Assembly: GCA_030603385.1 (NCBI GenBank)
Contig: JAUVXW010000020.1
Location: 1 to 64,000 of the forward strand
Reading direction: 5' to 3'
Length of the DNA: 64,000 bases
Origin: Promethearchaeota archaeon
Lineage (GTDB): Archaea > Asgardarchaeota > Lokiarchaeia > Sigyniarchaeales > SOKP01
The notes under the pieces were generated by a model that saw only the letters and a program-made list of their open reading frames with translations, had not been told where the DNA came from and did no database searches. Positions 1 to 64,000 of this stretch are shown here, piece after piece (the stretch's first letter is position 1; every line of letters begins with the position of its first letter). The position numbers were made by a program, and so were the translations under genes.

Positions 1-469
1 AGGAGAATCTCTTGATTGGTTCTTTTTTCCATGGTTTGATAATCCTTACCTTCCTAAATATAACTTTGTTAATGTAATATATGATGCTACGAGTAAGATA
101 ATCAATATTACAATTGAAGATATCAATGAAAATTTAAATCAGTATAGTTATTCACAACAAGTTCTCCTTAATATTTTCAGCTCTGAATCAAGTTTAATAT
201 TCTCTGATAGCAAATGGATTAATGGCACAACTACTTTATTAATACAACTTGAAAAAACACCCCAACGTGTAGTATTAAATTATGCTGATTTTGTTCTTGT
301 CCAATTTTCGGATTATAATTTGGATTACATAGAAACTACTGATATAACAATTATAAAAAAGGCACGACAACAAATTCCGGGCTATAATATTATATTAATT
401 CTTCTTACTTTTAGTGCAGTAGGATTGATAATAAGAACCAAGAAATCACTAATTTCTATGAATAAATAA
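1..469 (+). CDS. 5'-truncated secreted/surface protein, probably the C-terminus of an M1 aminopeptidase-like protein, with an IPGY-type (Loki-CTERM-like) sorting signal
   Basis: Open frame from position 2 to TAA 467-469: GESLDWFFFPWFDNPYLP (resembles the DLDWFFxQW segment of M1 peptidases) ... QQIPGYNIILILLTFSAVGLIIRTKK (motif, TM helix, basic tail). Confidence 0.6.
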   Translation, partial: GESLDWFFFPWFDNPYLPKYNFVNVIYDATSKIINITIEDINENLNQYSYSQQVLLNIFSSESSLIFSDSKWINGTTTLLIQLEKTPQRVVLNYADFVLVQFSDYNLDYIETTDITIIKKARQQIPGYNIILILLTFSAVGLIIRTKKSLISMNK

Positions 470-759
470 ATCAAATCTTTTTTTTTATTTAATCTCAAAT
501 TGAATATAAATCGCGAATATTTCTTATTTAAATTTTGAAAATGCCTTAAATCATTAATCTTAATTAAGAAAAATTAACTATAAAGATCTTCATTGAAAAA
601 ATAATGGGCGAGATTATCTTTTTAGTTTGAATTCTTTTATCAAAATTGAAATTATGAAATCTAATCAGAAAAAATAAATTATCTCCATAATTTCATAAAC
701 CAATAAGATTTAATGTAATATTTCAAATCAACAAAAAATATTTGGTGAAGTTTTACAAA

Positions 760-766
760 AAGGTGA
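760..766 (+). promoter_or_regulatory. Shine-Dalgarno AAGGTGA upstream of the hdrA TTG start
   Basis: AAGGTGA ends 5 nt before TTG at 772. The same GGTGA motif precedes rps4 and other genes in the window. Confidence 0.6.
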
Positions 767-771
767 ATTAG

Positions 772-2784
772 TTGTCTGATAAACAGACCAAGGAGAGTTT
801 AAGAATCGGAGTTTATATATGTAGATGAGGTGTAAATATCGGAGCTGCTGTTGATTGCGACGCTGTAAGAGATTATGTAGAGAGAAATGCAGCAAAAAGT
901 AGCGTTGTTATTGCCCGAGTAAATGATTTTACTTGCAGTGATCCAGGACAAAATATAATTAGAAATGATATACTCGACCTAGATCTAAATCGAGTTGTGG
1001 TTGCTGCTTGTACGCCAAAAATACACGAACCAACTTATAGAGCAGTTTTAGCGGAAGCTGGATTAAGTTCTTATTATTTTCAGATGGTTAATCTTCGTGA
1101 ACATTGCTCTTTTGTACATGCTAAAGATAGGGAAGGTGCCACTGAGAAAGCTATAAGATTGGTCCAAGCTGGTATAAATCGTGCTCGAGAATTAGAAATA
1201 ATACCAAGAAAAGAAATACCCGTAGAAAAAGCAGTTTTAGTTATAGGAGCTGGAATTGCTGGAATGAATGCAGCATTAGATCTCGCAAATCAAGGAATCC
1301 CAGTCTATTTAGTAGAAAATGAAGCTACAATTGGCGGAAAGATGGCACAATTAGATAGAATATATCCAACTGATGATTGTGGAATATGAGTTTTAGCACC
1401 AATAATGGTAAATGCTTCAAAACACCCAAACATAAATTTATTCACTTATAGTGATATTATAGAGTTTGGTGGAATACCTGGAGATTATAAGGTTAAAATT
1501 AGAAAGAATGCTCGGTATGTTGACGAAAAAAAATGTACTGGATGCGGGTTATGCACGACTAAGTGTCCTATTAAAGTTCCCAGTGAGTTTGATAGAGGTA
1601 TTGGTGAAAGAAATGCAATTTATATCCCTTTTCCCCAAGCCGTACCAAAACTAGCTGTTATGGATAGAAGTGTGTGCATTGACTGTAAGAATTGTGAACG
1701 AACATGTCCTGCTGAAGCAATTGACTTTGAACAAGAAGCAGAATATTTCGATGTTAAGGTAGGAGCAGCAATTGTTGCTACAGGATGGGATGAATATCCA
1801 ATATGGGAGTCAAACGAATATAATTATGGATATTATCCTGACGTGATTACACAAATAGAACTAGAAAGAATGTTAAGTCCTATAGGACCTACTGGAGGAC
1901 ATATTTACAGAATTTCCACAGGAGAAATACCAAAAATTATTGTAATGGTTCAATGTGTAGGTTCCAGAGATATAAACGCTAACCCGTATTGTTCTTTCGT
2001 TTGTTGTAGCGTTGCACTTAAGAATGCTCAATTACTCAAGCAAGAATATCCAGACATGGATGTAATTATATTCTATATCGATATGCGAACAACAGATAAG
2101 GGCAATGAAGAATATTATAGAAAAATAAGAGAATCGGGGGTACGAATGATTAGGGGAAAAGTGGGTGAAATAATAGAAGATAATAAAACGAATAAGTTAA
2201 AAGTCAGAGCATATTCGTCTTTAACTGGTGAAATTGTAAAAATCGATGCTGATTTAGTAGTATTGTCAACAGGAATGAATCCTTCAAAAGGAACTGAAGA
2301 AATGATCCAGGTAATGGGGTTAAACAAAGGTCCAGGAGGCTTCCTTTCAGAAATCCATGGATGCTTAAGCCCACAAGAAACTAAAGATGTTGGGATTTAC
2401 ATTGCTGGATGCGCCGCAGGTCCAAAAAACATTCCTTATTCGGTTTCTTCAGCATTAGCTGCCGCAAGTAAAGTATCAACTCTTTTATCTCATGATACTT
2501 TTAATCAAGAATTAATTATTGCTGAAGTAGATGAAGATTTATGTATGGGTTGTCATAGGTGTGAGAAACTATGTTACTATGAAGCAATAAAGGTTAATGA
2601 AGATGAGATTGCTGAAGTTGATGATTTAAAATGCAAAGGATGTGGTGTATGTATATCATCTTGTCCAGCAAGAGCCATTGACTTAAAATATTATCGAGAT
2701 CGACAGTTTACTCAGGAAATTAAAGGTATTGGTTGTAGTGAAGTTGAAACAATAGAAAAAATATCTGAAAGTCTTGAAGTATAA
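772..2784 (+). CDS. hdrA: Heterodisulfide reductase subunit A-like flavoprotein, selenoprotein with 2 Sec (U19, U206), about 670 aa
   Basis: One frame from TTG 772 through ORFs 997-1389 and 1405-2784, broken only by TGA 826-828 (RIGVYICR-U-GVNI, the conserved VxxCxCGxNI) and TGA 1387-1389 (PTDDCGI-U-VLAP, the conserved PTxDCxxC). Also has AACTPKIHE, GAGIAG FAD motif, inserted 2x[4Fe-4S] ferredoxin, QCVGSRD...YCSFVCC and a C-terminal ferredoxin. Confidence 0.93.
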
Positions 2785-2805
2785 ACAGTATAGAGGTTAA
2801 TAATA

Positions 2806-3234
2806 ATGTCTAATACAAAAAATCGTGATTCAAGAAAAATCATAGCTTTTGGCTGTGATAAGTGAGGATATTCTGTAGCAGATTTAACAGGTACAACAAG
2901 AAGATCTTACTCTACAGATTTTCATCTCATTAGAGTGAGATGTACAGGACGAGTAGGAATTCATTTGATTATGGAAGCTTTCCTGCATGGTGCGGATGGT
3001 GTAGCGATAATTTCTTGAGAGGAAGGAGAATGCGAATTTGGGAATGGTAATATGATCACTTATGAACATATCATTACATTAAAGAAATTATTAAAACATG
3101 AAGGTATTTCTGAAGATCGTGTTCAACAATATTTTTGCTCAGCAGCAGAAGTTGAAAAATTTATTAACTCAGTTAAAGATATTTCCACAAAAATTCATGC
3201 ACTCCCTCCTATACCAAAAACTAATCCGAAATAG
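2806..3234 (+). CDS. mvhD: Hydrogenase iron-sulfur subunit MvhD/VhuD ([2Fe-2S]), selenoprotein with 2 Sec (U20, U71), 142 aa
   Basis: ATG 2806 after GAGGT, in frame with ORF 3052-3234. KIIAFGCDK-U-GYSVAD (TGA 2863-2865, the CxxC motif), RVRCTGRV, AFLHGADGVAIIS-U-EEGEC (TGA 3016-3018, the GCxxGxC motif), CSAAE. Confidence 0.93.
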
Positions 3235-3294
3235 AATGATCTTTTCAAAAAAACTATAGTTGAGAAGAAACTAACCCCAGCCCGGGTTTTCGGA
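3225..3294 (+). promoter_or_regulatory. Candidate SECIS element (3' UTR stem-loop) for hdrA-mvhD
   Basis: Directly after the mvhD stop: AUGA (3236-3239), stem CUUUUC(AA)/(UU)GAGAAG (3241-3248/3260-3267), A-rich apical region and a 3' GA. Outer stem UCCGAAA/UUUCGGA (3225-3231/3288-3294) and a second hairpin AACCC/GGGUU. The upper-stem register does not fit the canonical eukaryotic SECIS perfectly. Confidence 0.55.
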
Positions 3295-3327
3295 AAAATT
3301 TGAATTTAAAAAATAACAAGTATTATT

Positions 3328-4830
3328 ATGAGTTTAGAAGAAAAATTTTCATGGGAATTTTTAAAAAATGTAGCGGATGCTTTAGATTCATATAGAATTC
3401 GAGCACTAATTGATGCTAAAAAAGATATTTTAGAGGCTGGAATTTATGATGAATCCCAATACGACACTATCCTTTTTACAATGTTAGATGAAGAGAAATT
3501 AAAATATTCCCTATATAATTTCTTAAAAAATAATTCTAAAAGTAATTTAAAAACTCTTATCGAGTATTCTGAAGATACTTCTATTGAATTAAATAAGACT
3601 TTGAGTTTGTTAGAAATACTCAAAAATGAAAAACTTGTAGATGTGGAAGAATTACATGATAAAATTGAAGGAGATGAGAATAATCCAGTAAAACTCGTCT
3701 TTAAAGACTTCGCAATAGAGGTTAATGATGGAGAAATTTCAAAACTAAAACCTATTTATGAACCTGTTATTGGTAATGGCTCAATCGTGGATACCAACAA
3801 TTGTTCGGGATGTGGGCTTTGTCAAGGTATATGTCCTATGGATTGTATTAATATTAGCAACGGATTTGGGGAAATCGATGATACAAAATGTATCAGATGT
3901 GGATTGTGTTATTTTGTTTGTCCGCGATCATATCTACCTGTTAAAATATTAAATATGAGCTTAGAAAATACTTCGGAAATAAAAGAATATTCCGAAATTG
4001 GTTATTATGTTGAAGTCTTTTCAGCTAGAACAAAAATTAAAGAAATTGCTTCTGTATGTCAAGATGGCGGTATATCTAGCACTTGTTTATATTATCTTTT
4101 TGAACAAGGAAAGATCAACTATGCTCTTGGTGCTAAAATGAGTGATGATCCGTGGAGACCAGAACCGTTATTAATTAAGAGTAAAGAAGATATCATATCT
4201 ACAGCTGGAACCAAATATGTTAATAATCCAAATTTAAGTCTATTAAACGATTTAAATGAAAATTCAAAAACAATAGCTGTTGTTGGAGTTCCATGCCAAA
4301 TGCAGGCGTTATTGAAATCAAAAATATATGATATTGCTATTCCTTCATTAAAAAATATAGAATATCGAATTGGAATTTTTTGTATGGAATCTTTTTCCTA
4401 TGAATCTCTATTAAAGATATGTGAGAAATTAAATGTTGATGTAAAGAATGTTAAGAAAATGGATATTAATAAAGGAAAATTCTTTGTTTATACTAAGAAC
4501 GGGGATGAATTTAATGTTCCGATTAAGGAAATTTCACATTTAGGCCGAAAAGATTGCGAAGTTTGTTTTGATTTAACATCCGAATCGGCAGATATTTCCA
4601 TTGGTTCTATTGGTTCTCCTTCTGGATGGAATACCGTAATTATAAGAACTGAGAAAGGAAAGCAATTATATAATGAGCTATTAGCGAATAAATTAATTGA
4701 ATCAAAACCAATAAGTGAAGTAAAACCTGGATTACCTTTGCTTAAAAGAATTGCAAATAGTAAAAAAAATAATTGTAAAAACCATATTAACAAAAAAAAA
4801 GAGAAAAATAAAAGGATTCCAACTTATTAA
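3328..4830 (+). CDS. frhB: F420 hydrogenase/dehydrogenase beta subunit (FrhB/FdhB family) with 2x[4Fe-4S] ferredoxin and a ~145-aa N-terminal extension
   Basis: CSGCGLCQGICP and CIRCGLCYFVCPR ferredoxin motifs; CQDGG, AGTKY, VVGVPCQ, IGIFCMESF, CEVCFD, ADISIGSIGSPSGWNTVIIRTEKG. Confidence 0.88.
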   Translation: MSLEEKFSWEFLKNVADALDSYRIRALIDAKKDILEAGIYDESQYDTILFTMLDEEKLKYSLYNFLKNNSKSNLKTLIEYSEDTSIELNKTLSLLEILKNEKLVDVEELHDKIEGDENNPVKLVFKDFAIEVNDGEISKLKPIYEPVIGNGSIVDTNNCSGCGLCQGICPMDCINISNGFGEIDDTKCIRCGLCYFVCPRSYLPVKILNMSLENTSEIKEYSEIGYYVEVFSARTKIKEIASVCQDGGISSTCLYYLFEQGKINYALGAKMSDDPWRPEPLLIKSKEDIISTAGTKYVNNPNLSLLNDLNENSKTIAVVGVPCQMQALLKSKIYDIAIPSLKNIEYRIGIFCMESFSYESLLKICEKLNVDVKNVKKMDINKGKFFVYTKNGDEFNVPIKEISHLGRKDCEVCFDLTSESADISIGSIGSPSGWNTVIIRTEKGKQLYNELLANKLIESKPISEVKPGLPLLKRIANSKKNNCKNHINKKKEKNKRIPTY

Positions 4831-5029
4831 ATTCCTCATCATATTATTATTTCTTGAAATTTCAAAGTTTTTTAAGAATTGCTCTAATTAGGTGGGAATA
4901 TTAAAAATAAATATGAAATTGTCTTTTATGATGATGATGTAAAATTTATTCCATGCGGAATTGCCTTGTTAATTATAAAAGTAAATTATCATTTTGAGTA
5001 GAAGATTTTTGGAAAGTAAAAAATATAGT

Positions 5030-5500
5030 ATGTCACGAATTAAACCAGTCTTTTCTTTACTGAGATTCTTGATACCCCTTATTGCCATCTTTTTTGGCTT
5101 TTTCTATTGGCTTGAGGGATTTAAATATTTTATTAGAGATAGTGAAATCAGGATTTATGTTACCGAGTTTACATTTTGTAGTTTTTTTTTTTTAAAACTC
5201 TTTTTAATGAATATTTATCATATTTCTCTTGGTCTTAATGCTTTTTTATTTATTTTAGGATTAATTTATTACATATTAAGATATCAGCAGAATAAAGAAA
5301 ATGTACAGGGAACCTCTGAGGAATATAAGTCTCTAAGAATTTTGATTCTCATTATCCTTCTTATTTGTTTGATTCCTGAAATATTCGTTATTATAAACAT
5401 GAATTTGGAAAACACAAATATTGAAAGTATTACTCAGCAAGATTCAGTAAATAAATTTATACCTATAATTATTTCACATGGATTTCTCGTGGTTTTTTAA
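5030..5500 (+). CDS. Hypothetical multi-pass membrane protein
   Basis: ORF 4994-5500 with first ATG at 5030 and about 4 hydrophobic segments. Overlaps the convergent gene by 32 nt. Confidence 0.5.
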   Translation: MSRIKPVFSLLRFLIPLIAIFFGFFYWLEGFKYFIRDSEIRIYVTEFTFCSFFFLKLFLMNIYHISLGLNAFLFILGLIYYILRYQQNKENVQGTSEEYKSLRILILIILLICLIPEIFVIINMNLENTNIESITQQDSVNKFIPIIISHGFLVVF

Positions 5501-6599
5501 ATTTTTTAACAATTAAAATGCTAATTGCCAAAAGAACTGGTATCCCTATGCTTAATGATATAACCAAAATAAATCTTCCTTTAATAAAAGTAGGTATCTT
5601 TGTTATAGTTGAATGTAAAGGTGCTTCTAAAGGATACATATCTTTTGCATTCGCAGAACCATCTATGGCATATGGTAAAATTCCCCTCCAATCTGACCAA
5701 TAATTTCCTTCTTTTAAGCTTTCATTATACCATTTATTATGTCTTCCACCATCTTTTGCTTGACTATGCCCATTTGGATTGTTATTTACGAAAGAATTAT
5801 GATACACTAGATTTTGACGAGTAAAACTTTGTTCCATAAATGCTGTAAATATTAAAGCAAAAGAGGTATTGTTTTCAAATAAATTATTTCTAATAACGCA
5901 ATTTTGAGAGGCAAATTCTTCATTTGTGCTATCTAAAAGAAATCCGTTCACATTATTACGAATGATATTGTCTTTAAATAATGTGTTCCTTGAATTAGTT
6001 ATCCACATTCCATCACAATTATTTATAATATAATTATTAAATATTTTTGAAAATGACACATTAGTTTCGGCTCTTATACCAATATGATTTTTCGTTAGAG
6101 TATTGTTTTCAATAAGAGAATATGGAGAATCATTAATGTTAATTCCGTTATAGGAATCGCTACAAGTATTATTTATTATTTTTATAAGAGGAGAATTTGC
6201 CACAAATATAGCCAATTCTTCTCCGATACAAGTATTGTTAGTAATAGTTATCGTACCAGGACCGGTATTGCAAATTCTTATAGCTCCAAATAGAGCCTTA
6301 ATTTTACTATTTTGTATTAAAATGTATTTCGTAATATTTTGCACCACAATTCCATAATTATTAGAAGTGATTATATTTAGATGTTCTAATCGATATGGAT
6401 CTTCTTCCGTACCTGATCCAGAAAAATTATAAGAAAGAAGGTCATTATCATTATATATTTCAATAGGAGGGTCAATTTTATTAGAAATATATAAAGTCTT
6501 ACTATGAATACTTTCCTCATTGTACTTGGTAGATAAGCTAACCCAAATAAAAGAGAATATTAGACCTATAGTCAGTAAAGAAAATAATATTTTTCTCAT
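5469..6599 (-). CDS. Membrane-anchored parallel beta-helix (NosD/CASH-like) protein
   Basis: Signal peptide; GSGTEEDPY motif; repeated IxNN...NGI; YHNSFVNN...GNYWSDW...DMYPL; C-terminal TM and basic tail. Confidence 0.8.
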   Translation of the reverse strand: MRKILFSLLTIGLIFSFIWVSLSTKYNEESIHSKTLYISNKIDPPIEIYNDNDLLSYNFSGSGTEEDPYRLEHLNIITSNNYGIVVQNITKYILIQNSKIKALFGAIRICNTGPGTITITNNTCIGEELAIFVANSPLIKIINNTCSDSYNGININDSPYSLIENNTLTKNHIGIRAETNVSFSKIFNNYIINNCDGMWITNSRNTLFKDNIIRNNVNGFLLDSTNEEFASQNCVIRNNLFENNTSFALIFTAFMEQSFTRQNLVYHNSFVNNNPNGHSQAKDGGRHNKWYNESLKEGNYWSDWRGILPYAIDGSANAKDMYPLEAPLHSTITKIPTFIKGRFILVISLSIGIPVLLAISILIVKKFKKPREIHVK

Positions 6600-6799
6600 T
6601 CAGATTTCATTTTTAGATCGGTAAAACTATAATATTAAAGGAATGAGTGGTATTTAAATCTTTTTAAGTGATCTATGAGATATGTCGCTGTTTCCAGAAT
6701 TTTACAGGGATTTAAACCTTCTATCTAATTTAAATTATTTTTACACCATTAAATGATTACTGTGATTTCTAAAAAAGAAAATGTTGTACAAGATTATAA

Positions 6800-7110
6800 G
6801 AATTAGCCATAGATTAAAATTGAAATATACAAGTGTCTTAACAATTTTCAACCCACGCTTAAATATTTGAACAATGACCCTAAATTTCAGTAATAGCGTT
6901 TATTTCGGGATATTTTTATTTAGCTCTAATGACTGATCGAAGAAATCATTAATTTCATTGATAGAATTAATTTTTTTAAGTTCTTCTAAATTTTTTGCAT
7001 GTAGATTTAATTATAAAATCTGGTAAATTTAAATATTAAATAAATGGCAAAAATGCGTAAAAAGTTAAAAACAAATTTGTCTTATTGTTGAATAGATTAA
7101 GATAGAGAGC
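6800..7110 (-). pseudogene. Decayed copy of the Loki-type FWGHCSNxQ(A/V)W (LRR-associated N-terminal domain) gene family
   Basis: Minus strand reads ...KNLEELKKINSINEINDFFDQSLELNKKYPEINAITEI*GHCSNI*AWVENC*DT. This aligns to SIDEAAERLDNSLEIND...ETEFWGHCSNIQVWAENNYDS of the intact gene at 33015-34226, with stops replacing W, Q and Y. Ends approximate. Confidence 0.75.
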
Positions 7111-7459
7111 GATAACAAATCACTACTATTCAGAAAATCTTTAAAGATTCAATAAATTATAAAATCTCTACTAAGGAATAACGTTCTTTGGAGAGAGAGA
7201 AATAAAAATCTCCTCAACTTAAAAATTGAGTTTTCTTCACTACTACTCCATCTTTAATCCAATATTTAAACATTGGTTAAGTCCGAAATCATAAAGCAGC
7301 GAGGATTTTGAAGCGATATTAAATGAGTGATAAACCCGAAAAATCTTTGAAAATGAGCAGGATGGTTCACAAAGGAATCCGACCGTACATTTTCTAATTT
7401 AATAACTGTCTCGATCATTATCCTTACAAAAAAGATATATTAAAATTATTTGAGTCAAA

Positions 7460-7666
7460 TTATTCTCTAACTGTTAAATATATAATAAAACCGACACACC
7501 CCGATAATAATACGATTAATAACCATACAGCGGCATTCATCTCTCTTTTCTTGGCGTCTTTGTATACCCATACGGCCAATCCTATAGCAATAACCCAAAA
7601 GATGATTAAAACTATAATTATCCCTATCATTATGGGTGTTATCATTACAGTTGATTTAAAAATCAT
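7460..7666 (-). CDS. Small 2-TM membrane protein (PLDc_N-like, WVYxDAxxR family)
   Basis: WVYKDAKKREMNAAVWLLIVLL...IIYL pattern. Confidence 0.7.
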   Translation of the reverse strand: MIFKSTVMITPIMIGIIIVLIIFWVIAIGLAVWVYKDAKKREMNAAVWLLIVLLSGCVGFIIYLTVRE

Positions 7667-7818
7667 TATAATTTCCTCATTTAATATTCAATAAATATAA
7701 GAAAAAATTGTTTATATATTTTGATGATTCCACTTCGATATATTTAATTTCATATCTATTTAATCCCTTTAAATATTGTTTTTAAAATAGTAAAAAGATT
7801 ATAATATTTAAACTAAAA

Positions 7819-8018
7819 ATGAAAGAAAAAGAAATTAAGGCAATAAAAAAATTTCGTAGGAAGTATTATGATACCCATGCACTGAATTATAATAAGAATG
7901 GTGGAACAGTGAAGAGGCATTGGATGAATTCGATGGTTTTAAAAAATTGGTACAAATACAACCTAATGATATTGTTTTAGAAATTGCCACAGGCAATATC
8001 TACCAGAAAAAATATTAA
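7819..8018 (+). pseudogene. Frameshifted, truncated N-terminus of a class I SAM-dependent methyltransferase
   Basis: MKEKEIKAIKKFRRKYYDTHALNYNK, then after a frameshift near 7896 EWWNSEEALDEFDGFKKLVQIQPNDIVLEIATG (motif I, VLEIxxG), then a stop shortly after. Confidence 0.65.
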
Positions 8019-8062
8019 ATATGACTCAAGACAATATTTCTGAAATTAAAGAATACCTCTCT

Positions 8063-8206
8063 AATAATCTAATCGAATCAAAACCGATAGAAGACGTGAA
8101 ACCTGGTTTACCCTTACTCCAGAGGATTGCTGGTTTAAAAAAAAATAATAGTAAAAAACATATCAAATCGAAATTGGAAGAAAATAAGAGAGTACCAAAT
8201 TATTAG
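8063..8206 (+). repeat. Diverged direct repeat of the last 144 nt of frhB (4687-4830); gene remnant
   Basis: Gap-free alignment, 34/49 aa identical: LSNNLIESKPIEDVKPGLPLLQRIAG... versus LANKLIESKPISEVKPGLPLLKRIAN..., with the same stop position. Confidence 0.9.
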
Positions 8207-8336
8207 GTTTCGTATTTTTTGGAATTTTGCTTATCTACTTCTAATTCTTTAACAAAACCAAAAATTTAATATTAAATTCTATATTTACTAACATTAAATC
8301 TATAAATAATACATATTAATATTTGATTGAATTCGA

Positions 8337-8828
8337 ATGAGTTCTTTATCTGCAATACGACCCAAGAATTTCCGTGAAAAGGTTTTTTTCCGTCAACTCC
8401 GTTCTCAGGTAGATGGGAACGCGAAAGTTGAATATGGACTAACACAAATTAGAGGCGTCGGCAAAAGATTTGCACAAGCAATTGTTAGAGTGGCAGGAAT
8501 ATCTCCTACTATAAGAATTGGAGCAATTCCGGAAAAAGATTTAAATCGAATTGAAGAAATAATTTTGGATCCAATTGAAAGTGGGATCCCAAATTGGATG
8601 GTAAATAGATCTAAAGATTTGCGTACTGGGAAAGACCTTCATATTATCGGAAATAAATTAGACCTTTCATTAAAAAATGATATAGATAGAATGAAGAAAA
8701 TTAAATCTTATAAAGGTGTGCGCCACCATTTAAGATTAAAGGTACGTGGACAAAAAACAAAAAGTACTGGACGTCATGGGTTAGTTGTTGGAGTTATGCG
8801 AAGGAAAAAACGTCAACCAGCCCCTTAA
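8337..8828 (+). CDS. rps13: 30S ribosomal protein S13 (uS13)
   Basis: GLTQIRGVGKRFA, IPNWMVNR, SYKGVRH..LKVRGQKTKSTGR. Confidence 0.97.
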   Translation: MSSLSAIRPKNFREKVFFRQLRSQVDGNAKVEYGLTQIRGVGKRFAQAIVRVAGISPTIRIGAIPEKDLNRIEEIILDPIESGIPNWMVNRSKDLRTGKDLHIIGNKLDLSLKNDIDRMKKIKSYKGVRHHLRLKVRGQKTKSTGRHGLVVGVMRRKKRQPAP

Positions 8829-8841
8829 TACAGGTGATACT

Positions 8842-9360
8842 ATGGGAGATCCAAGAAGGTTAAAAAAGAAGTTTAGGAAACCTAAACATCCATTTCAAAA
8901 AGAGAGAATCATGGAAGAACTGGAATTCCTCGGTAAATATGGGCTAAGGAACAAAAGAGAATACTGGAAAAGTAGAACAATTTTAGCTGATTGGCGCCAT
9001 CTCGCAAGACAATCCAGAACCTTAACAAAAGAAAAAGCTATAGAGGTTCAGCAAGAACTAATTAGAAAATTAGATAGATTAGGAATTATTAGATCAGAAG
9101 CAAAATTTGAAGATGTACTTCTTCTAACGGTCGAAGACGTCTTAAAAAGAAGATTACAAACGCTTGTTTATGAAAAAGGATTCTCAAGTACAATCTATCA
9201 AGCAAGACAATATATAACTCATGGCCATATTCAAGTAGCAGGGAAAAAAATCAATGCTCCCTCATATATTGTTAAAAGAGCAGAAGAAGACTTCATCGAT
9301 TTTGCTCCTAATAGTCCACTCTCAAAACCGAATGAAATAAAAACTAAAAGTGAGGCATGA
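8842..9360 (+). CDS. rps4: 30S ribosomal protein S4 (uS4)
   Basis: [38 protein letters not shown] 8842 follows SD CAGGTGA; the track start at 8785 is too long. Confidence 0.97.
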
Positions 9361-9758
9361 TGAGTAAAAGAGAAGAAACTAAATGGGCAATTGTACATAT
9401 TTTTTCGAGCTATAACAATACAATCGTAACTGCCACTGATTTAAGTGGGGCTGAAACCGTCGCAAAATGCACTGCGGGAATGGTGGTTAAAGCCAGCCGT
9501 GATGAGTCATCCCCCTACGCTGCTATGCAGTGTGGCTTCCGTGTTGCGAACGACCTTCGGGATAAAGGAATTAGAGGGATTCACATTAAAGTTCGGGCTC
9601 CCGGCGGAAATAAAAGCCAAACTCCTGGACCAGGGGCTCAAGCTTGCATACGGGCACTCGCTCGAGCCGGACTTCAAGTAGGGCGGATTGAAGAAGTAAC
9701 CCCTAAATCGCATGACCACTGTAGGCGCAAGGGCGGCCACAGGGGCCGTAGAGTTTAA
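9357..9758 (+). CDS. rps11: 30S ribosomal protein S11 (uS11)
   Basis: [44 protein letters not shown]. Confidence 0.97.
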
Positions 9759-9798
9759 TTTCCCTTAAGAAATGGCTCTGTTCAGGAAACCCATGAAT

Positions 9799-10254
9799 CT
9801 ATTTCTTTAAATCTGGCTTTTTTCTATTAAGGAACCTTTTCGCAAATTTTTCTTTTTGTTCAAGATACCAATTAATGTAGTCCTTTTGTCTTCTATCTTC
9901 TTCACTTCCATGGGATGGATACCAGATAAGATCTTTTTCTTGACATTCGACACAATACCAAATTTCGTGATCAGGGATATAAACCATATCCCTATCTGAA
10001 TTTGTGCATAGAGGACACTTGCAGATAGATTTGCTTAGCAAACCAAAAAGATTAGTGATTTTGGCTTCTAAAATGGCTGACTCTTTTTCTTCCTCCTCTG
10101 GTGTTAAATTTGACCAGTCTTCATATAAATTATCAAAATTCTGTAATATTTCAATCTCATCAAAAAGAGCTAAAATAATAATATCTCTGAAGCTATTTCT
10201 TACTTTTCTTAGCTTTTCATTCCGTATGATAATTTTTTTTTCATGTTTTAGCAT
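9799..10254 (-). CDS. Hypothetical protein with a Zn-ribbon (CPLC...WYCVEC)
   Basis: 151-aa ORF with paired CxxC motifs. Confidence 0.65.
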   Translation of the reverse strand: MLKHEKKIIIRNEKLRKVRNSFRDIIILALFDEIEILQNFDNLYEDWSNLTPEEEEKESAILEAKITNLFGLLSKSICKCPLCTNSDRDMVYIPDHEIWYCVECQEKDLIWYPSHGSEEDRRQKDYINWYLEQKEKFAKRFLNRKKPDLKK

Positions 10255-10295
10255 GATAGTAAGGATTGGAAAAATTATATAAAAAAAAAAAAAAT

Positions 10296-10784
10296 TTAGA
10301 ATTTAATTTTCATGTGTCCGTGAGTTAAAAGATTTGGTGAGTCGAAGAAGAGTCGATTTAAAATGTGTGTGTTTAAATGTGGAGCTGGTCGTCCTTTATC
10401 TATCCATTCCTGCATCATTTTCTTAATTTCTTGTTCTATATGACCCTTGGGAACATTTTTAAAAAACCTATCAAGTATATAGTTGTTTCCCTGTTTACCA
10501 GTAAAGAATTTTATGATGAATTTCTCTACACCGTTTTCAATTAAATAATTCCGTCTTTTGATGTATTGTTGCCAATGTTCTTGCCAGTTTGTTAAATTGA
10601 TTTTATAGTATTGAGGACATTCCAAGGTTAAATTAATTCTAATTTTAATTAAGTATAGAATTAAATCAGTTTTACCTTCTAAAGCATAATGGTTCATATG
10701 CATAACGAGTACTAACCTATTAAGGTCGATTGAATGTTTATCATTTATAAAAATATGATGCCTTTCAAAAGTGTGTGATTCCAT
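10296..10784 (-). CDS. Hypothetical protein with an HNH-like His motif; probably a 5'-truncated fragment
   Basis: FERHHIF...NRLVLVMHMNH. The frame stays open upstream to TAG 10920-10922, and an in-frame ATG lies at 10946. Confidence 0.45.
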   Translation of the reverse strand: MESHTFERHHIFINDKHSIDLNRLVLVMHMNHYALEGKTDLILYLIKIRINLTLECPQYYKINLTNWQEHWQQYIKRRNYLIENGVEKFIIKFFTGKQGNNYILDRFFKNVPKGHIEQEIKKMMQEWIDKGRPAPHLNTHILNRLFFDSPNLLTHGHMKIKF

Positions 10785-11166
10785 GATACTAGTTTTTTTA
10801 AAAGCTTCAGGTTTAATTGGTTCAAGATTTAGAATATCGAGACCTAAATCGTTAAATAGGAGGTGACTCCTACCTAAAAATGAAAGATCCCAACAAAGAG
10901 GTGAGTTGTTTGTGTAATTCTACCAAAGGTGGTTAGTAGGAGTCATAATTTAGATGTTATTTTTTGATTTGAATATTTATCGTTTTGATTATTTTTAAAT
11001 AAAAAATTTCCTGAATGGTAAATTCAGTGTCTGATTTCAATGAAAATCCTATGGAAAAACTAAACAATAACTATGAACTCCGCTAAAAAAAATAAAGAGA
11101 ATTAATTAAATAGACAATTTTAAAAAATCTAATAATGAAAAATAAAAAAAAATAATTTTTTTTTAA

Positions 11167-14100
11167 TTACGTAACTTCATTTGCTCGTCTCCTTTTACGC
11201 AATAGGATTATTGAAACTCCAGCTATTCCTATTCCTCCTGCAATTGTTAAGCTTGCAATAATGGTTATGGTGAGAGGAAATTCCTCAGTAGGTGTTCCAA
11301 TATCTTCTTTTTCTGTAACTATTATCAATACTATATCGCTTACACTATTACCAGCTTCGTCGTAGACTGTACAATTAAATATATATGTTCCACTTGGCAG
11401 TCCATCAACATTCACAATTATAGAGCTACCATCCCACAAAGCATCCTCAATAACAGTGCTATTTCTTATAATAATATAAGAGTATGGGTTGATATCACTA
11501 GGATTCCAACTAATAATATGACCTGTAGAATCCTCCTCGTAGGTTATATCTTCTGGAGTGTCAATAATTGGAGGTGTGGTGTCTATATTTAGAGTAAATG
11601 GGCTAGGATAGGAACCTTGATTTCCCGCATAATCAACAGCACAAACCCTCCAGTACCAAGTACCATCAGATAAAGTAGAAACAGGGATATAACTAGTAGA
11701 AGCGACTGTAATATTTATAAGGTTTGGCGAATCGAAATTTAGCGAAGTATCTAGTTGAAATATATAATAGTTAATATCTGAAACACTACTCCATATGAAC
11801 GTAGGCCTATTATCATTAACGGTAATGATATTATCAGGAGAGATCAGGGTAGGTGTACCTGGCGGTAAAGTGTCTATATTTAGAGTAAATGGGCTAGGAA
11901 AGGAACCTTGATTTCCCGCATAGTCGACAGCGCAAACCCTCCAGTACAAAGTACCATCAGATAAAGTAGAAAAATGGGAATAACTGGTAGATCCAACAAC
12001 AACATTTATAAAGTCAGGTGAATTGAAGTTTAACGAGGTATCTAGTTGAAATATATAATAGTCAATATCTAAAACACTACTCCATGTGAATGTAGGCCTA
12101 TTATCATTAACGGTAGTGTTATTGTCAGGAGAGATCAGAGAAGGAGTGCCTGGTGGTGTAGTATCAACCCAAAAGAGATAGAAATCTGGATATGGACCCT
12201 GATTACCAGCTTGATCAACAGTACAAACCCTCCAATACCAAACATCGTCAAAAAGCGAAGTAGTTAATGTATAAAATGTAGAGTAAATATCACTAATTGT
12301 GATAAGATAGATACTATTGAAGTTAGGGTTATTGTCTACTTGTAATATATAATAATCAGCATCTAAAACACTGCTCCAAGAAAAAGTGGGTGTGTCATCG
12401 TTGGTTTCAGAAATATCCGGAGGAGAAATCAAATTAGGAGGATTCGGTAGTGAGGTATCTATAGTTAGAGTATAAGGGCTTGAATAAGAACCTTGATTAC
12501 TTGCAGAATCAACAGCGCAAACCCTCCAATACCATATATCATCAGATAAAGCAGAAGTTATGGTATAAGTAGGAGAAACAATATTACTAAAAGTAATGGG
12601 ATCAGAAAAAGAATCAGATATATCTAACTGTAAGATATAGTAATCAGCATCAAAAATACTGCTCCAAGAAAAAGTGGGGGTATTATCATTAATAATACTG
12701 TTATTGCTAGGAGAAGTCAAAAAAGGAGGATTAGGTAGTGTAATATCTATTTCAACGCTTCTAGTGGTTGAAAATAACCCTAAATTTCCTTCTGAATCGT
12801 TTGCACCAACCCTCCAGTACCATATACCTTCAGATAAGGGAGATAATGGAGTATAACTTGTAGAAATAACCTTAGCGTTTATAAGATTTGGAGAATTGAA
12901 ATTATTCGATACATCCAACTGAATAAAGTACTTTGTAGCGCCTAAAACACTTTCCCACTCAAAAGTAGGTGTATTATCATTAATACTCGATCCATTTAGA
13001 GGAAATAACAATGAAGGAGGATTTAAACCTGTGTTAAAAGTAATAGTAAGATTGAATATTTTTGATGTTATTAATACATTTGATGTCTGTAAAACTGCCT
13101 TCCATTTCAACTGATATCCATCGTTTGTAAAGTAATGCTTTAAACCTGGAGTAACAAGCTCCCAATTTAAACCATTATCTGGTGAAAGAAAATAAGTAAT
13201 AGATGTATCTAAAGGTGAATAGGCGTTAGAAACAATAGTTGCATTAACCAATGATATATCGCTGGAACCAGAGAAGATCGCTAAGGACTGGGCAATAGCA
13301 AGAAACTCAAACTGACGACATTTATTCCTCATTACTTCAATAATCTGTAACCCAGAATCATAATCTGCTACATAGGCATAATCCCCGGATATAAAAACAT
13401 CGATAGAATTACCAGCTGTATCCAAAGAACCTTCAATTATTGGATTTGCTGGATTAGTAATATCAAAAACTATGAACCCAATATAATTAGCTACATAAGC
13501 GCGATCACCTGAGACATAAATACCATAGGCTGAACCCGATACATCTTTTGTCCCAAATAGAATAGGTTTTGTAGGATCTGTAATATCGATAACCTGTAAA
13601 CCTCTATAATCGTCAGATATATAAGCATAATCACCAGAAACAAAAATTCCCTTAGCATATCCTGGAGTATCATATGAGCTTGTAAGATTAGGGTTTGTTG
13701 GATCGGTAATATTAATAATCTGTAACCCAGAACCATAATCCGCTACGTAGGCATAATCACCAGAGATAAAAATATCATATGATAGATCAGGAGTATCACA
13801 TGATCCAGCAAGAGTTGGGCTTGTAGGGTCTGTGATGTCAACAACTTGTAATCCCGAGGACCACCCAGCTACGTAAGCATAATCACCAGAAATGAAAATA
13901 CTAGCAGGTGAATTGGGTGTAACACAGGACCCGGCGAGAACTGGACTTGTAGGATCGGTAATATCAACAACCTTTAGTCCAGAAGACCAGTCACATACAT
14001 AAGCGTAATCACCAGAGATAGAGACAGCCCTAGCATAACCACCAATATCACAAAACCCAGCAAGAACAGGATTAGTAGGATCAATAATATCAATAACTTG

Positions 14101-15384
14101 TAAACCAGAGTAGTCATCAGCAACATATGCATAATCTCCAGAGACACAAACTCCAAAAGCGTAATTAGGGGTATCACAAGAGCTCACAAACGTAGGATCA
14201 ACTGGATCACTTATTTGAATAATCATCATCCCATTATAATCGTCGGCTATATAAGCGTATTCACCAAAAACAACAACTTTTTGAGCCCAACCTCCTGTAT
14301 TATATGAACCAGCAAAAGTTGGAATAATAGGATCACTAATATTAAAAACTAATAAACCAGTACCATAATCCGCTACGTAAGCATAATCACCAGAGACAAA
14401 AACACCCATAGCATTATCAGGTGTGTCATAAGTACCAGCTAGACTAGGAGCTGTAGGATCACTAATATCAATAATTTGTAGACCAGATCCTCCATCCGCT
14501 ATGTAGGCATAATCACCGGAAACAAAAACACCTTGAGCATTATGAGGTGTATTATAGACCCCAGCCGAAAAAGGAGCTGTGGGATTGCTGATATCAACGA
14601 TCCGTAAACCATTAACAAGTCCATAATCAGCGATATAGGCATAATCACCAGAAACAAAAACTTCCATAGCCCTACCTGGAGTATTATAAGTGCCAACAAT
14701 AGTAGGGTTCGTAGGATCTTTGATATCTATAACTCTTAACCCGTCATATCCATCAGCTACATAAGCATAATCGCCAGAAACGAAAACATCAAGGGAATAA
14801 CCTCCATAATTAAAGGTGGTAATGAGAGTAGGGTTGAATGGATTGCTAACATTAAAAATCCGTAAACCTTTGCTATATGTTATTAAATAAGCAATATCAC
14901 CAGAAATGAAAATCCCATAATAATTGCCCAGTATTTCCCAAGAACCAATATATTTAGGATGTTTTGGGTCACTGATATTAGCAATCCATAATCCATAATT
15001 AAAATCTGATAGATAAGCGTAATCACCAGACACAAAGACATCCATCACCCAACCTCGAGTACCAAACTTACCCCCATATATTGGACGCTTTCGTGGAAGT
15101 TCAATAGTTCCCGATCCCCATCCCGTAACGTTTGTATTAGAGGAATCCATATCGACTGTTGTTGTGAAATCTTCAGAATAAACGTATGAGGCCGCAGTAG
15201 CAAATGGTATTTCTACAGAGATAATCAATATTGAAATAAATAAAATTATGATAATCAGAAGAACCTTTCCTTTACTTAGTATTGAATGTGTAATTCTCTT
15301 CTCATTGTGTGAAATAGTTTTTCTATTTTTTAAAAGATTAAAAATCCTGAGAAAATTCTGTTTTTTTTTAATTATATTTTTCAC
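11167..15384 (-). CDS. Large cell-surface protein: 14 LVIVD repeats (probably two 7-bladed beta-propellers), 5 FN3/Ig-like repeats, one further Ig-like domain, C-terminal TM anchor
   Basis: 14 copies of VxVSGDYAYVAD..GLxIIDIxDPxxP; 5 copies of PxLxSP..xPTFxW...YWRVxxxDxxxN; N-terminal signal/TM; C-terminal TM followed by RKRRR. Confidence 0.9.
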   Translation of the reverse strand: MKNIIKKKQNFLRIFNLLKNRKTISHNEKRITHSILSKGKVLLIIIILFISILIISVEIPFATAASYVYSEDFTTTVDMDSSNTNVTGWGSGTIELPRKRPIYGGKFGTRGWVMDVFVSGDYAYLSDFNYGLWIANISDPKHPKYIGSWEILGNYYGIFISGDIAYLITYSKGLRIFNVSNPFNPTLITTFNYGGYSLDVFVSGDYAYVADGYDGLRVIDIKDPTNPTIVGTYNTPGRAMEVFVSGDYAYIADYGLVNGLRIVDISNPTAPFSAGVYNTPHNAQGVFVSGDYAYIADGGSGLQIIDISDPTAPSLAGTYDTPDNAMGVFVSGDYAYVADYGTGLLVFNISDPIIPTFAGSYNTGGWAQKVVVFGEYAYIADDYNGMMIIQISDPVDPTFVSSCDTPNYAFGVCVSGDYAYVADDYSGLQVIDIIDPTNPVLAGFCDIGGYARAVSISGDYAYVCDWSSGLKVVDITDPTSPVLAGSCVTPNSPASIFISGDYAYVAGWSSGLQVVDITDPTSPTLAGSCDTPDLSYDIFISGDYAYVADYGSGLQIINITDPTNPNLTSSYDTPGYAKGIFVSGDYAYISDDYRGLQVIDITDPTKPILFGTKDVSGSAYGIYVSGDRAYVANYIGFIVFDITNPANPIIEGSLDTAGNSIDVFISGDYAYVADYDSGLQIIEVMRNKCRQFEFLAIAQSLAIFSGSSDISLVNATIVSNAYSPLDTSITYFLSPDNGLNWELVTPGLKHYFTNDGYQLKWKAVLQTSNVLITSKIFNLTITFNTGLNPPSLLFPLNGSSINDNTPTFEWESVLGATKYFIQLDVSNNFNSPNLINAKVISTSYTPLSPLSEGIWYWRVGANDSEGNLGLFSTTRSVEIDITLPNPPFLTSPSNNSIINDNTPTFSWSSIFDADYYILQLDISDSFSDPITFSNIVSPTYTITSALSDDIWYWRVCAVDSASNQGSYSSPYTLTIDTSLPNPPNLISPPDISETNDDTPTFSWSSVLDADYYILQVDNNPNFNSIYLITISDIYSTFYTLTTSLFDDVWYWRVCTVDQAGNQGPYPDFYLFWVDTTPPGTPSLISPDNNTTVNDNRPTFTWSSVLDIDYYIFQLDTSLNFNSPDFINVVVGSTSYSHFSTLSDGTLYWRVCAVDYAGNQGSFPSPFTLNIDTLPPGTPTLISPDNIITVNDNRPTFIWSSVSDINYYIFQLDTSLNFDSPNLINITVASTSYIPVSTLSDGTWYWRVCAVDYAGNQGSYPSPFTLNIDTTPPIIDTPEDITYEEDSTGHIISWNPSDINPYSYIIIRNSTVIEDALWDGSSIIVNVDGLPSGTYIFNCTVYDEAGNSVSDIVLIIVTEKEDIGTPTEEFPLTITIIASLTIAGGIGIAGVSIILLRKRRRANEVT
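11580..12150 (-). repeat. Near-identical tandem ~290-nt intragenic duplication (FN3-like repeats 4 and 5)
   Basis: Two copies of GTGTCTATATTTAGAGTAAATGGGCTAGGA...GGAACCTTGATTTCCCGCATA and GTAGGCCTATTATCATTAACGGTA. Confidence 0.8.
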
Positions 15385-15500
15385 TAAATTTCACCCAAAA
15401 ATTATTGGATTATGTAATAATTTGGCAAAAAAGTATTTAACATTTTTGTATATAACTCTTCTATTGTTCAAAAATGAAAATAACTTATAGATCACATCTT

Positions 15501-15689
15501 TCATCGAACATGGCGATCTTTGCCAATTCTTTCGATTCCGAATACTTGATTACCAGAAGGGCAAATAAGCGTGAAGTCTTTGAAAGATCCTGCGTAATGC
15601 GGGATTTCTTCCAAATCTACAATCGCTTTGTATTCTTCGCACTTGTGACAGAAAACCCAATATCTTTTGAGGTCGGTCATATGTTTCAC
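15501..15689 (-). CDS. Small putative Zn-binding protein
   Basis: 62 aa with CHKC...CPSG. Confidence 0.5.
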   Translation of the reverse strand: MKHMTDLKRYWVFCHKCEEYKAIVDLEEIPHYAGSFKDFTLICPSGNQVFGIERIGKDRHVR

Positions 15690-15942
15690 TAAATTAAAAT
15701 TACATTTCTTATTCTAAATTAAGCAATTTAAATGACTAATAAATTAAATTAAAAGAATGACCAATAAAATATTTGTTAGCAATATCGTCTTCCCTAACCT
15801 CTTTAAATATTGGGTCGAAAAATCAAACTTCAATTTAATATTAAACAAAAATGTCAAATTTTAAATACTAGAAAAAAGTAACTGAAATTTGATATTCTAT
15901 CTAAACCAATAATGTTATTTTATTTATGAAATTGAATTTAAG

Positions 15943-16611
15943 GTGTCAAAGTTGAAAAATGTTAAAAAAATAATAATAGGTTTGTTTATCATATTATTAT
16001 TCCTCCCGTTTTTTAGTCCCAATGCGATAAGTGCTACAACTATAGGAGATACAACCTTTCCAGCTGATGTTGGAAAAACATATACATGGAAAGTTACTTA
16101 TCCTGCTGAAACTAAAGGCTATAAAATTACTTTTAAATCTGAATCAATAGAGAAAGGCGTACATAATACTATAGATGCATTAATGGTAAATTGTACAATA
16201 AGACAATATCATCCTTTAACGGGATGGTCTACCACGTCGGACAATGAATTATATATGGCTGCTAATAATACTCAAAATTATCTTTACTTTGGCGATTACA
16301 TGTTCTTCCCAAATATAATACCAACACCTATAGATCTAACATTAGTAGCTGAAGCTATGTATGCTAATAACTATTCTATTGTTGATAATACAATTATTGA
16401 AACCTTTTTGGGAGATACGGATGAATATACCTTTAATACTGATGGTTTTTTAACTTCATACGTATCGAAAGAGGACGGAGAAATGGTTCTTAAGTTTGTC
16501 TTAGCTACTGGTGATGGTGGAGCTGCAGTTCCTTTTGGGAATTATTTCTTAATTTTCATGGTCATCGGTGTTGTGGCATTGGTATATCTTAAAAAGCAGA
16601 AAATTAAATAA
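15943..16611 (+). CDS. Secreted/surface protein, tandem paralog 1, C-terminal VPFGNY-TM-basic signal
   Basis: Signal peptide, N-glycosylation sequons (NCT, NNT, NYS), C-terminus AVPFGNYFLIF...LKKQKIK. Confidence 0.8.
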   Translation: MSKLKNVKKIIIGLFIILLFLPFFSPNAISATTIGDTTFPADVGKTYTWKVTYPAETKGYKITFKSESIEKGVHNTIDALMVNCTIRQYHPLTGWSTTSDNELYMAANNTQNYLYFGDYMFFPNIIPTPIDLTLVAEAMYANNYSIVDNTIIETFLGDTDEYTFNTDGFLTSYVSKEDGEMVLKFVLATGDGGAAVPFGNYFLIFMVIGVVALVYLKKQKIK

Positions 16612-17006
16612 TTTTATTTTTTATTTTTTAGAATTTATAATATAATGAATAAGAAATATTAAGAATAATTAACCCTACTTCAAAACATCAATTCAGAATA
16701 ATAATTCCATATGGTAGACTTTGACTAATATTTATAAAACAAGCCAGGTTCTTGAATTGAAAGATTCACCTTCTTTAGAGCACTTAATTATTGATATATT
16801 TAAAGGTCGTTGATGGAAGTAATTCAGCGGAGAATTAAGATGTTTTTAAAAATAGAATTTAAAAAATATAAATATTACCTCGAAAAATCAAACTTCAATT
16901 TAATATTGAACAAAAATGTTAAATTTAAATAATAGAAAAAAGTATTTTAAATTTGATATTCAATCTAATCCAAAAATGTTATTTTATTTATGAAATTCAA
17001 TTTAGG

Positions 17007-17666
17007 GTGTCAAAGTTGAAAAAGGTTAAAAAAGTAATAATAGGTTTGTTTATCGTATTCTTCTTCTCGTTTTTTAGTCACAATGCGATAAGTGCTACAA
17101 CTATAGGAGATACAACCTTTCCAGCTGATGTTGGAAAAACATATACATGGAAACTTACTTATCCTTCTGAAGCTAAAGGTACGAAATTTACTTTTACAAC
17201 TGAATCATTAGAGAAAGGTGTACATAATACTATAGATGCATTAATGGTAAATTGTACAATGCGAGCATATAATCCTATGGTTGGATGGATTACTTTTTTA
17301 GAGAATGAATTATATATGGCTGCTAATAAGACTCAAAATTATCTTGTTTTTGAAAATTACAATTACCCCGTTATAATAACAACACCCATAAATCTAACAT
17401 TAGTAGCTGAAGCTATACATGCTTCTAACTATTCTATTGTTGATAATACAATTATTGAAAACTATATATCTGGAATTTCGTATGAATTTACCTTTAATAC
17501 TAAGGGTTTTTTAACTAAAGGAATATTAAAACAGGACGGAATAATATATTTGAAGTTTGTCTTAGCTACTGGTGATGCTGCAGTTCCTTTTGGGAATTAT
17601 TTCTTAATTTTCATAGCCATCAGTGTTATAGCATTAGTATATCTTAAAAAGCAGAAAATTAAATAA
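17007..17666 (+). CDS. Secreted/surface protein, tandem paralog 2
   Basis: GTG 17007 is homologous to the paralog 1 start; highly similar sequence and the same C-terminal signal. Confidence 0.8.
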   Translation: MSKLKKVKKVIIGLFIVFFFSFFSHNAISATTIGDTTFPADVGKTYTWKLTYPSEAKGTKFTFTTESLEKGVHNTIDALMVNCTMRAYNPMVGWITFLENELYMAANKTQNYLVFENYNYPVIITTPINLTLVAEAIHASNYSIVDNTIIENYISGISYEFTFNTKGFLTKGILKQDGIIYLKFVLATGDAAVPFGNYFLIFIAISVIALVYLKKQKIK

Positions 17667-17773
17667 TTTTTTTTTAAATTTCTATTTAAGAATTTTTAAA
17701 TGCATCTAAAAAATCTTTCATTCTAAACCTATATAAACACTATCTATATTTTTTATTTTTTAATAATCGAAGA

Positions 17774-17832
17774 GGCTGACCTCACTCTCGGAGATCTGCT
17801 CGATCTTAATCTCTGGATGGATGTTAGTTTAA
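17774..17832. terminator. Relatively GC-rich hairpin between convergent genes (possible terminator or 3' structure)
   Basis: GGCTGAC...GTTAGTT arms enclosing GAGATC/GATCTT. Confidence 0.3.
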
Positions 17833-17869
17833 AAAAAAAATGTAATTTGAGTGGGTGGAAAAGGGAGAA

Positions 17870-18949
17870 TTACTCCATAAAAGTTATTGCTTTTTTTAAT
17901 GCTTTTTCAGCATCTTTTATAACCGTTTCGATGATATCTGAAACACTTTTGATTTGGTTTATAGCTCCTATACTTTGCCCTAACAATACATAACCATTCT
18001 CAACATCACCATCATAAGTTGCAAAAGCAGCAATTGCATCTTTTCTTAATTCTTCGGCAAGATCCTCCTGGGATATAGCAGAACGGTGATCTACCAATGA
18101 TTTTTCTTCAGCCATTTTTTCTTCTTTGCTTTTTACTAATCCTTTTGCCAGGGAAAATTTATTCCTCCAGAGTCTAATGGTTCCTAAACCTCCAGTTCTC
18201 ACAATCGTATCTTGAGCCTTAGCTGGTGGTACTACACTTTTATAGTTTTCATGAAATTCACTATCTTTAGATGCAATAAATCTCGATCCCATAGCAATTC
18301 CTCCTGCACCAAGAGCTAAAGCTGCGGCCATACCTGCTCCTGTTGCAAATCCCCCGCAAGCAATTTTAGGAATATCTGGATGTTTTTGCTGTACTTGCTG
18401 CAATAAAACCAAACCACCAACTTTTTCATATGATTGGTGGCCTCCACCTTCGAAACCTGTTACAACAAGCCCGTCACATCCCGCCGCAACACACTTATCT
18501 GCTAACCAAAGCGCAGGTGCAACATGAAAATGTTTAATCTGTGTATTTTCCCTTAATTTCTGGAAATCTTTGTTCTGGGGCATTCTTTTTGCTGAACCCG
18601 CACTGGTGAGCGCATATAGGCATTGTTCTTTCAATTTAGGATTTGCCATTATATGCTTTGCGGTTTCGGAGATAAATTTATCACAATCTGGTGTAAGTCT
18701 TGAAGTTCTTATGTTGAAACCAAAAATCCCGCCAGTATGCTCAACTACATAATCAAGATTTTTTTTCATGGCAACTATTGGGTCTGTTTCCCTACCATCC
18801 ATTGATTGGTGAGCATGAGAGATCATGCCAAGTCCACCTGCTTCTGAGACCGCTATAGCTAATTCGGTTGTTCTGAAAGGGCCCATCGCAGAACTTGCGA
18901 TTGGATGCTTAATTCCAAACATTTCGGTAATGTTAGTTTTTAATGTCAA
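17870..18949 (-). CDS. Nitronate monooxygenase / FabK-like FMN-dependent oxidoreductase
   Basis: FGIKHPI..AM, AVSEAGGLG, GFEGGGH, IACGGF, ALGAGGIAMGSRF, GQSIG. Confidence 0.88.
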   Translation of the reverse strand: MTLKTNITEMFGIKHPIASSAMGPFRTTELAIAVSEAGGLGMISHAHQSMDGRETDPIVAMKKNLDYVVEHTGGIFGFNIRTSRLTPDCDKFISETAKHIMANPKLKEQCLYALTSAGSAKRMPQNKDFQKLRENTQIKHFHVAPALWLADKCVAAGCDGLVVTGFEGGGHQSYEKVGGLVLLQQVQQKHPDIPKIACGGFATGAGMAAALALGAGGIAMGSRFIASKDSEFHENYKSVVPPAKAQDTIVRTGGLGTIRLWRNKFSLAKGLVKSKEEKMAEEKSLVDHRSAISQEDLAEELRKDAIAAFATYDGDVENGYVLLGQSIGAINQIKSVSDIIETVIKDAEKALKKAITFME

Positions 18950-19202
18950 AATAATACACCTTTATTCTAATTGAATTAGTAACTTAAAAAAACTTTCCTT
19001 TTCTATATCTTTATTTAAGTATCTTTGGCATACTTTTGGCACTAAACACGTTTCTCGAATTACCAAATACCTCTTGAATGAGATTTTTAAGGAGCAATAA
19101 TTTAATCGTTCTTTTATTATTTTTATCTCAGAAATCATCCAATCGATTCCTACTTGAAATAATTTTCGAATTATCAAATGCCTCTTGAATGGATTTAAAC
19201 TT

Positions 19203-19877
19203 TTAAAGCCGTTGAAGTGTGGAATATTGAGGAAATATTAATTTTATTTGTCTTTTTTTATACTGTTCTAATATCTGTTTTGGAGATCCCCATAAACCCT
19301 CTGTTAATTCATCACTAAATAAATTAATATTCTGATTTTGAGGAAATTTACATAAAAAGAATTGAGTATCAAATCTAATGGGTGATAATTTAGGGGTTAT
19401 CAATCTTCCAAAATATTTTAAATTATTCGCATCATAATAAAGATTTTCCTTAATTAGAACATCTGTCATAGTTTTTCGTTTTTTTTGAAGACTTTTCTGA
19501 TACTTTTTTAATTTCTTGGATTTTTCTTCAATTTTTCTAAGTGATTCTCCTGTTTTATCAGTAGCGATTAAAATCCCAGTTTCTTCAAACAACTCGCGGA
19601 TTGCGATTATCCACAGATTTTCTGGATCCTCACATATTTCTTTTAAATTATTAATGACATTTTCATCAATTCCTACTAGCCTTGCTCTTGATTCTTTATT
19701 TAAGTCTTGTTCATCAATGCCACCGCCAGGGAATACGTGGTGTTCACTCATAAATCTCGCATTTTTATGTCTTTTAGCCATGAATACTTCAAATTCACAA
19801 TTATCGTCAGATTCTAAGTCTAGCACTCGTTTACGTAATAAAACTACAGTAGCAGCTAATTTAGGTTCAACAGGCAT
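19203..19877 (-). CDS. NUDIX hydrolase (NUDT19-like acyl-CoA diphosphatase family), possibly C-terminally truncated
   Basis: AATVVLLR, FMSEHHVFPGG, AIRELFEETGIL, ITP...RFDTQFF. Confidence 0.85.
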   Translation of the reverse strand: MPVEPKLAATVVLLRKRVLDLESDDNCEFEVFMAKRHKNARFMSEHHVFPGGGIDEQDLNKESRARLVGIDENVINNLKEICEDPENLWIIAIRELFEETGILIATDKTGESLRKIEEKSKKLKKYQKSLQKKRKTMTDVLIKENLYYDANNLKYFGRLITPKLSPIRFDTQFFLCKFPQNQNINLFSDELTEGLWGSPKQILEQYKKRQIKLIFPQYSTLQRL

Positions 19878-19928
19878 TAAGAATCATTCTGTAATTATTT
19901 TAGAATTTTAAAAGATGAAAGATTTTAT

Positions 19929-20765
19929 TTATTTGTTTTTTACAAATCCCGTTTTAGAGAAATCTCTTGAAAAATATCTGCCTGGTTTATTATACGCTAC
20001 CTCACGCCATTCCACTACTTCCTCTATATTATGATCGCCTGTAATTACAATGATATCTCTATTTTTATACGAGTTTAACGCAATATCTACGACTTCTTCA
20101 GGGTGCATCGGTCCACCAAACTTACCAGGAGCAGCAGTAGCCGATTCACCCCAGATTTCCGAATGAGTATTTCCCGGACAAATACTTTTAAGCTTCACTT
20201 TTGATTTAATGAAATTTAATTTGAGCTGAACCATCTCCGTAAAAGCTGAAACAAATGCCTTAGTTGAATGATACATTGGTTCTCGCGAACCATATAATAT
20301 CAATGATGCGATTGAAGAGATGTTAAAAATTACCCCTCTGTCATTGTTTTGCATATTTTTCAGTGCAGCATGCATTAAGCGAGCTGTTGCACCACAATGA
20401 AGATTGATCATCTTCATAAAAATATTGATGTCGGAGTTTTTACTGATAAAATTTTCAGTGGTCCCGAATCCCGCATTATTAACCAATACATCAAGATTGT
20501 TGATTGTTTCAATATATGAAGCAATTTCTTCCAAAGATTCAGGTTGGGAAAGATCACCTGTAATAATCTCAACATTGATACCGTGTTTTTGCTTCAATTC
20601 TGCAGCAAGGGATTCCAATCTATTTTTTCTTCGAGCAGTAATAACTAAATCAAAACCTTGAGAGCTTAATATACGTGCGAAAGATTCTCCAATTCCTGAA
20701 CTCGCACCAGTAATTACTGCAATACCTGGTTCTTCTACATCCATAAAATTTATCTTTGCTGTCAT
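19929..20765 (-). CDS. Short-chain dehydrogenase/reductase (SDR)
   Basis: ITGASSGIG, NNAGFG, YHSTK catalytic motif. Confidence 0.9.
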   Translation of the reverse strand: MTAKINFMDVEEPGIAVITGASSGIGESFARILSSQGFDLVITARRKNRLESLAAELKQKHGINVEIITGDLSQPESLEEIASYIETINNLDVLVNNAGFGTTENFISKNSDINIFMKMINLHCGATARLMHAALKNMQNNDRGVIFNISSIASLILYGSREPMYHSTKAFVSAFTEMVQLKLNFIKSKVKLKSICPGNTHSEIWGESATAAPGKFGGPMHPEEVVDIALNSYKNRDIIVITGDHNIEEVVEWREVAYNKPGRYFSRDFSKTGFVKNK

Positions 20766-20897
20766 AATTTCACATTGATCTATTTATTCTTTAAAGTTAC
20801 TCTTAAAAAGCCAAGTTAACCTTTAGATAGACAAAATGTTTTTAACCTTTTAAATATCTTATAATGGCTCTTAATTGTAAAAAGACACAAATCTAAA

Positions 20898-22298
20898 TTA
20901 ATATTCAATTTTCTCCCATGGATTTTCAGACCAATAGAGAAGTATACCATCTTTTAATGTTTTATATACCTTATTTTGAAATTCCAAATAATCCAAATGA
21001 ACTAAGGTTTCACTAATTGCAAGAATTTGATTCATTAGGTCCAAATCATCCCCAAAATGGTGAAGAGCAATCTGAAGGGGTGTTATTGGATTATTTTGAA
21101 TGATTTTTGATATTTCATAAAGACGGTTTTGGTGGTGATTTTTAATTGCTGTTATTCTTTCGTGTGGAAAAAAAATTATTTGCTCATGTCCGGGTAGAAT
21201 GATTCTTGAATTCAGCTCATCGATTCGATCAAGTGATCTAAGATAATGTTCTAAGATGTTTTCATAGTTGTTTTTTTTGTTAAACTCTTCAGCACCTGGA
21301 ATTACCAGAGTGCCCAAGTGTGGAGTAATCTTACTTAGTATATGATCTCCAGAGAATAAAATACCTTTTTTAGGATAATATATACATATATGCCCAACCG
21401 AATGACCCGGAGAATGTATAATTTGTAATTCACCATCTACGATTCTATCATCATTATTAAGTAATAAATCTGGTTCAAAGTATTCAAATCTCATCCCGCC
21501 TGTACCAAACCGCTTAAGCATTAAATCAACTTCTTCCTTCTTAAGACCGTAACTAATAAGTAGTTGTCCCCTTTCCTTTATTTTTTCTTCCAAGTTAGTA
21601 TTTTCAATCAATTTCTTTCTTAATTTAGCTAGCTCATGAGCGATTTTGTGTATACAAATTTTAATATCTGGGTTTGCTCTCTTTAAATCTTTTACTAAAC
21701 CTACGTGATCGGGATGCTCATGTGAGATAATGCAATAATCAATCTCTTCAAGATTGATCTGTAGATCGTTCAAGGCTTTATAAAACGCATTTTGCCAATA
21801 TTTTGTTGAATAACCAGCATCGATAAGAACATTCTTACCTTTTACGGTAAAAAGATATAAGCTAACAATGTTAGAGAAACCGATATTAATCTGATTGATG
21901 CCTTCTAAAGAGAAAACCTTATAATATTCAAAATCTACTATATTAAACATACTTGAGAAGAAATTTCTTAAATCGTCAAAATCATTAATTTCTTTAGCTA
22001 AGTCAGGAAATTCATTCACAATAGGAGATCTAATTTTGTTATTAAAGAATTCATTGAAGGGTTCGTCACTCTCTATGAAAGTTACATATGAATCAAAAGA
22101 AAACCAAAAAAAATTTTGAAGTAATTCTTCTGGAAACTCAGTTCTTTTAGAAACCTCTTTAATGAATTGTCTGACTGATGTCTGGGGAATAAAATTGGTG
22201 AATTCTTGAAAAATTAAATTCTTTTGGTTAGTATCCAATTTGTATATATTGATTAATCTCTCTGCTTGAATTCTAGGGACTATAAGATCTTTACTCAT
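20898..22298 (-). CDS. Metallo-beta-lactamase-fold hydrolase with an extra N-terminal domain
   Basis: SHEHPDHVG, SPGHSVGH, FSGDH, PGH, ETLVHL. Confidence 0.85.
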   Translation of the reverse strand: MSKDLIVPRIQAERLINIYKLDTNQKNLIFQEFTNFIPQTSVRQFIKEVSKRTEFPEELLQNFFWFSFDSYVTFIESDEPFNEFFNNKIRSPIVNEFPDLAKEINDFDDLRNFFSSMFNIVDFEYYKVFSLEGINQINIGFSNIVSLYLFTVKGKNVLIDAGYSTKYWQNAFYKALNDLQINLEEIDYCIISHEHPDHVGLVKDLKRANPDIKICIHKIAHELAKLRKKLIENTNLEEKIKERGQLLISYGLKKEEVDLMLKRFGTGGMRFEYFEPDLLLNNDDRIVDGELQIIHSPGHSVGHICIYYPKKGILFSGDHILSKITPHLGTLVIPGAEEFNKKNNYENILEHYLRSLDRIDELNSRIILPGHEQIIFFPHERITAIKNHHQNRLYEISKIIQNNPITPLQIALHHFGDDLDLMNQILAISETLVHLDYLEFQNKVYKTLKDGILLYWSENPWEKIEY

Positions 22299-22527
22299 CT
22301 AAACTATTAAGACTCGTTTATTATATTGAAAAAATTAAAAACAAATACGGTTTTTAAAAATAAAAGATAAGGAAATGTAATAAATTTTCTCAAAAAGACA
22401 CTTTAACTAATCTAAGAGTGATGATTTGATTGCGCATATTTATAATTTGTAAGAGAGAGCATCATTTAGAAATTTTTAGGAGATAGGATTTTCCAGCATT
22501 GCTTTTAAATAAAAGTTTAACATAATT

Positions 22528-23421
22528 TTACTCGAAAAGTAGGGTTCCTCCATCAAATATAGGTTTCATTCCTAATTGGGAGGCTTTTTCCTTCATTTCT
22601 TCATCAGTAGGTTCGATTTCGAAGCGACTAGCAGCATCGAGTATTTTAGGTAAAAGATGAATATCAGAGCTTGTATTGAGGAAAATCTCTTCCCTCTTCA
22701 AAACCCAATGAACAGCACGGTCAATATCAGTTTGATCCTCAAAAGGTTCATACCATGTCGCCTGGATCCTTTTTCTATTACCCCATGGACGGCGTGCTAA
22801 AGACTTTATTGTCTGAACTGCAATATTTTGGTTATTGCATATTTTTAAAAGGTTTTCAAAGTCTGTTGCATATTTTGGGTCTTGCATCATAATATAGTTA
22901 TATGGTAATAGAACAGAGTTAAACTCAAAGCGTTCCAAACTCCGAATGTGCATCGAAGCTACATTAAATCCGTGACCTGTTATCCCGATATGTTTTACAA
23001 ATCCTTGTTCGCGGGCTTCAACGAGAGCTTTCAAAGCCCCATCAGGGCCCATTACTTTTTCCCAACTACTTGGATTTATCAAATTATGGATCTGTATTAG
23101 GTCTATTGAAGAAACCTGCAATCGTTTAAGTGATTGTTCTATCTGTTCACGGGTGTCTTGATAGGAACGCCTAAATACTTTTGTGGCAAGGAAAAATTTA
23201 CTACGGTGTTTCTCCATCCAAGGACCGATACGTAATTCTGATTCTCCGTAGCCAGCGGCTGTGTCAATATGGTTGACTCCATATTTCAGGAGCACATCGA
23301 GCGTCTGGTCCGCTTCATCCTGAGTTACATTACTCAGAGCTGCAGCTCCAAAAATAGTCCGTGTACTCAAATGCCCTGTATTACCGAATTTTTGTTTAAT
23401 GATCATTTTTCTATCTACCAA
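22528..23421 (-). CDS. Aldo/keto reductase
   Basis: [37 protein letters not shown]. Confidence 0.9.
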
Positions 23422-23473
23422 TTATTTCATTCATTTTCTAAAATAAATATTATATCTCTTTTTATTTTACACT

Positions 23474-25333
23474 TTAGAAATTATAACCTGCATTCATAAT
23501 TTTTTTATAAATTTCTTTTGCTAAAAGAGTATAATCAGAAGCATTAGGTAAAAGAACATATATCGGGTCATTAAGTTTGGTTAAGTCATATCCTTCCTTT
23601 TTCAAGCCTCCTTTTTGGATTTTGAGAGTTGCTGTAGCATCGAATTTCTCTGTGAAACGAATGAATTTTGGCACAGCATATTCAGGTAAAAATTTTTTTA
23701 GTAATTCTATAAAACTTCTAAAATCAAAATTTTCTGCGGAATTTGAATTAGTAATAATTGCTGTCATTCCAGCCCGTCCTTCTGTATTTGGAATTTGAAC
23801 ACCATATGCAGTACTTGAGCTTATTTGCTCAAATAGATTAACTACAGACTCTACTTCTTCAGTTGAGACATTCTCGCCCTTCCATCTAAATGTATCACCC
23901 AAGCGATCTACGAATTGAGCATGCGCATATCCAATTTCGCGTAATAAATCTCCTGTATTCATATACATATCTCCTTTTTCAAAAACATCGCGAAATATCT
24001 TTTTTTCATCAGCCTTTTTGTCAGTATACATATAAAAATACTGTGGATCTAGTTGACCTAAAAGAAGTCCGGCTTCACCTGGTTCAGCTCTGATCATACA
24101 ACCATTTTCATCCCTGATAGGCTCATCTACATCAATATCATATTTTACAATCGCATATTCTGATCCACAAAAGCCAACAGTACAGTCTAGATTATATCTA
24201 TTTGCAAAATTTGGACAAAATCTCTCAGTAGCACCGTAAAATTCAAAGATTCTAGGAATTCCGAACCTCTTTTTGAAATCCATCCACATTTCATTACGTA
24301 AACCATTACCAACAATTTTTTTCACTTTATGTTTTCGGTCTGTTGGCTTAGGTGGTTGATTGTACAAATATCGGCAAATTTCTCCTATATAGTTAAAGGA
24401 GGTAGCTTTAAATTTAATAGCATCATCCCAGAATTTACTAGCACTAAATTTCCTTCGAATCGCCATAGCAGAACCGTGTCTAAGTGCCGCAGCATAAGCT
24501 ACGTTAATCGCATTTGAATGAAATAGAGGTGTCGTGATATACATTACATCTTTTCGCTTCATTCCGATAACAGTGTCTCCCCAATAAAATGAAGCACCTA
24601 CAGTATGACCATGTGTTATAATAGCTGCTTTAGGAAGCCCGGTGGTTCCACTTGTAAAGATGTAAGCATACGGATCTTTCGCTTGTAAATGAGCTGAAGT
24701 AGGGGGATTTATAGCCTCCTCATTTTTAACAAGTTCATAAAGATTTTTAAATCCTGAAGGGGGATCAATTTCACCTGTATCAGGTAAAAAATAGAGGTGT
24801 TTTGATTGTTCTTCAGTTAAATTGAGTTGGGTCCTTGCATCTTCAAATGCCTCAATGAGTTCTTCTCCAATTATAAACACTTTTCCTGGAGCGTGACTAA
24901 TGCTATGGATTAACGGTTTTTCTCTTTGCTTTGTGTTAATTAAGGAAGATATAACGCCAATTTTTGCTAAACCAACTATTGTAAACATAATTTCAGGTCG
25001 ATTCATTAGATAAACGATTGCTACGTCTCCTTTTTTCAAACCTACTTTATTAAGAAAGAAATTGGCATATCGATTACACCATTCATTATATTCTTTATGG
25101 GTATATTTTTTGTCTTCAAATAGAATGGCAGTTTTATCTGGGTATTTTTGGGCGTGTAATTCTGTACAAAGAGCAATGTTGCTGTTGGATTCAGGTGTCA
25201 TTTTTAAACCTTCCTCTATTGCTTTAGCCATTCTTCTTCGTTTATGAAGTGCAAACAACCAGGCTCTTATATAGTCTTTTTTTGTCAATAAATATTCATT
25301 CTTTGAATTCTTTCTATTTTTTTTCTTGCTCAT
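23474..25333 (-). CDS. Long-chain acyl-CoA synthetase of the FATP/VLACS family
   Basis: YIFTSGTTGLPKAA, YIGEICRYL, EFYGATE, DRLGDTFRWKGENVST, GRAGM. Confidence 0.92.
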   Translation of the reverse strand: MSKKKNRKNSKNEYLLTKKDYIRAWLFALHKRRRMAKAIEEGLKMTPESNSNIALCTELHAQKYPDKTAILFEDKKYTHKEYNEWCNRYANFFLNKVGLKKGDVAIVYLMNRPEIMFTIVGLAKIGVISSLINTKQREKPLIHSISHAPGKVFIIGEELIEAFEDARTQLNLTEEQSKHLYFLPDTGEIDPPSGFKNLYELVKNEEAINPPTSAHLQAKDPYAYIFTSGTTGLPKAAIITHGHTVGASFYWGDTVIGMKRKDVMYITTPLFHSNAINVAYAAALRHGSAMAIRRKFSASKFWDDAIKFKATSFNYIGEICRYLYNQPPKPTDRKHKVKKIVGNGLRNEMWMDFKKRFGIPRIFEFYGATERFCPNFANRYNLDCTVGFCGSEYAIVKYDIDVDEPIRDENGCMIRAEPGEAGLLLGQLDPQYFYMYTDKKADEKKIFRDVFEKGDMYMNTGDLLREIGYAHAQFVDRLGDTFRWKGENVSTEEVESVVNLFEQISSSTAYGVQIPNTEGRAGMTAIITNSNSAENFDFRSFIELLKKFLPEYAVPKFIRFTEKFDATATLKIQKGGLKKEGYDLTKLNDPIYVLLPNASDYTLLAKEIYKKIMNAGYNF

Positions 25334-25606
25334 ATACTCAACTCGTCTTCATTAATAGGAAGCTCTCTTTATCAACACTCATTTATTTGCTTTAATTCTA
25401 TATTGAAAAAAATATTACTTTTCTAAAAAACTCTAATAATATATTAATTAAATGACATTTTTGGAATAAATGAAAAATTTAAAAGAAATATTCAAACTAA
25501 TTATTTTATTTGAAGTTCGCAAAAAAATATATTGGCGAACAGTTTTTAAATACTTAAAGAGAAATATTTAGCTGAAAATTAAAATAAATAAATCAAGTAG
25601 TCTTTT

Positions 25607-27103
25607 ATGAGCGAAGAAGAAAAGTTTAGTACAATAATTCAAGAAATTAAAGAGATTTTTTTAACATTAACTCAAGGGGAACCGAGCCCAGATGATGAAA
25701 TTGAAGCCCGAGCAGCCCTAATTGAAAAAATTCAAGATTTAAACGAAGTAGATGCCTTTCAAGTTGGAGCAAATATGCGTCTGTTCGAAGATACTCTTAC
25801 TAAATTGGAAAATTGGGATACGCTTGATTTATGGTTTACAGAGTCAGAATTACCTAAAGAAATTAAAAAAATTATAAATATCACAGAAACATTACCAGTA
25901 GTCGAAGAAAAAGAGGAAGTAAAGGAGATATTTAGGAAACAAGCGCAGTCTGATTTGGATTCAGTGAAAATTGATATAAATGAGATTGTTGATAAAGTAT
26001 CTGATAAATTTAAGGGTGAAATAGATGACCTTAAACAAAAAATTGAATATTTAAAGCATGAATTAGATGAACAAGATAGACCAAAAAGAGTCGTAAAAAA
26101 AATTAGGCCTAGAAAAGACGTAAAACTACCTCCACCAAAAATAAAGATACCTGTCATTAAAAAACCTGCTGTGATACCTCAAGTTAAGGGACCAAATAAA
26201 ATAGAAGTTGAAAAACCCAAAGAAAAAATAGGAGTAAAGTCGATCGAACAAGTTCAGGCAAAAATAGAGAGAGAAATAGAAAAATTAAAACCTACTCCTC
26301 CCATTGAGGAAAAACCGAAAATATATGAAGAGATGCAAGAGGAAGCAAAATCAGTTTTAAATATTCTTGAAGAATTAGAGCCTTCTCCAAGCTCCACTCA
26401 ACTTGAAATAAGTATAGATTCATCTAAAGAACCTACATCAATTTTAGATATACTTGACGAACAAAAAACTGTTCCAAAAGTATTGGAACCAAGCATCGTC
26501 GAGGATAAAACTGAACATTCAAAAAAACCTTCAATAATTACCGAGGTTTCTCTTGTCGAAGAAGAATCACAAGAACAACAAAGAACAACACCATTTATTC
26601 CTAAAAAGCCGAAAATTACAACTGTAAGTGTAGAAGAAATTGAGACTGAAGAAATTAAGTCAAGTGGAATGGATTTATTTGATGTTTTTTCTTCAGTTGG
26701 AAATAAGCCAGTTGAGAAAACCTCAACACCCGTAGAATTACCCAGTTTAGAACCTATAAAAGAAAAAAAGGAGAAAGAAGTTAAAAAGAAAAAGAAAGAA
26801 ATTGACGCAATGCCTTTCGTTGATTTTGGTTCTGATGAGCCAGAAATAGGTACCCAAGAAGAATCTACTTCAATTAGCTCAGAAGAATTACCTACAGATA
26901 AAGATACTCTATATCAAGAATTAATAGCGCTTGAAGGAAGACGATACTCGCTGGAAAAGAACTTTAAAGAGGTAGAAAAGAGTTACAATATGGGATCCAT
27001 TGACGATTTTGACTATAAAAATCGAAGTGATGATCTTAATAGTAAATTAGATGGAATAACTTCTCGAATTAACAAGATAAGAAGAGTAATAGCAAGCATG
27101 TAA
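25607..27103 (+). CDS. Hypothetical protein: helical N-domain, long Pro/Glu/Lys-rich linker, C-terminal coiled-coil hairpin
   Basis: 498-aa ORF; call based on composition and heptad patterns. Confidence 0.75.
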   Translation: MSEEEKFSTIIQEIKEIFLTLTQGEPSPDDEIEARAALIEKIQDLNEVDAFQVGANMRLFEDTLTKLENWDTLDLWFTESELPKEIKKIINITETLPVVEEKEEVKEIFRKQAQSDLDSVKIDINEIVDKVSDKFKGEIDDLKQKIEYLKHELDEQDRPKRVVKKIRPRKDVKLPPPKIKIPVIKKPAVIPQVKGPNKIEVEKPKEKIGVKSIEQVQAKIEREIEKLKPTPPIEEKPKIYEEMQEEAKSVLNILEELEPSPSSTQLEISIDSSKEPTSILDILDEQKTVPKVLEPSIVEDKTEHSKKPSIITEVSLVEEESQEQQRTTPFIPKKPKITTVSVEEIETEEIKSSGMDLFDVFSSVGNKPVEKTSTPVELPSLEPIKEKKEKEVKKKKKEIDAMPFVDFGSDEPEIGTQEESTSISSEELPTDKDTLYQELIALEGRRYSLEKNFKEVEKSYNMGSIDDFDYKNRSDDLNSKLDGITSRINKIRRVIASM

Positions 27104-27126
27104 AAAATATTTAGCTATTATCAGAT

Positions 27127-27897
27127 TTATCCTATTTTATAAATTGGTGGCATTTTTAGTTTATGTTGCGATGATCTCATCATTTCCTTAACTTTTTCTA
27201 TGTCGCTTCTATTGAGATCATTTAAATCTAAGTTATAATCTATCCTATATATTATTTCATCTAATAAATCGTATTTCATACCTATTTCTCCCTCGTCTGT
27301 TTGACCCTCCCATAATCCTGCTGAAGGTGGTTTATTGATGATATTTTCGGGGATATTCAATTTCGTTGCTATTTCTCTTACTTCACATTTATAAAGTCCT
27401 CCTAAAGGTTCGATATCAACTCCACCATCTCCATATTTTGTAAAATACCCTATTGCTAATTCAGATCTATTTCCTGTTCCTCCAATCAAATAATTTCCCT
27501 TAGATTGTGCCGTAAAATACCCTGTTACCATCCTTAATCGAGCTTTTAAATTTGCTGTTGCGAGGTTATTTGATTCAATAATATTTGCAGTTATTTTCAT
27601 AATTTCTTCATAAACAGATGACAAATCAAAGATTATAAATTCTATCCCTAACTGGGATGCTAACAATTTAGCATCACTCAAATCTTTAGGATTTGATAAA
27701 CAAGGTAAACCCAATCCTATTACGGCATCCTTTCCTATTGCGTTAGCGCATAAAGATGATGTTACAGCACTATCAATGCCTCCACTTATCCCAACAACAA
27801 TTCCATCAGCATTAGCAGACTTACAATAATCGTTTATCCATTCTTGAATTTCAGAAATTATTCGTTCATAATCTAATTTCCGCATATTATTTTTCAA
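27127..27897 (-). CDS. nadE: NH3-dependent NAD+ synthetase
   Basis: GISGGIDS, NLKARLRM, GYFTKYGDG, PPSAGLWEGQTDE. Confidence 0.95.
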   Translation of the reverse strand: MKNNMRKLDYERIISEIQEWINDYCKSANADGIVVGISGGIDSAVTSSLCANAIGKDAVIGLGLPCLSNPKDLSDAKLLASQLGIEFIIFDLSSVYEEIMKITANIIESNNLATANLKARLRMVTGYFTAQSKGNYLIGGTGNRSELAIGYFTKYGDGGVDIEPLGGLYKCEVREIATKLNIPENIINKPPSAGLWEGQTDEGEIGMKYDLLDEIIYRIDYNLDLNDLNRSDIEKVKEMMRSSQHKLKMPPIYKIG

Positions 27898-28033
27898 TTA
27901 TTCTTTTATTTAAAATTCTTTTAATATAATTATTCTAAAAGCTAAGATTAAAATAGAAATTTTAAAATTATAAAATTAGAAAAATCTTCTTAATTAATCA
28001 AAGTTTAATATAAACCTAGAGGAATGATATGGT

Positions 28034-28444
28034 ATGAGTGAGGAATTTAAAGCAATCGTAGATTCATCCTACGATAAAGGAACACCTTTTTGGCTTTATA
28101 CAAGTGATTACATTTTTGGAATGATCCCAACTGATAATGATCGTTGGATTGAGGTTTCCTACACTTTTGAAGAACCAGATGAGCCATTTTTCAAAACCGA
28201 AAGAAACGCAGATTTATCATTTCAATTTCTCCTTGAGGAAGTTGAAAAGGGAGTATCGTTTTATGTTGAGGATTTAAAAGTTCCATTATTGAAAGAGTTC
28301 ACGATTACTCTAGAAGGTAAATCTGGAATTGACAAAATGAATGCTATTATATCTGAGTTAATTGGCAATTCAGCTAAATATTCTGTTAATCTTCCAATTA
28401 TAAAAAGTAAAGATCAACTTAATAAGTTAAAAGAAAAGGTTTAA
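28034..28444 (+). CDS. Hypothetical protein
   Basis: 136-aa ORF with GAGG SD-like sequence upstream; no motif recognised. Confidence 0.7.
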   Translation: MSEEFKAIVDSSYDKGTPFWLYTSDYIFGMIPTDNDRWIEVSYTFEEPDEPFFKTERNADLSFQFLLEEVEKGVSFYVEDLKVPLLKEFTITLEGKSGIDKMNAIISELIGNSAKYSVNLPIIKSKDQLNKLKEKV

Positions 28445-28469
28445 TACTTAATTGAAGAACTTTGAAAAA

Positions 28470-28961
28470 TTAAATATACAAGTTCTTTCTCTGAGGGTAT
28501 TTTTTAATAAAAGCCTCATCGACTCTACGACGAAGCTGGTAACCCAGATTTGCATCTTTCTCATTAATTATTTTCTTTATGTAGTCTCCTTTTTCTTGTG
28601 AGTATTTTTCTATTCCAGATGCTATAACACTTTTGTTTTCTTTTATTGGAACAACCATCCCAAAGAATCGAAGCATGTCGTTTGGAGACATTTTTTTTCC
28701 TACTCTTTCATCAATATCTTTATCAAGATTCCTAACCACTGTACCCATTGACAATGCTGAAAATGGGCTTAATTGTTTTGATTTCAACCAAAAATGATTA
28801 GGCTTTTTTGATATGATTGTATCTGAGTTTCCGTCTCTATCTTTTGAGCCTATCACTCTCCAATCTTTTGGGTCATCCTTATATTTTTTCAACATTCGTT
28901 TAGCTATAACACTGATTGGGGCAACACCGTAATAATCCTGTTCTTCTTCGTTATCAGTCAT
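28470..28961 (-). CDS. Hypothetical protein
   Basis: 163-aa ORF; no motif recognised. Confidence 0.7.
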   Translation of the reverse strand: MTDNEEEQDYYGVAPISVIAKRMLKKYKDDPKDWRVIGSKDRDGNSDTIISKKPNHFWLKSKQLSPFSALSMGTVVRNLDKDIDERVGKKMSPNDMLRFFGMVVPIKENKSVIASGIEKYSQEKGDYIKKIINEKDANLGYQLRRRVDEAFIKKYPQRKNLYI

Positions 28962-29152
28962 AGTCTCTATAATATAAAGTAATAATAACTATAAAAATGT
29001 AAAGAAAATACGAGATAAACAATAAAATATTTTAAATTGAAAAATAAAGGTGATAAGTAACAGAAACTTAAAATTTTTGAAGCATAGATTGCATCAAATT
29101 CATTTAATTATATATTTTCACAAAAAAATTATGGTTATACTTAGATTATAAA

Positions 29153-31036
29153 ATGGAACAAAATACAAGTTATGATGAGTTCAAAGAATTCATAGGATTG
29201 CTTGATAAGAGTATTAAAACAAAAGATTTCCAACAATTACTAAATGTTATCTCTTCAGTTGAAAAATATGAAGAAATCTTTTTAAACAATTATCAAAGAC
29301 GCAAGAAAGAAGGCGTTTATTATACTGACAAAATTATTTCAGATTTTATAGTTAATGAAGCGTTGCTCCTTTTTCTCAATAAAAACCTTAATCTTAACCG
29401 CACAAGTATAATCGAAATTCGAAATATTGAGGAAATTTTTAAATTAAATTCAGATTTTCGGCAAGAAATTAGTGAAATCTTATTAAATGCTACAATTTGT
29501 GATCCTGCTTGCGGGTCCGGAGCTTTTTTAATAAGTTCAGCCGATATAATCTTTGAAATAATCAAAAAAATAAATCCAAAAACAAACAATATTAAAATCA
29601 AGAAAAAGCTGTTAAAGAATCTATATGGTTATGATATTAATGAATATGCTGTTGAATTATCGATTCTAAAACTATTTCAATGGTACCTTGAAGAGGGGAT
29701 TACAGATGTTCTAGAAGTATTTTCTCAATTAAAGATAAATATTAAATCAGAAAATAGCCTTATAAAATCAAGTTTGGGTAAATATGGCATAATAATTGGA
29801 AACCCTCCTTATGGAAATATTTTAAATAACCATGAAAAAGAAATTCTAAAAGAAAAAAAAATCTTTTATAGAGATATTTACTGCACATTTCTAATAAAGG
29901 CTTTAGACTGGACTAATAATATTATTGGCTTCTTAGTCCCAAAAAGTTTTCTTCTAAGGCAAGGATATATTAAATTTAGAAAAGAGTTATTATCAAAAGC
30001 TAATATTTTGAAAATCTTTGATATAGGATCAAAATTATTTAAAAACGCTACAAATGAAGTCCAAATAATTCTATATGAAAAAAAGAGCAAAACTTCTAAT
30101 AGAAATCTAAAAATTTATGACTTTCCTAAAAACAAGATAATTACTTATAAGAACCAAGAAGTAGATTCTCTAAAAATATGTTTTAATATTAAATGTCCCA
30201 TGAATTTAAAATCTAAAAAACTATATACATATACGTATCAAAAAAATTGTCCATATTGTAATTCAGAAACAATTGAACTAAATCGTATAAGAATTAAGGC
30301 AAATCCCTCTTCTTTTAAACTGATTAGCAAGATTGAAAAGAAAGGAGATCTAAATTATCTTAATCCTATAACCTTCCCCAAACTAATTAGGGGTGAAGAA
30401 GATAAAGGCTTAATCTTAATTAAAGAAAAACTGAGACATGATACTAGTGGCTCTTGTTTCTTCCTTAATGCCCGGAATGATTTTAATTACTATTATATAA
30501 ACCGAAATAAATCTGTTGATCTTGAAGAACTTAATGCTAACGTTTTAAAGGGTAATAATTTCGAATATTATAACTCTCCAAAATTATTAATTAAGCACAA
30601 TAACATAATCCCTGAAACCATTTATACCAAAGATATTGTATGCTTTACCTCCTCGGTTTATTCATTACTTCACGATGATAACAAAGAATTAAAATTCTTA
30701 AGTTCTATTTTGAATTCTAGTTTAATGCAATTTTATTGCATTTATGCTATTAATAATCAGAAAGATACAACAATTAACTTAAATCAATACATGATAAGAC
30801 ACCTTCCAATCGTAAAACCACCTGAACAATTAAAACTAAAACTCGCTGAGAATGTTAAGATCACAAATAAATTATTCAATGATAATAATGGTGCTATAAA
30901 TCAAAAAATTCGTCAAGTAGTAAAAGAGATTGACGACTTAGTATTTGACCTTTATTCAATTTCAGAAGATGAAAGAAAGATAATTATCTCTGATATTAAA
31001 AAGCGAATTAGGTTTTTCGAGAATGTTTATAGTTAA
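29153..31036 (+). CDS. N6-adenine DNA methyltransferase (TaqI/Eco57I-like, gamma class) with a C-terminal TaqI_C-like target-recognition region
   Basis: GVYYT, CDPACGSGAFL, YGYDIN, IIGNPPY, LSSILNSSL...LPI...IDDLVFDLY. Confidence 0.88.
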   Translation: MEQNTSYDEFKEFIGLLDKSIKTKDFQQLLNVISSVEKYEEIFLNNYQRRKKEGVYYTDKIISDFIVNEALLLFLNKNLNLNRTSIIEIRNIEEIFKLNSDFRQEISEILLNATICDPACGSGAFLISSADIIFEIIKKINPKTNNIKIKKKLLKNLYGYDINEYAVELSILKLFQWYLEEGITDVLEVFSQLKINIKSENSLIKSSLGKYGIIIGNPPYGNILNNHEKEILKEKKIFYRDIYCTFLIKALDWTNNIIGFLVPKSFLLRQGYIKFRKELLSKANILKIFDIGSKLFKNATNEVQIILYEKKSKTSNRNLKIYDFPKNKIITYKNQEVDSLKICFNIKCPMNLKSKKLYTYTYQKNCPYCNSETIELNRIRIKANPSSFKLISKIEKKGDLNYLNPITFPKLIRGEEDKGLILIKEKLRHDTSGSCFFLNARNDFNYYYINRNKSVDLEELNANVLKGNNFEYYNSPKLLIKHNNIIPETIYTKDIVCFTSSVYSLLHDDNKELKFLSSILNSSLMQFYCIYAINNQKDTTINLNQYMIRHLPIVKPPEQLKLKLAENVKITNKLFNDNNGAINQKIRQVVKEIDDLVFDLYSISEDERKIIISDIKKRIRFFENVYS

Positions 31037-31452
31037 TATTCATCTGATTTTAAATTACCTCTTCTAAATCTCTCTTTCACCAAACCTAACAAAAAATAAG
31101 CGAAATATCCCAATATTATACCCAATGTATCAAAAACAATATCATAAAAATCAAAATACCGATAAGGCACAAAATATTGATGGACTTCATCGAGAAATGC
31201 ATATAAAATTGATAGAGATATTAAATATTCAGTTTTTACTTTAGGGAATAATCCAAAGAAAATTAAAAAAGATAAAGCTCCGAACTCACAGACATGTAAT
31301 ATAGGATTAAGAAATAATGATGTAACTTTAGAAGGTGTTGTTGAATATGGATTACTTAAAGAGGAAAAATAAAAAATAATAATAGCCAATGTTACTGCGG
31401 GTAATAATTTTAGGATATCTTTATATTTCCAACTCCGTCCCTTATTAAACAT
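31033..31452 (-). CDS. VanZ-family membrane protein
   Basis: HVCEFGAL, YAFLDEVHQYFVPYR...D...D. Confidence 0.85.
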   Translation of the reverse strand: MFNKGRSWKYKDILKLLPAVTLAIIIFYFSSLSNPYSTTPSKVTSLFLNPILHVCEFGALSFLIFFGLFPKVKTEYLISLSILYAFLDEVHQYFVPYRYFDFYDIVFDTLGIILGYFAYFLLGLVKERFRRGNLKSDEY

Positions 31453-31465
31453 TATCTAAGTACTC

Positions 31466-31954
31466 CTAGAGCTTAAAATGAAAAGTACATATATTATCAC
31501 CCAGCCCCATAGCTTTTTCTCTTTCAAAAGTAATTTTTGGATTGAAATCTTCAAAGGCAGCTTTATAAAAAGGAAAACACATATTTTTGCATATTAAAGG
31601 TATTTTATCATGACGATTTTCATTTCTATCCATTGAGGCTTTATAGGGGCATTGCTTTACCTCTATAATAACTTCTGATTCTGAGATCCTGTTGACTTCA
31701 TATTTCCAACCCTCTATAGACCATCGAAATGTAATAATTTCAATTAAATCGCTCAATGAGCTTGTATCTATATTCAAATATTTCTTAAGTCTTCGTATAA
31801 TAATTTTAAAAAGTCTTGTCCAAACAGTAACATCTATTTTTAAAGCGGTTTCCCACCCAACTTCCTTTTCAGCTTCTAGCATCCAAAGACCATCCAATGT
31901 CACGAAATTTCTTTCATAATAAAACAACTTATCAGCATCAGTAACTTTTTTCAT
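31466..31954 (-). CDS. DUF6125 / V4R-like (ATC-hydrolase-like) small protein
   Basis: NFVTLDGLW, CPY...C...C..F. Confidence 0.65.
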   Translation of the reverse strand: MKKVTDADKLFYYERNFVTLDGLWMLEAEKEVGWETALKIDVTVWTRLFKIIIRRLKKYLNIDTSSLSDLIEIITFRWSIEGWKYEVNRISESEVIIEVKQCPYKASMDRNENRHDKIPLICKNMCFPFYKAAFEDFNPKITFEREKAMGLGDNICTFHFKL

Positions 31955-32108
31955 AATATCATCCTAATTAGTAAATCCTAACGATAAATAAAAAAATGAA
32001 TTAATATAATAAATAGTAACTTTATTTTAATAAACCACTGATTATCTTAACAATATAAAACATTACGTCATGCTAATTGATTATATTGCCTAATGTCTAT
32101 AAGCCTAG

Positions 32109-32978
32109 TTATTCTATAGTAAGATTAAATAAACGCTTAGCATTATTAAAAAAAATATTTTCATAGAAGTTTCTAGGCAGGTTTAGACTTAACAACCCTT
32201 TGGTGGAAAGATTATATTCATACGGTATATTTGGAAAATCTGAGCCAAATAAAATTCGATCCTGGTAGGAGGTTAAGTCATCTGGTTTGGGACGTTTAGC
32301 CTTCCTTTCAGGGAAAATATTATCTGGAATATATATCATCGTTGTATCCAAATAGAGATTCTCATACTTATCTAATAATTTTAAAAACTTGTTATATTCG
32401 AACGCACCCATATGAGGGATAATTATATTCATATTAGGATATTTTTCTATGAACTTTATGAAATTTTTATATCCTACATATTCGTTTCTATACGGGGCGG
32501 TTCCTATATGGACACAAAGCCATTTTCCTCTGTCAAGAATTAGGTCATATATTTCATACATCCTTTTATCATCCAAATAAAAATTCTGAACAAGGGGTTG
32601 AATTTTAATACCATAAAAATCATAATTATCGAAGACTTTTTTTATATATTCAACCCGATCTTTATCTTCGGGCCAAACGCAACCGAAACGTATAGCTTTT
32701 TTATGTCGTGTACAAAATTCATTTACCCATTCATTTATGTAATCTGCTACTCCTTTCTTATGAGCATAATTATATGTAGTAAAAGCCTTAACATTGTGAT
32801 TTTCCAAAAATTGCACTAATTCTTCTGGGGATTGCTTATAATTAATAGGCCAACCTTGAAGATTACCCTTTCCATCTGTTTTTTCAAAAAAATCCCAGAT
32901 TGCCTTAAATATTTGAGGTGGGAAAAAGTGGCAGTGGGCATCAATAAAATCAAAATCTTCACGTGTATAAAGCATCAA
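32109..32978 (-). CDS. Amidohydrolase (Amidohydro_2 family)
   Basis: IDAHCH, GIKIQP, HIG, PHMG, ILFGSDFP. Confidence 0.88.
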   Translation of the reverse strand: MMLYTREDFDFIDAHCHFFPPQIFKAIWDFFEKTDGKGNLQGWPINYKQSPEELVQFLENHNVKAFTTYNYAHKKGVADYINEWVNEFCTRHKKAIRFGCVWPEDKDRVEYIKKVFDNYDFYGIKIQPLVQNFYLDDKRMYEIYDLILDRGKWLCVHIGTAPYRNEYVGYKNFIKFIEKYPNMNIIIPHMGAFEYNKFLKLLDKYENLYLDTTMIYIPDNIFPERKAKRPKPDDLTSYQDRILFGSDFPNIPYEYNLSTKGLLSLNLPRNFYENIFFNNAKRLFNLTIE

Positions 32979-33014
32979 TAAGAAGAATTTAAAGAACCTT
33001 ATAAAATTTTAAAT

Positions 33015-34226
33015 TTAATAAGTTGAGAAATTTACTTGAAGGTTTTTTAGTTTTTTTATTGAATCTGGTAAGGTTGGGGAAGTATTCCTTCCGATGCAAA
33101 GTGTTTTAAGCGATTTCAAGTTGGTTATAGCTTCTGGAAACGCTTTTAGATATGTATTCTCTAAATCTAAAATTCGTAATGATTTTAATCGTTTTATAGA
33201 CGGGGAAATTGATCTAAGCTTGTAGTTATTAATTATTAATACTTTAAGACTTTGCAAATAACTGATATTTTCAATAATTGAATCTGAGCCACAACCATGT
33301 AGGTACAGCTCTTCTAAAGATGCTAGGTTTCGTATTAAAGGAGTAATTATGTTTTTTCTAAAAAAATCGTTTGAAAAAATTATCAGTTTTTTAAGAAATG
33401 GAAAATTCTGCAACTCTGTTGGATATTCTCGAATTCCACATTTTAAACAAATTTCTTCTTCTCCTGTTTGAAAATCGTACTCAAAGTTAGGATCATTTGA
33501 CTTAAGCATTTTACGCATCATAAAGAGTTTTTCTTTCTCACACCCTTCACAGTAGTTTGAATCAACTAACACTATGGTATCAACATGATTATTTTTGGTG
33601 CTAAACATAGCCGAATTACGTTGACTATAGAAGTTAACTTTTTCTCTTGCTTCATAAATTTGGATAGAATGCTTGTAAACAAACTTAACATCAATTCTTC
33701 TCTCCATATTTCTTAGTGCTTCAGCTTCCCTTACAGGAATCATTACTCCTCTGAAATCTGTATCTAAATAGTGAATATAATTCTCTTCTTTTAGAAATTC
33801 TACAACGCTCGGGTGTCCTGAATCATATCTTTTTTGTATTTCCTCTTTAAATGCATGTTTCGCAATAGGATCTCCCGCCTTTGCTAGTGCATTTAACAAT
33901 GGAAATGCTAAATTTCTATGAAGAAGACGGCTATCATAATTATTTTCTGCCCAAACTTGAATATTAGAGCAATGTCCCCAAAATTCGGTCTCTGGAGGGA
34001 TGTCTATTTTTGGTTGATCATTTATTTCAAGAGAATTGTCTAATCGCTCTGCAGCTTCATCAATTGATTCAACATCATCAAGTTCTGTTATCTTTTTTAC
34101 CGGAATTTCTAATAAAAAAAATTTACATTGATTAAATAATCGAGACTTTATGTAGATATTGGTAATCCCTTCTTCCAACATTAACGTTATGTAGTCATTA
34201 ACCTTGAATTCTTTAGAGGACATCAA
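33015..34226 (-). CDS. Loki-type leucine-rich-repeat protein with a conserved N-terminal domain
   Basis: EFKVNDYITL, ESIDEAAE, EFWGHCSNIQVWAENNYDSRLLHRNLAFPLL, C-terminal LxxLxxLxL repeats. Confidence 0.85.
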   Translation of the reverse strand: MMSSKEFKVNDYITLMLEEGITNIYIKSRLFNQCKFFLLEIPVKKITELDDVESIDEAAERLDNSLEINDQPKIDIPPETEFWGHCSNIQVWAENNYDSRLLHRNLAFPLLNALAKAGDPIAKHAFKEEIQKRYDSGHPSVVEFLKEENYIHYLDTDFRGVMIPVREAEALRNMERRIDVKFVYKHSIQIYEAREKVNFYSQRNSAMFSTKNNHVDTIVLVDSNYCEGCEKEKLFMMRKMLKSNDPNFEYDFQTGEEEICLKCGIREYPTELQNFPFLKKLIIFSNDFFRKNIITPLIRNLASLEELYLHGCGSDSIIENISYLQSLKVLIINNYKLRSISPSIKRLKSLRILDLENTYLKAFPEAITNLKSLKTLCIGRNTSPTLPDSIKKLKNLQVNFSTY

Positions 34227-34409
34227 TTTTTAAATTATAATTCTTGTCTTATAATAATATAGGTTATCTTAAAATATAAAATTTAAACCTAAGCAGATTC
34301 CAAAAAAATTTAAAATTTAAAATTGTTATATTAAAATCAACATTAGGAAAAAGGAATTCAAATTAAACTCGAATTGTATAAAAATAAAGTGAGAAAAAAA
34401 TTTTTGAAT

Positions 34410-34571
34410 TTAATCTTTAACTTTTCTCAAAATCACACTGAGTTCCGTTTTTAGCAAATCTCTTATTGCTACACGGATGACTTCCGAACGATTTGGATAT
34501 AAGTTCATGTTGACCAGTTCTTCAATTCCGGATAAATACGCCTCTGGAATGTGGCAAGTAATTAATTTGAT
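34410..34571 (-). CDS. Ribbon-helix-helix (CopG/Arc/MetJ, CdrS-like) transcription regulator, 53 aa, non-canonical ATC start; not in the ORF track
   Basis: (M)KLITCHIPEAYLSGIEELVNMNLYPNRSEVIRVAIRDLLKTELSVILRKVKD*. SD GAGGTG lies 7 nt upstream of ATC, and an in-frame TGA lies 3 codons upstream. Confidence 0.88.
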   Translation of the reverse strand: MKLITCHIPEAYLSGIEELVNMNLYPNRSEVIRVAIRDLLKTELSVILRKVKD

Positions 34572-35073
34572 GCGTTTTCACCTCAAATAGTCTTCTTTTA
34601 TTAGTTATTTAGGAATTAAACATGTTTCGTTAATGTTTTGAAGCTTACAAAGATATATAGTTGTATATAATACCACGGTAATACAGAAGAAATTTTAATG
34701 ATTTACTCTAAAATTTAGGATAAAAATAAAATAAAATAAAATAAAAACAAAAAAATATTAATTATTCGCTTTTACTCTGCCTTCGTTGGTAGATTAAGTA
34801 ACCTGAACTTCAAAAAAAATATAAGTGGATTTATAATAAACCTCAAGATAATTCATATTGGGATTTGTTGTCATAAAATTGAAGACCTCAGTAAAAAATA
34901 CAAAATTGAGTGTGTGAATTGCTTTCATCACGGAGGATTTAAAAACAAATCATGATTTATTTATCTACTTTCTTTAAAACTAGCAATTATGCTAAAAAGT
35001 ATTATAAAAAAGTTTAGAATTAGAAAAAGAAAGTTAAAATTAGAATAAAAATATAAAAATTGATGTAAAAAAT

Positions 35074-36173
35074 ATGTCAGAGACAATAATTAAACTGGAG
35101 AATTTAACTAAAAAGTTCGGAAAATTTACTGCTGTAAATAATATTAATCTTGAAGTGCGCAGGGGTGAAATAATTGGACTAGTAGGGCCTAATGGTGCTG
35201 GAAAAACAACGACTATAAAGATGATTGCTAAAATTTTAAGGCCAAATTCAGGAAGAATCTTAATTAGAACAAATCATGGTACTTAGAAGATTTACAGAAA
35301 GTTTCTGCGACAGTCACACAAATGGGATTTTTAATTGATATCCCTGAATTTTACAAAATGACTGCTTATCAACTGCTTAAATATTTTGCTAAACTTCAAA
35401 ATTACCCTAAAAATAAAATAAATGAAAGAATCGATTGGCTTTTAGCATTTTTTAAACTTACTGAATGGAAGCATGAAAATGTGAAAAAATTTTCCAAAGG
35501 CATGAAACAGAAAGTAGGTCTTATTCAAGCGATTATACATGATCCAGAGATTATAATATTAGATGAGCCACAAACTGGTTTAGACCCATTAGCACGTGTT
35601 GATATACGGAATGGTATAAAAGCACTTCAATCCCAAGGTAAAACTATTTTTGTAGCATCACACATGTTATATGAAATTTCTGAAATATGTGATAAGATTG
35701 CCATGATTAACCGCGGGGCGATAATTGGATTTGATACAGTCGAGAATTTAGCAAGTGCTTTAAAAACAAGTGAAGTAATTTTTGAAGTACTTGAGTCTAT
35801 TACACCACATGAATTAGATCCATTACTAAGTCGTTTAACCGAAAAACTCAATCCCTATTTAGACAAGGACTTAGATCCTAGTGTTTCTAAGATTCCTATA
35901 AAATATTATCCTGAAGAAAAAGAATTAAAAATTTTTTATGATGGAAAAAATAAATCAAAAGGAGAAATTTTGAAAATACTTATTAAGGAATTCGAATCAG
36001 ATTTTACAGTGGTTTCATATACTCAAGAAAAAACATCTCAATTAGAAAGAGTTTATACCCAAATGGTAAAAGATAATGAACCTGAACCAAACATTCAAGA
36101 TGTTAAAATTAAGGAAAAAAAAAAAAAATTTAGACTAAGAAAAGGCCAATTAAAAGGAGAGATCAAAAAATGA
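35074..36173 (+). pseudogene. ABC-2 type transporter ATP-binding protein split by a 1-nt frameshift near 35281
   Basis: Walker A GPNGAGKTT is in 35074-35286; FSKGMKQK signature, ILDEP and SH are in 35322-36173. The second frame is already open from ~35283 (LEDLQKVSATVTQMG). Confidence 0.8.
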
Positions 36174-37000
36174 GAATTAATCAAGAATTATTAATTGGAC
36201 TAAAACCAATCTATAACACGATTACATTTGAAATCAAAAAGCAGAGAAAAAAATTTTTTGCTTTTTTAGTACTTATAATCATGGTTTCTATTGCAATTGC
36301 TGTTATAACTGGATTTGTTCTACCGGATACAAAATTGGATTTTTTTTTCACATCTTTAGTTTTTATCATATTCTTAGAAGATTTTGCTGCTTGTTTGTTT
36401 TTCTCGGCAATAATTTGCTCTGAATTTGATAAAAAAACGGGTTATATCGTTTTTCCTAAAATAAATAAATATAAATTGATACTCGGTAAATATCTCGGAA
36501 ACTTAATTTTAGTTATTATTCTAATAACATCTTACTACATAATACTTGGACTTTTAGGACTTTTCTATTATGGGGGAGAGACTAGCATCCGACTTTTTTA
36601 TTCCTATCTTATAGCGTTATTATATTTAAGTACTTTAAGCAGTTTTGTTACATTTTTTAGCTCATTTTTAAAATCTGTGAATGGTACAATTGTTATTACT
36701 TTTATACTTCTTCTACTCGGATTTCTGATGATTGATCAGATTATCACATTAATTTTTGCTGAAAAATTTGAACCGCTTTACTCTTTAGCTTTCTTAGGTA
36801 ATCTTATATTTAACATACTTGCAGATCCATTTCCAAATCCTCGATACGACAAAGTTCCCTTTGATCCAATGAATCCTGATGCGGGTTCAATGGTTCAGTG
36901 GTTAACGCCTAGTATTGGGGTGGGAATTACAATGCTGATCTTGTTTACTGTGCTTTTCTTTACACTCGCAGCACTACTATTCAAAAGAAGACAATTGTAG
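36170..37000 (+). CDS. ABC-2 type transporter permease
   Basis: About 6 TM segments, SEFDKKTG...ILGKY, C-terminal FKRRQL; ATGA-type overlap with the ATPase. Confidence 0.85.
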   Translation: MRINQELLIGLKPIYNTITFEIKKQRKKFFAFLVLIIMVSIAIAVITGFVLPDTKLDFFFTSLVFIIFLEDFAACLFFSAIICSEFDKKTGYIVFPKINKYKLILGKYLGNLILVIILITSYYIILGLLGLFYYGGETSIRLFYSYLIALLYLSTLSSFVTFFSSFLKSVNGTIVITFILLLLGFLMIDQIITLIFAEKFEPLYSLAFLGNLIFNILADPFPNPRYDKVPFDPMNPDAGSMVQWLTPSIGVGITMLILFTVLFFTLAALLFKRRQL

Positions 37001-37144
37001 AAAAATGAAAAATAGGCAGTTCATGAAATAAATATTTTTTTTCATGAGATGGCAAAATCATCTCAGTCTTTTTTTTTTCTCAAACGATAAGTTGAAAAAC
37101 CAATAAACAGTAAATTAAAAAATATAAAAAAAATATTATTATTT

Positions 37145-37189
37145 GGGGTGCTTTAGAAGTAGTGTCTCTGCGCGCTTCTAAAACGCTCC
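37145..37189 (-). terminator. Strong hairpin 3' of the Hsp20 gene, followed by a T-rich tract on the minus strand
   Basis: GGGGTG-C-TTTAGAAGT...GCTTCTAAA-A-CGCTCC arms between convergent genes. Confidence 0.5.
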
Positions 37190-37211
37190 GCCTAAAATTT
37201 TAATGTATTGA

Positions 37212-37703
37212 TTAACTTTCACTTATATTTATATTCTTGGGGGATTTCTTACCAAATGTTACCTTTAGGAGCCCATTAGCCATTTTTGAGACTATTGTAT
37301 CCGTATCTGCATCAGCTGGTAAAGGAACATCCATGTTTACATCAATAAATGTAAAACCTTTCCAGAAGTTTGGACCACAGCATTCATGAGGTGATTCCTG
37401 TTCCTTTTCTCCCTCCTTTATATTTTCCTTTTCAGGGATCTTCGGGCTCTCTGCCTTAATATTAAGATATTTATTAATTAGAGAAACCTTAACTTCTTCT
37501 TTAGTGCGACCAGCTAAGGGTACAGTAATCAAATAGCTATCTCCAAGGTCTTCCACATTATGTGGTATATGACTTCCCATAAAACCTCTCATAAAATTTT
37601 TTGCTAAATGTTTCATTTTATGCAGTTGTTGAGGATTAAATGGAAAACAACCAACCATCCCTACTCGTCCATGGTGTGAGCCATGCGGGCTTTCTTGACA
37701 CAT
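37212..37703 (-). CDS. Small heat-shock protein (Hsp20/alpha-crystallin)
   Basis: YLITVPLAG..KEEVKV...LNIKA...LP..AD...SKMANGLLKVT. Confidence 0.85.
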   Translation of the reverse strand: MCQESPHGSHHGRVGMVGCFPFNPQQLHKMKHLAKNFMRGFMGSHIPHNVEDLGDSYLITVPLAGRTKEEVKVSLINKYLNIKAESPKIPEKENIKEGEKEQESPHECCGPNFWKGFTFIDVNMDVPLPADADTDTIVSKMANGLLKVTFGKKSPKNINISES

Positions 37704-37762
37704 ATTTTTATACCTCTTTTTTTTAATTTTTTTATTTTATTAAATTTTTTTTTGTTAACAAT

Positions 37763-38389
37763 TTAAGAATAGAAGTCATCATCGTAGATTTCAATAGGTT
37801 TAGATTTTTCTTTGCGTTCCTTCTCAATATTAGCTAGTATTAATTTGTATCTAGCGATTTGATTATCAATTATTTTTATTCTTTGGTTAAGTTCAATTCT
37901 CGAAGTCTCAAGTCTATTTACAACATTTTTAATATGTTGTTGATTTTTGAGAGTTAAATCATTTTCATCAATTTCTATATGCCTGTGGTGGGGGAAACTA
38001 CAAAACATTGTTTCCACGTTTCTTTTGACTTTTGGAAGATCTCCAATGAGAGTAAAAATGGATTCCATAAAAGAATGCATACTAGGATAAATATTATTAC
38101 TTAAAGCATTTTTAAGAACTTCCTTTCCTTCTTTTGTTATATGATATCCTTTTTTGAGACGTTTTGTACCATCTATTTCTTCAATCCGAACTAATACTTT
38201 CTCTGCTAAACTCTTTAATATTGGGTATATAGATCCTGCGGTGCCTCTCCATAATCCTCTTGGTTTACTAGCTATTTTTTGAATTATATCATATCCAGTA
38301 ATTCCTGCATTATTTTTAATTATCTTTAGGACTAATATCTCTAAACCTGTTATTTCTCCTGTTCTATGTTTACTAAAAATTGTAATCAC
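37763..38389 (-). CDS. PadR-family transcription regulator with C-terminal coiled coil
   Basis: GYDIIQKI...TAGSIYPILKSL...YHITKEG. True start uncertain because the GTG overlaps the SD; ATT at 38380 is possible. Confidence 0.88.
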   Translation of the reverse strand: MITIFSKHRTGEITGLEILVLKIIKNNAGITGYDIIQKIASKPRGLWRGTAGSIYPILKSLAEKVLVRIEEIDGTKRLKKGYHITKEGKEVLKNALSNNIYPSMHSFMESIFTLIGDLPKVKRNVETMFCSFPHHRHIEIDENDLTLKNQQHIKNVVNRLETSRIELNQRIKIIDNQIARYKLILANIEKERKEKSKPIEIYDDDFYS

Positions 38390-38400
38390 CTAAAATAATA

Positions 38401-38420
38401 ATATATCGGTTTCGATATAT
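38401..38420. promoter_or_regulatory. Perfect palindromic operator ATATATCG-N4-CGATATAT overlapping the padR TATA box
   Basis: 8-bp inverted repeat 12 nt upstream of padR, in the divergent padR/nitroreductase gap. The minus-strand TTTATATA overlaps it. Confidence 0.7.
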
Positions 38421-38474
38421 AAACTTGTTGGCTGTTCATAATATATTAAGGATCAAAATTTTGTATTAATAATT

Positions 38475-39260
38475 ATGCCGATTATAGGAGTAGATGTTGA
38501 AAAATGTTCTAATTGTAAAGAATGCATAGAAGAATGCCCTACTAAAAATTTTAGCATGGAGGAAAAACAAGAACATATAGTTTTTGATGGTTCAAGATGT
38601 ATTCTCTGTGGACATTGTATAGCTGTTTGTCCGGAAGATGCGATAAAGTATGATAACATGAAAGATACCACCTTTATTTTTGAGGGAAATAAAGATCCAA
38701 GTGAACTTATTTCATATGAAGCATTGCATAATTTTTTACGCGCTAAAAGGTCTATTAGGCAATATAAACCTAACAAGGTTCCTAAAGAAATTATCGGTAA
38801 AGTTATAAATTCTATGAGATATGCCCCAACAGGAGCAAATATGCGTAATTTGAAGTGCTTAATATTTTCTAATGATAATAAAAAAAAGATATTAACAGAT
38901 TCAATTATAAATGCATTAGAATCAGGAGAAGTTAGAGAGAGTTTTAGAAAAAGGCAAGAAAAAGGATTAGATCCTATTTTTTATAATGCCCCTCATGTAC
39001 TTATTTTCTATTCTAAAAATCCTTGGGACACTCTAAATGTCACTATCGCTATGACATATGGTATGTTAAGTGCTCAATCTTTGGGTTTAGGAAGTTGTTG
39101 GATTGGATTTGCTCATGGAATCTTACAAGATCATCCAGAAATAAAGAAAAAGTTCACAGGGATTGAGACTTATGTTCTAGGTGTAATGACCCTTGGATAT
39201 CCTGCAGTGAAATATTTCCGAGCTCCTCCTCGACCACCAATAGAAGTTAAAGAAATTTAA
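38475..39260 (+). CDS. Nitroreductase with an N-terminal 2x[4Fe-4S] ferredoxin
   Basis: CSNCKECIEECP, CILCGHCIAVCP, KRSIRQY, APTGAN, SLGLGSCWIG. Confidence 0.9.
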   Translation: MPIIGVDVEKCSNCKECIEECPTKNFSMEEKQEHIVFDGSRCILCGHCIAVCPEDAIKYDNMKDTTFIFEGNKDPSELISYEALHNFLRAKRSIRQYKPNKVPKEIIGKVINSMRYAPTGANMRNLKCLIFSNDNKKKILTDSIINALESGEVRESFRKRQEKGLDPIFYNAPHVLIFYSKNPWDTLNVTIAMTYGMLSAQSLGLGSCWIGFAHGILQDHPEIKKKFTGIETYVLGVMTLGYPAVKYFRAPPRPPIEVKEI

Positions 39261-39379
39261 ATTTGTATTAAGCCTTTAATTTCTATTCTCAAAAAAGATC
39301 TCTTAATAAAGTAAAAGATTACGTCGAGTATAGCCTTTAAATAGTAAAATTTTAACAAGAAAAAAGAAAAAACATTTTT

Positions 39380-40621
39380 TTATACAGAGAGAGCTTGCTG
39401 AAACAAATTTTCAGCATGTTCTAAAACTAGAATGTTAATTGCTGGAAAAAAACTGGTGAGTAAGTCAATGTCTAATACAAAGCTGCTGCCACGATTAAAC
39501 ATCACTATTATCCCATAGGCTCCTTGTCCAGTTTCATTGATAAACATGCTTGCAAGGAAACCTGGAACAGCTCCATCATGCCCTTGAAGCCCCTCTTCGG
39601 AAATAAACCACCCTAGTCCATAGCCAGCCTTTTCAGATCCAGGAAGCGATACATGTTTTTCATGCATTAATTCAATACTTTCAGGATTCAGTAATTGAAA
39701 TCCATTATATTCACCTTGGTTCATGTGAGCAATCATAAATTTAGCTAAATCTGGTACTGTACTTCTTAGTGAACCTGATCCCTCCATGCTTAAATTATAA
39801 AGAGGTATATCAAAATTAGTCTCATTGATCCGTTCATAAGGAATAGCATTCTTTCCAGTAAAATCTAAGTAATTATATCCGCTACTTGTCATATTCAATG
39901 GATTATGGATGTGTTCATGGACATAATCTACCATTGACTGATTAGAAACTTGTTCAATTAAATACCCGAGCAACTCAAAACCTACATTAGAGTAGAGAAA
40001 TTCTGTTCCCGGTTCTGAATACCAATTTTGGTAATGGTAAAATGGACCTTTAGGATTTAAAGAACCGTTTAGGAACTCTCCTAGAGAGGGTTTAGGATCC
40101 CAATAAGTAATGTTTAAACCCAAGTCCAATTTCTCATTCCACCATTCAATTGTTTGATTGTCGAAGATCCATAAAAGAGAGTATGAGAACTGTCTTGCTA
40201 ATCCTGCTGTGTGAGATAAAAGCATACGGATTGTTATGGGGGTACTTGAATAGTTTGGGTGTTGTATTTCAAACGGGATATAGTTGTCGATCTCATCATC
40301 TAAATTAATCAAATTACTCTCATTGAGTTGAAGTATTGCAGCTGCTGTAAATGTTTTGGTGATTGAACCAATCATATATACTGTATCTAAATCAGGTTGT
40401 TCACCAAAACCATTAGCCCAAACAAGGCTATCATTGACAACAATCCCTGTGGCTAATGAAGGAACCTTAAATTCTGCCATCAAATCTCGAATCTTAGACT
40501 CAAAAGATTTTTGGGTAGGATTAATATGAGTAATAATAAAAAAAGAACCAAGTCCAGTAGTTACAACTCCAACAGCAATAATCAATACAACGATTAGTTT
40601 TTTATTAATTCTCATTTTCAT
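39380..40621 (-). CDS. Membrane-anchored serine hydrolase (class C beta-lactamase/PBP family)
   Basis: GSITK (SxxK), LLSHTAG, YSN, HDG; N-terminal TM. Confidence 0.88.
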   Translation of the reverse strand: MKMRINKKLIVVLIIAVGVVTTGLGSFFIITHINPTQKSFESKIRDLMAEFKVPSLATGIVVNDSLVWANGFGEQPDLDTVYMIGSITKTFTAAAILQLNESNLINLDDEIDNYIPFEIQHPNYSSTPITIRMLLSHTAGLARQFSYSLLWIFDNQTIEWWNEKLDLGLNITYWDPKPSLGEFLNGSLNPKGPFYHYQNWYSEPGTEFLYSNVGFELLGYLIEQVSNQSMVDYVHEHIHNPLNMTSSGYNYLDFTGKNAIPYERINETNFDIPLYNLSMEGSGSLRSTVPDLAKFMIAHMNQGEYNGFQLLNPESIELMHEKHVSLPGSEKAGYGLGWFISEEGLQGHDGAVPGFLASMFINETGQGAYGIIVMFNRGSSFVLDIDLLTSFFPAINILVLEHAENLFQQALSV

Positions 40622-40897
40622 ATGTTTTCCATTTCACTTATAAATTGTAAATTCCTCCCAATTTATTTAAATTTTTATAGGATTTAAAACAAATCATCCT
40701 AAGTCTCCAAAAAACGAGACTAAATCGAGAATTTATTCATAATTAATACTAATAATCCGAATCAATAATATCTTAGTGTTATCTAAATAACCTATAGAAA
40801 TATATGAAAGAGCGTGAAATGAAGCTTTCACGATCAATATTATGTTTAAAATAGTTATTAAAAAAAAAAATAATAAAATTAATAGAAAAAAAATAAT

Positions 40898-42547
40898 TTA
40901 TCTTTTTATTTTCGCTTCTAACTTTGGCATTCTCATTTCTTTTAGCTTTTTTATTGCTTTTGACTTTTTCTTTTCTTTTGGTTTTTTTAATTCTCTTTGC
41001 TTCTTCATCGCTTTTGATTTTTTTTCTATTGGAGCATTAGATTGATTTTGCGTTAAACTATTTTTTAAATCTTCAGCTAGGACTCCTAATTTATTAGCTG
41101 TAGCGGAAATCTCTTCCATTGATGCTGTTTGTTCTTCCGCTGATGCACTAATTCCTTCTATGGAACCGGTGGTGGATTCAATTCCACTAAGAATTTCATT
41201 AATTTTAACGCTTGTTGTGCTAACAGAATTTTTTGATTCTTCAGCAAGTTTTCTCACTTCATCTGCCACAACTGCAAACCCTCGACCATGTTCTCCAGCA
41301 CGACCTGCTTCTATACTTGCATTCAAAGCCAGTAAATTTGTTTGTTCAGAAATACTTACTATTATATCCAAAATTCTTTTAATCTCATTTGAAGATATTA
41401 AAATATTTTGGCTATCATTTGCGACATCTTGAGTTGTCGAAGCAATCTCTTCTGAAGAAGCATTAACCTCACTCGCACTTGCAGCTAATTCTGTAGCCAT
41501 ATTTGCTACATTGACACTTGCTTGAGAACCTATATTTAGTACGTTTTCCATATTTGATGTTATCCTCACAATCCCTCGCACAGTAGGAGTTGCTATAACA
41601 ATTCCAAGAGTAACACAAGCTCCAAATGATATTATAGTGACAATATAAGATATTAAAACCCCTATCTGAGCAGCTTTTATTTCTTGGTTTAGTTCGATAT
41701 CAGAATCAATTTTTATTGTTATTAAATCCTCAGATAATTCTTCATAATCTAATTCAATGTCAGTTAATAGACTGTTTATGTGATCTTTCATGTCAAAGAT
41801 GCCCTCCTCTCCTACCACCATGGCAGTGAAATTATGGTGAAGTGTTTCAATTTCATCAAGTTTATTTATTATTGTGGTGTTTCCTGTGTAAAATGTATTT
41901 ATATTATCTGCTATACTATCAAAGGCTTCCACAGATTCATTAAATTCTAAACCTGTCTCATCACAGATTTCTTGTAAATATTCAAATTCTAAATAAATCT
42001 GCTCACTAAGGTAAACTTTCATCATAGTTGCATTTAATTTCATTTGAAAATTATCAATCAATCCAACCAATTCATCGATTAAAACATCTACCTGTTCACG
42101 AATTTCAACACTTTCATTTAACTGTGTGTTTATTTCTTCAGCATGAATGATAATTCCGTGATCACTGCAAGTAATATCATCGATTATACAATCAAAACAT
42201 TCCCTAATACACATAAGTTCATCAACATGTTCTCGGTCTAATTCTTCTAATAGATCTAAAGATGAATTAAAAATTTCAGCATGCTCCAGAATATGATCAA
42301 TAATTGTCTCATTTCCGACATGATGAGACTCTCCTACACCATAAATAGACTCATAAGTTTCTCGAATAATCAACTCCGCTTCGTATAGCATTTTGTCTAT
42401 GGTTTCCATTCTAACCATATCTTGTTCAGTAAAATCTTCAATATATCCATTCAGAGTACTTATTTGAACCATACCAATAATACCAATTCCAAAAGAAAAA
42501 GCAATAAGAATAGCAAATCCAAATGTCATTCTCTTTTTAATATTCAT
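40898..42547 (-). CDS. Methyl-accepting chemotaxis-like protein
   Basis: Two TM segments around a helical sensor domain; [36 protein letters not shown] hairpin tip. Confidence 0.9.
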
Positions 42548-42826
42548 AAAACAAAACCTTCTAACTTTTTTTACATATAAAAATATCTTTGTTATAAAAA
42601 AAAGGTAATTTTAATAATTTAGTTATAAAACTTATATTTAAATTATCGTTTTTACATAAAAAGGGAAAAAAAAAGCTAAAATTTCTTAAACTAAAATCAC
42701 AAACATGTTGAAATTTGAAAATTATTTAACTTTAAGGCTTTCTAATTAAGCTTATCCAAAATTTTGAATATAAATAATTATCTATAGGTAATTTTTTTTA
42801 GAATTGTATTTTGTTTCATAATAATA

Positions 42827-43618
42827 ATGAGCAAAAAAAGGAAATTAAATAATATTAAAGGAATCTTATCTGATATAGACGGTACCCTTTATTTTAAAGG
42901 AGCTCCGATTCCTGGAGCTGTTGAAGCTCTTATAAAGCTTCGTGAAAGAGGATTAAGATTTCTCTTTTTTACCAATACTGATAGTAAATCACCTAAAACA
43001 GTCTTAAGAATATTACAAGAATACGGATTTCCTATTGATGAAGAGGAGATCTTTACGCCAATTATTGCATTAAAAGAGTTTTTGTCTAAATACCCAAGTA
43101 GAAAATCATTTTTTGTGACAACTGTGGAAGTTGAGAAGGAATTTGAGGGTTTTCCGAAAATAAAAGGCTCTGAAATACCGGATTTTGTAATTATAAGTGA
43201 TTTTCATGACAATTGGGATGTGCACCGTTTAAATGAAGCATTTAAATATGTGTTAAAGGGTGCAAAACTCCTTGGAACGCAAGGCAATTGGTATTATCTT
43301 GATAGTAAAGGCGAACCAGTTATAGATACTGGATCATTTGTCCATATGATTGCTAAAGCAGCTAATGTTGAACCAATAATTTTCGGTAAACCATCAAAGG
43401 AATATTTCCTACAAGCATTAAAAAAGACAAAATTAAAGCAAGATGAAGTTCTAGTAGTTGGAGATGATATTGAATCTGATATTCAAGGAGCTATAAATGC
43501 GGGGATTAAGGGGATATTAGTAAGAACTGGTAAAGGACAATTCTTTGAATCTTATAAATCTCAAATAAAACCCTTTAAAATAATTGATTCTTTTAGTTCT
43601 TTAATAAAATTCTTCTAA
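42827..43618 (+). CDS. HAD-superfamily class IIA hydrolase (LHPP-like)
   Basis: DIDGTL, FTN, GKPS, VGDDIESDIQGA, VRTGK. Confidence 0.9.
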   Translation: MSKKRKLNNIKGILSDIDGTLYFKGAPIPGAVEALIKLRERGLRFLFFTNTDSKSPKTVLRILQEYGFPIDEEEIFTPIIALKEFLSKYPSRKSFFVTTVEVEKEFEGFPKIKGSEIPDFVIISDFHDNWDVHRLNEAFKYVLKGAKLLGTQGNWYYLDSKGEPVIDTGSFVHMIAKAANVEPIIFGKPSKEYFLQALKKTKLKQDEVLVVGDDIESDIQGAINAGIKGILVRTGKGQFFESYKSQIKPFKIIDSFSSLIKFF

Positions 43619-43801
43619 AATGAGATATTAATTAATGAGTTTCACTTATGATATATTACAATATTTAAAAGATATATAGTCCAATTTCTATTATTCTTTT
43701 TATTTATCTGAGTAATTTGGTTTAACAAGAACATTTATATATTTTACATCTCGTATGTTTCGTAGAAACTTAATTTAATATAAAAATGAGATGCATAATT
43801 C

Positions 43802-44812
43802 ATGGCATTAACTAAAAAAGAATTTAGTGTACGAGATCTCGTAATTGATGATGAGTATGGGACAATCGACTCAAATGCGACAATTCAGGCTGCTGCTAAA
43901 AAGATGAAAGAATTGGGTGTTCCAGATTTGGTAGTGGTTGAAGGAGAAGCACAAAAAGTTCTTGGTGTTATAGCTGATTTTGATATCGTTCAGAATGTTG
44001 TTGCTGAAGGGAGTGATGCTAATACAGAGAAAGTTATTTCAACCATGTATAAAATTACTCCGGTAACATTAGATACACTTGTTACTGAGGCATTTACAAG
44101 AATGCGTAATTTAAATGTAAATGTTGTACCAGTAATTGAAAACGAAAAACTTATAGGGGTGTGTACAATTCATGACTGTTGGAGTTTCATTCCTGATCAA
44201 AATGTGGATGAAATTGGGCTTATTCCTGTAAGAAATACAAGAGTCGCAGAATTCTGGTTTGCAAGTGTTTGCGCGATATTAGCCTTCACTCTGGGAATTC
44301 TTTTACCTCTAGCTGGTATTTTTGGCTATTTTACAGGAAACCAACTAGATCTCATGAGTTTACTCGGGATTGGACCTGTCGGAGGAAAGGTAACGTTCCA
44401 TTTATTTGAGGCAAGAGGAGTAGGTATCATAGTACCTTTCCTTGATTTATTCGCCAAAAATGGAGCAATATGGCTAGTAATTGATATATTTAGTATTTTA
44501 ATGTTAATATTTGGTATAATCGGGTTATTTTCGATCGTTTATGCTAGTTTCTCTGATACTAGAAGCTTACAAACAGGTTGGATTATAAGGACAGTAATAC
44601 CTGGATTGGCTGTTTTCTTCATGGCTTTTGAATGGATTTTGTTTGGGATTGCTTTTGCAATTACTACTCCTCAACCTGATATAGCAATCGATGTTATTGG
44701 ATTGGTGATGTCAATTTTTTCAATGGTTTTACTTTTATTAGCTATAAATCGAGACTATATATTTCGAGAAAAGGAAACTCCAAAAGTTGCAGCAAGTGAG
44801 GTGTCAGGATAG
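43802..44812 (+). CDS. CBS-pair domain fused to a multi-TM membrane domain
   Basis: Two CBS repeats (aa ~10-130) followed by about 4-5 hydrophobic helices. Confidence 0.8.
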   Translation: MALTKKEFSVRDLVIDDEYGTIDSNATIQAAAKKMKELGVPDLVVVEGEAQKVLGVIADFDIVQNVVAEGSDANTEKVISTMYKITPVTLDTLVTEAFTRMRNLNVNVVPVIENEKLIGVCTIHDCWSFIPDQNVDEIGLIPVRNTRVAEFWFASVCAILAFTLGILLPLAGIFGYFTGNQLDLMSLLGIGPVGGKVTFHLFEARGVGIIVPFLDLFAKNGAIWLVIDIFSILMLIFGIIGLFSIVYASFSDTRSLQTGWIIRTVIPGLAVFFMAFEWILFGIAFAITTPQPDIAIDVIGLVMSIFSMVLLLLAINRDYIFREKETPKVAASEVSG

Positions 44813-44815
44813 AAA

Positions 44816-46312
44816 ATGCCGAGAGGCGGTGGAGGTCGGGGTGGTGGATTTCGAGGTGGCGGATTTGGGGGCGGTGGATTTCGGGGTGGTGGATTTCGAG
44901 GTGGCGGATTTGGCGGAGGATATCGAAGTGGCGGAGCTCGTAGTAGCGGAAGACCCTTTGGAAGAACTGGTGCTACACGTATAACATCACGTTCTCCAAG
45001 AGGACCTTACTCACATGGTTATTATAGACCACATCGCAGGTATTATCGACCTATGTGGTGGTATCATAGACCATGGTATTATAGATGGTGGTATTCTCCT
45101 TGGTGGGCAGGACATTATTATCGACCTTGGTATTACTCTCCTATGTATATTGGTGGAGGAATATTATTTATAATTATACTTGCGTTAATCATACTTCCTG
45201 TAGCAGGTGTTGTGTTATTGTTTCCCTTTAGTGATGCTGATGCAGAGGGTTTCGTAAATTACCGCTCTACTGAAACTTTATATTTTAATGAATTTTGGTA
45301 TGAATATGAATATATTGAAAGTGGAAATGAAATAAATTATTCTGTTCAATCTTCACTGGTTGATATCACTTTTGCTATTTGGGATCGGCCTTTTGAATCC
45401 CTTGATAAAACAACAGAATTTATAGATGTTTTAGATTCATTTAGCGTTCCAGCTGATTGGAGAGTGTATGAATGGTTGTTTTTAAGACCAGGATCGTCAA
45501 TTACATACGATTTTAATGCTTCAGGGCAGATTGATTTCTTCATTGCTGATGGAAATGAATTTGAAATTTGGGATCAATATGGACCTAATCCCGCTTTTTA
45601 CATAGAGAATACAGTTCAAGGCAATGGAACTTTTGAAGTAAATGTTGCTCATGATTATTTTGTTGTATGGTATAATGATGGAGTTTCGTCAGTTAATATT
45701 GATTATACAATAAATTACACTGCAACAAATATAATAGATTTTAGTAGCACATACGAAACTCAAGAAGCTGTAGATATAATACTTCCAGATACTTTTTCAG
45801 TTCCTCATTCAGGAAATTGGTACTTCTTTGTTTATTTTGATCCAATGAATGTACCTCCTCCTGATGCATCAACAGAGATTAGGTTTGATGTGACATATGA
45901 TACTGGAGTAACTTCAAAAGAGAGATGGCTTGATATTCAATGGATCTTAATCATTATCTTAGGAGTTGTCATCATTCTGTTGATTGCTGTTTTAATAGCA
46001 AGGAGAGGTCAAAAAAAATTGAAGTTAAAATCACCGACAGAGCCTACTCCAAAGGTATCACCATATAAAAAAGTCACGAAAGAAGTAGGAGTAGAAGAAG
46101 TAAAAGAAGTAGCTAACTGTATACGATGCAACGCTCCAATGAAACCTACAGCAAAATTCTGTACTCAATGTGGTGGAAAAGTAGAAGGAAGAAAAATCGG
46201 TGGTACTTCAGTGACTACTCCTGCAGAAGCTAAAACTTGTTCTCTCTGTGGCAGTAAGCTTTCAGGAACCGAAAGTTTCTGTAAATGGTGCGGTACTAAA
46301 ATAGAAAATTAG
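44816..46312 (+). CDS. Two-TM membrane protein with an N-terminal RGG/GGF-rich and Tyr/Trp/Arg-rich tail, an extracellular beta-sandwich region and C-terminal double zinc ribbons
   Basis: MPRGGGGRGGGFRGGGFGGGGFRGGGFRGGG...; YYRPxWW-like repeats; CIRC..CTQC and CSLC..CKWC. Confidence 0.85.
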   Translation: MPRGGGGRGGGFRGGGFGGGGFRGGGFRGGGFGGGYRSGGARSSGRPFGRTGATRITSRSPRGPYSHGYYRPHRRYYRPMWWYHRPWYYRWWYSPWWAGHYYRPWYYSPMYIGGGILFIIILALIILPVAGVVLLFPFSDADAEGFVNYRSTETLYFNEFWYEYEYIESGNEINYSVQSSLVDITFAIWDRPFESLDKTTEFIDVLDSFSVPADWRVYEWLFLRPGSSITYDFNASGQIDFFIADGNEFEIWDQYGPNPAFYIENTVQGNGTFEVNVAHDYFVVWYNDGVSSVNIDYTINYTATNIIDFSSTYETQEAVDIILPDTFSVPHSGNWYFFVYFDPMNVPPPDASTEIRFDVTYDTGVTSKERWLDIQWILIIILGVVIILLIAVLIARRGQKKLKLKSPTEPTPKVSPYKKVTKEVGVEEVKEVANCIRCNAPMKPTAKFCTQCGGKVEGRKIGGTSVTTPAEAKTCSLCGSKLSGTESFCKWCGTKIEN

Positions 46313-46362
46313 TTTTAAATGTTAAATTTTTTTTCTTTTTTTTATATTATATTTAGAAAATA

Positions 46363-46566
46363 TTAGACATTTCCGTCTGTTGTCTGAGGACCGTCATTAT
46401 TCGTGGAAGGTGCGTAAGTTCCTTTTATTTCATTAAGATCTACTGTCATGATGGTGTGAGATGTATGTTTCCTTTCAAACTTTTTAATGTCGACTTGATT
46501 TATTGGATTATCAGGATGAATGACCATATACTCGCGACATTTGATGCATGCTCTTGCACGAACCAT
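46363..46566 (-). CDS. Small putative Zn-binding protein (CxxC...HxxH)
   Basis: MVRARACIKCREY...HTSH; ATG 46566 downstream of SD AGGTGA. Confidence 0.7.
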   Translation of the reverse strand: MVRARACIKCREYMVIHPDNPINQVDIKKFERKHTSHTIMTVDLNEIKGTYAPSTNNDGPQTTDGNV

Positions 46567-46721
46567 TCTCTTAATCACCTAAGGATCTAACATTATATTT
46601 AAACCACATAAATATTTCAAAGTTTTGGTTTTTTTTAAAAATGTTCTTGAAGAACGAACAAGATAAACATAATTTTTAACAGATTTTCATAAATGAATTT
46701 GATTTAAAATCTTCGATATGA

Positions 46722-48968
46722 TTAAATATCCATTAAGTTGGGTATTGTAGAATCGTATAATCTCTTGATCTTCACTAGGTCGAGTTTAAATTGTTTTGAT
46801 TTAATTCCACTAATTATAATTTCTGGTTTTGAAATTAGTATACCAATTTTTTTAATATCTATCTTAAATTGTGTAGCAAGATCAACTATAAGATCATGAT
46901 CTTTTGGATTTGTTTCAATAACAAATCTGCCAACTGTTTCACTAAACAGAAATTCATCATCTCTTAATTTTTTGTCATAACAATTAGTAAAATCAAGATT
47001 TGCTCCTAATTTATTTTTAAAACACATCTCTGCAATTGTGATTACAACACCACCTTTATTTACATCGTGATTTGCTTTCACAAGATTTCGATTATATAAT
47101 TCAAAAAGAAATTCCCATATGGCTTTTATTTTCTCTTCATCTACAGTTGGAGGAACACCACCTTCAATATTATGGATGACAGAATGGTATTCTGATCCTC
47201 CTAATTCCGCTTTAGTTTCTCCTATTAGGAAAATATCATTACCTACATCTTTAAAAGGAAGAGTTATAATGTTTTTTTCGCCTTCTATGATACCCACTAT
47301 CATAATCATAGGTGTCGCTTTAATTGCAGTTTTTTTAACTTCATCTTCATTATAAAATGATACATTGCCACCTACAATTGGAATCTTAAAAGTTCTGCAA
47401 AAGTCATTCATACCGTCTACAGCTTTAGAAAAATACCAAAATGATTCAGGTATTTCAGGATTCCCAAAGTTACAACAATTTACCATTGCCATGGGCTTTG
47501 CTCCATTTGCTATAACATTCCCGCATTCTTCAACTAGAGCTCCTTTAGCACCTTCATAAGGGTCTAAATAACAATGTTTTGAATTCACACCTACACTTGC
47601 AGCAATAAATTTATCGGTACCTATTATTCTAAGAATACCTGAATCTCCTTCGCCACATTTTACAACAGACCGAATTCCAACTTCATGATCGTATTGACGG
47701 TAAACCCATTCTTTACTACAGATGTTTTCTGAAGCAATTAATTTATAAATAATTTCATCTAAACCTAAAGAAGGTTTAGGTGTTTTTTGAGATAATAAGT
47801 CCTCTAAATAATCTGGTTTTTTTTCTTCCCGTTTAAAAGTTGGGGACTCTGAAAGAGCTTTTGCCGGCATGTTTACAACCAAATTTTCTTCATCAAATAC
47901 TTTAAGTACTTTTGAATCATCTGTTCTACCGATAACAGCAAACGCCATTTCATATTTTCTAAATACATCAAGAACGGTATCTAGCCCTTCAGGTTTAACA
48001 ATAAAAGCCATTCGTTCTTGTGATTCAGAGAGCATTATTTCATAAGAGGTCATTCCTGGTTCTCTTGTAAATACTTTTCTTAAATCTACCTCTGCTCCTG
48101 TATTTCCATCACCAGTTAATTCGCTTGTTGCACAAGTTAACCCTCCTCCTCCAAGATCTTTTAATCCTCTTACAAAACCAGTCTTTACTGCCTCCAATGT
48201 TGATTCAATAATCATCTTTTTGGTAAATGGATCACCAATCTGAACTGCGGGCCTATCTGCTTCTGACATTTCTGTTAGAGTGCGAGAAGCAAAAGTTACC
48301 CCATGTATTCCGTCTCTTCCTGTGGATCCACCCATTAAAATTAAGTAATCACCCGGAATGTATGCCCTACTTGGCGCATGCTCAAAATCCTCAATTGTTC
48401 CTAATCCTATGCAAGCTACATTAACAAGGCAATTACTTTCAAAACTATCATCAAATTCAACTTCACCCCCAATTGTAGGAATCCCCGTACAATTTCCATA
48501 ATCTGCTATTCCTTTTACAACATATTTAAATAACCATTGTGAATGTGGATTGTTTTTTAATTTACCAAATCTTAAGGGATCTAATAATGCGATTGGGCGC
48601 ACTCCCATACAAAGTATGTCCCTGATGATACCGCCGATGCCCGTAGCAGCTCCGTGATAAGGTTCAATTGCAGAAGGATGGTTATGAGACTCAATTCGAA
48701 ATGCTAGAGCATATCCATCACCGATATCAATTACTCCCGCATCTTGACCCGGACCAGCTAAAACATAATTATAATTTTCTTCAGCATTTTCAAATAATTT
48801 CAATTTTGGGCGGGATGATTTATAGGAACAATGTTCGGACCACATCACATCAAAGGCACCAAGCTCAGTAATACTTGGCTCCCTCCCCAATAACTCCTTT
48901 ACTTTTTCAAACTCTCCTTCAGTCATCTCTATGTTTGCTTCTTTTCCATTCAATTCTACCTTAGTCAT
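46722..48968 (-). CDS. purL: Phosphoribosylformylglycinamidine synthase subunit PurL
   Basis: WSEHCSYKSS, ESHNHPS, TGRDGIHG, SESQERM, GGNVSFYN. Confidence 0.96.
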   Translation of the reverse strand: MTKVELNGKEANIEMTEGEFEKVKELLGREPSITELGAFDVMWSEHCSYKSSRPKLKLFENAEENYNYVLAGPGQDAGVIDIGDGYALAFRIESHNHPSAIEPYHGAATGIGGIIRDILCMGVRPIALLDPLRFGKLKNNPHSQWLFKYVVKGIADYGNCTGIPTIGGEVEFDDSFESNCLVNVACIGLGTIEDFEHAPSRAYIPGDYLILMGGSTGRDGIHGVTFASRTLTEMSEADRPAVQIGDPFTKKMIIESTLEAVKTGFVRGLKDLGGGGLTCATSELTGDGNTGAEVDLRKVFTREPGMTSYEIMLSESQERMAFIVKPEGLDTVLDVFRKYEMAFAVIGRTDDSKVLKVFDEENLVVNMPAKALSESPTFKREEKKPDYLEDLLSQKTPKPSLGLDEIIYKLIASENICSKEWVYRQYDHEVGIRSVVKCGEGDSGILRIIGTDKFIAASVGVNSKHCYLDPYEGAKGALVEECGNVIANGAKPMAMVNCCNFGNPEIPESFWYFSKAVDGMNDFCRTFKIPIVGGNVSFYNEDEVKKTAIKATPMIMIVGIIEGEKNIITLPFKDVGNDIFLIGETKAELGGSEYHSVIHNIEGGVPPTVDEEKIKAIWEFLFELYNRNLVKANHDVNKGGVVITIAEMCFKNKLGANLDFTNCYDKKLRDDEFLFSETVGRFVIETNPKDHDLIVDLATQFKIDIKKIGILISKPEIIISGIKSKQFKLDLVKIKRLYDSTIPNLMDI

Positions 48969-49678
48969 TAGGAGATCCTCCGAGTTATAAATTCAACTAT
49001 AGATTCAAAAAATAATTTTCCATGAATAGTTCTTTTTGGGCTCAAAATTGCTTCTGATGCCCGTTCGGGGTGAGGCATTAACCCGATGCAGTTTTGTTCT
49101 AAATTACTAATTCCTGCAATATTTTCTAATGAACCATTAGGATTTGCCGCTTCTGTTAATTCTCCTACTTCAGTAGAATATCTAAATATAATTTGATTGT
49201 TCTCTTCTAACTCATTCAGATTATCAATATAATAACGTCCCTCACCATGGGCGATAGGGAAAGCAAGCACATCACCCACATTCATTTTATTTGTACATGC
49301 TGTTTTATTATTTTCTACTTTAAGATTCACCCATTTACAAATAAACTTAAGAGATTCATTTCGCAATAATGCACCTGGAAGAAATTGGGCTTCTGTTAAA
49401 ATCTGGAACCCATTACAAATACCTATTACAGGTCTTCCATCTTTGAGCATTATTCTTGCTTCATCTATTGCGGGGCTATGGGCAGCAATTATCCCCGCTC
49501 TTAAATAATCTCCGAATGCAAATCCTCCTGGTAAAATAACTCCATCAAATTTGGATTCCTTAAAATGATTATGCCACACTAAATCTGCCTTGACATTAAT
49601 TACATTATTTAATACATGAATTGCATCTAAATCACAGTTAGCAGCGGGAAATTTTATTACGGCTATTTTAATATTCAT
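48968..49678 (-). CDS. purQ: FGAM synthase glutaminase subunit PurQ
   Basis: PGGFAFGDYLRAG, GICNGFQIL, AHGEG, GLMPHPER. Confidence 0.96.
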   Translation of the reverse strand: MNIKIAVIKFPAANCDLDAIHVLNNVINVKADLVWHNHFKESKFDGVILPGGFAFGDYLRAGIIAAHSPAIDEARIMLKDGRPVIGICNGFQILTEAQFLPGALLRNESLKFICKWVNLKVENNKTACTNKMNVGDVLAFPIAHGEGRYYIDNLNELEENNQIIFRYSTEVGELTEAANPNGSLENIAGISNLEQNCIGLMPHPERASEAILSPKRTIHGKLFFESIVEFITRRIS

Positions 49679-49950
49679 GATTTGGATACTTTTAAAATAG
49701 TTAAATTTTGAGTAATGGGGTTGAATATTCTTAATTTATTACACATATCTTCAATAATTTCTTTTGCTTTTACTTCATTTTCAGCAGAAATATGAATTCG
49801 AAGATACTGACCACTACGTACATTTGAAATCATATCATAACCTTTTTTGGATAGGAGATCTCGTTTTATAGTTGCGCCAACAGGATCTCTCGCCATTTCT
49901 TTGTTAGTCATGATGATTTCGACTATAAAATTAGCTTGCATCATTCTCAA
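49675..49950 (-). CDS. purS: FGAM synthase subunit PurS
   Basis: RDPVGATI...VRSG...MC..L..NP; directly upstream of purQ. True start probably ATG 49944 or 49941. Confidence 0.9.
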   Translation of the reverse strand: MRMMQANFIVEIIMTNKEMARDPVGATIKRDLLSKKGYDMISNVRSGQYLRIHISAENEVKAKEIIEDMCNKLRIFNPITQNLTILKVSKS

Positions 49951-50226
49951 GAATAAATTAGTAAATTTTTTTTCTTTTTAAGTGAAATAAATTCTAGGCA
50001 ATCCATTTATGAAAAGAGAGGTTGTATATACTATTATTAATTCTTATTAACTTAAAAATAATTGCCTTCGACAAAAACGGCTAGAACACATTTGCTTTCA
50101 CTCTTTTTTGAGCTATTACCTTAAGCAAATCCTAAAACATTAAAGAACGACATATGGAAGTAGAAGAACTTTATTTTAATCTTATAAAAGGATTTTCTCA
50201 GACTTTTATTATAAAGAAGTAAAAAT

Positions 50227-50430
50227 TTACATGTACCCTAAGCTAGTAATTACAGCAAGTACTAAAGCTAAAAGACCGAATAGTAAACTTTGTGAACTAC
50301 GCTTAGGCAATTCATTTCCTTTTAAATCTTTATACCGATTATTTTCATAATTTTTAATATCAAGCATTATAAAGATAAAGCTGAGTAAAAATAGTGCAAA
50401 ACCAAGAAATAAAAGAATTAAAGTTAACAT
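50227..50430 (-). CDS. Small 2-TM hypothetical protein
   Basis: 67 aa with two hydrophobic helices. Confidence 0.55.
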   Translation of the reverse strand: MLTLILLFLGFALFLLSFIFIMLDIKNYENNRYKDLKGNELPKRSSQSLLFGLLALVLAVITSLGYM

Positions 50431-50476
50431 AATACAATTAAATACTATTATTTATTATTTAAAGTTTTCTTAAATT

Positions 50477-51454
50477 CTATAAATAGTTAGTTTCCTTTAA
50501 ATTTTCAAGGATCCTTTGATTTACATCTGCAACTTCTGCTTTAAAATCCGATCCCGTAATTTTTTTATAACTTCTCATATATCTCGTTGCTAATTCTATT
50601 TTAATATCCTCTGATATAGGAGGTATTTCTTCGTCAGGCTTAATATCAGGAAAGATTTTCGGATATGTGTCCATAAGCCATCCTCTAAATATTTCTTTAT
50701 CTAAAATATCGGGCTCCTCATCTTTTTCAAAAAACTCTTCATATGATTCCAAGATCCAAAATCTTGACGAGTCTTGAGTATGAATTTCATCAATGACCAT
50801 TAATTCTCCATCTTTTAATCCAAATTCATATTTAGTATCAACCATGATAATTCCATTTTTCTTACAATACTCTTGACCATATTTGAATAACTTTAATGCA
50901 GCTTCTTCCATTTCTTCATAGATTTCTTTTCCTACCATGTTCTCTCTTATAATCTGTTCTTTAGAGATGTAGATATCATGGCCACTTTCAGCTTTCGTTG
51001 AGGGAGTGACTAAAACCTCATCTAATTTTTGATTTTTTTTTAAACCTTTCGGTATTATTATCCCTGAAGTAGGTTCACCCTTTAAATAATTACGCCAAGC
51101 AGTACCAGTAATATATGCTCTTACGATTATTTCAACTGTAAGAGTCTGACATTGATGAACGACCGAAACACTTGGGTCTGGTACTTCAATAATATGGTTT
51201 CTTACAAGATCTTTAGTTTTTTCAAACCAAAAGGAAGAGATCTTGTTCAACATCTGACCCTTGAAAGGAATGGTAGTAATAACACGATCAAACGCACTTA
51301 ATCTATCAGTGGCAATTATTATCCTTTTATCCTCTTTAATGTAATTATCACGGACTTTTCCCCGATACAAATTTCCTAATTGTTTGAAATTAGTTTCCTT
51401 TAATGTATAGTCAAGTTGCCGTCTAATTATTTCTTCAATATCTTCTATCACCAT
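50477..51454 (-). CDS. purC: SAICAR synthetase
   Basis: YRGKVRD, TDRLSAFD, KGQ, DTKYEFG, DEIHTQDSSRFW, LDKE. Confidence 0.95.
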   Translation of the reverse strand: MVIEDIEEIIRRQLDYTLKETNFKQLGNLYRGKVRDNYIKEDKRIIIATDRLSAFDRVITTIPFKGQMLNKISSFWFEKTKDLVRNHIIEVPDPSVSVVHQCQTLTVEIIVRAYITGTAWRNYLKGEPTSGIIIPKGLKKNQKLDEVLVTPSTKAESGHDIYISKEQIIRENMVGKEIYEEMEEAALKLFKYGQEYCKKNGIIMVDTKYEFGLKDGELMVIDEIHTQDSSRFWILESYEEFFEKDEEPDILDKEIFRGWLMDTYPKIFPDIKPDEEIPPISEDIKIELATRYMRSYKKITGSDFKAEVADVNQRILENLKETNYL

Positions 51455-51547
51455 GATTTTTAATAAATGAAAAAACCATAAAACTAATTATTATTAAAGA
51501 GATATTATTTCATTTTGTCTAATTTAACAATTCTTCATTAAGTTATA

Positions 51548-52084
51548 TTATATATCTTTCATTGTATCTGGTCCAAAAAAACTCTTTTTCTGCTTATATG
51601 AATAATACTTTAGAAGCTTTAGTATCTCTCTTTTGTTAGAAGAATGAAATTTATGAAGTTGAATAGTACGAAGCAATTGTCCTTTACATGAAAAAGTTAT
51701 TTCAGGAAAGACATCAAAACCATAATGAACCGTAAACCTTCTACGCTTATAAATTTTATTTACTAAAACTCCGGTAATATCCAACCAGCTAATTTTAAAC
51801 CAAGGTCCTGGGGGAATAAAGATTTCAATTTTTTTATCTGATATATAAAACTTGCAAAATTTAGTCCTATGCTTCTTCTCATAATGAAAAATTAAAATAC
51901 CAATGATTATAACTACAGCGAACATAGGAATTATTAAATATTTATTAGGCGGTTCCGCTTGAAATAGAGTGGATATAGTAATAAGTAAAGAAAACGATAT
52001 ACAACATCCAGAATATACAGCTGTACAACCCTTGGGTGTGAGTTTATCTACTATTTCAACTCTATTTGAATTTATCTCACTCAA
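51548..52084 (-). CDS. Hypothetical membrane protein (2 TM and a soluble beta domain)
   Basis: 178-aa ORF. Confidence 0.6.
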   Translation of the reverse strand: MSEINSNRVEIVDKLTPKGCTAVYSGCCISFSLLITISTLFQAEPPNKYLIIPMFAVVIIIGILIFHYEKKHRTKFCKFYISDKKIEIFIPPGPWFKISWLDITGVLVNKIYKRRRFTVHYGFDVFPEITFSCKGQLLRTIQLHKFHSSNKREILKLLKYYSYKQKKSFFGPDTMKDI

Positions 52085-52172
52085 TTTTTTAAACTTTTTT
52101 CTTGATTTCTTAAATTAAGGATATTATCCTATGGCTAAAAATCTTTTTTGTCAATTAAGAAAATAAAGTGAT

Positions 52173-52649
52173 TCAGTCCACATCTACAGAAATCCCACAT
52201 TTATTGCATCTTTTTGTGCCCCGAAACAATTGATTATCACATTCAGGACAGTGGTATCTTTTTTCTTCTTCTGCAACCCACTTTTCTGTCCCTATTTCTT
52301 TCCACCTTGGAATTGCTCTTAACATTACCTTTTTTCCAACAGGTATTGGAAAATTTTCTATAAATTTACACGGAAAATCATCACATTGATAGCATCCATC
52401 TATTCCTTTACTCTTTATACAATCTCTTATAGGACATAATCGGCAATATCCAAATATATCTTCTTGGTTTTCAGAAAGACACCCTCCACATTTAACATCC
52501 TCTACTGTTTTTGAAAACGGTTGATATACCTTTACAAGACGTTCTTTAAATTTCAGATTATTATCTCTATGAGCAATATAAATAGCACAAACACCACAAT
52601 ATAATCCACATGGAGCTAAGAGTTCTTTCTTTATATTAACCACACTCAT
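52173..52649 (-). CDS. DUF3795-family Cys-rich protein
   Basis: APCGLYCGVC, CGGC, C.IRDC...CYQCDDFPC, CPEC...CNKC. Confidence 0.85.
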   Translation of the reverse strand: MSVVNIKKELLAPCGLYCGVCAIYIAHRDNNLKFKERLVKVYQPFSKTVEDVKCGGCLSENQEDIFGYCRLCPIRDCIKSKGIDGCYQCDDFPCKFIENFPIPVGKKVMLRAIPRWKEIGTEKWVAEEEKRYHCPECDNQLFRGTKRCNKCGISVDVD

Positions 52650-52660
52650 CTTTACTTTTT

Positions 52661-53035
52661 TTACTTTTTATAATATATTCCGTTATTAAATTCTTTAGTA
52701 TTATATTTTTTATTATTTTTTTCCATTTTTTTTTCAAACGCTTGGCTTAAATCCAAATCCAACAAATTAATGAGACTAATTAAATATATAAAAACGTCTG
52801 CAATTTCATCAGAAATATTTGTTAGAAGTTTCTTATCATTCCATATATCTTCCTTTCTATAATCTTTAAAAAGTAATAATTGAGAAAGTTCACCAGCTTC
52901 ACAATTTATTGCTTGTACTAGATTTTTTGGGGTGTGGTATTTAATCCAATTACGTTTATTAACAAACATTTTTACATTTTCTTTAAATAATGAAATTGGT
53001 GTATTTGAATCGTTCAGTTCAGAAATATCATTCAT
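52661..53035 (-). CDS. MazG-like (dCTP pyrophosphatase-type) nucleotide pyrophosphohydrolase
   Basis: RNW..YHTPKNL...EAGEL...DEIADVFIYL. Confidence 0.85.
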   Translation of the reverse strand: MNDISELNDSNTPISLFKENVKMFVNKRNWIKYHTPKNLVQAINCEAGELSQLLLFKDYRKEDIWNDKKLLTNISDEIADVFIYLISLINLLDLDLSQAFEKKMEKNNKKYNTKEFNNGIYYKK

Positions 53036-53081
53036 AATTTTTCAATAATATGTGATTAAACAAACCTATGTGTTATATTCA

Positions 53082-53903
53082 CTAAAGATCTCTAATAAAC
53101 TCACATATTAAACCATTAATAACATCTTTTCTTTGAGCAGGGGCAAAATGACCTGCCATATCAATGATTTTTAGGGTTGAATTAGGAATTTTTTTATGTA
53201 ACTCTTCAGACATTTGTTCAGGAGCAAAATTGTCTAACCTTCCTCCTATTATCAGAGTTGGACAACTGATATGTGAAGGATCATACTCATTTATCTCATT
53301 TATCATAGTAAAGATTTGATCTTCAATTCTCATATATAATTCGTCTTTGGTTAAATTAATTCCTGCTAAAGAATCTGATAGAGCAGTAATTATGTAAGGG
53401 ATGGTTTTATCTAAGATTTTCTCAATGGAATTCGCTACAACATCCAAAAAATTCATACGAATGAAGTAAGGGAGTAAATTATAGAATATATTTCTAATTA
53501 CATTGTCTATTATAATATATCCTGAATTCATCAAGATAAGGAATCTAATCTTATCCGGATGTTTCATTGTAAATAATTGCCCTATCATCCCACCAACAAG
53601 AGAGTGACCAATTATACCAAATTTTTTATCTACTCTTAAATAGCTTAGGAGATCCTCTAAATCCCTAATAATGTCGTATCTTAGATTTTTTGAAAGATTT
53701 AATTCCTTAGGATGATCACTCCTTCCATGCCCTAATGCATCAAAAGCAATTATACGATAATTTTCTTTTAACATTTTTATTTGTGATTTAAAGAATGAAG
53801 CAGATGAGGCAAATCCATGTAGTAAAATGATGCTAGAATCTGAATCTGGGTTGATGTTCTCGTAATATAGATTATAACCTTCTTGGCTTTTGAAGTAAGG
53901 CAT
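53082..53903 (-). CDS. Alpha/beta-fold hydrolase
   Basis: LLHGF, DALGHGRS, GHSLVGG, CPTLIIGGRLD, AGH. Confidence 0.85.
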   Translation of the reverse strand: MPYFKSQEGYNLYYENINPDSDSSIILLHGFASSASFFKSQIKMLKENYRIIAFDALGHGRSDHPKELNLSKNLRYDIIRDLEDLLSYLRVDKKFGIIGHSLVGGMIGQLFTMKHPDKIRFLILMNSGYIIIDNVIRNIFYNLLPYFIRMNFLDVVANSIEKILDKTIPYIITALSDSLAGINLTKDELYMRIEDQIFTMINEINEYDPSHISCPTLIIGGRLDNFAPEQMSEELHKKIPNSTLKIIDMAGHFAPAQRKDVINGLICEFIRDL

Positions 53904-54014
53904 GGATCTAAGATATTATTATATTATATAATTTTTGAAATAAAGGAATCAAAAAATACTTTTCTAAAATAGAAAGAAAGTTAACAAAAGTGAAAATAAA
54001 CTATAAAAAAAAAA

Positions 54015-55475
54015 TTATAAGTCTTTTGTGACTCTTTTTTTCTCATGAAGTTCTAATAGGGTTGGCATAAAAATCCTATTTAATTTCTTGTAAATCTTAA
54101 CATTTTGTTTAATAGGTTCCTTAGTGTCAATAAACCTCACCATATTATCAACAGCCGTTTCAAGATTATCGTATTTCTTTGTACCATAAAAGCCTAATAT
54201 TGCGGCACCCATTGCAGCACCATCTTTTACTTCAGGTATAAGGATTTTTTTTGTTGTTATATCTGCTAGGATTTGTGCCCATAATGGACTATTCATAGCC
54301 CCTCCGTCTGCTCTAACTTCTGAGACTTTTGCACCACCCATTGCTTCCAACATTTGGAGGTACATTTGAGCACTTAAAGCTGCAGACTCCATAATTGCTC
54401 GAATCATATGACCCCTCGAGTGATTCCATCCTAGACCATGAATCGTACCCTTTCTAAACATATATAATGGTATAAAAAGTAATCCTTCACTACCAGGTGG
54501 AATCGTTGACGCTTCGTTTGCTAAGATATCATACACATTGATCTGTTTCTCATAGCTCTCTTTAATTTGCAATTGAGAAAAATTGTCTTTAAACCACTTC
54601 ATAGCTGTTCCTGTTCCTGGCATTGCGCCTTCAATAGTCCATTTTCCCTTGATGGGTATAGGGAAAGAAAAAATAGGAACATCTCCAGCAGGCTTAATAG
54701 GCCTGTTAGTAACATAATCAACGAAAGTTCCAGTCCCTGTAGTAATTTTAACTTGACCTTCTTCAATAACTCCTAATCCTAATGCAGCACATTGTTGATC
54801 CCCACTTCCCATAACCACGGGGATATTATTTGGCAGACTTAATTCTCTTGCGGCCGAGATAGAAAGTTCACCAACAACCTCTCCAGGGGGGTGTAGCTCA
54901 GGCCATAAATCAATGGGGATATTGAAACGCTCGGACAATCCCTCATCCCACTTCAACGTTTCTAAATTAAGAATTCCGAAAGTTCCATTAGTATAATCTG
55001 TTATGAATACATCACATAATTTATTATAGATGATTGTATCTCCGTAAGCAATTTTAGATATTTTTTCATAAACTTCTGGTTTATTTTCTTTCAACCATAC
55101 AATCTTAGGTAATGATCTTCTAGTTCCTCCATCTTGTTCAACCCATTCTTTAGCACTCGGTTCCCCTCTATCATCCATCCATGTTATGGCTGGATGTAGA
55201 GGATTCCCTTTATCGTCTATAAAGGTTAATGTCTCTCTAAGAGATGCTACTGAAATACCTACGATATCATTAGTATTGACTTTCTGTGAAACGTAATTAC
55301 AAGTTTTTTTTATGGCATTCCACCAGATAAGCGGATCTTGTTCTGAAATCCCTACTGGTTGTTTAGGGATTTGATATTCTTCATAATCTCTTGCCATTTC
55401 TTTTCCATTGATATCAAAAACAATAGTTCTAGTACCAGTTGTTCCAACATCAAAAACACATATTAAATCGCTCAT
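54015..55475 (-). CDS. FGGY-family carbohydrate kinase (xylulokinase/glycerol-kinase-like)
   Basis: DVGTTGTR, EQDP, WMDDR, GSGDQQCAALG, TTGT, DGGAMNSPLWAQILAD. Confidence 0.88.
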   Translation of the reverse strand: MSDLICVFDVGTTGTRTIVFDINGKEMARDYEEYQIPKQPVGISEQDPLIWWNAIKKTCNYVSQKVNTNDIVGISVASLRETLTFIDDKGNPLHPAITWMDDRGEPSAKEWVEQDGGTRRSLPKIVWLKENKPEVYEKISKIAYGDTIIYNKLCDVFITDYTNGTFGILNLETLKWDEGLSERFNIPIDLWPELHPPGEVVGELSISAARELSLPNNIPVVMGSGDQQCAALGLGVIEEGQVKITTGTGTFVDYVTNRPIKPAGDVPIFSFPIPIKGKWTIEGAMPGTGTAMKWFKDNFSQLQIKESYEKQINVYDILANEASTIPPGSEGLLFIPLYMFRKGTIHGLGWNHSRGHMIRAIMESAALSAQMYLQMLEAMGGAKVSEVRADGGAMNSPLWAQILADITTKKILIPEVKDGAAMGAAILGFYGTKKYDNLETAVDNMVRFIDTKEPIKQNVKIYKKLNRIFMPTLLELHEKKRVTKDL

Positions 55476-55512
55476 AATACGACTCTTTCCAAACTTTTTA
55501 ATTTGATATTTT

Positions 55513-56778
55513 TTATAGTACTTTTAATAATATTTCAGATATATCTAATATATTATATTTCTCTTTTTCTGTTTCTTTCAAACCGTATGCTAAGCCTAGC
55601 TCACAGAGAGGACATGCTGATATGAATATATTTACTCCTGTCTCTTTTAATTCATTAACTCGATTCTGAGCTTGTTTAATAGCTAAGTCTCTATCTGCCC
55701 AATGAGCTGTACCACTCCAACCACAACAGTGAGTGTTTTCTTTCTTATAAATTGTTTCGACGAGTTCTAAACCTTGAATTTTACTAAGGATATTCCTTAT
55801 TGATTCAGTATCATTTAAGTTTCTTGAAATCAAACATGGATCATGTATCGTTATTTTCTTATATTCTTCCGGAATGCTTTTAGTAATTTTTATCCTTTCC
55901 TCATTAATTAGTTTCATAAAATATTGAGTAGTATGTATAATCTCTTTTTCAATTTTAATTCCAGCTTTCTCAAATCTCTCCTTTAAGGTTAAAATACAAC
56001 CTGGACAGTCTGATATAATAATTTTAGCTCCTGTAGATTCAATAAGTTCTTTGTTTTTATTAGCAAATTCTATAGCAGTTTCCATATCTCTTATATTGAA
56101 AGCAGGTCCTCCACAACATATTTTTTTATCTAAATTAGTTGAAAATTTAATTCCAGCAGTCTTTAAAATTTCTATGTTTGCTTTTATAACTTCTGGGAAT
56201 TTCATTGATTCACAACCAATATAATAAAACACATCATCCTTTCCCTTTGTCTCAATGTTCTCAATTCCCTTTTCTTTGTAAGTTTCAAAAATGTTGTATC
56301 CTTCTATTGTATTTGAATTCTTTAATTTCTCGATTTGTTCTTTACAGAAATCTGGCATGAATCCTTTAGCATTAATATCATCTCGTACTGTTTCTAACAA
56401 GGAAACAACAGAAAAATCAAATGGGCACCATACTTTACATGTTTCTTCATTTGTACATTTATACATAAGATCTACAAAGTCAGAATCAGCATAATCAATC
56501 TTTCCTATGGTGAGATAATACCCAATTCTTGTTTTATAAGCAGGGCTCATAGTCTCAGTTAGTGCTGCTTGTAGTGTCCCACAATCAAATCTACACATAT
56601 TAGGGCAAAGCATGCATTTTATCAGATTATCTACATCAGCTTTAAAATCTCCTTTAGGAAAGAAATTCTTCTTTCTTTGCCTAAAATTTTTCATTAGCGT
56701 AGATCTGGTTTCTCTATCAGCCTTTTGAAGTAACGGAACCATCCATTTATATTTGTTTAATGTCTCTTCTATGCCCAT
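55513..56778 (-). CDS. Fe-S oxidoreductase with two CCG domains (GlpC/GlcF/HdrD-like)
   Basis: CMLCPNMCRFDC, CT..ETC..WCP, ICCGGP...DCPGC, HDPC...HCCG...ACPLC. Confidence 0.85.
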   Translation of the reverse strand: MGIEETLNKYKWMVPLLQKADRETRSTLMKNFRQRKKNFFPKGDFKADVDNLIKCMLCPNMCRFDCGTLQAALTETMSPAYKTRIGYYLTIGKIDYADSDFVDLMYKCTNEETCKVWCPFDFSVVSLLETVRDDINAKGFMPDFCKEQIEKLKNSNTIEGYNIFETYKEKGIENIETKGKDDVFYYIGCESMKFPEVIKANIEILKTAGIKFSTNLDKKICCGGPAFNIRDMETAIEFANKNKELIESTGAKIIISDCPGCILTLKERFEKAGIKIEKEIIHTTQYFMKLINEERIKITKSIPEEYKKITIHDPCLISRNLNDTESIRNILSKIQGLELVETIYKKENTHCCGWSGTAHWADRDLAIKQAQNRVNELKETGVNIFISACPLCELGLAYGLKETEKEKYNILDISEILLKVL

Positions 56779-58260
56779 TTAAATCTCACTCCTTTTCCAA
56801 GTCTCAATATAGATCTTACCTGGGTTTAAAATATTATTTGGATCAAGAACTTTCTTAATTTGTCTTAATGTATTCATAGCATTACCCCATTCATTATCCA
56901 TCCAATGAGATCTATTAAGACCAATCCCATGATGATGAGCAATCGAACCACCTGCTTCCAAAACAGCTTTAATAGTTGTATCCCAGCATTCTTGATAAAA
57001 TTTGAAGTCGGAGTTTCCTTTTGGAGGTACTCCACCAAATGAAAAATAGATTCCTACCCCATTTGGGTAAAAGTGAGACACATGAGCAGTGGTCATTAAG
57101 ACTCCCTTGATCTGATTCATTGATTCAAGAACATGATGGTAAACATCTGCTGCGTTATCCCATAAAGATGCTACTTCAATAGTATCAAATATGATTTTAT
57201 AAGGAGGCATTGATGAGGTTTCGGTCACTCGAAATCTTGTTTCCAACCAATGCTCTACTGGATGTTCACCGCATTCAATCCCTGTATTTTTATCACATTT
57301 CTCTCTTGTAATTGATTCCTCAAAATCAACAAGTCTTGAATTTCCTTCACAAATGAATATAACCATAACTTTATCTTTGGCATTATCAATATCTGGAAAA
57401 TGTCGGGCAGTCTCAGATTTATCATAAATTCTAACTACAGCAGGATAAATTTGCTCTCTTAATATCTCTCTTACAGTATTAAAAGAATTTTCAATCGTAG
57501 GAAAAGCATATGAAATTAAAGCCCTTTTTTCGGGATAAGGCCAAATTTTTAATGTTGCTTTTGTAACTATACCAAGTGTCCCCTCTCCTCCAATGAATAA
57601 TTTATCAAGTTGTGGACCTGTTGATGCCCTAGCAATCGTTTTAAAATTAATAATTTCACCTTGTGGTAATACTACTTCCATTCCTAATACAATATCTTCA
57701 ATCTTTCCATACTTTGTGCTGAATTGCCCCGCAGCTCGATGTGCAATCCAACCACCTAAGGAGGAAGTATATAAAGATTGAGGAATATGACCAGAAGTGT
57801 ATCCATTGGTATTTAAATATCGTTCTAAATTCATACCATTAATCCCTGCTTCAGCTGTTACAGTCAGGTTTTTATCATTAATCGTTATTACTTTATTGAA
57901 TTTTTTCATATCAATGATAATTCCCCCATAAATAGGTATTGCTCCACCAACAACCCCAGATCCTTCTCCATAAGGGATCACCGGAATTTTTTCTTGATTT
58001 GCTAGCTTCAGTATTTCACAAATCTGTTCTATTGTTTCTGGCCATGTAATAAAATCAGCAAGACCCGCAATTTTACACTCTATTTCCCAATTAAAACCTA
58101 TTAATGTCGAGTCTTTTGAATATGCTAGGATATCAATTTTTTTGGTGGAAAAATTGTTTAATCCAACAATGGTTTTTAATTTAGATTCAATTTTCGTTTT
58201 ATCCTTAATTTTTACTCTATTTTCTTTATAAATGAGTTCAAAATCTTCTAAATCCATCAA
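56779..58260 (-). CDS. FAD-linked oxidoreductase, alkyl-dihydroxyacetone-phosphate synthase-like (VAO/GlcD superfamily)
   Basis: PYGEGSGVVGG, GHIPQSLYTSSLGGWIAHRAAGQFSTKYGKIED, GGEGTLG, HVSHFY..G...YF, HHHGIG, DPNNILNPGK. Confidence 0.85.
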   Translation of the reverse strand: MMDLEDFELIYKENRVKIKDKTKIESKLKTIVGLNNFSTKKIDILAYSKDSTLIGFNWEIECKIAGLADFITWPETIEQICEILKLANQEKIPVIPYGEGSGVVGGAIPIYGGIIIDMKKFNKVITINDKNLTVTAEAGINGMNLERYLNTNGYTSGHIPQSLYTSSLGGWIAHRAAGQFSTKYGKIEDIVLGMEVVLPQGEIINFKTIARASTGPQLDKLFIGGEGTLGIVTKATLKIWPYPEKRALISYAFPTIENSFNTVREILREQIYPAVVRIYDKSETARHFPDIDNAKDKVMVIFICEGNSRLVDFEESITREKCDKNTGIECGEHPVEHWLETRFRVTETSSMPPYKIIFDTIEVASLWDNAADVYHHVLESMNQIKGVLMTTAHVSHFYPNGVGIYFSFGGVPPKGNSDFKFYQECWDTTIKAVLEAGGSIAHHHGIGLNRSHWMDNEWGNAMNTLRQIKKVLDPNNILNPGKIYIETWKRSEI

Positions 58261-58373
58261 AATCAGTAGATACTTTTATTATCTTAATAAAATGTTTAGA
58301 CTCAATTAAAAATTTGTAGTTATCAAAACTATATAAAAAAATATCCATCAAAACCTAAATATAAAATACAATC

Positions 58374-59852
58374 TTAATAGATTGTTTCCCCAGTTATTCT
58401 ATTTACCTTTAGGTGTCTAAATTTTGCTTTGCTTCTAATGATTTCTTTACTAGTTGAAATTTTTTCAACAATCTCCTGAGGAAATAAGAACTTAGCAAGA
58501 TGAATTATCATTTCTTTTGTCTCTATACAATTAAACAATTTTAGACTCTCTAAAGAATAGAATAGTTCACTTACTAAATCAAAATTAGTATCTATTGAAA
58601 AATCAAGGAATTCTAAATTTCTATAAATCCTCTTGACAATATTATTTAAAATATCATATTCTTTTAACTTTTCAAGGGTGTTGTTCATGTAATGGCAAAA
58701 TAAGACATAATATGTGGCTTCTGATGAAACAAAACCATCTCTAAACTGTTTTATTCCCTCAGAGGTAATCCTTTTTTCTATTTCTTCGGTTATAACGTTT
58801 ATTTCGCTTTCTATCTTTTTTATGCCTAAATGACGATAAAGTTTTAGAATAACTACTAGTTGAGATGTTTCTAGACTCTTCAAATAATTAGGTTCAAAAT
58901 ATTCTGGTTCTGTTTTAATTATCCAATTTATTTGCTCTGTACTTAGGAATAAATTCATCATTTCAGTTGATTTAATAAAGTAATATGCTCCATCAGTGGC
59001 TTCCATCAAAGGAGCAACAAATCTCTCGCTTACTTCATAATTTAAATCTAAAAGGAAATTCTTGATTTTTTCAACATCAAGTTCTACTCCTAAATGTTTA
59101 CCTAAATAGATGCCGCAAAAATATATATCTGGATTTTTTAGTGAAACTAGTGGAACATCAATTAGCCACTCATCAATATTTTCTTTCAGATAAGATTTGA
59201 TGTGTGAAAAATCAAATGCTATTTGTAGGTGAAAAAAGTGAATAATTCGATATATTAAATAAATAATTTGTAGTTTAAACTCAGGTTCCTTAATATCTTC
59301 TAAACTCTCTATGCTTTTCTTGTTTTCCCAGAATTTCTTAATTATACGTTTTTGAATTTGAATATATTTCCTTAAATTTTCATGTTTTTCTCGATCATGC
59401 TCAAGTAAATTTTTCAAATTTCTTAATTCCATAATAAATTCTATTGGTAAAAAACCTTCATCCTTAAATTTTAACATTAAAGGTGCGACTTCGGTGTCAA
59501 CTAAATAATCAACAATCTTTTCTAGAAATATTTCATAGAGAATTGGAGCGATTTTTTTTTCGTAAAGCTCGACAGGAGAGTTAATAACTTGGATATCATC
59601 CTCTTGGATTTCTAAAAAAGGGTCTAAAAATTCAGTTTCAACTTCGTTTAGCTCAAAACCCAACTCAACAAAAACATGTATCAGAAATAAGGTCATTTCA
59701 TCCAGTTTTTGTACCATATCTTCTTTTTCAATAGGACTAGTTCCAAAAGAATCAACAATTTTATCTCGAAAATAGTGATCTATATTGTTATAAAAGAGGG
59801 CAATGTCATTAAAGTATAAATCTAGTATGTTAAATAATCCTTGAAAAATCAT
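58374..59852 (-). CDS. Hypothetical protein, mostly helical, possibly with an alpha/alpha-barrel C-terminal region
   Basis: 492-aa ORF with repeated EATxxxY-like helices. Confidence 0.7.
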   Translation of the reverse strand: MIFQGLFNILDLYFNDIALFYNNIDHYFRDKIVDSFGTSPIEKEDMVQKLDEMTLFLIHVFVELGFELNEVETEFLDPFLEIQEDDIQVINSPVELYEKKIAPILYEIFLEKIVDYLVDTEVAPLMLKFKDEGFLPIEFIMELRNLKNLLEHDREKHENLRKYIQIQKRIIKKFWENKKSIESLEDIKEPEFKLQIIYLIYRIIHFFHLQIAFDFSHIKSYLKENIDEWLIDVPLVSLKNPDIYFCGIYLGKHLGVELDVEKIKNFLLDLNYEVSERFVAPLMEATDGAYYFIKSTEMMNLFLSTEQINWIIKTEPEYFEPNYLKSLETSQLVVILKLYRHLGIKKIESEINVITEEIEKRITSEGIKQFRDGFVSSEATYYVLFCHYMNNTLEKLKEYDILNNIVKRIYRNLEFLDFSIDTNFDLVSELFYSLESLKLFNCIETKEMIIHLAKFLFPQEIVEKISTSKEIIRSKAKFRHLKVNRITGETIY

Positions 59853-60081
59853 TTTTCGAAAGAAAATGAACAGTAATAATATTCTCTATTTAAATAAAGC
59901 AAATGATGTAAAAAATTAATAATTTCTCTTTTTCAAATCGAGGATAATATCAAAATCTCATTAAAAAAGGTATTCAGTAGATTCGGAAAATATTATTAAA
60001 AATCTTCATTATATCATTCTATCTTACATTAATAATATCTTATAATAAAATAATCAATATTTAACTGAAAGTGAAAATTTA

Positions 60082-61512
60082 ATGGCAGGTATTATGTTTG
60101 GCACTTCTGGCATTCGTCGAGTGTTTCAAAATTATAGTGAATCAGATGTTATGTTTACCCCTCAAATGGCTTTAGATGTTGGTCTTGCTTTAGGGACTTA
60201 TCTAAAAGGTAATAGTAACGTTGTAATCGGTAAAGACATTAGAACTTCTGCTTTACCCATAGAATATGCGTTAATTTCTGGACTAGTAAGCACCGGGTGT
60301 GTTGTAAAGGCTCTAGGGATCGTAACAACGCCCACTTTAGCCATGTCATTACGTTTTTTAAAAGCAGATGCGGGAGTTATGATTACGGCCAGTCATAATA
60401 CTCCTGAATATATTGGATTAAAAATCTGGAATCCTTCAGGCATGGGATATACACCTGAACAAGAGATGGAAATAGAAAGAATCTATAATGAAAAAGCTTT
60501 CATAAACATAGGGTGGGATGAGGTTGGTAAAGTAACACAAATTGATGACATAAATGAAATGCATATTTTAGATATTACAAATCGTATTGCCATTGATGGG
60601 AGTAATTTTAATGTTATAGTTGATCCTGGAAACGGAGCAGGTTGTGATATTGTTCCACGTTTATTAAGTGCTTATGATGTTAATATAATAACTTTAAACG
60701 CACAAATGGATGGTAAATTTCCAGGGCGTCAATCAGAACCGAGTAAGGAAAATTTAGTTCAAATTTCCAGGTTTCTTAAGACTTCAAATCAAGAAGATAT
60801 TGGGATTGCCCTTGACGGTGATGCTGATAGAGTAATATTCTTGGATGAAGATGGAGAAATTGTGGATCCCATTAGACTTTTAGCCCTTATGGCTAAATAT
60901 TATATAAAAAAATATAAGGGAACTTTGCTTACAGAAGAAAATATGAAAGTTGCAACTGCAATAAATTCTTCGAGTTTGATGGAAGATGTTTTAAATCCAC
61001 TTGGTTGCGATGTGATCAGAACTGAAGTTGGAGATATTAAGGTAGCAATAGCTTTAAAAGAACATGGAGGATTTTTAGGGGGAGAAACTTCAGGTACATA
61101 TATTTGGCCCAAGAATCATTTAGGTCCTGATTCAATTTTTACAATTGCTAACATCCTTAATATGTTAGTGGAAGTAGGAAAACCTTTACGGGATTTAATG
61201 AAGGAGATTCCGGAATACCCTTTCTGTGAAACTAAATTTCGTTTGAAAAAAGATATCCCATTTACAGAAGATATTAATAAAGAAATCATTGAAGAAATGA
61301 AAGAGACTTTAGAGAGTATAGGAAAAAAAATAACAAATATCAATAAGATGGATGGAGTTAGATTCGATTACAATGATGGCTGGATCCTAATTAGACGCTC
61401 AGGAACAAGTCCATATTTAAGAATCACAGGGGAATCAAGCTTGAATTTAAAAGCTTCACAGGATATGAACGACTTAACAAAAGAAAAAATGGAAAAATTG
61501 AATTTGATATAA
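60082..61512 (+). CDS. glmM: Phosphoglucosamine mutase / phosphohexomutase
   Basis: FGTSGIR, ITASHN, DGDADR, GGETSG, RRSGT; next to nagB and glmS. Confidence 0.85.
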   Translation: MAGIMFGTSGIRRVFQNYSESDVMFTPQMALDVGLALGTYLKGNSNVVIGKDIRTSALPIEYALISGLVSTGCVVKALGIVTTPTLAMSLRFLKADAGVMITASHNTPEYIGLKIWNPSGMGYTPEQEMEIERIYNEKAFINIGWDEVGKVTQIDDINEMHILDITNRIAIDGSNFNVIVDPGNGAGCDIVPRLLSAYDVNIITLNAQMDGKFPGRQSEPSKENLVQISRFLKTSNQEDIGIALDGDADRVIFLDEDGEIVDPIRLLALMAKYYIKKYKGTLLTEENMKVATAINSSSLMEDVLNPLGCDVIRTEVGDIKVAIALKEHGGFLGGETSGTYIWPKNHLGPDSIFTIANILNMLVEVGKPLRDLMKEIPEYPFCETKFRLKKDIPFTEDINKEIIEEMKETLESIGKKITNINKMDGVRFDYNDGWILIRRSGTSPYLRITGESSLNLKASQDMNDLTKEKMEKLNLI

Positions 61513-61614
61513 TTAATTTTTTAATAAAATCTATTTTTCAATTTTAAGAATTTTTCCCTAGTATGATTTATTTTAGAGACCAAAATATAAAAAAGAAATT
61601 TAAATTTTAACTAA

Positions 61615-62571
61615 TTATAATTCTTTAATTTCTATTCCTTTTTGTTTGAGGGTTTCCTTATTTACGAGAAGTTCTCGACCTGCGATTTTATCCACTATAT
61701 AAATCAGATTTCCTCCTCTATTTGAATAAATCTGACCATAGGAAATTGGGATATCTGGATTGGGATCATTTAATAACGATTTACCGACTGATTCAACCTT
61801 ACGTTCGCCATTAGCTAACAAAATTACTGTTTTTGCTTTATATACTAGTTCAGCGCCCATACTGATGGCATACAAAGGAGATTCTTCTTTTGAGGAGAAA
61901 TGACCATCTTGTACAGCATTTTCAACAGTGTTTTCATCAAGCTTTACTAATAAAACACTACTATTCTCAAATGGAATTCCCGATTCATGGAATGCCACAT
62001 GACCACGCCCCCCAACACCTATAATTTGTAAGTCGATACCACCAGCATTCTCAATTTTTTGGGTATACCCTTCTAATATTGTTTTACGAATCCAGTTTAA
62101 ATATTCTGAAGTAGGATTCTCTTTAATAACTATTGATTTACCGGCATCTATGCCTAATTCGCTCCAATCTTCTGGATTTACTTCAAGTTCATTTACTAGT
62201 TGTTCTTGATCAATCAAGCAACCATAAGGCACAGTTGTTTCGATAAATTTCTTTTTAAGGAGTCCAAAAAACTCTTGAATCATAAAATAACAATAACTTT
62301 CTGGATGCAGGACGCGTTGTTGAGGATTTTCACCAGGAAGTCCAATATATTCATCGAGGTTGAAACTACGAATCCGATTGTTATCCAATTCACCTGAATT
62401 AAACATTTTGACCAGATGCTTATAAAGACCTATTGGTGAATTTCCTGTAGCTAATCCCAAGATGAATTCTTTTTGTTTTTGAAGTACTTGCAAAATTTTT
62501 TCTTTAACAATTCTAGCTGCTACTTCACTCAAGTGATCAAAATTCTTTGTTATAATAACATTGATTGGCAT
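61615..62571 (-). CDS. nagB: Glucosamine-6-phosphate deaminase
   Basis: LGLATGNSP, FNLDEYIGL, HPESY, GGIDLQIIGVG..GHVAFHE, AISMG. Confidence 0.85.
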   Translation of the reverse strand: MPINVIITKNFDHLSEVAARIVKEKILQVLQKQKEFILGLATGNSPIGLYKHLVKMFNSGELDNNRIRSFNLDEYIGLPGENPQQRVLHPESYCYFMIQEFFGLLKKKFIETTVPYGCLIDQEQLVNELEVNPEDWSELGIDAGKSIVIKENPTSEYLNWIRKTILEGYTQKIENAGGIDLQIIGVGGRGHVAFHESGIPFENSSVLLVKLDENTVENAVQDGHFSSKEESPLYAISMGAELVYKAKTVILLANGERKVESVGKSLLNDPNPDIPISYGQIYSNRGGNLIYIVDKIAGRELLVNKETLKQKGIEIKEL

Positions 62572-62834
62572 ATTCTATACATCGATTTAAAGCATTTTTG
62601 TTTTAAAATAAAAAAATATTATTTCAATTTAAGGTTATGGAATAGATTTTTGAAAATGATTTCAATTCATTTGAAGAACTAGGACCATGAAAACTTATTA
62701 TGTAAATTCTATATCTAATGAAATATGAAGAGGAACATTTTTATACAACAAATTAATAGATGTGATCTCTTACTCAAATATGTTTTGTTTAACAATAATA
62801 ACTTTAAAATATTTTTCACTCCTTTCTATTTTAG

Positions 62835-64000
62835 ATGTGTGGCATATTTGGTATAATAACTAATCAGAAAAACATCTCTCTAGGAAAAATTGTTCTTGAA
62901 GGAATTAAGCGTCTAGAATATCGAGGATATGATTCGTGTGGAATAGTTACTTTATCTGATTCGAAATTATATGTTAAAAAAGATTCCGGAAGAATCGATG
63001 AAATCCAAAAGAAAATAGATTTAACAGAATTTCCAAATGACTCTAAACTTGCCCTTGCACATACTAGATGGGCAACTCATGGAGCACCTACTAAAAACAA
63101 TAGTCATCCACATTTAGATTGTTCTGGTAAAATTGCGGTTGTCCATAATGGGATCATAGATAATTTTATAGAATTACGGAAAGAACTTGCCCAAAAAGGT
63201 CATATCTTTAAATCTGAAACGGATACAGAAATTATTCCTCATTTAATTGAAATTAAAATGAAAGAGGGTTTAAATTTTAAGGATTCTGTAATCGAAGCAT
63301 TAAAGTTATGTAAAGGAGCATATGGGCTGGCTATTTGCCATGCTGACCACCCAGATTCATTTATAGTTGTTAGAAAAGAATCTCCATTGGTGATTGGAAT
63401 AGAAGAGGGGAAAACAACTTATTGTGCCTCAGATATTCCTGCCTTTTTACCTTTAACAAGGAAATGTTATATTATGGATGATGACGAACTTGCCGTATTA
63501 AAAGCAGGAGAGGTTGAATTCTTTGATATTAACACCGATAAAAAAATTGAGAAAGAAATTCAATTAATTGAATGGAATATTGATGCAGCAGAAAAAGGAG
63601 GATATGAACATTTTATGCTAAAAGAAATTTACGAGGAACCAACTGCGATGAAGCGTACAATGAAAATCTCTAAAGATCTTTTACGAATTTTTGCAAAAAT
63701 ACTATGGTCAGCAGAAAATATTTATATTACTGCAGCAGGCACATCTTTTTATGCTTCATTAGCTGGAAAATTTATAATTTCAAGATTTCTAGGTAAGTAT
63801 ATTCAAGCTATTGAATGTTCTGAATTACAAACGCAACTATCCAATTCATTAAAAGATGAATCTGTCATAATTGCGGTTTCGCAATCAGGTGAAACAATAG
63901 ACACAATTGAAGCCATTAGATGGGCAAAAAGCAAAAAAAATGTAAAAGTCTTAACAATTACAAATGTAGTGGGGTCTTCTCTTACCAGATATTCCGATCA
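62835..64000 (+). CDS. glmS: Glutamine-fructose-6-phosphate transaminase (3'-truncated by the window edge)
   Basis: MCGIFG, RLEYRGYDS, AHTRWATHG, HNGII, SETDTE, HFMLKEIYE, AVSQSGET. Confidence 0.96.
   Translation, partial: MCGIFGIITNQKNISLGKIVLEGIKRLEYRGYDSCGIVTLSDSKLYVKKDSGRIDEIQKKIDLTEFPNDSKLALAHTRWATHGAPTKNNSHPHLDCSGKIAVVHNGIIDNFIELRKELAQKGHIFKSETDTEIIPHLIEIKMKEGLNFKDSVIEALKLCKGAYGLAICHADHPDSFIVVRKESPLVIGIEEGKTTYCASDIPAFLPLTRKCYIMDDDELAVLKAGEVEFFDINTDKKIEKEIQLIEWNIDAAEKGGYEHFMLKEIYEEPTAMKRTMKISKDLLRIFAKILWSAENIYITAAGTSFYASLAGKFIISRFLGKYIQAIECSELQTQLSNSLKDESVIIAVSQSGETIDTIEAIRWAKSKKNVKVLTITNVVGSSLTRYSD

Follow-up and report, generated by a model that had tools for sequence, protein, structure and literature searches.

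The MAG of a Promethearchaeota archaeon (GCA_030603385.1, contig JAUVXW010000020.1) carries a region that gene calling with translation table 11 splits into three open reading frames, at 997–1389, 1405–2784 and 3052–3234; positions throughout are those of the window, i.e., the whole stretch of DNA analyzed, nucleotides 1–64,000 of the forward strand. The question raised by this locus is whether these frames are the remains of damaged genes, or parts of two intact genes in which four in-frame TGA codons specify selenocysteine (Sec), as the initial annotation had claimed. Our analysis makes it very probable that the region is a Lokiarchaeial hdrA-vhuD selenoprotein pair, in which all four UGAs are decoded as Sec by way of one shared recoding element, the lokiSECIS.

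Reading frames and UGA sites of hdrA and vhuD

When TGA 826, 1387, 2863 and 3016 are read through as U, the region resolves into two continuous frames of 670 and 142 residues, with U at residues 19 and 206 of the first product and at residues 20 and 71 of the second. The initial annotation was thus right about both the frames and the fragmented ORF track, and the motifs that it quoted around the four codons (CRU, DDCGIU, CDKU and SUEEGEC) are present. The features of the two genes are:

759–766, forward strand: Shine-Dalgarno-like AAAGGTGA, identified by reading the sequence, 5 nt upstream of the hdrA start and kept at orthologous loci
772–2784, forward strand: hdrA, 670 codons, TTG start, TAA stop, two in-frame UGA codons
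826–828, forward strand: UGA, predicted Sec19 of HdrA (C-R-U, N-terminal domain), aligned with Cys13 of 5odc_A
1387–1389, forward strand: UGA, predicted Sec206 of HdrA (DDCGIU, the canonical HdrA Sec site), aligned with Cys197 of 5odc_A and with an X (Sec) of 9sfi_A
2806–3234, forward strand: mvhD/vhuD, 142 codons, ATG start, TAG stop, two in-frame UGA codons
2863–2865, forward strand: UGA, predicted Sec20 of VhuD (CDKU), aligned with Cys16 of 5odc_D and with an X (Sec) of 9sfi_K
3016–3018, forward strand: UGA, predicted Sec71 of VhuD (SUEEGEC), aligned with Cys67 of 5odc_D and with an X (Sec) of 9sfi_K

The genes follow one another on the same strand with a gap of 21 nt. The start codon at 772 is TTG, ATG or GTG in orthologues, and hdrA is closed at 2782–2784 by TAA rather than UGA, which agrees with what the published shared-SECIS model requires.

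In NCBIfam profile searches HdrA matched the HdrA2 model NF040770 with 800 bits. Solved HdrA chains were matched with 512–714 bits, the score being 714 bits for 9sfi_A and 678 bits for 5odc_A, on which residues 8–653 align over the full length with residues 2–649. The N-terminal Fe-S domain, the FAD/thioredoxin-reductase-like domain (Pyr_redox_2), and the inserted and C-terminal 2x[4Fe-4S] ferredoxin domains (Fer4) were all found. Since HdrA misses the NCBIfam equivalog cut-offs, a role in CoM-S-S-CoB reduction is not implied. The smaller protein matched PF02662 (FlpD/MvhD) with 125 bits and 9sfi_K with 84 bits, and its AlphaFold model (pLDDT 85.7) superposes on 5odc_D with a TM score of 0.87 and an rmsd of 1.3 Å. 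The two genes encode HdrA, the flavin/Fe-S subunit, and VhuD, its [2Fe-2S] adaptor; both belong to an electron-bifurcating module.

All four TGAs lie on Cys columns of the solved HdrA/MvhD structures, three of them on residues given as X (Sec) in 9sfi. With Cys columns making up 31 of 670 positions in HdrA and 6 of 142 in MvhD, the chance of this arrangement is ~4e-6. Conservation was assessed at ~80 species-level Promethearchaeota/Lokiarchaeia MAG loci, counts being taken from the informative sequences. HdrA-19, the second Cys position of the N-terminal CxC, is TGA in 79/79 relatives and Cys in four more distant homologues; HdrA-206 is TGA in 81/81, VhuD-20 in 74/74, and at VhuD-71, 64 relatives have TGA and 10 have TGY (Cys). 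The TGAs are conserved also in 24–29 loci from a second set of related genomes. Hence the assignment of all four codons to family Cys positions, made in the initial annotation, is borne out both by the structures and by the U/C columns of the relatives. Full-length protein identity among the relatives is 67–95%, and the codons beside the UGAs differ synonymously across orthologues (GGA/GGC/GGT/GGG; GTT/GTA/GTC), which argues that translation runs on past the UGAs. The +4 base is G at three of the four sites; as a recoding signal this base was rejected, because it only mirrors the conserved Gly/Val codons.

The lokiSECIS and the downstream gene

A hairpin with the core features of a SECIS begins one base past the mvhD stop codon, and is followed by a further gene:

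3236–3270, forward strand: lokiSECIS, with AUGA at 3236–3239, a 9-bp stem (3240–3248/3260–3268), the 11-nt loop AAAAACUAUAG at 3249–3259 and AA at 3269–3270
3225–3294, forward strand: possible extended SECIS, with lower helix UCCG/CGGA (3225–3228/3291–3294) and side hairpin ACCC/GGGU (3274–3277/3284–3287), from RNAalifold on 51 orthologues
3328–4830, forward strand: FrhB/FdhB-like gene, 500 aa with a 2x[4Fe-4S] ferredoxin domain (PF04432 and PF04422; NF006807, 295 bits)

The hairpin, whose loop is A-rich, is the minimum free energy fold. Its stability is not exceptional (z = –1.19), so that support for the element comes from conservation and covariation. In the orthologue alignment, compensatory changes occur at seven of the nine stem pairs, and 94.6% of stem cells are paired compared with 38–64% in slid controls; because the alignment was chosen by a pattern needing at least 8/9 pairs, the percentage paired is inflated, whereas the compensatory changes are not. 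Covariance model R1 gives the lokiSECIS 75.1 bits. Searched with R1 (cmsearch, filters off), the forward strand of positions 1–3227 yielded no second SECIS, the one match being partial and of 9.6 bits; the lokiSECIS is the sole such element in the hdrA-vhuD operon. No Rfam family reached its gathering score in the window, nothing relevant was found in 1–5500 up to E = 10, and no Rfam SECIS model matches the element.

Around this core, RNAalifold points to additional structure. The side hairpin, in which six sequences show CG to UA changes, is moderately supported as part of an extended SECIS, and the lower helix, near-invariant and with two compensatory cells, weakly so. The recoding signal may be a larger three-helix element lying between the vhuD and frhB-like cistrons and not in a terminal 3′ UTR. 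The FrhB-like gene was matched by tblastn in 72 of 80 orthologous loci and, in nearly all rows inspected, the match starts ~60–95 nt past the SECIS on the same strand. From this genomic association the encoded protein is probably a partner of HdrA and VhuD, which would work alongside it, and the conservation of its gene after the SECIS suggests that the transcription unit may hold three genes.

These results suggest a mechanism in which tRNA-Sec(UCA), delivered by an elongation factor of the archaeal/eukaryote type (EFSec), would decode all four UGAs, and in which the lone eukaryote-like lokiSECIS behind vhuD would direct decoding in both genes. The element would then have to reach back to UGAs lying 220, 373, 1849 and 2410 nt upstream, in the last two cases over the 21-nt cistron boundary. 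As one SECIS would serve UGAs on both sides of that boundary, and the gap is short, hdrA and vhuD are presumably co-transcribed on one mRNA.

Selenocysteine machinery and other readings of the UGAs

The search of the genome for Sec machinery, called for in the initial annotation, was successful for every component but one. A tRNA-Sec was found (63 bits, anticodon UCA, 9-bp acceptor stem, 4-bp T stem), and the gene adjoining it encodes SepSecS (486 bits). PSTK (148 bits, E 3e-43) and an EFSec/SelB-like factor (234 bits) are each best matched by the respective family and score under the curated NCBIfam cut-offs, for which different lineages had served as training data. An odd ‘tRNA-???’ with a four-base anticodon (contig C34, 95147–95239) proved to be a normal tRNA interrupted by a 23-nt intron. 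SelD was found neither with the family model nor by tblastn with a congener SelD in the assembly, which is 94% complete and in 58 contigs; five AIRS-family matches, the sole ones that tblastn recovered as well, were rejected as SelD, being HypE, ThiL, methanogenesis-marker-2-like and similar proteins. Of 30 same-genus genomes, 29 have selD, as one or two Sec-containing genes each and mostly as a tandem pair. Given the completeness, the number of contigs and these congeners, the missing selD is likely to be an assembly gap.

The genome holds five hdrA and four vhuD genes of the Sec-containing type, with 22 Sec codons in total. Sec occupies position 19 in 5/5 of these HdrA paralogues, whose Sec positions are confined to 19, 55 and 80, conserved Cys positions of the N-terminal domain, and 206. 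Elements like the lokiSECIS also follow further Sec-HdrA/VhuD genes in this genome. For the pair on contig C25, model R1 finds no SECIS behind the genes; a variant whose stem is shorter and bulged is visible there by eye.

The UGAs could be accounted for in other ways. That they mark pseudogenes, or are sequencing or assembly errors, so that the fragments do not belong to one protein, is suggested by the three broken ORFs under table 11 and by the origin of the sequence in a MAG with an estimated contamination of 7%. Against this, these four TGAs appear again in ~80 species-level genomes assembled independently of one another, whose proteins are 67–95% identical over their full length and differ synonymously in the codons beside the UGAs, and all four fall on Cys columns; damage or error is thus extremely improbable. 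If TGA were reassigned genome-wide, coding for a standard amino acid as in codes 4 or 25, or were read through non-specifically, the frames would likewise stay open, as they do under any TGA-sense code. We consider this scarcely credible: TGA terminates 207 of 1530 long frames in the genome and is therefore still a stop codon, in-frame TGAs are confined to the Cys columns of HdrA/VhuD save for one odd case in one relative, and the genome has a dedicated tRNA-Sec, SepSecS, PSTK and EFSec, with the SECIS placed specifically behind the TGA-containing genes.

Two further readings accept that the UGAs are recoded. A local hairpin inside the coding sequence could serve each UGA, as a bacterial-type SECIS or an SRE, leaving the 3′ element accessory, and single-sequence folds do show hairpins after UGA 1387 and around UGA 2863. 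RNAalifold on 61–78 orthologous segments, however, gave no consensus structure at three of the UGAs and a trivial one of 2 bp at the fourth, and conserved, covarying structure is confined to the element after vhuD, which makes this arrangement highly improbable. Alternatively, the failure to find selD in a 94%-complete assembly could mean that tRNA-Sec and the SECIS act without SelD, inserting Cys (with a sulfur donor) or Ser/phospho-Ser, or that this strain does not express the genes. This is very unlikely in view of the 29 congeners with selD and the incompleteness of the assembly, and 22 Sec codons would hardly have been retained without a selenium donor. Decoding of the four UGAs as Sec, as the initial annotation proposed, is well supported by the conserved TGAs, the Sec/Cys alternation, the covarying lokiSECIS, the machinery found and the normal use of TGA as a stop elsewhere.

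Relation to known Sec-HdrA systems

Multi-Sec HdrA, the HdrA-VhuD tandem and a single shared SECIS have been described for Lokiarchaeota by Mariotti et al. (2016; PMC4989117), who reported that one Loki HdrA can hold as many as four Sec, at any of five positions. The locus shares with those pairs HdrA's upstream placement in the same orientation, separated from VhuD by a very short gap, the two Sec of VhuD, multiple Sec residues in HdrA, the canonical one close to residue 200 among them, and a single SECIS just 3′ of VhuD (AUGA, 9-bp stem, 11-nt loop starting with AAAAA). It also shares the AA variant of the 3′ GA, known for Lokiarchaeia hdrA/frhD, and an hdrA stop other than UGA (PMC4989117; PMC11227280). 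Nothing essential differs, HdrA having two Sec here against up to four published; the conserved side hairpin, the possible lower helix and the adjoining FrhB-like gene are not spelled out in the accessible text of these papers. The N-terminal CxC Sec, which the initial annotation had pointed out in addition to the DDCxxU site, stands as a conserved feature but is not new (Mariotti et al., 2016). A 2024 paper (PMC11227280) catalogs 1,439 Asgard selenoproteins; looking in its files for the protein of this locus gave no hits.

With Methanococcales HdrA (Sec197) and VhuD (two Sec), such as the chains of 9sfi, the locus has the hdrA-vhuD synteny in common; its HdrA and VhuD score 714 and 84 bits against 9sfi_A and 9sfi_K, and Sec206, Sec20 and Sec71 align with the X residues of these chains. 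The Methanococcales genes differ in having one Sec in HdrA and in using an archaeal-type SECIS per gene (PMC4989117), compared with the shared eukaryote-like one here. HdrA-19 belongs to the additional Loki-type sites; the other three are known from Methanococcales. For both proteins the best NCBIfam model is that of the Methanosarcina HdrA-MvhD fusion HdrA2 (NF040770), HdrA covering model positions 1–642 and VhuD 643–773; the pair is thus a split form of the HdrA2 architecture. In contrast to HdrA2, the scores of 800 and 115 bits do not reach the cut-off of 1100 bits, the two genes are not fused, their products contain Sec, and no hdrBC is adjacent. With the eukaryotic type I SECIS the element has in common the AUGA...GA/AA kink-turn-like core, the unpaired apical-loop A's, the position 3′ of the coding sequence and, as predicted here, action at a distance, but its helix II is shorter and it would serve two cistrons; SBP2 is not known in Loki according to PMC4989117. 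We make no claim of homology between the HdrA N-terminal domain and MvhD, with positions 19/80 corresponding to VhuD-20/71 (BLASTP E 8.9); hhalign gave a probability of 3.7% (E 0.011), pairing VhuD C46 with HdrA C55 and VhuD U71 with HdrA C80, and the fold matches listed for the VhuD model were MvhD chains and flavodoxin-like folds of a generic kind, with no HdrA chain among them.

The Sec-HdrA-VhuD pair with its shared SECIS is therefore real, ordinary for the lineage and already known: a multi-Sec HdrA-VhuD with one eukaryote-like SECIS was, in 2016, the founding case for a Lokiarchaeial Sec system, and orthologues in at least 80 species-level genomes leave the locus little weight as a discovery. 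For annotation it matters that standard gene callers cut both genes at the UGAs, a problem also met with Methanocaldococcus hdrA (PMC12054007), so that metabolic reconstructions of this MAG would lose five HdrA and four VhuD proteins. The system is also the best natural case of one SECIS putatively reaching UGAs more than 2 kb away and beyond a cistron boundary; that this signal is the larger inter-cistron element is a tentative suggestion. Separately, and as a possibility that we hold to be rather doubtful, the Sec sites of Loki-type HdrA may converge on one redox center instead of being scattered. In the solved dimer, Cys197, equivalent to position 206, reaches across to ligate the N-terminal [4Fe-4S] cluster of the partner (PMC9012536), and a recent cryo-EM map seems to show a bridge between Sec197 and a Cys (PMC13518236). 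If Sec19 does meet Sec206 of the partner at that center, this would be an HdrA with a selenolate-ligated cluster or a diselenide relay, as opposed to an isolated ‘catalytic’ Sec.

Reading frames and placement of the TGA codons

Translated with TGA read as selenocysteine (U), hdrA and mvhD (= vhuD) each form one continuous frame, as the initial annotation had proposed; under the standard code the region splits into the three broken ORFs that it had also described (997-1389, 1405-2784 and 3052-3234).

Features of the window around the gene pair
772-2784, + strand: hdrA, 670 residues, uninterrupted with TGA as U, TAA stop; U19 is TGA 826, U206 is TGA 1387
2806-3234, + strand: mvhD/vhuD, 142 residues with TGA as U, TAG stop; U20 is TGA 2863, U71 is TGA 3016
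3236-3270, + strand: lokiSECIS, AUGA-UCUUUUCAA-AAAAACUAUAG-UUGAGAAGA-AA, beginning one base past the vhuD stop
3274-3277 with 3284-3287: side hairpin ACCC/GGGU, conserved in the wider alignment, CG to UA in 6 sequences
3225-3228 with 3291-3294: possible lower helix UCCG/CGGA, nearly invariant, 2 compensatory cells
3328-4830: FrhB/FdhB-like protein, 500 aa, with a ferredoxin domain; next after the SECIS

The hdrA product matched NCBIfam HdrA2 (800 bits) and the HdrA chains of solved structures (9sfi_A, 714 bits; 5odc_A, 678 bits; 8rvu_a, 656 bits), gave Fer4 and FAD-domain matches and, judged by these sequence comparisons, is a full-length HdrA. The product of 2806-3234 matched PF02662 (125 bits) and the solved chain 5odc_D (97 bits), its AlphaFold model (pLDDT 85.7) superposed on 5odc_D with a TM-score of 0.87 at 1.3 A, and it is MvhD/VhuD. 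The hdrA start at 772 is TTG, where orthologues keep TTG, ATG or GTG, and a conserved AAAGGTGA lies upstream at 5 nt spacing. The first six hdrA codons (772-789) also hold an invariant hairpin, GUCUG-N5-7-CAGAC, that overlaps the start codon; in the orthologues examined its stem bases are fixed and its loop is variable, without covariation, and the Ser/Gln/Thr codons TCT, CAG and ACC, likewise fixed there, seem atypical at 31% genomic GC. The hairpin may serve translation initiation or regulation.

All four TGA codons fall at family Cys positions, as claimed: aligned to 5odc_A, HdrA-19 matches Cys13, which comes second in the N-terminal C-x-C, and HdrA-206 matches Cys197; aligned to 5odc_D, VhuD-20 and VhuD-71 match Cys16 and Cys67. 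With Cys in 31 of 670 HdrA columns and 6 of 142 VhuD columns, the probability that four random in-frame stops would all land on Cys is ~4e-6. Since HdrA-206 also aligns with residue X (Sec) of 9sfi_A, and VhuD-20 and VhuD-71 with both X residues of 9sfi_K, these are the three classical Methanococcales Sec sites, and HdrA-19 is an extra one.

Conservation of the sites and published Loki selenoproteins

A genome search found HdrA in 40/41 related genomes, and same-genus full-length matches (72-95% identity) each carried at least two in-frame TGA codons. Columns were counted in 30 loci fetched from related genomes and in 80 further loci, one genome per GTDB species, almost all Promethearchaeota or Promethearchaeia archaeon. 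In the first set HdrA-19 was U in 24 sequences and C in the four distant ones; in the second it was U in 79/79 informative sequences. HdrA-206 was U throughout (29/29, then 81/81), as was VhuD-20 (27/27, then 74/74); at VhuD-71 the counts were 24 U and 3 C, then 64 U and 10 C. Some relatives have extra Sec at HdrA 55 (30-locus set) and at 80 and 308 (second set), columns that are always Cys in HdrA of the window. Codons beside the UGAs vary synonymously, which demonstrates selection on a continuous protein. An HdrA paralogue of one relative (L039, on G023:C1) has a third in-frame TGA at query position 117, where all others have Ala, Arg or Ser; it probably reflects an error or pseudogenization, not Sec.

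The same arrangement has been described in Lokiarchaeum (Mariotti et al., 2016; PMC4989117), in which VhuD has two Sec and always lies directly downstream of HdrA, the UGA is never the stop of hdrA, and a single lokiSECIS follows VhuD and serves up to six UGAs over ~2 kb of a presumed polycistronic mRNA. The pair in the window has exactly this arrangement. A 2024 ISME J survey reported 1,439 Asgard selenoproteins, of which HdrA and FrhD/VhuD were the most numerous (PMC11227280). On sequence grounds the four-UGA finding is real and its initial interpretation correct, but it is already known. The N-terminal HdrA Sec singled out initially lies beyond the classical sites: position 19 carries Sec in each of the genome's five Sec-HdrA paralogues and in every close orthologue, and is thus a standard Loki site.

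Recoding signal and Sec machinery

The hairpin at 3236-3270 is the minimum-free-energy fold of its region and agrees throughout with the published lokiSECIS, the eukaryote-like recoding hairpin of Lokiarchaeia (AUGA, 9-bp stem, 11-nt loop starting AAAAA); its core is the AUGA_AA variant known from Lokiarchaeia hdrA/frhD (PMC4989117; PMC11227280). Among 37 orthologous elements, 7/9 stem pairs showed compensatory changes, and 94.6% of cells were paired versus 38-64% with the partner slid 1-3 columns; the 94.6% is inflated because the sequences were chosen by pairing pattern, which leaves the double changes unaffected. A covariance model of the 37 elements scored the window element at 75.1 bits and, with filters off, gave no other + strand match in 1-3227 except a 9.6-bit partial one. 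Across the genome it found five more sites, three of them directly 3' of other Sec-HdrA or Sec-HdrA/VhuD genes. Local hairpins at the UGAs as recoding signals are unsupported, since RNAalifold on 61-78 orthologous segments recovered a conserved structure at none of them. Given the conserved side hairpin and the possible lower helix, the functional element may be 3225-3294.

Sec machinery of the source genome (C1 and C41 are contigs)
C41:48216-48308, + strand: tRNA-Sec, 63 bits; anticodon UCA, 9-bp acceptor stem, 4-bp T stem
C41:48372-49673, + strand: SepSecS, 486 bits; directly beside tRNA-Sec
C41:41842-43266, - strand: EFSec/SelB-like GTPase, 475 aa; best family selB, 234 bits; ~5 kb from tRNA-Sec/SepSecS
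C1: PSTK, 148 bits, E 3e-43

Thus, of the machinery named in the initial annotation, tRNA-Sec, SepSecS, PSTK and an EFSec/SelB-like GTPase are present, and SelD was not found in the assembly by family-model search; tblastn with a congener SelD gave nothing better. The five weak matches to the SelD model belong to HypE, ThiL and further members of the AIRS family. In 29/30 genomes of the genus, selD is present as one or two genes containing Sec, mostly a tandem pair; with the assembly in 58 contigs and at 94% completeness, a gap is the likely reason for the absence. EFSec, tRNA-Sec and SepSecS are loosely clustered within 8 kb (C41:41842-49691). TGA is still a stop codon, since it closes 207/1530 long frames.

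Paralogues, neighbourhood and the Fe-S centre

The genome has five Sec-HdrA genes, which combine Sec at 19, 55, 80 and 206 in different ways, as well as four Sec-VhuD genes (Sec 20, 71) and many Cys-only paralogues. All Loki HdrA/VhuD genes have been stated to be tandem pairs (Mariotti et al., 2016; PMC4989117). One Sec-HdrA paralogue (L137; C20:45961-47991, + strand; 77% identical; Sec at 19 and 206) is followed directly past its stop by a separate lokiSECIS (C20:47995-48045, 76.8 bits), with no VhuD gene behind it, a layout shared by the orthologous loci L038-L040, L096 and L097. Another locus (L134; C25:12474-14947, - strand) pairs a Sec-HdrA (Sec 19, 55, 206) with a Sec-VhuD; the covariance model recognised no SECIS downstream, where a variant with a shorter, bulged stem, AUGAGGCUGAGUU-AAAAAAAUGAG-AACUCAUGCUGA, is seen by eye.

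Two further ORFs, neither with a Pfam match, are followed by a lokiSECIS. One (L136; ~156 aa; C10:102034-102543, + strand), just 3' of a 315-aa frame, has adjacent in-frame TGA codons (...DVGC-U-U-EKV...) and an element at C10:102564-102614 (30.4 bits). The other (L135; ~76 aa; C20:5677-5910, + strand; element at C20:5921-5971, 54.6 bits) encodes a hydrophobic segment resembling a single transmembrane helix, followed by ...NGGSS-U-AC....

The FrhB-like gene, with an AT-rich, TATA-like stretch upstream, was matched in 72/80 loci by tblastn, and nearly all inspected rows had the same position and strand. No HdrB/C-type CCG-domain gene is adjacent to the pair; the nearest is ~50 kb off within the window, and the genome has ~22. 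Because the FrhB-like gene is conserved after the SECIS and no HdrB/C-type gene is adjacent, the putative unit is likely HdrA-VhuD plus an FrhB-like electron-input subunit. The equivalent of HdrA-206 is a cluster ligand supplied by the partner protomer (PMC9012536), and a recent cryo-EM map shows it apparently bridged to a Cys (PMC13518236). On one reading, the Loki Sec sites 19, 55, 80 and 206 would all be part of, or reach, the N-terminal Fe-S centre.
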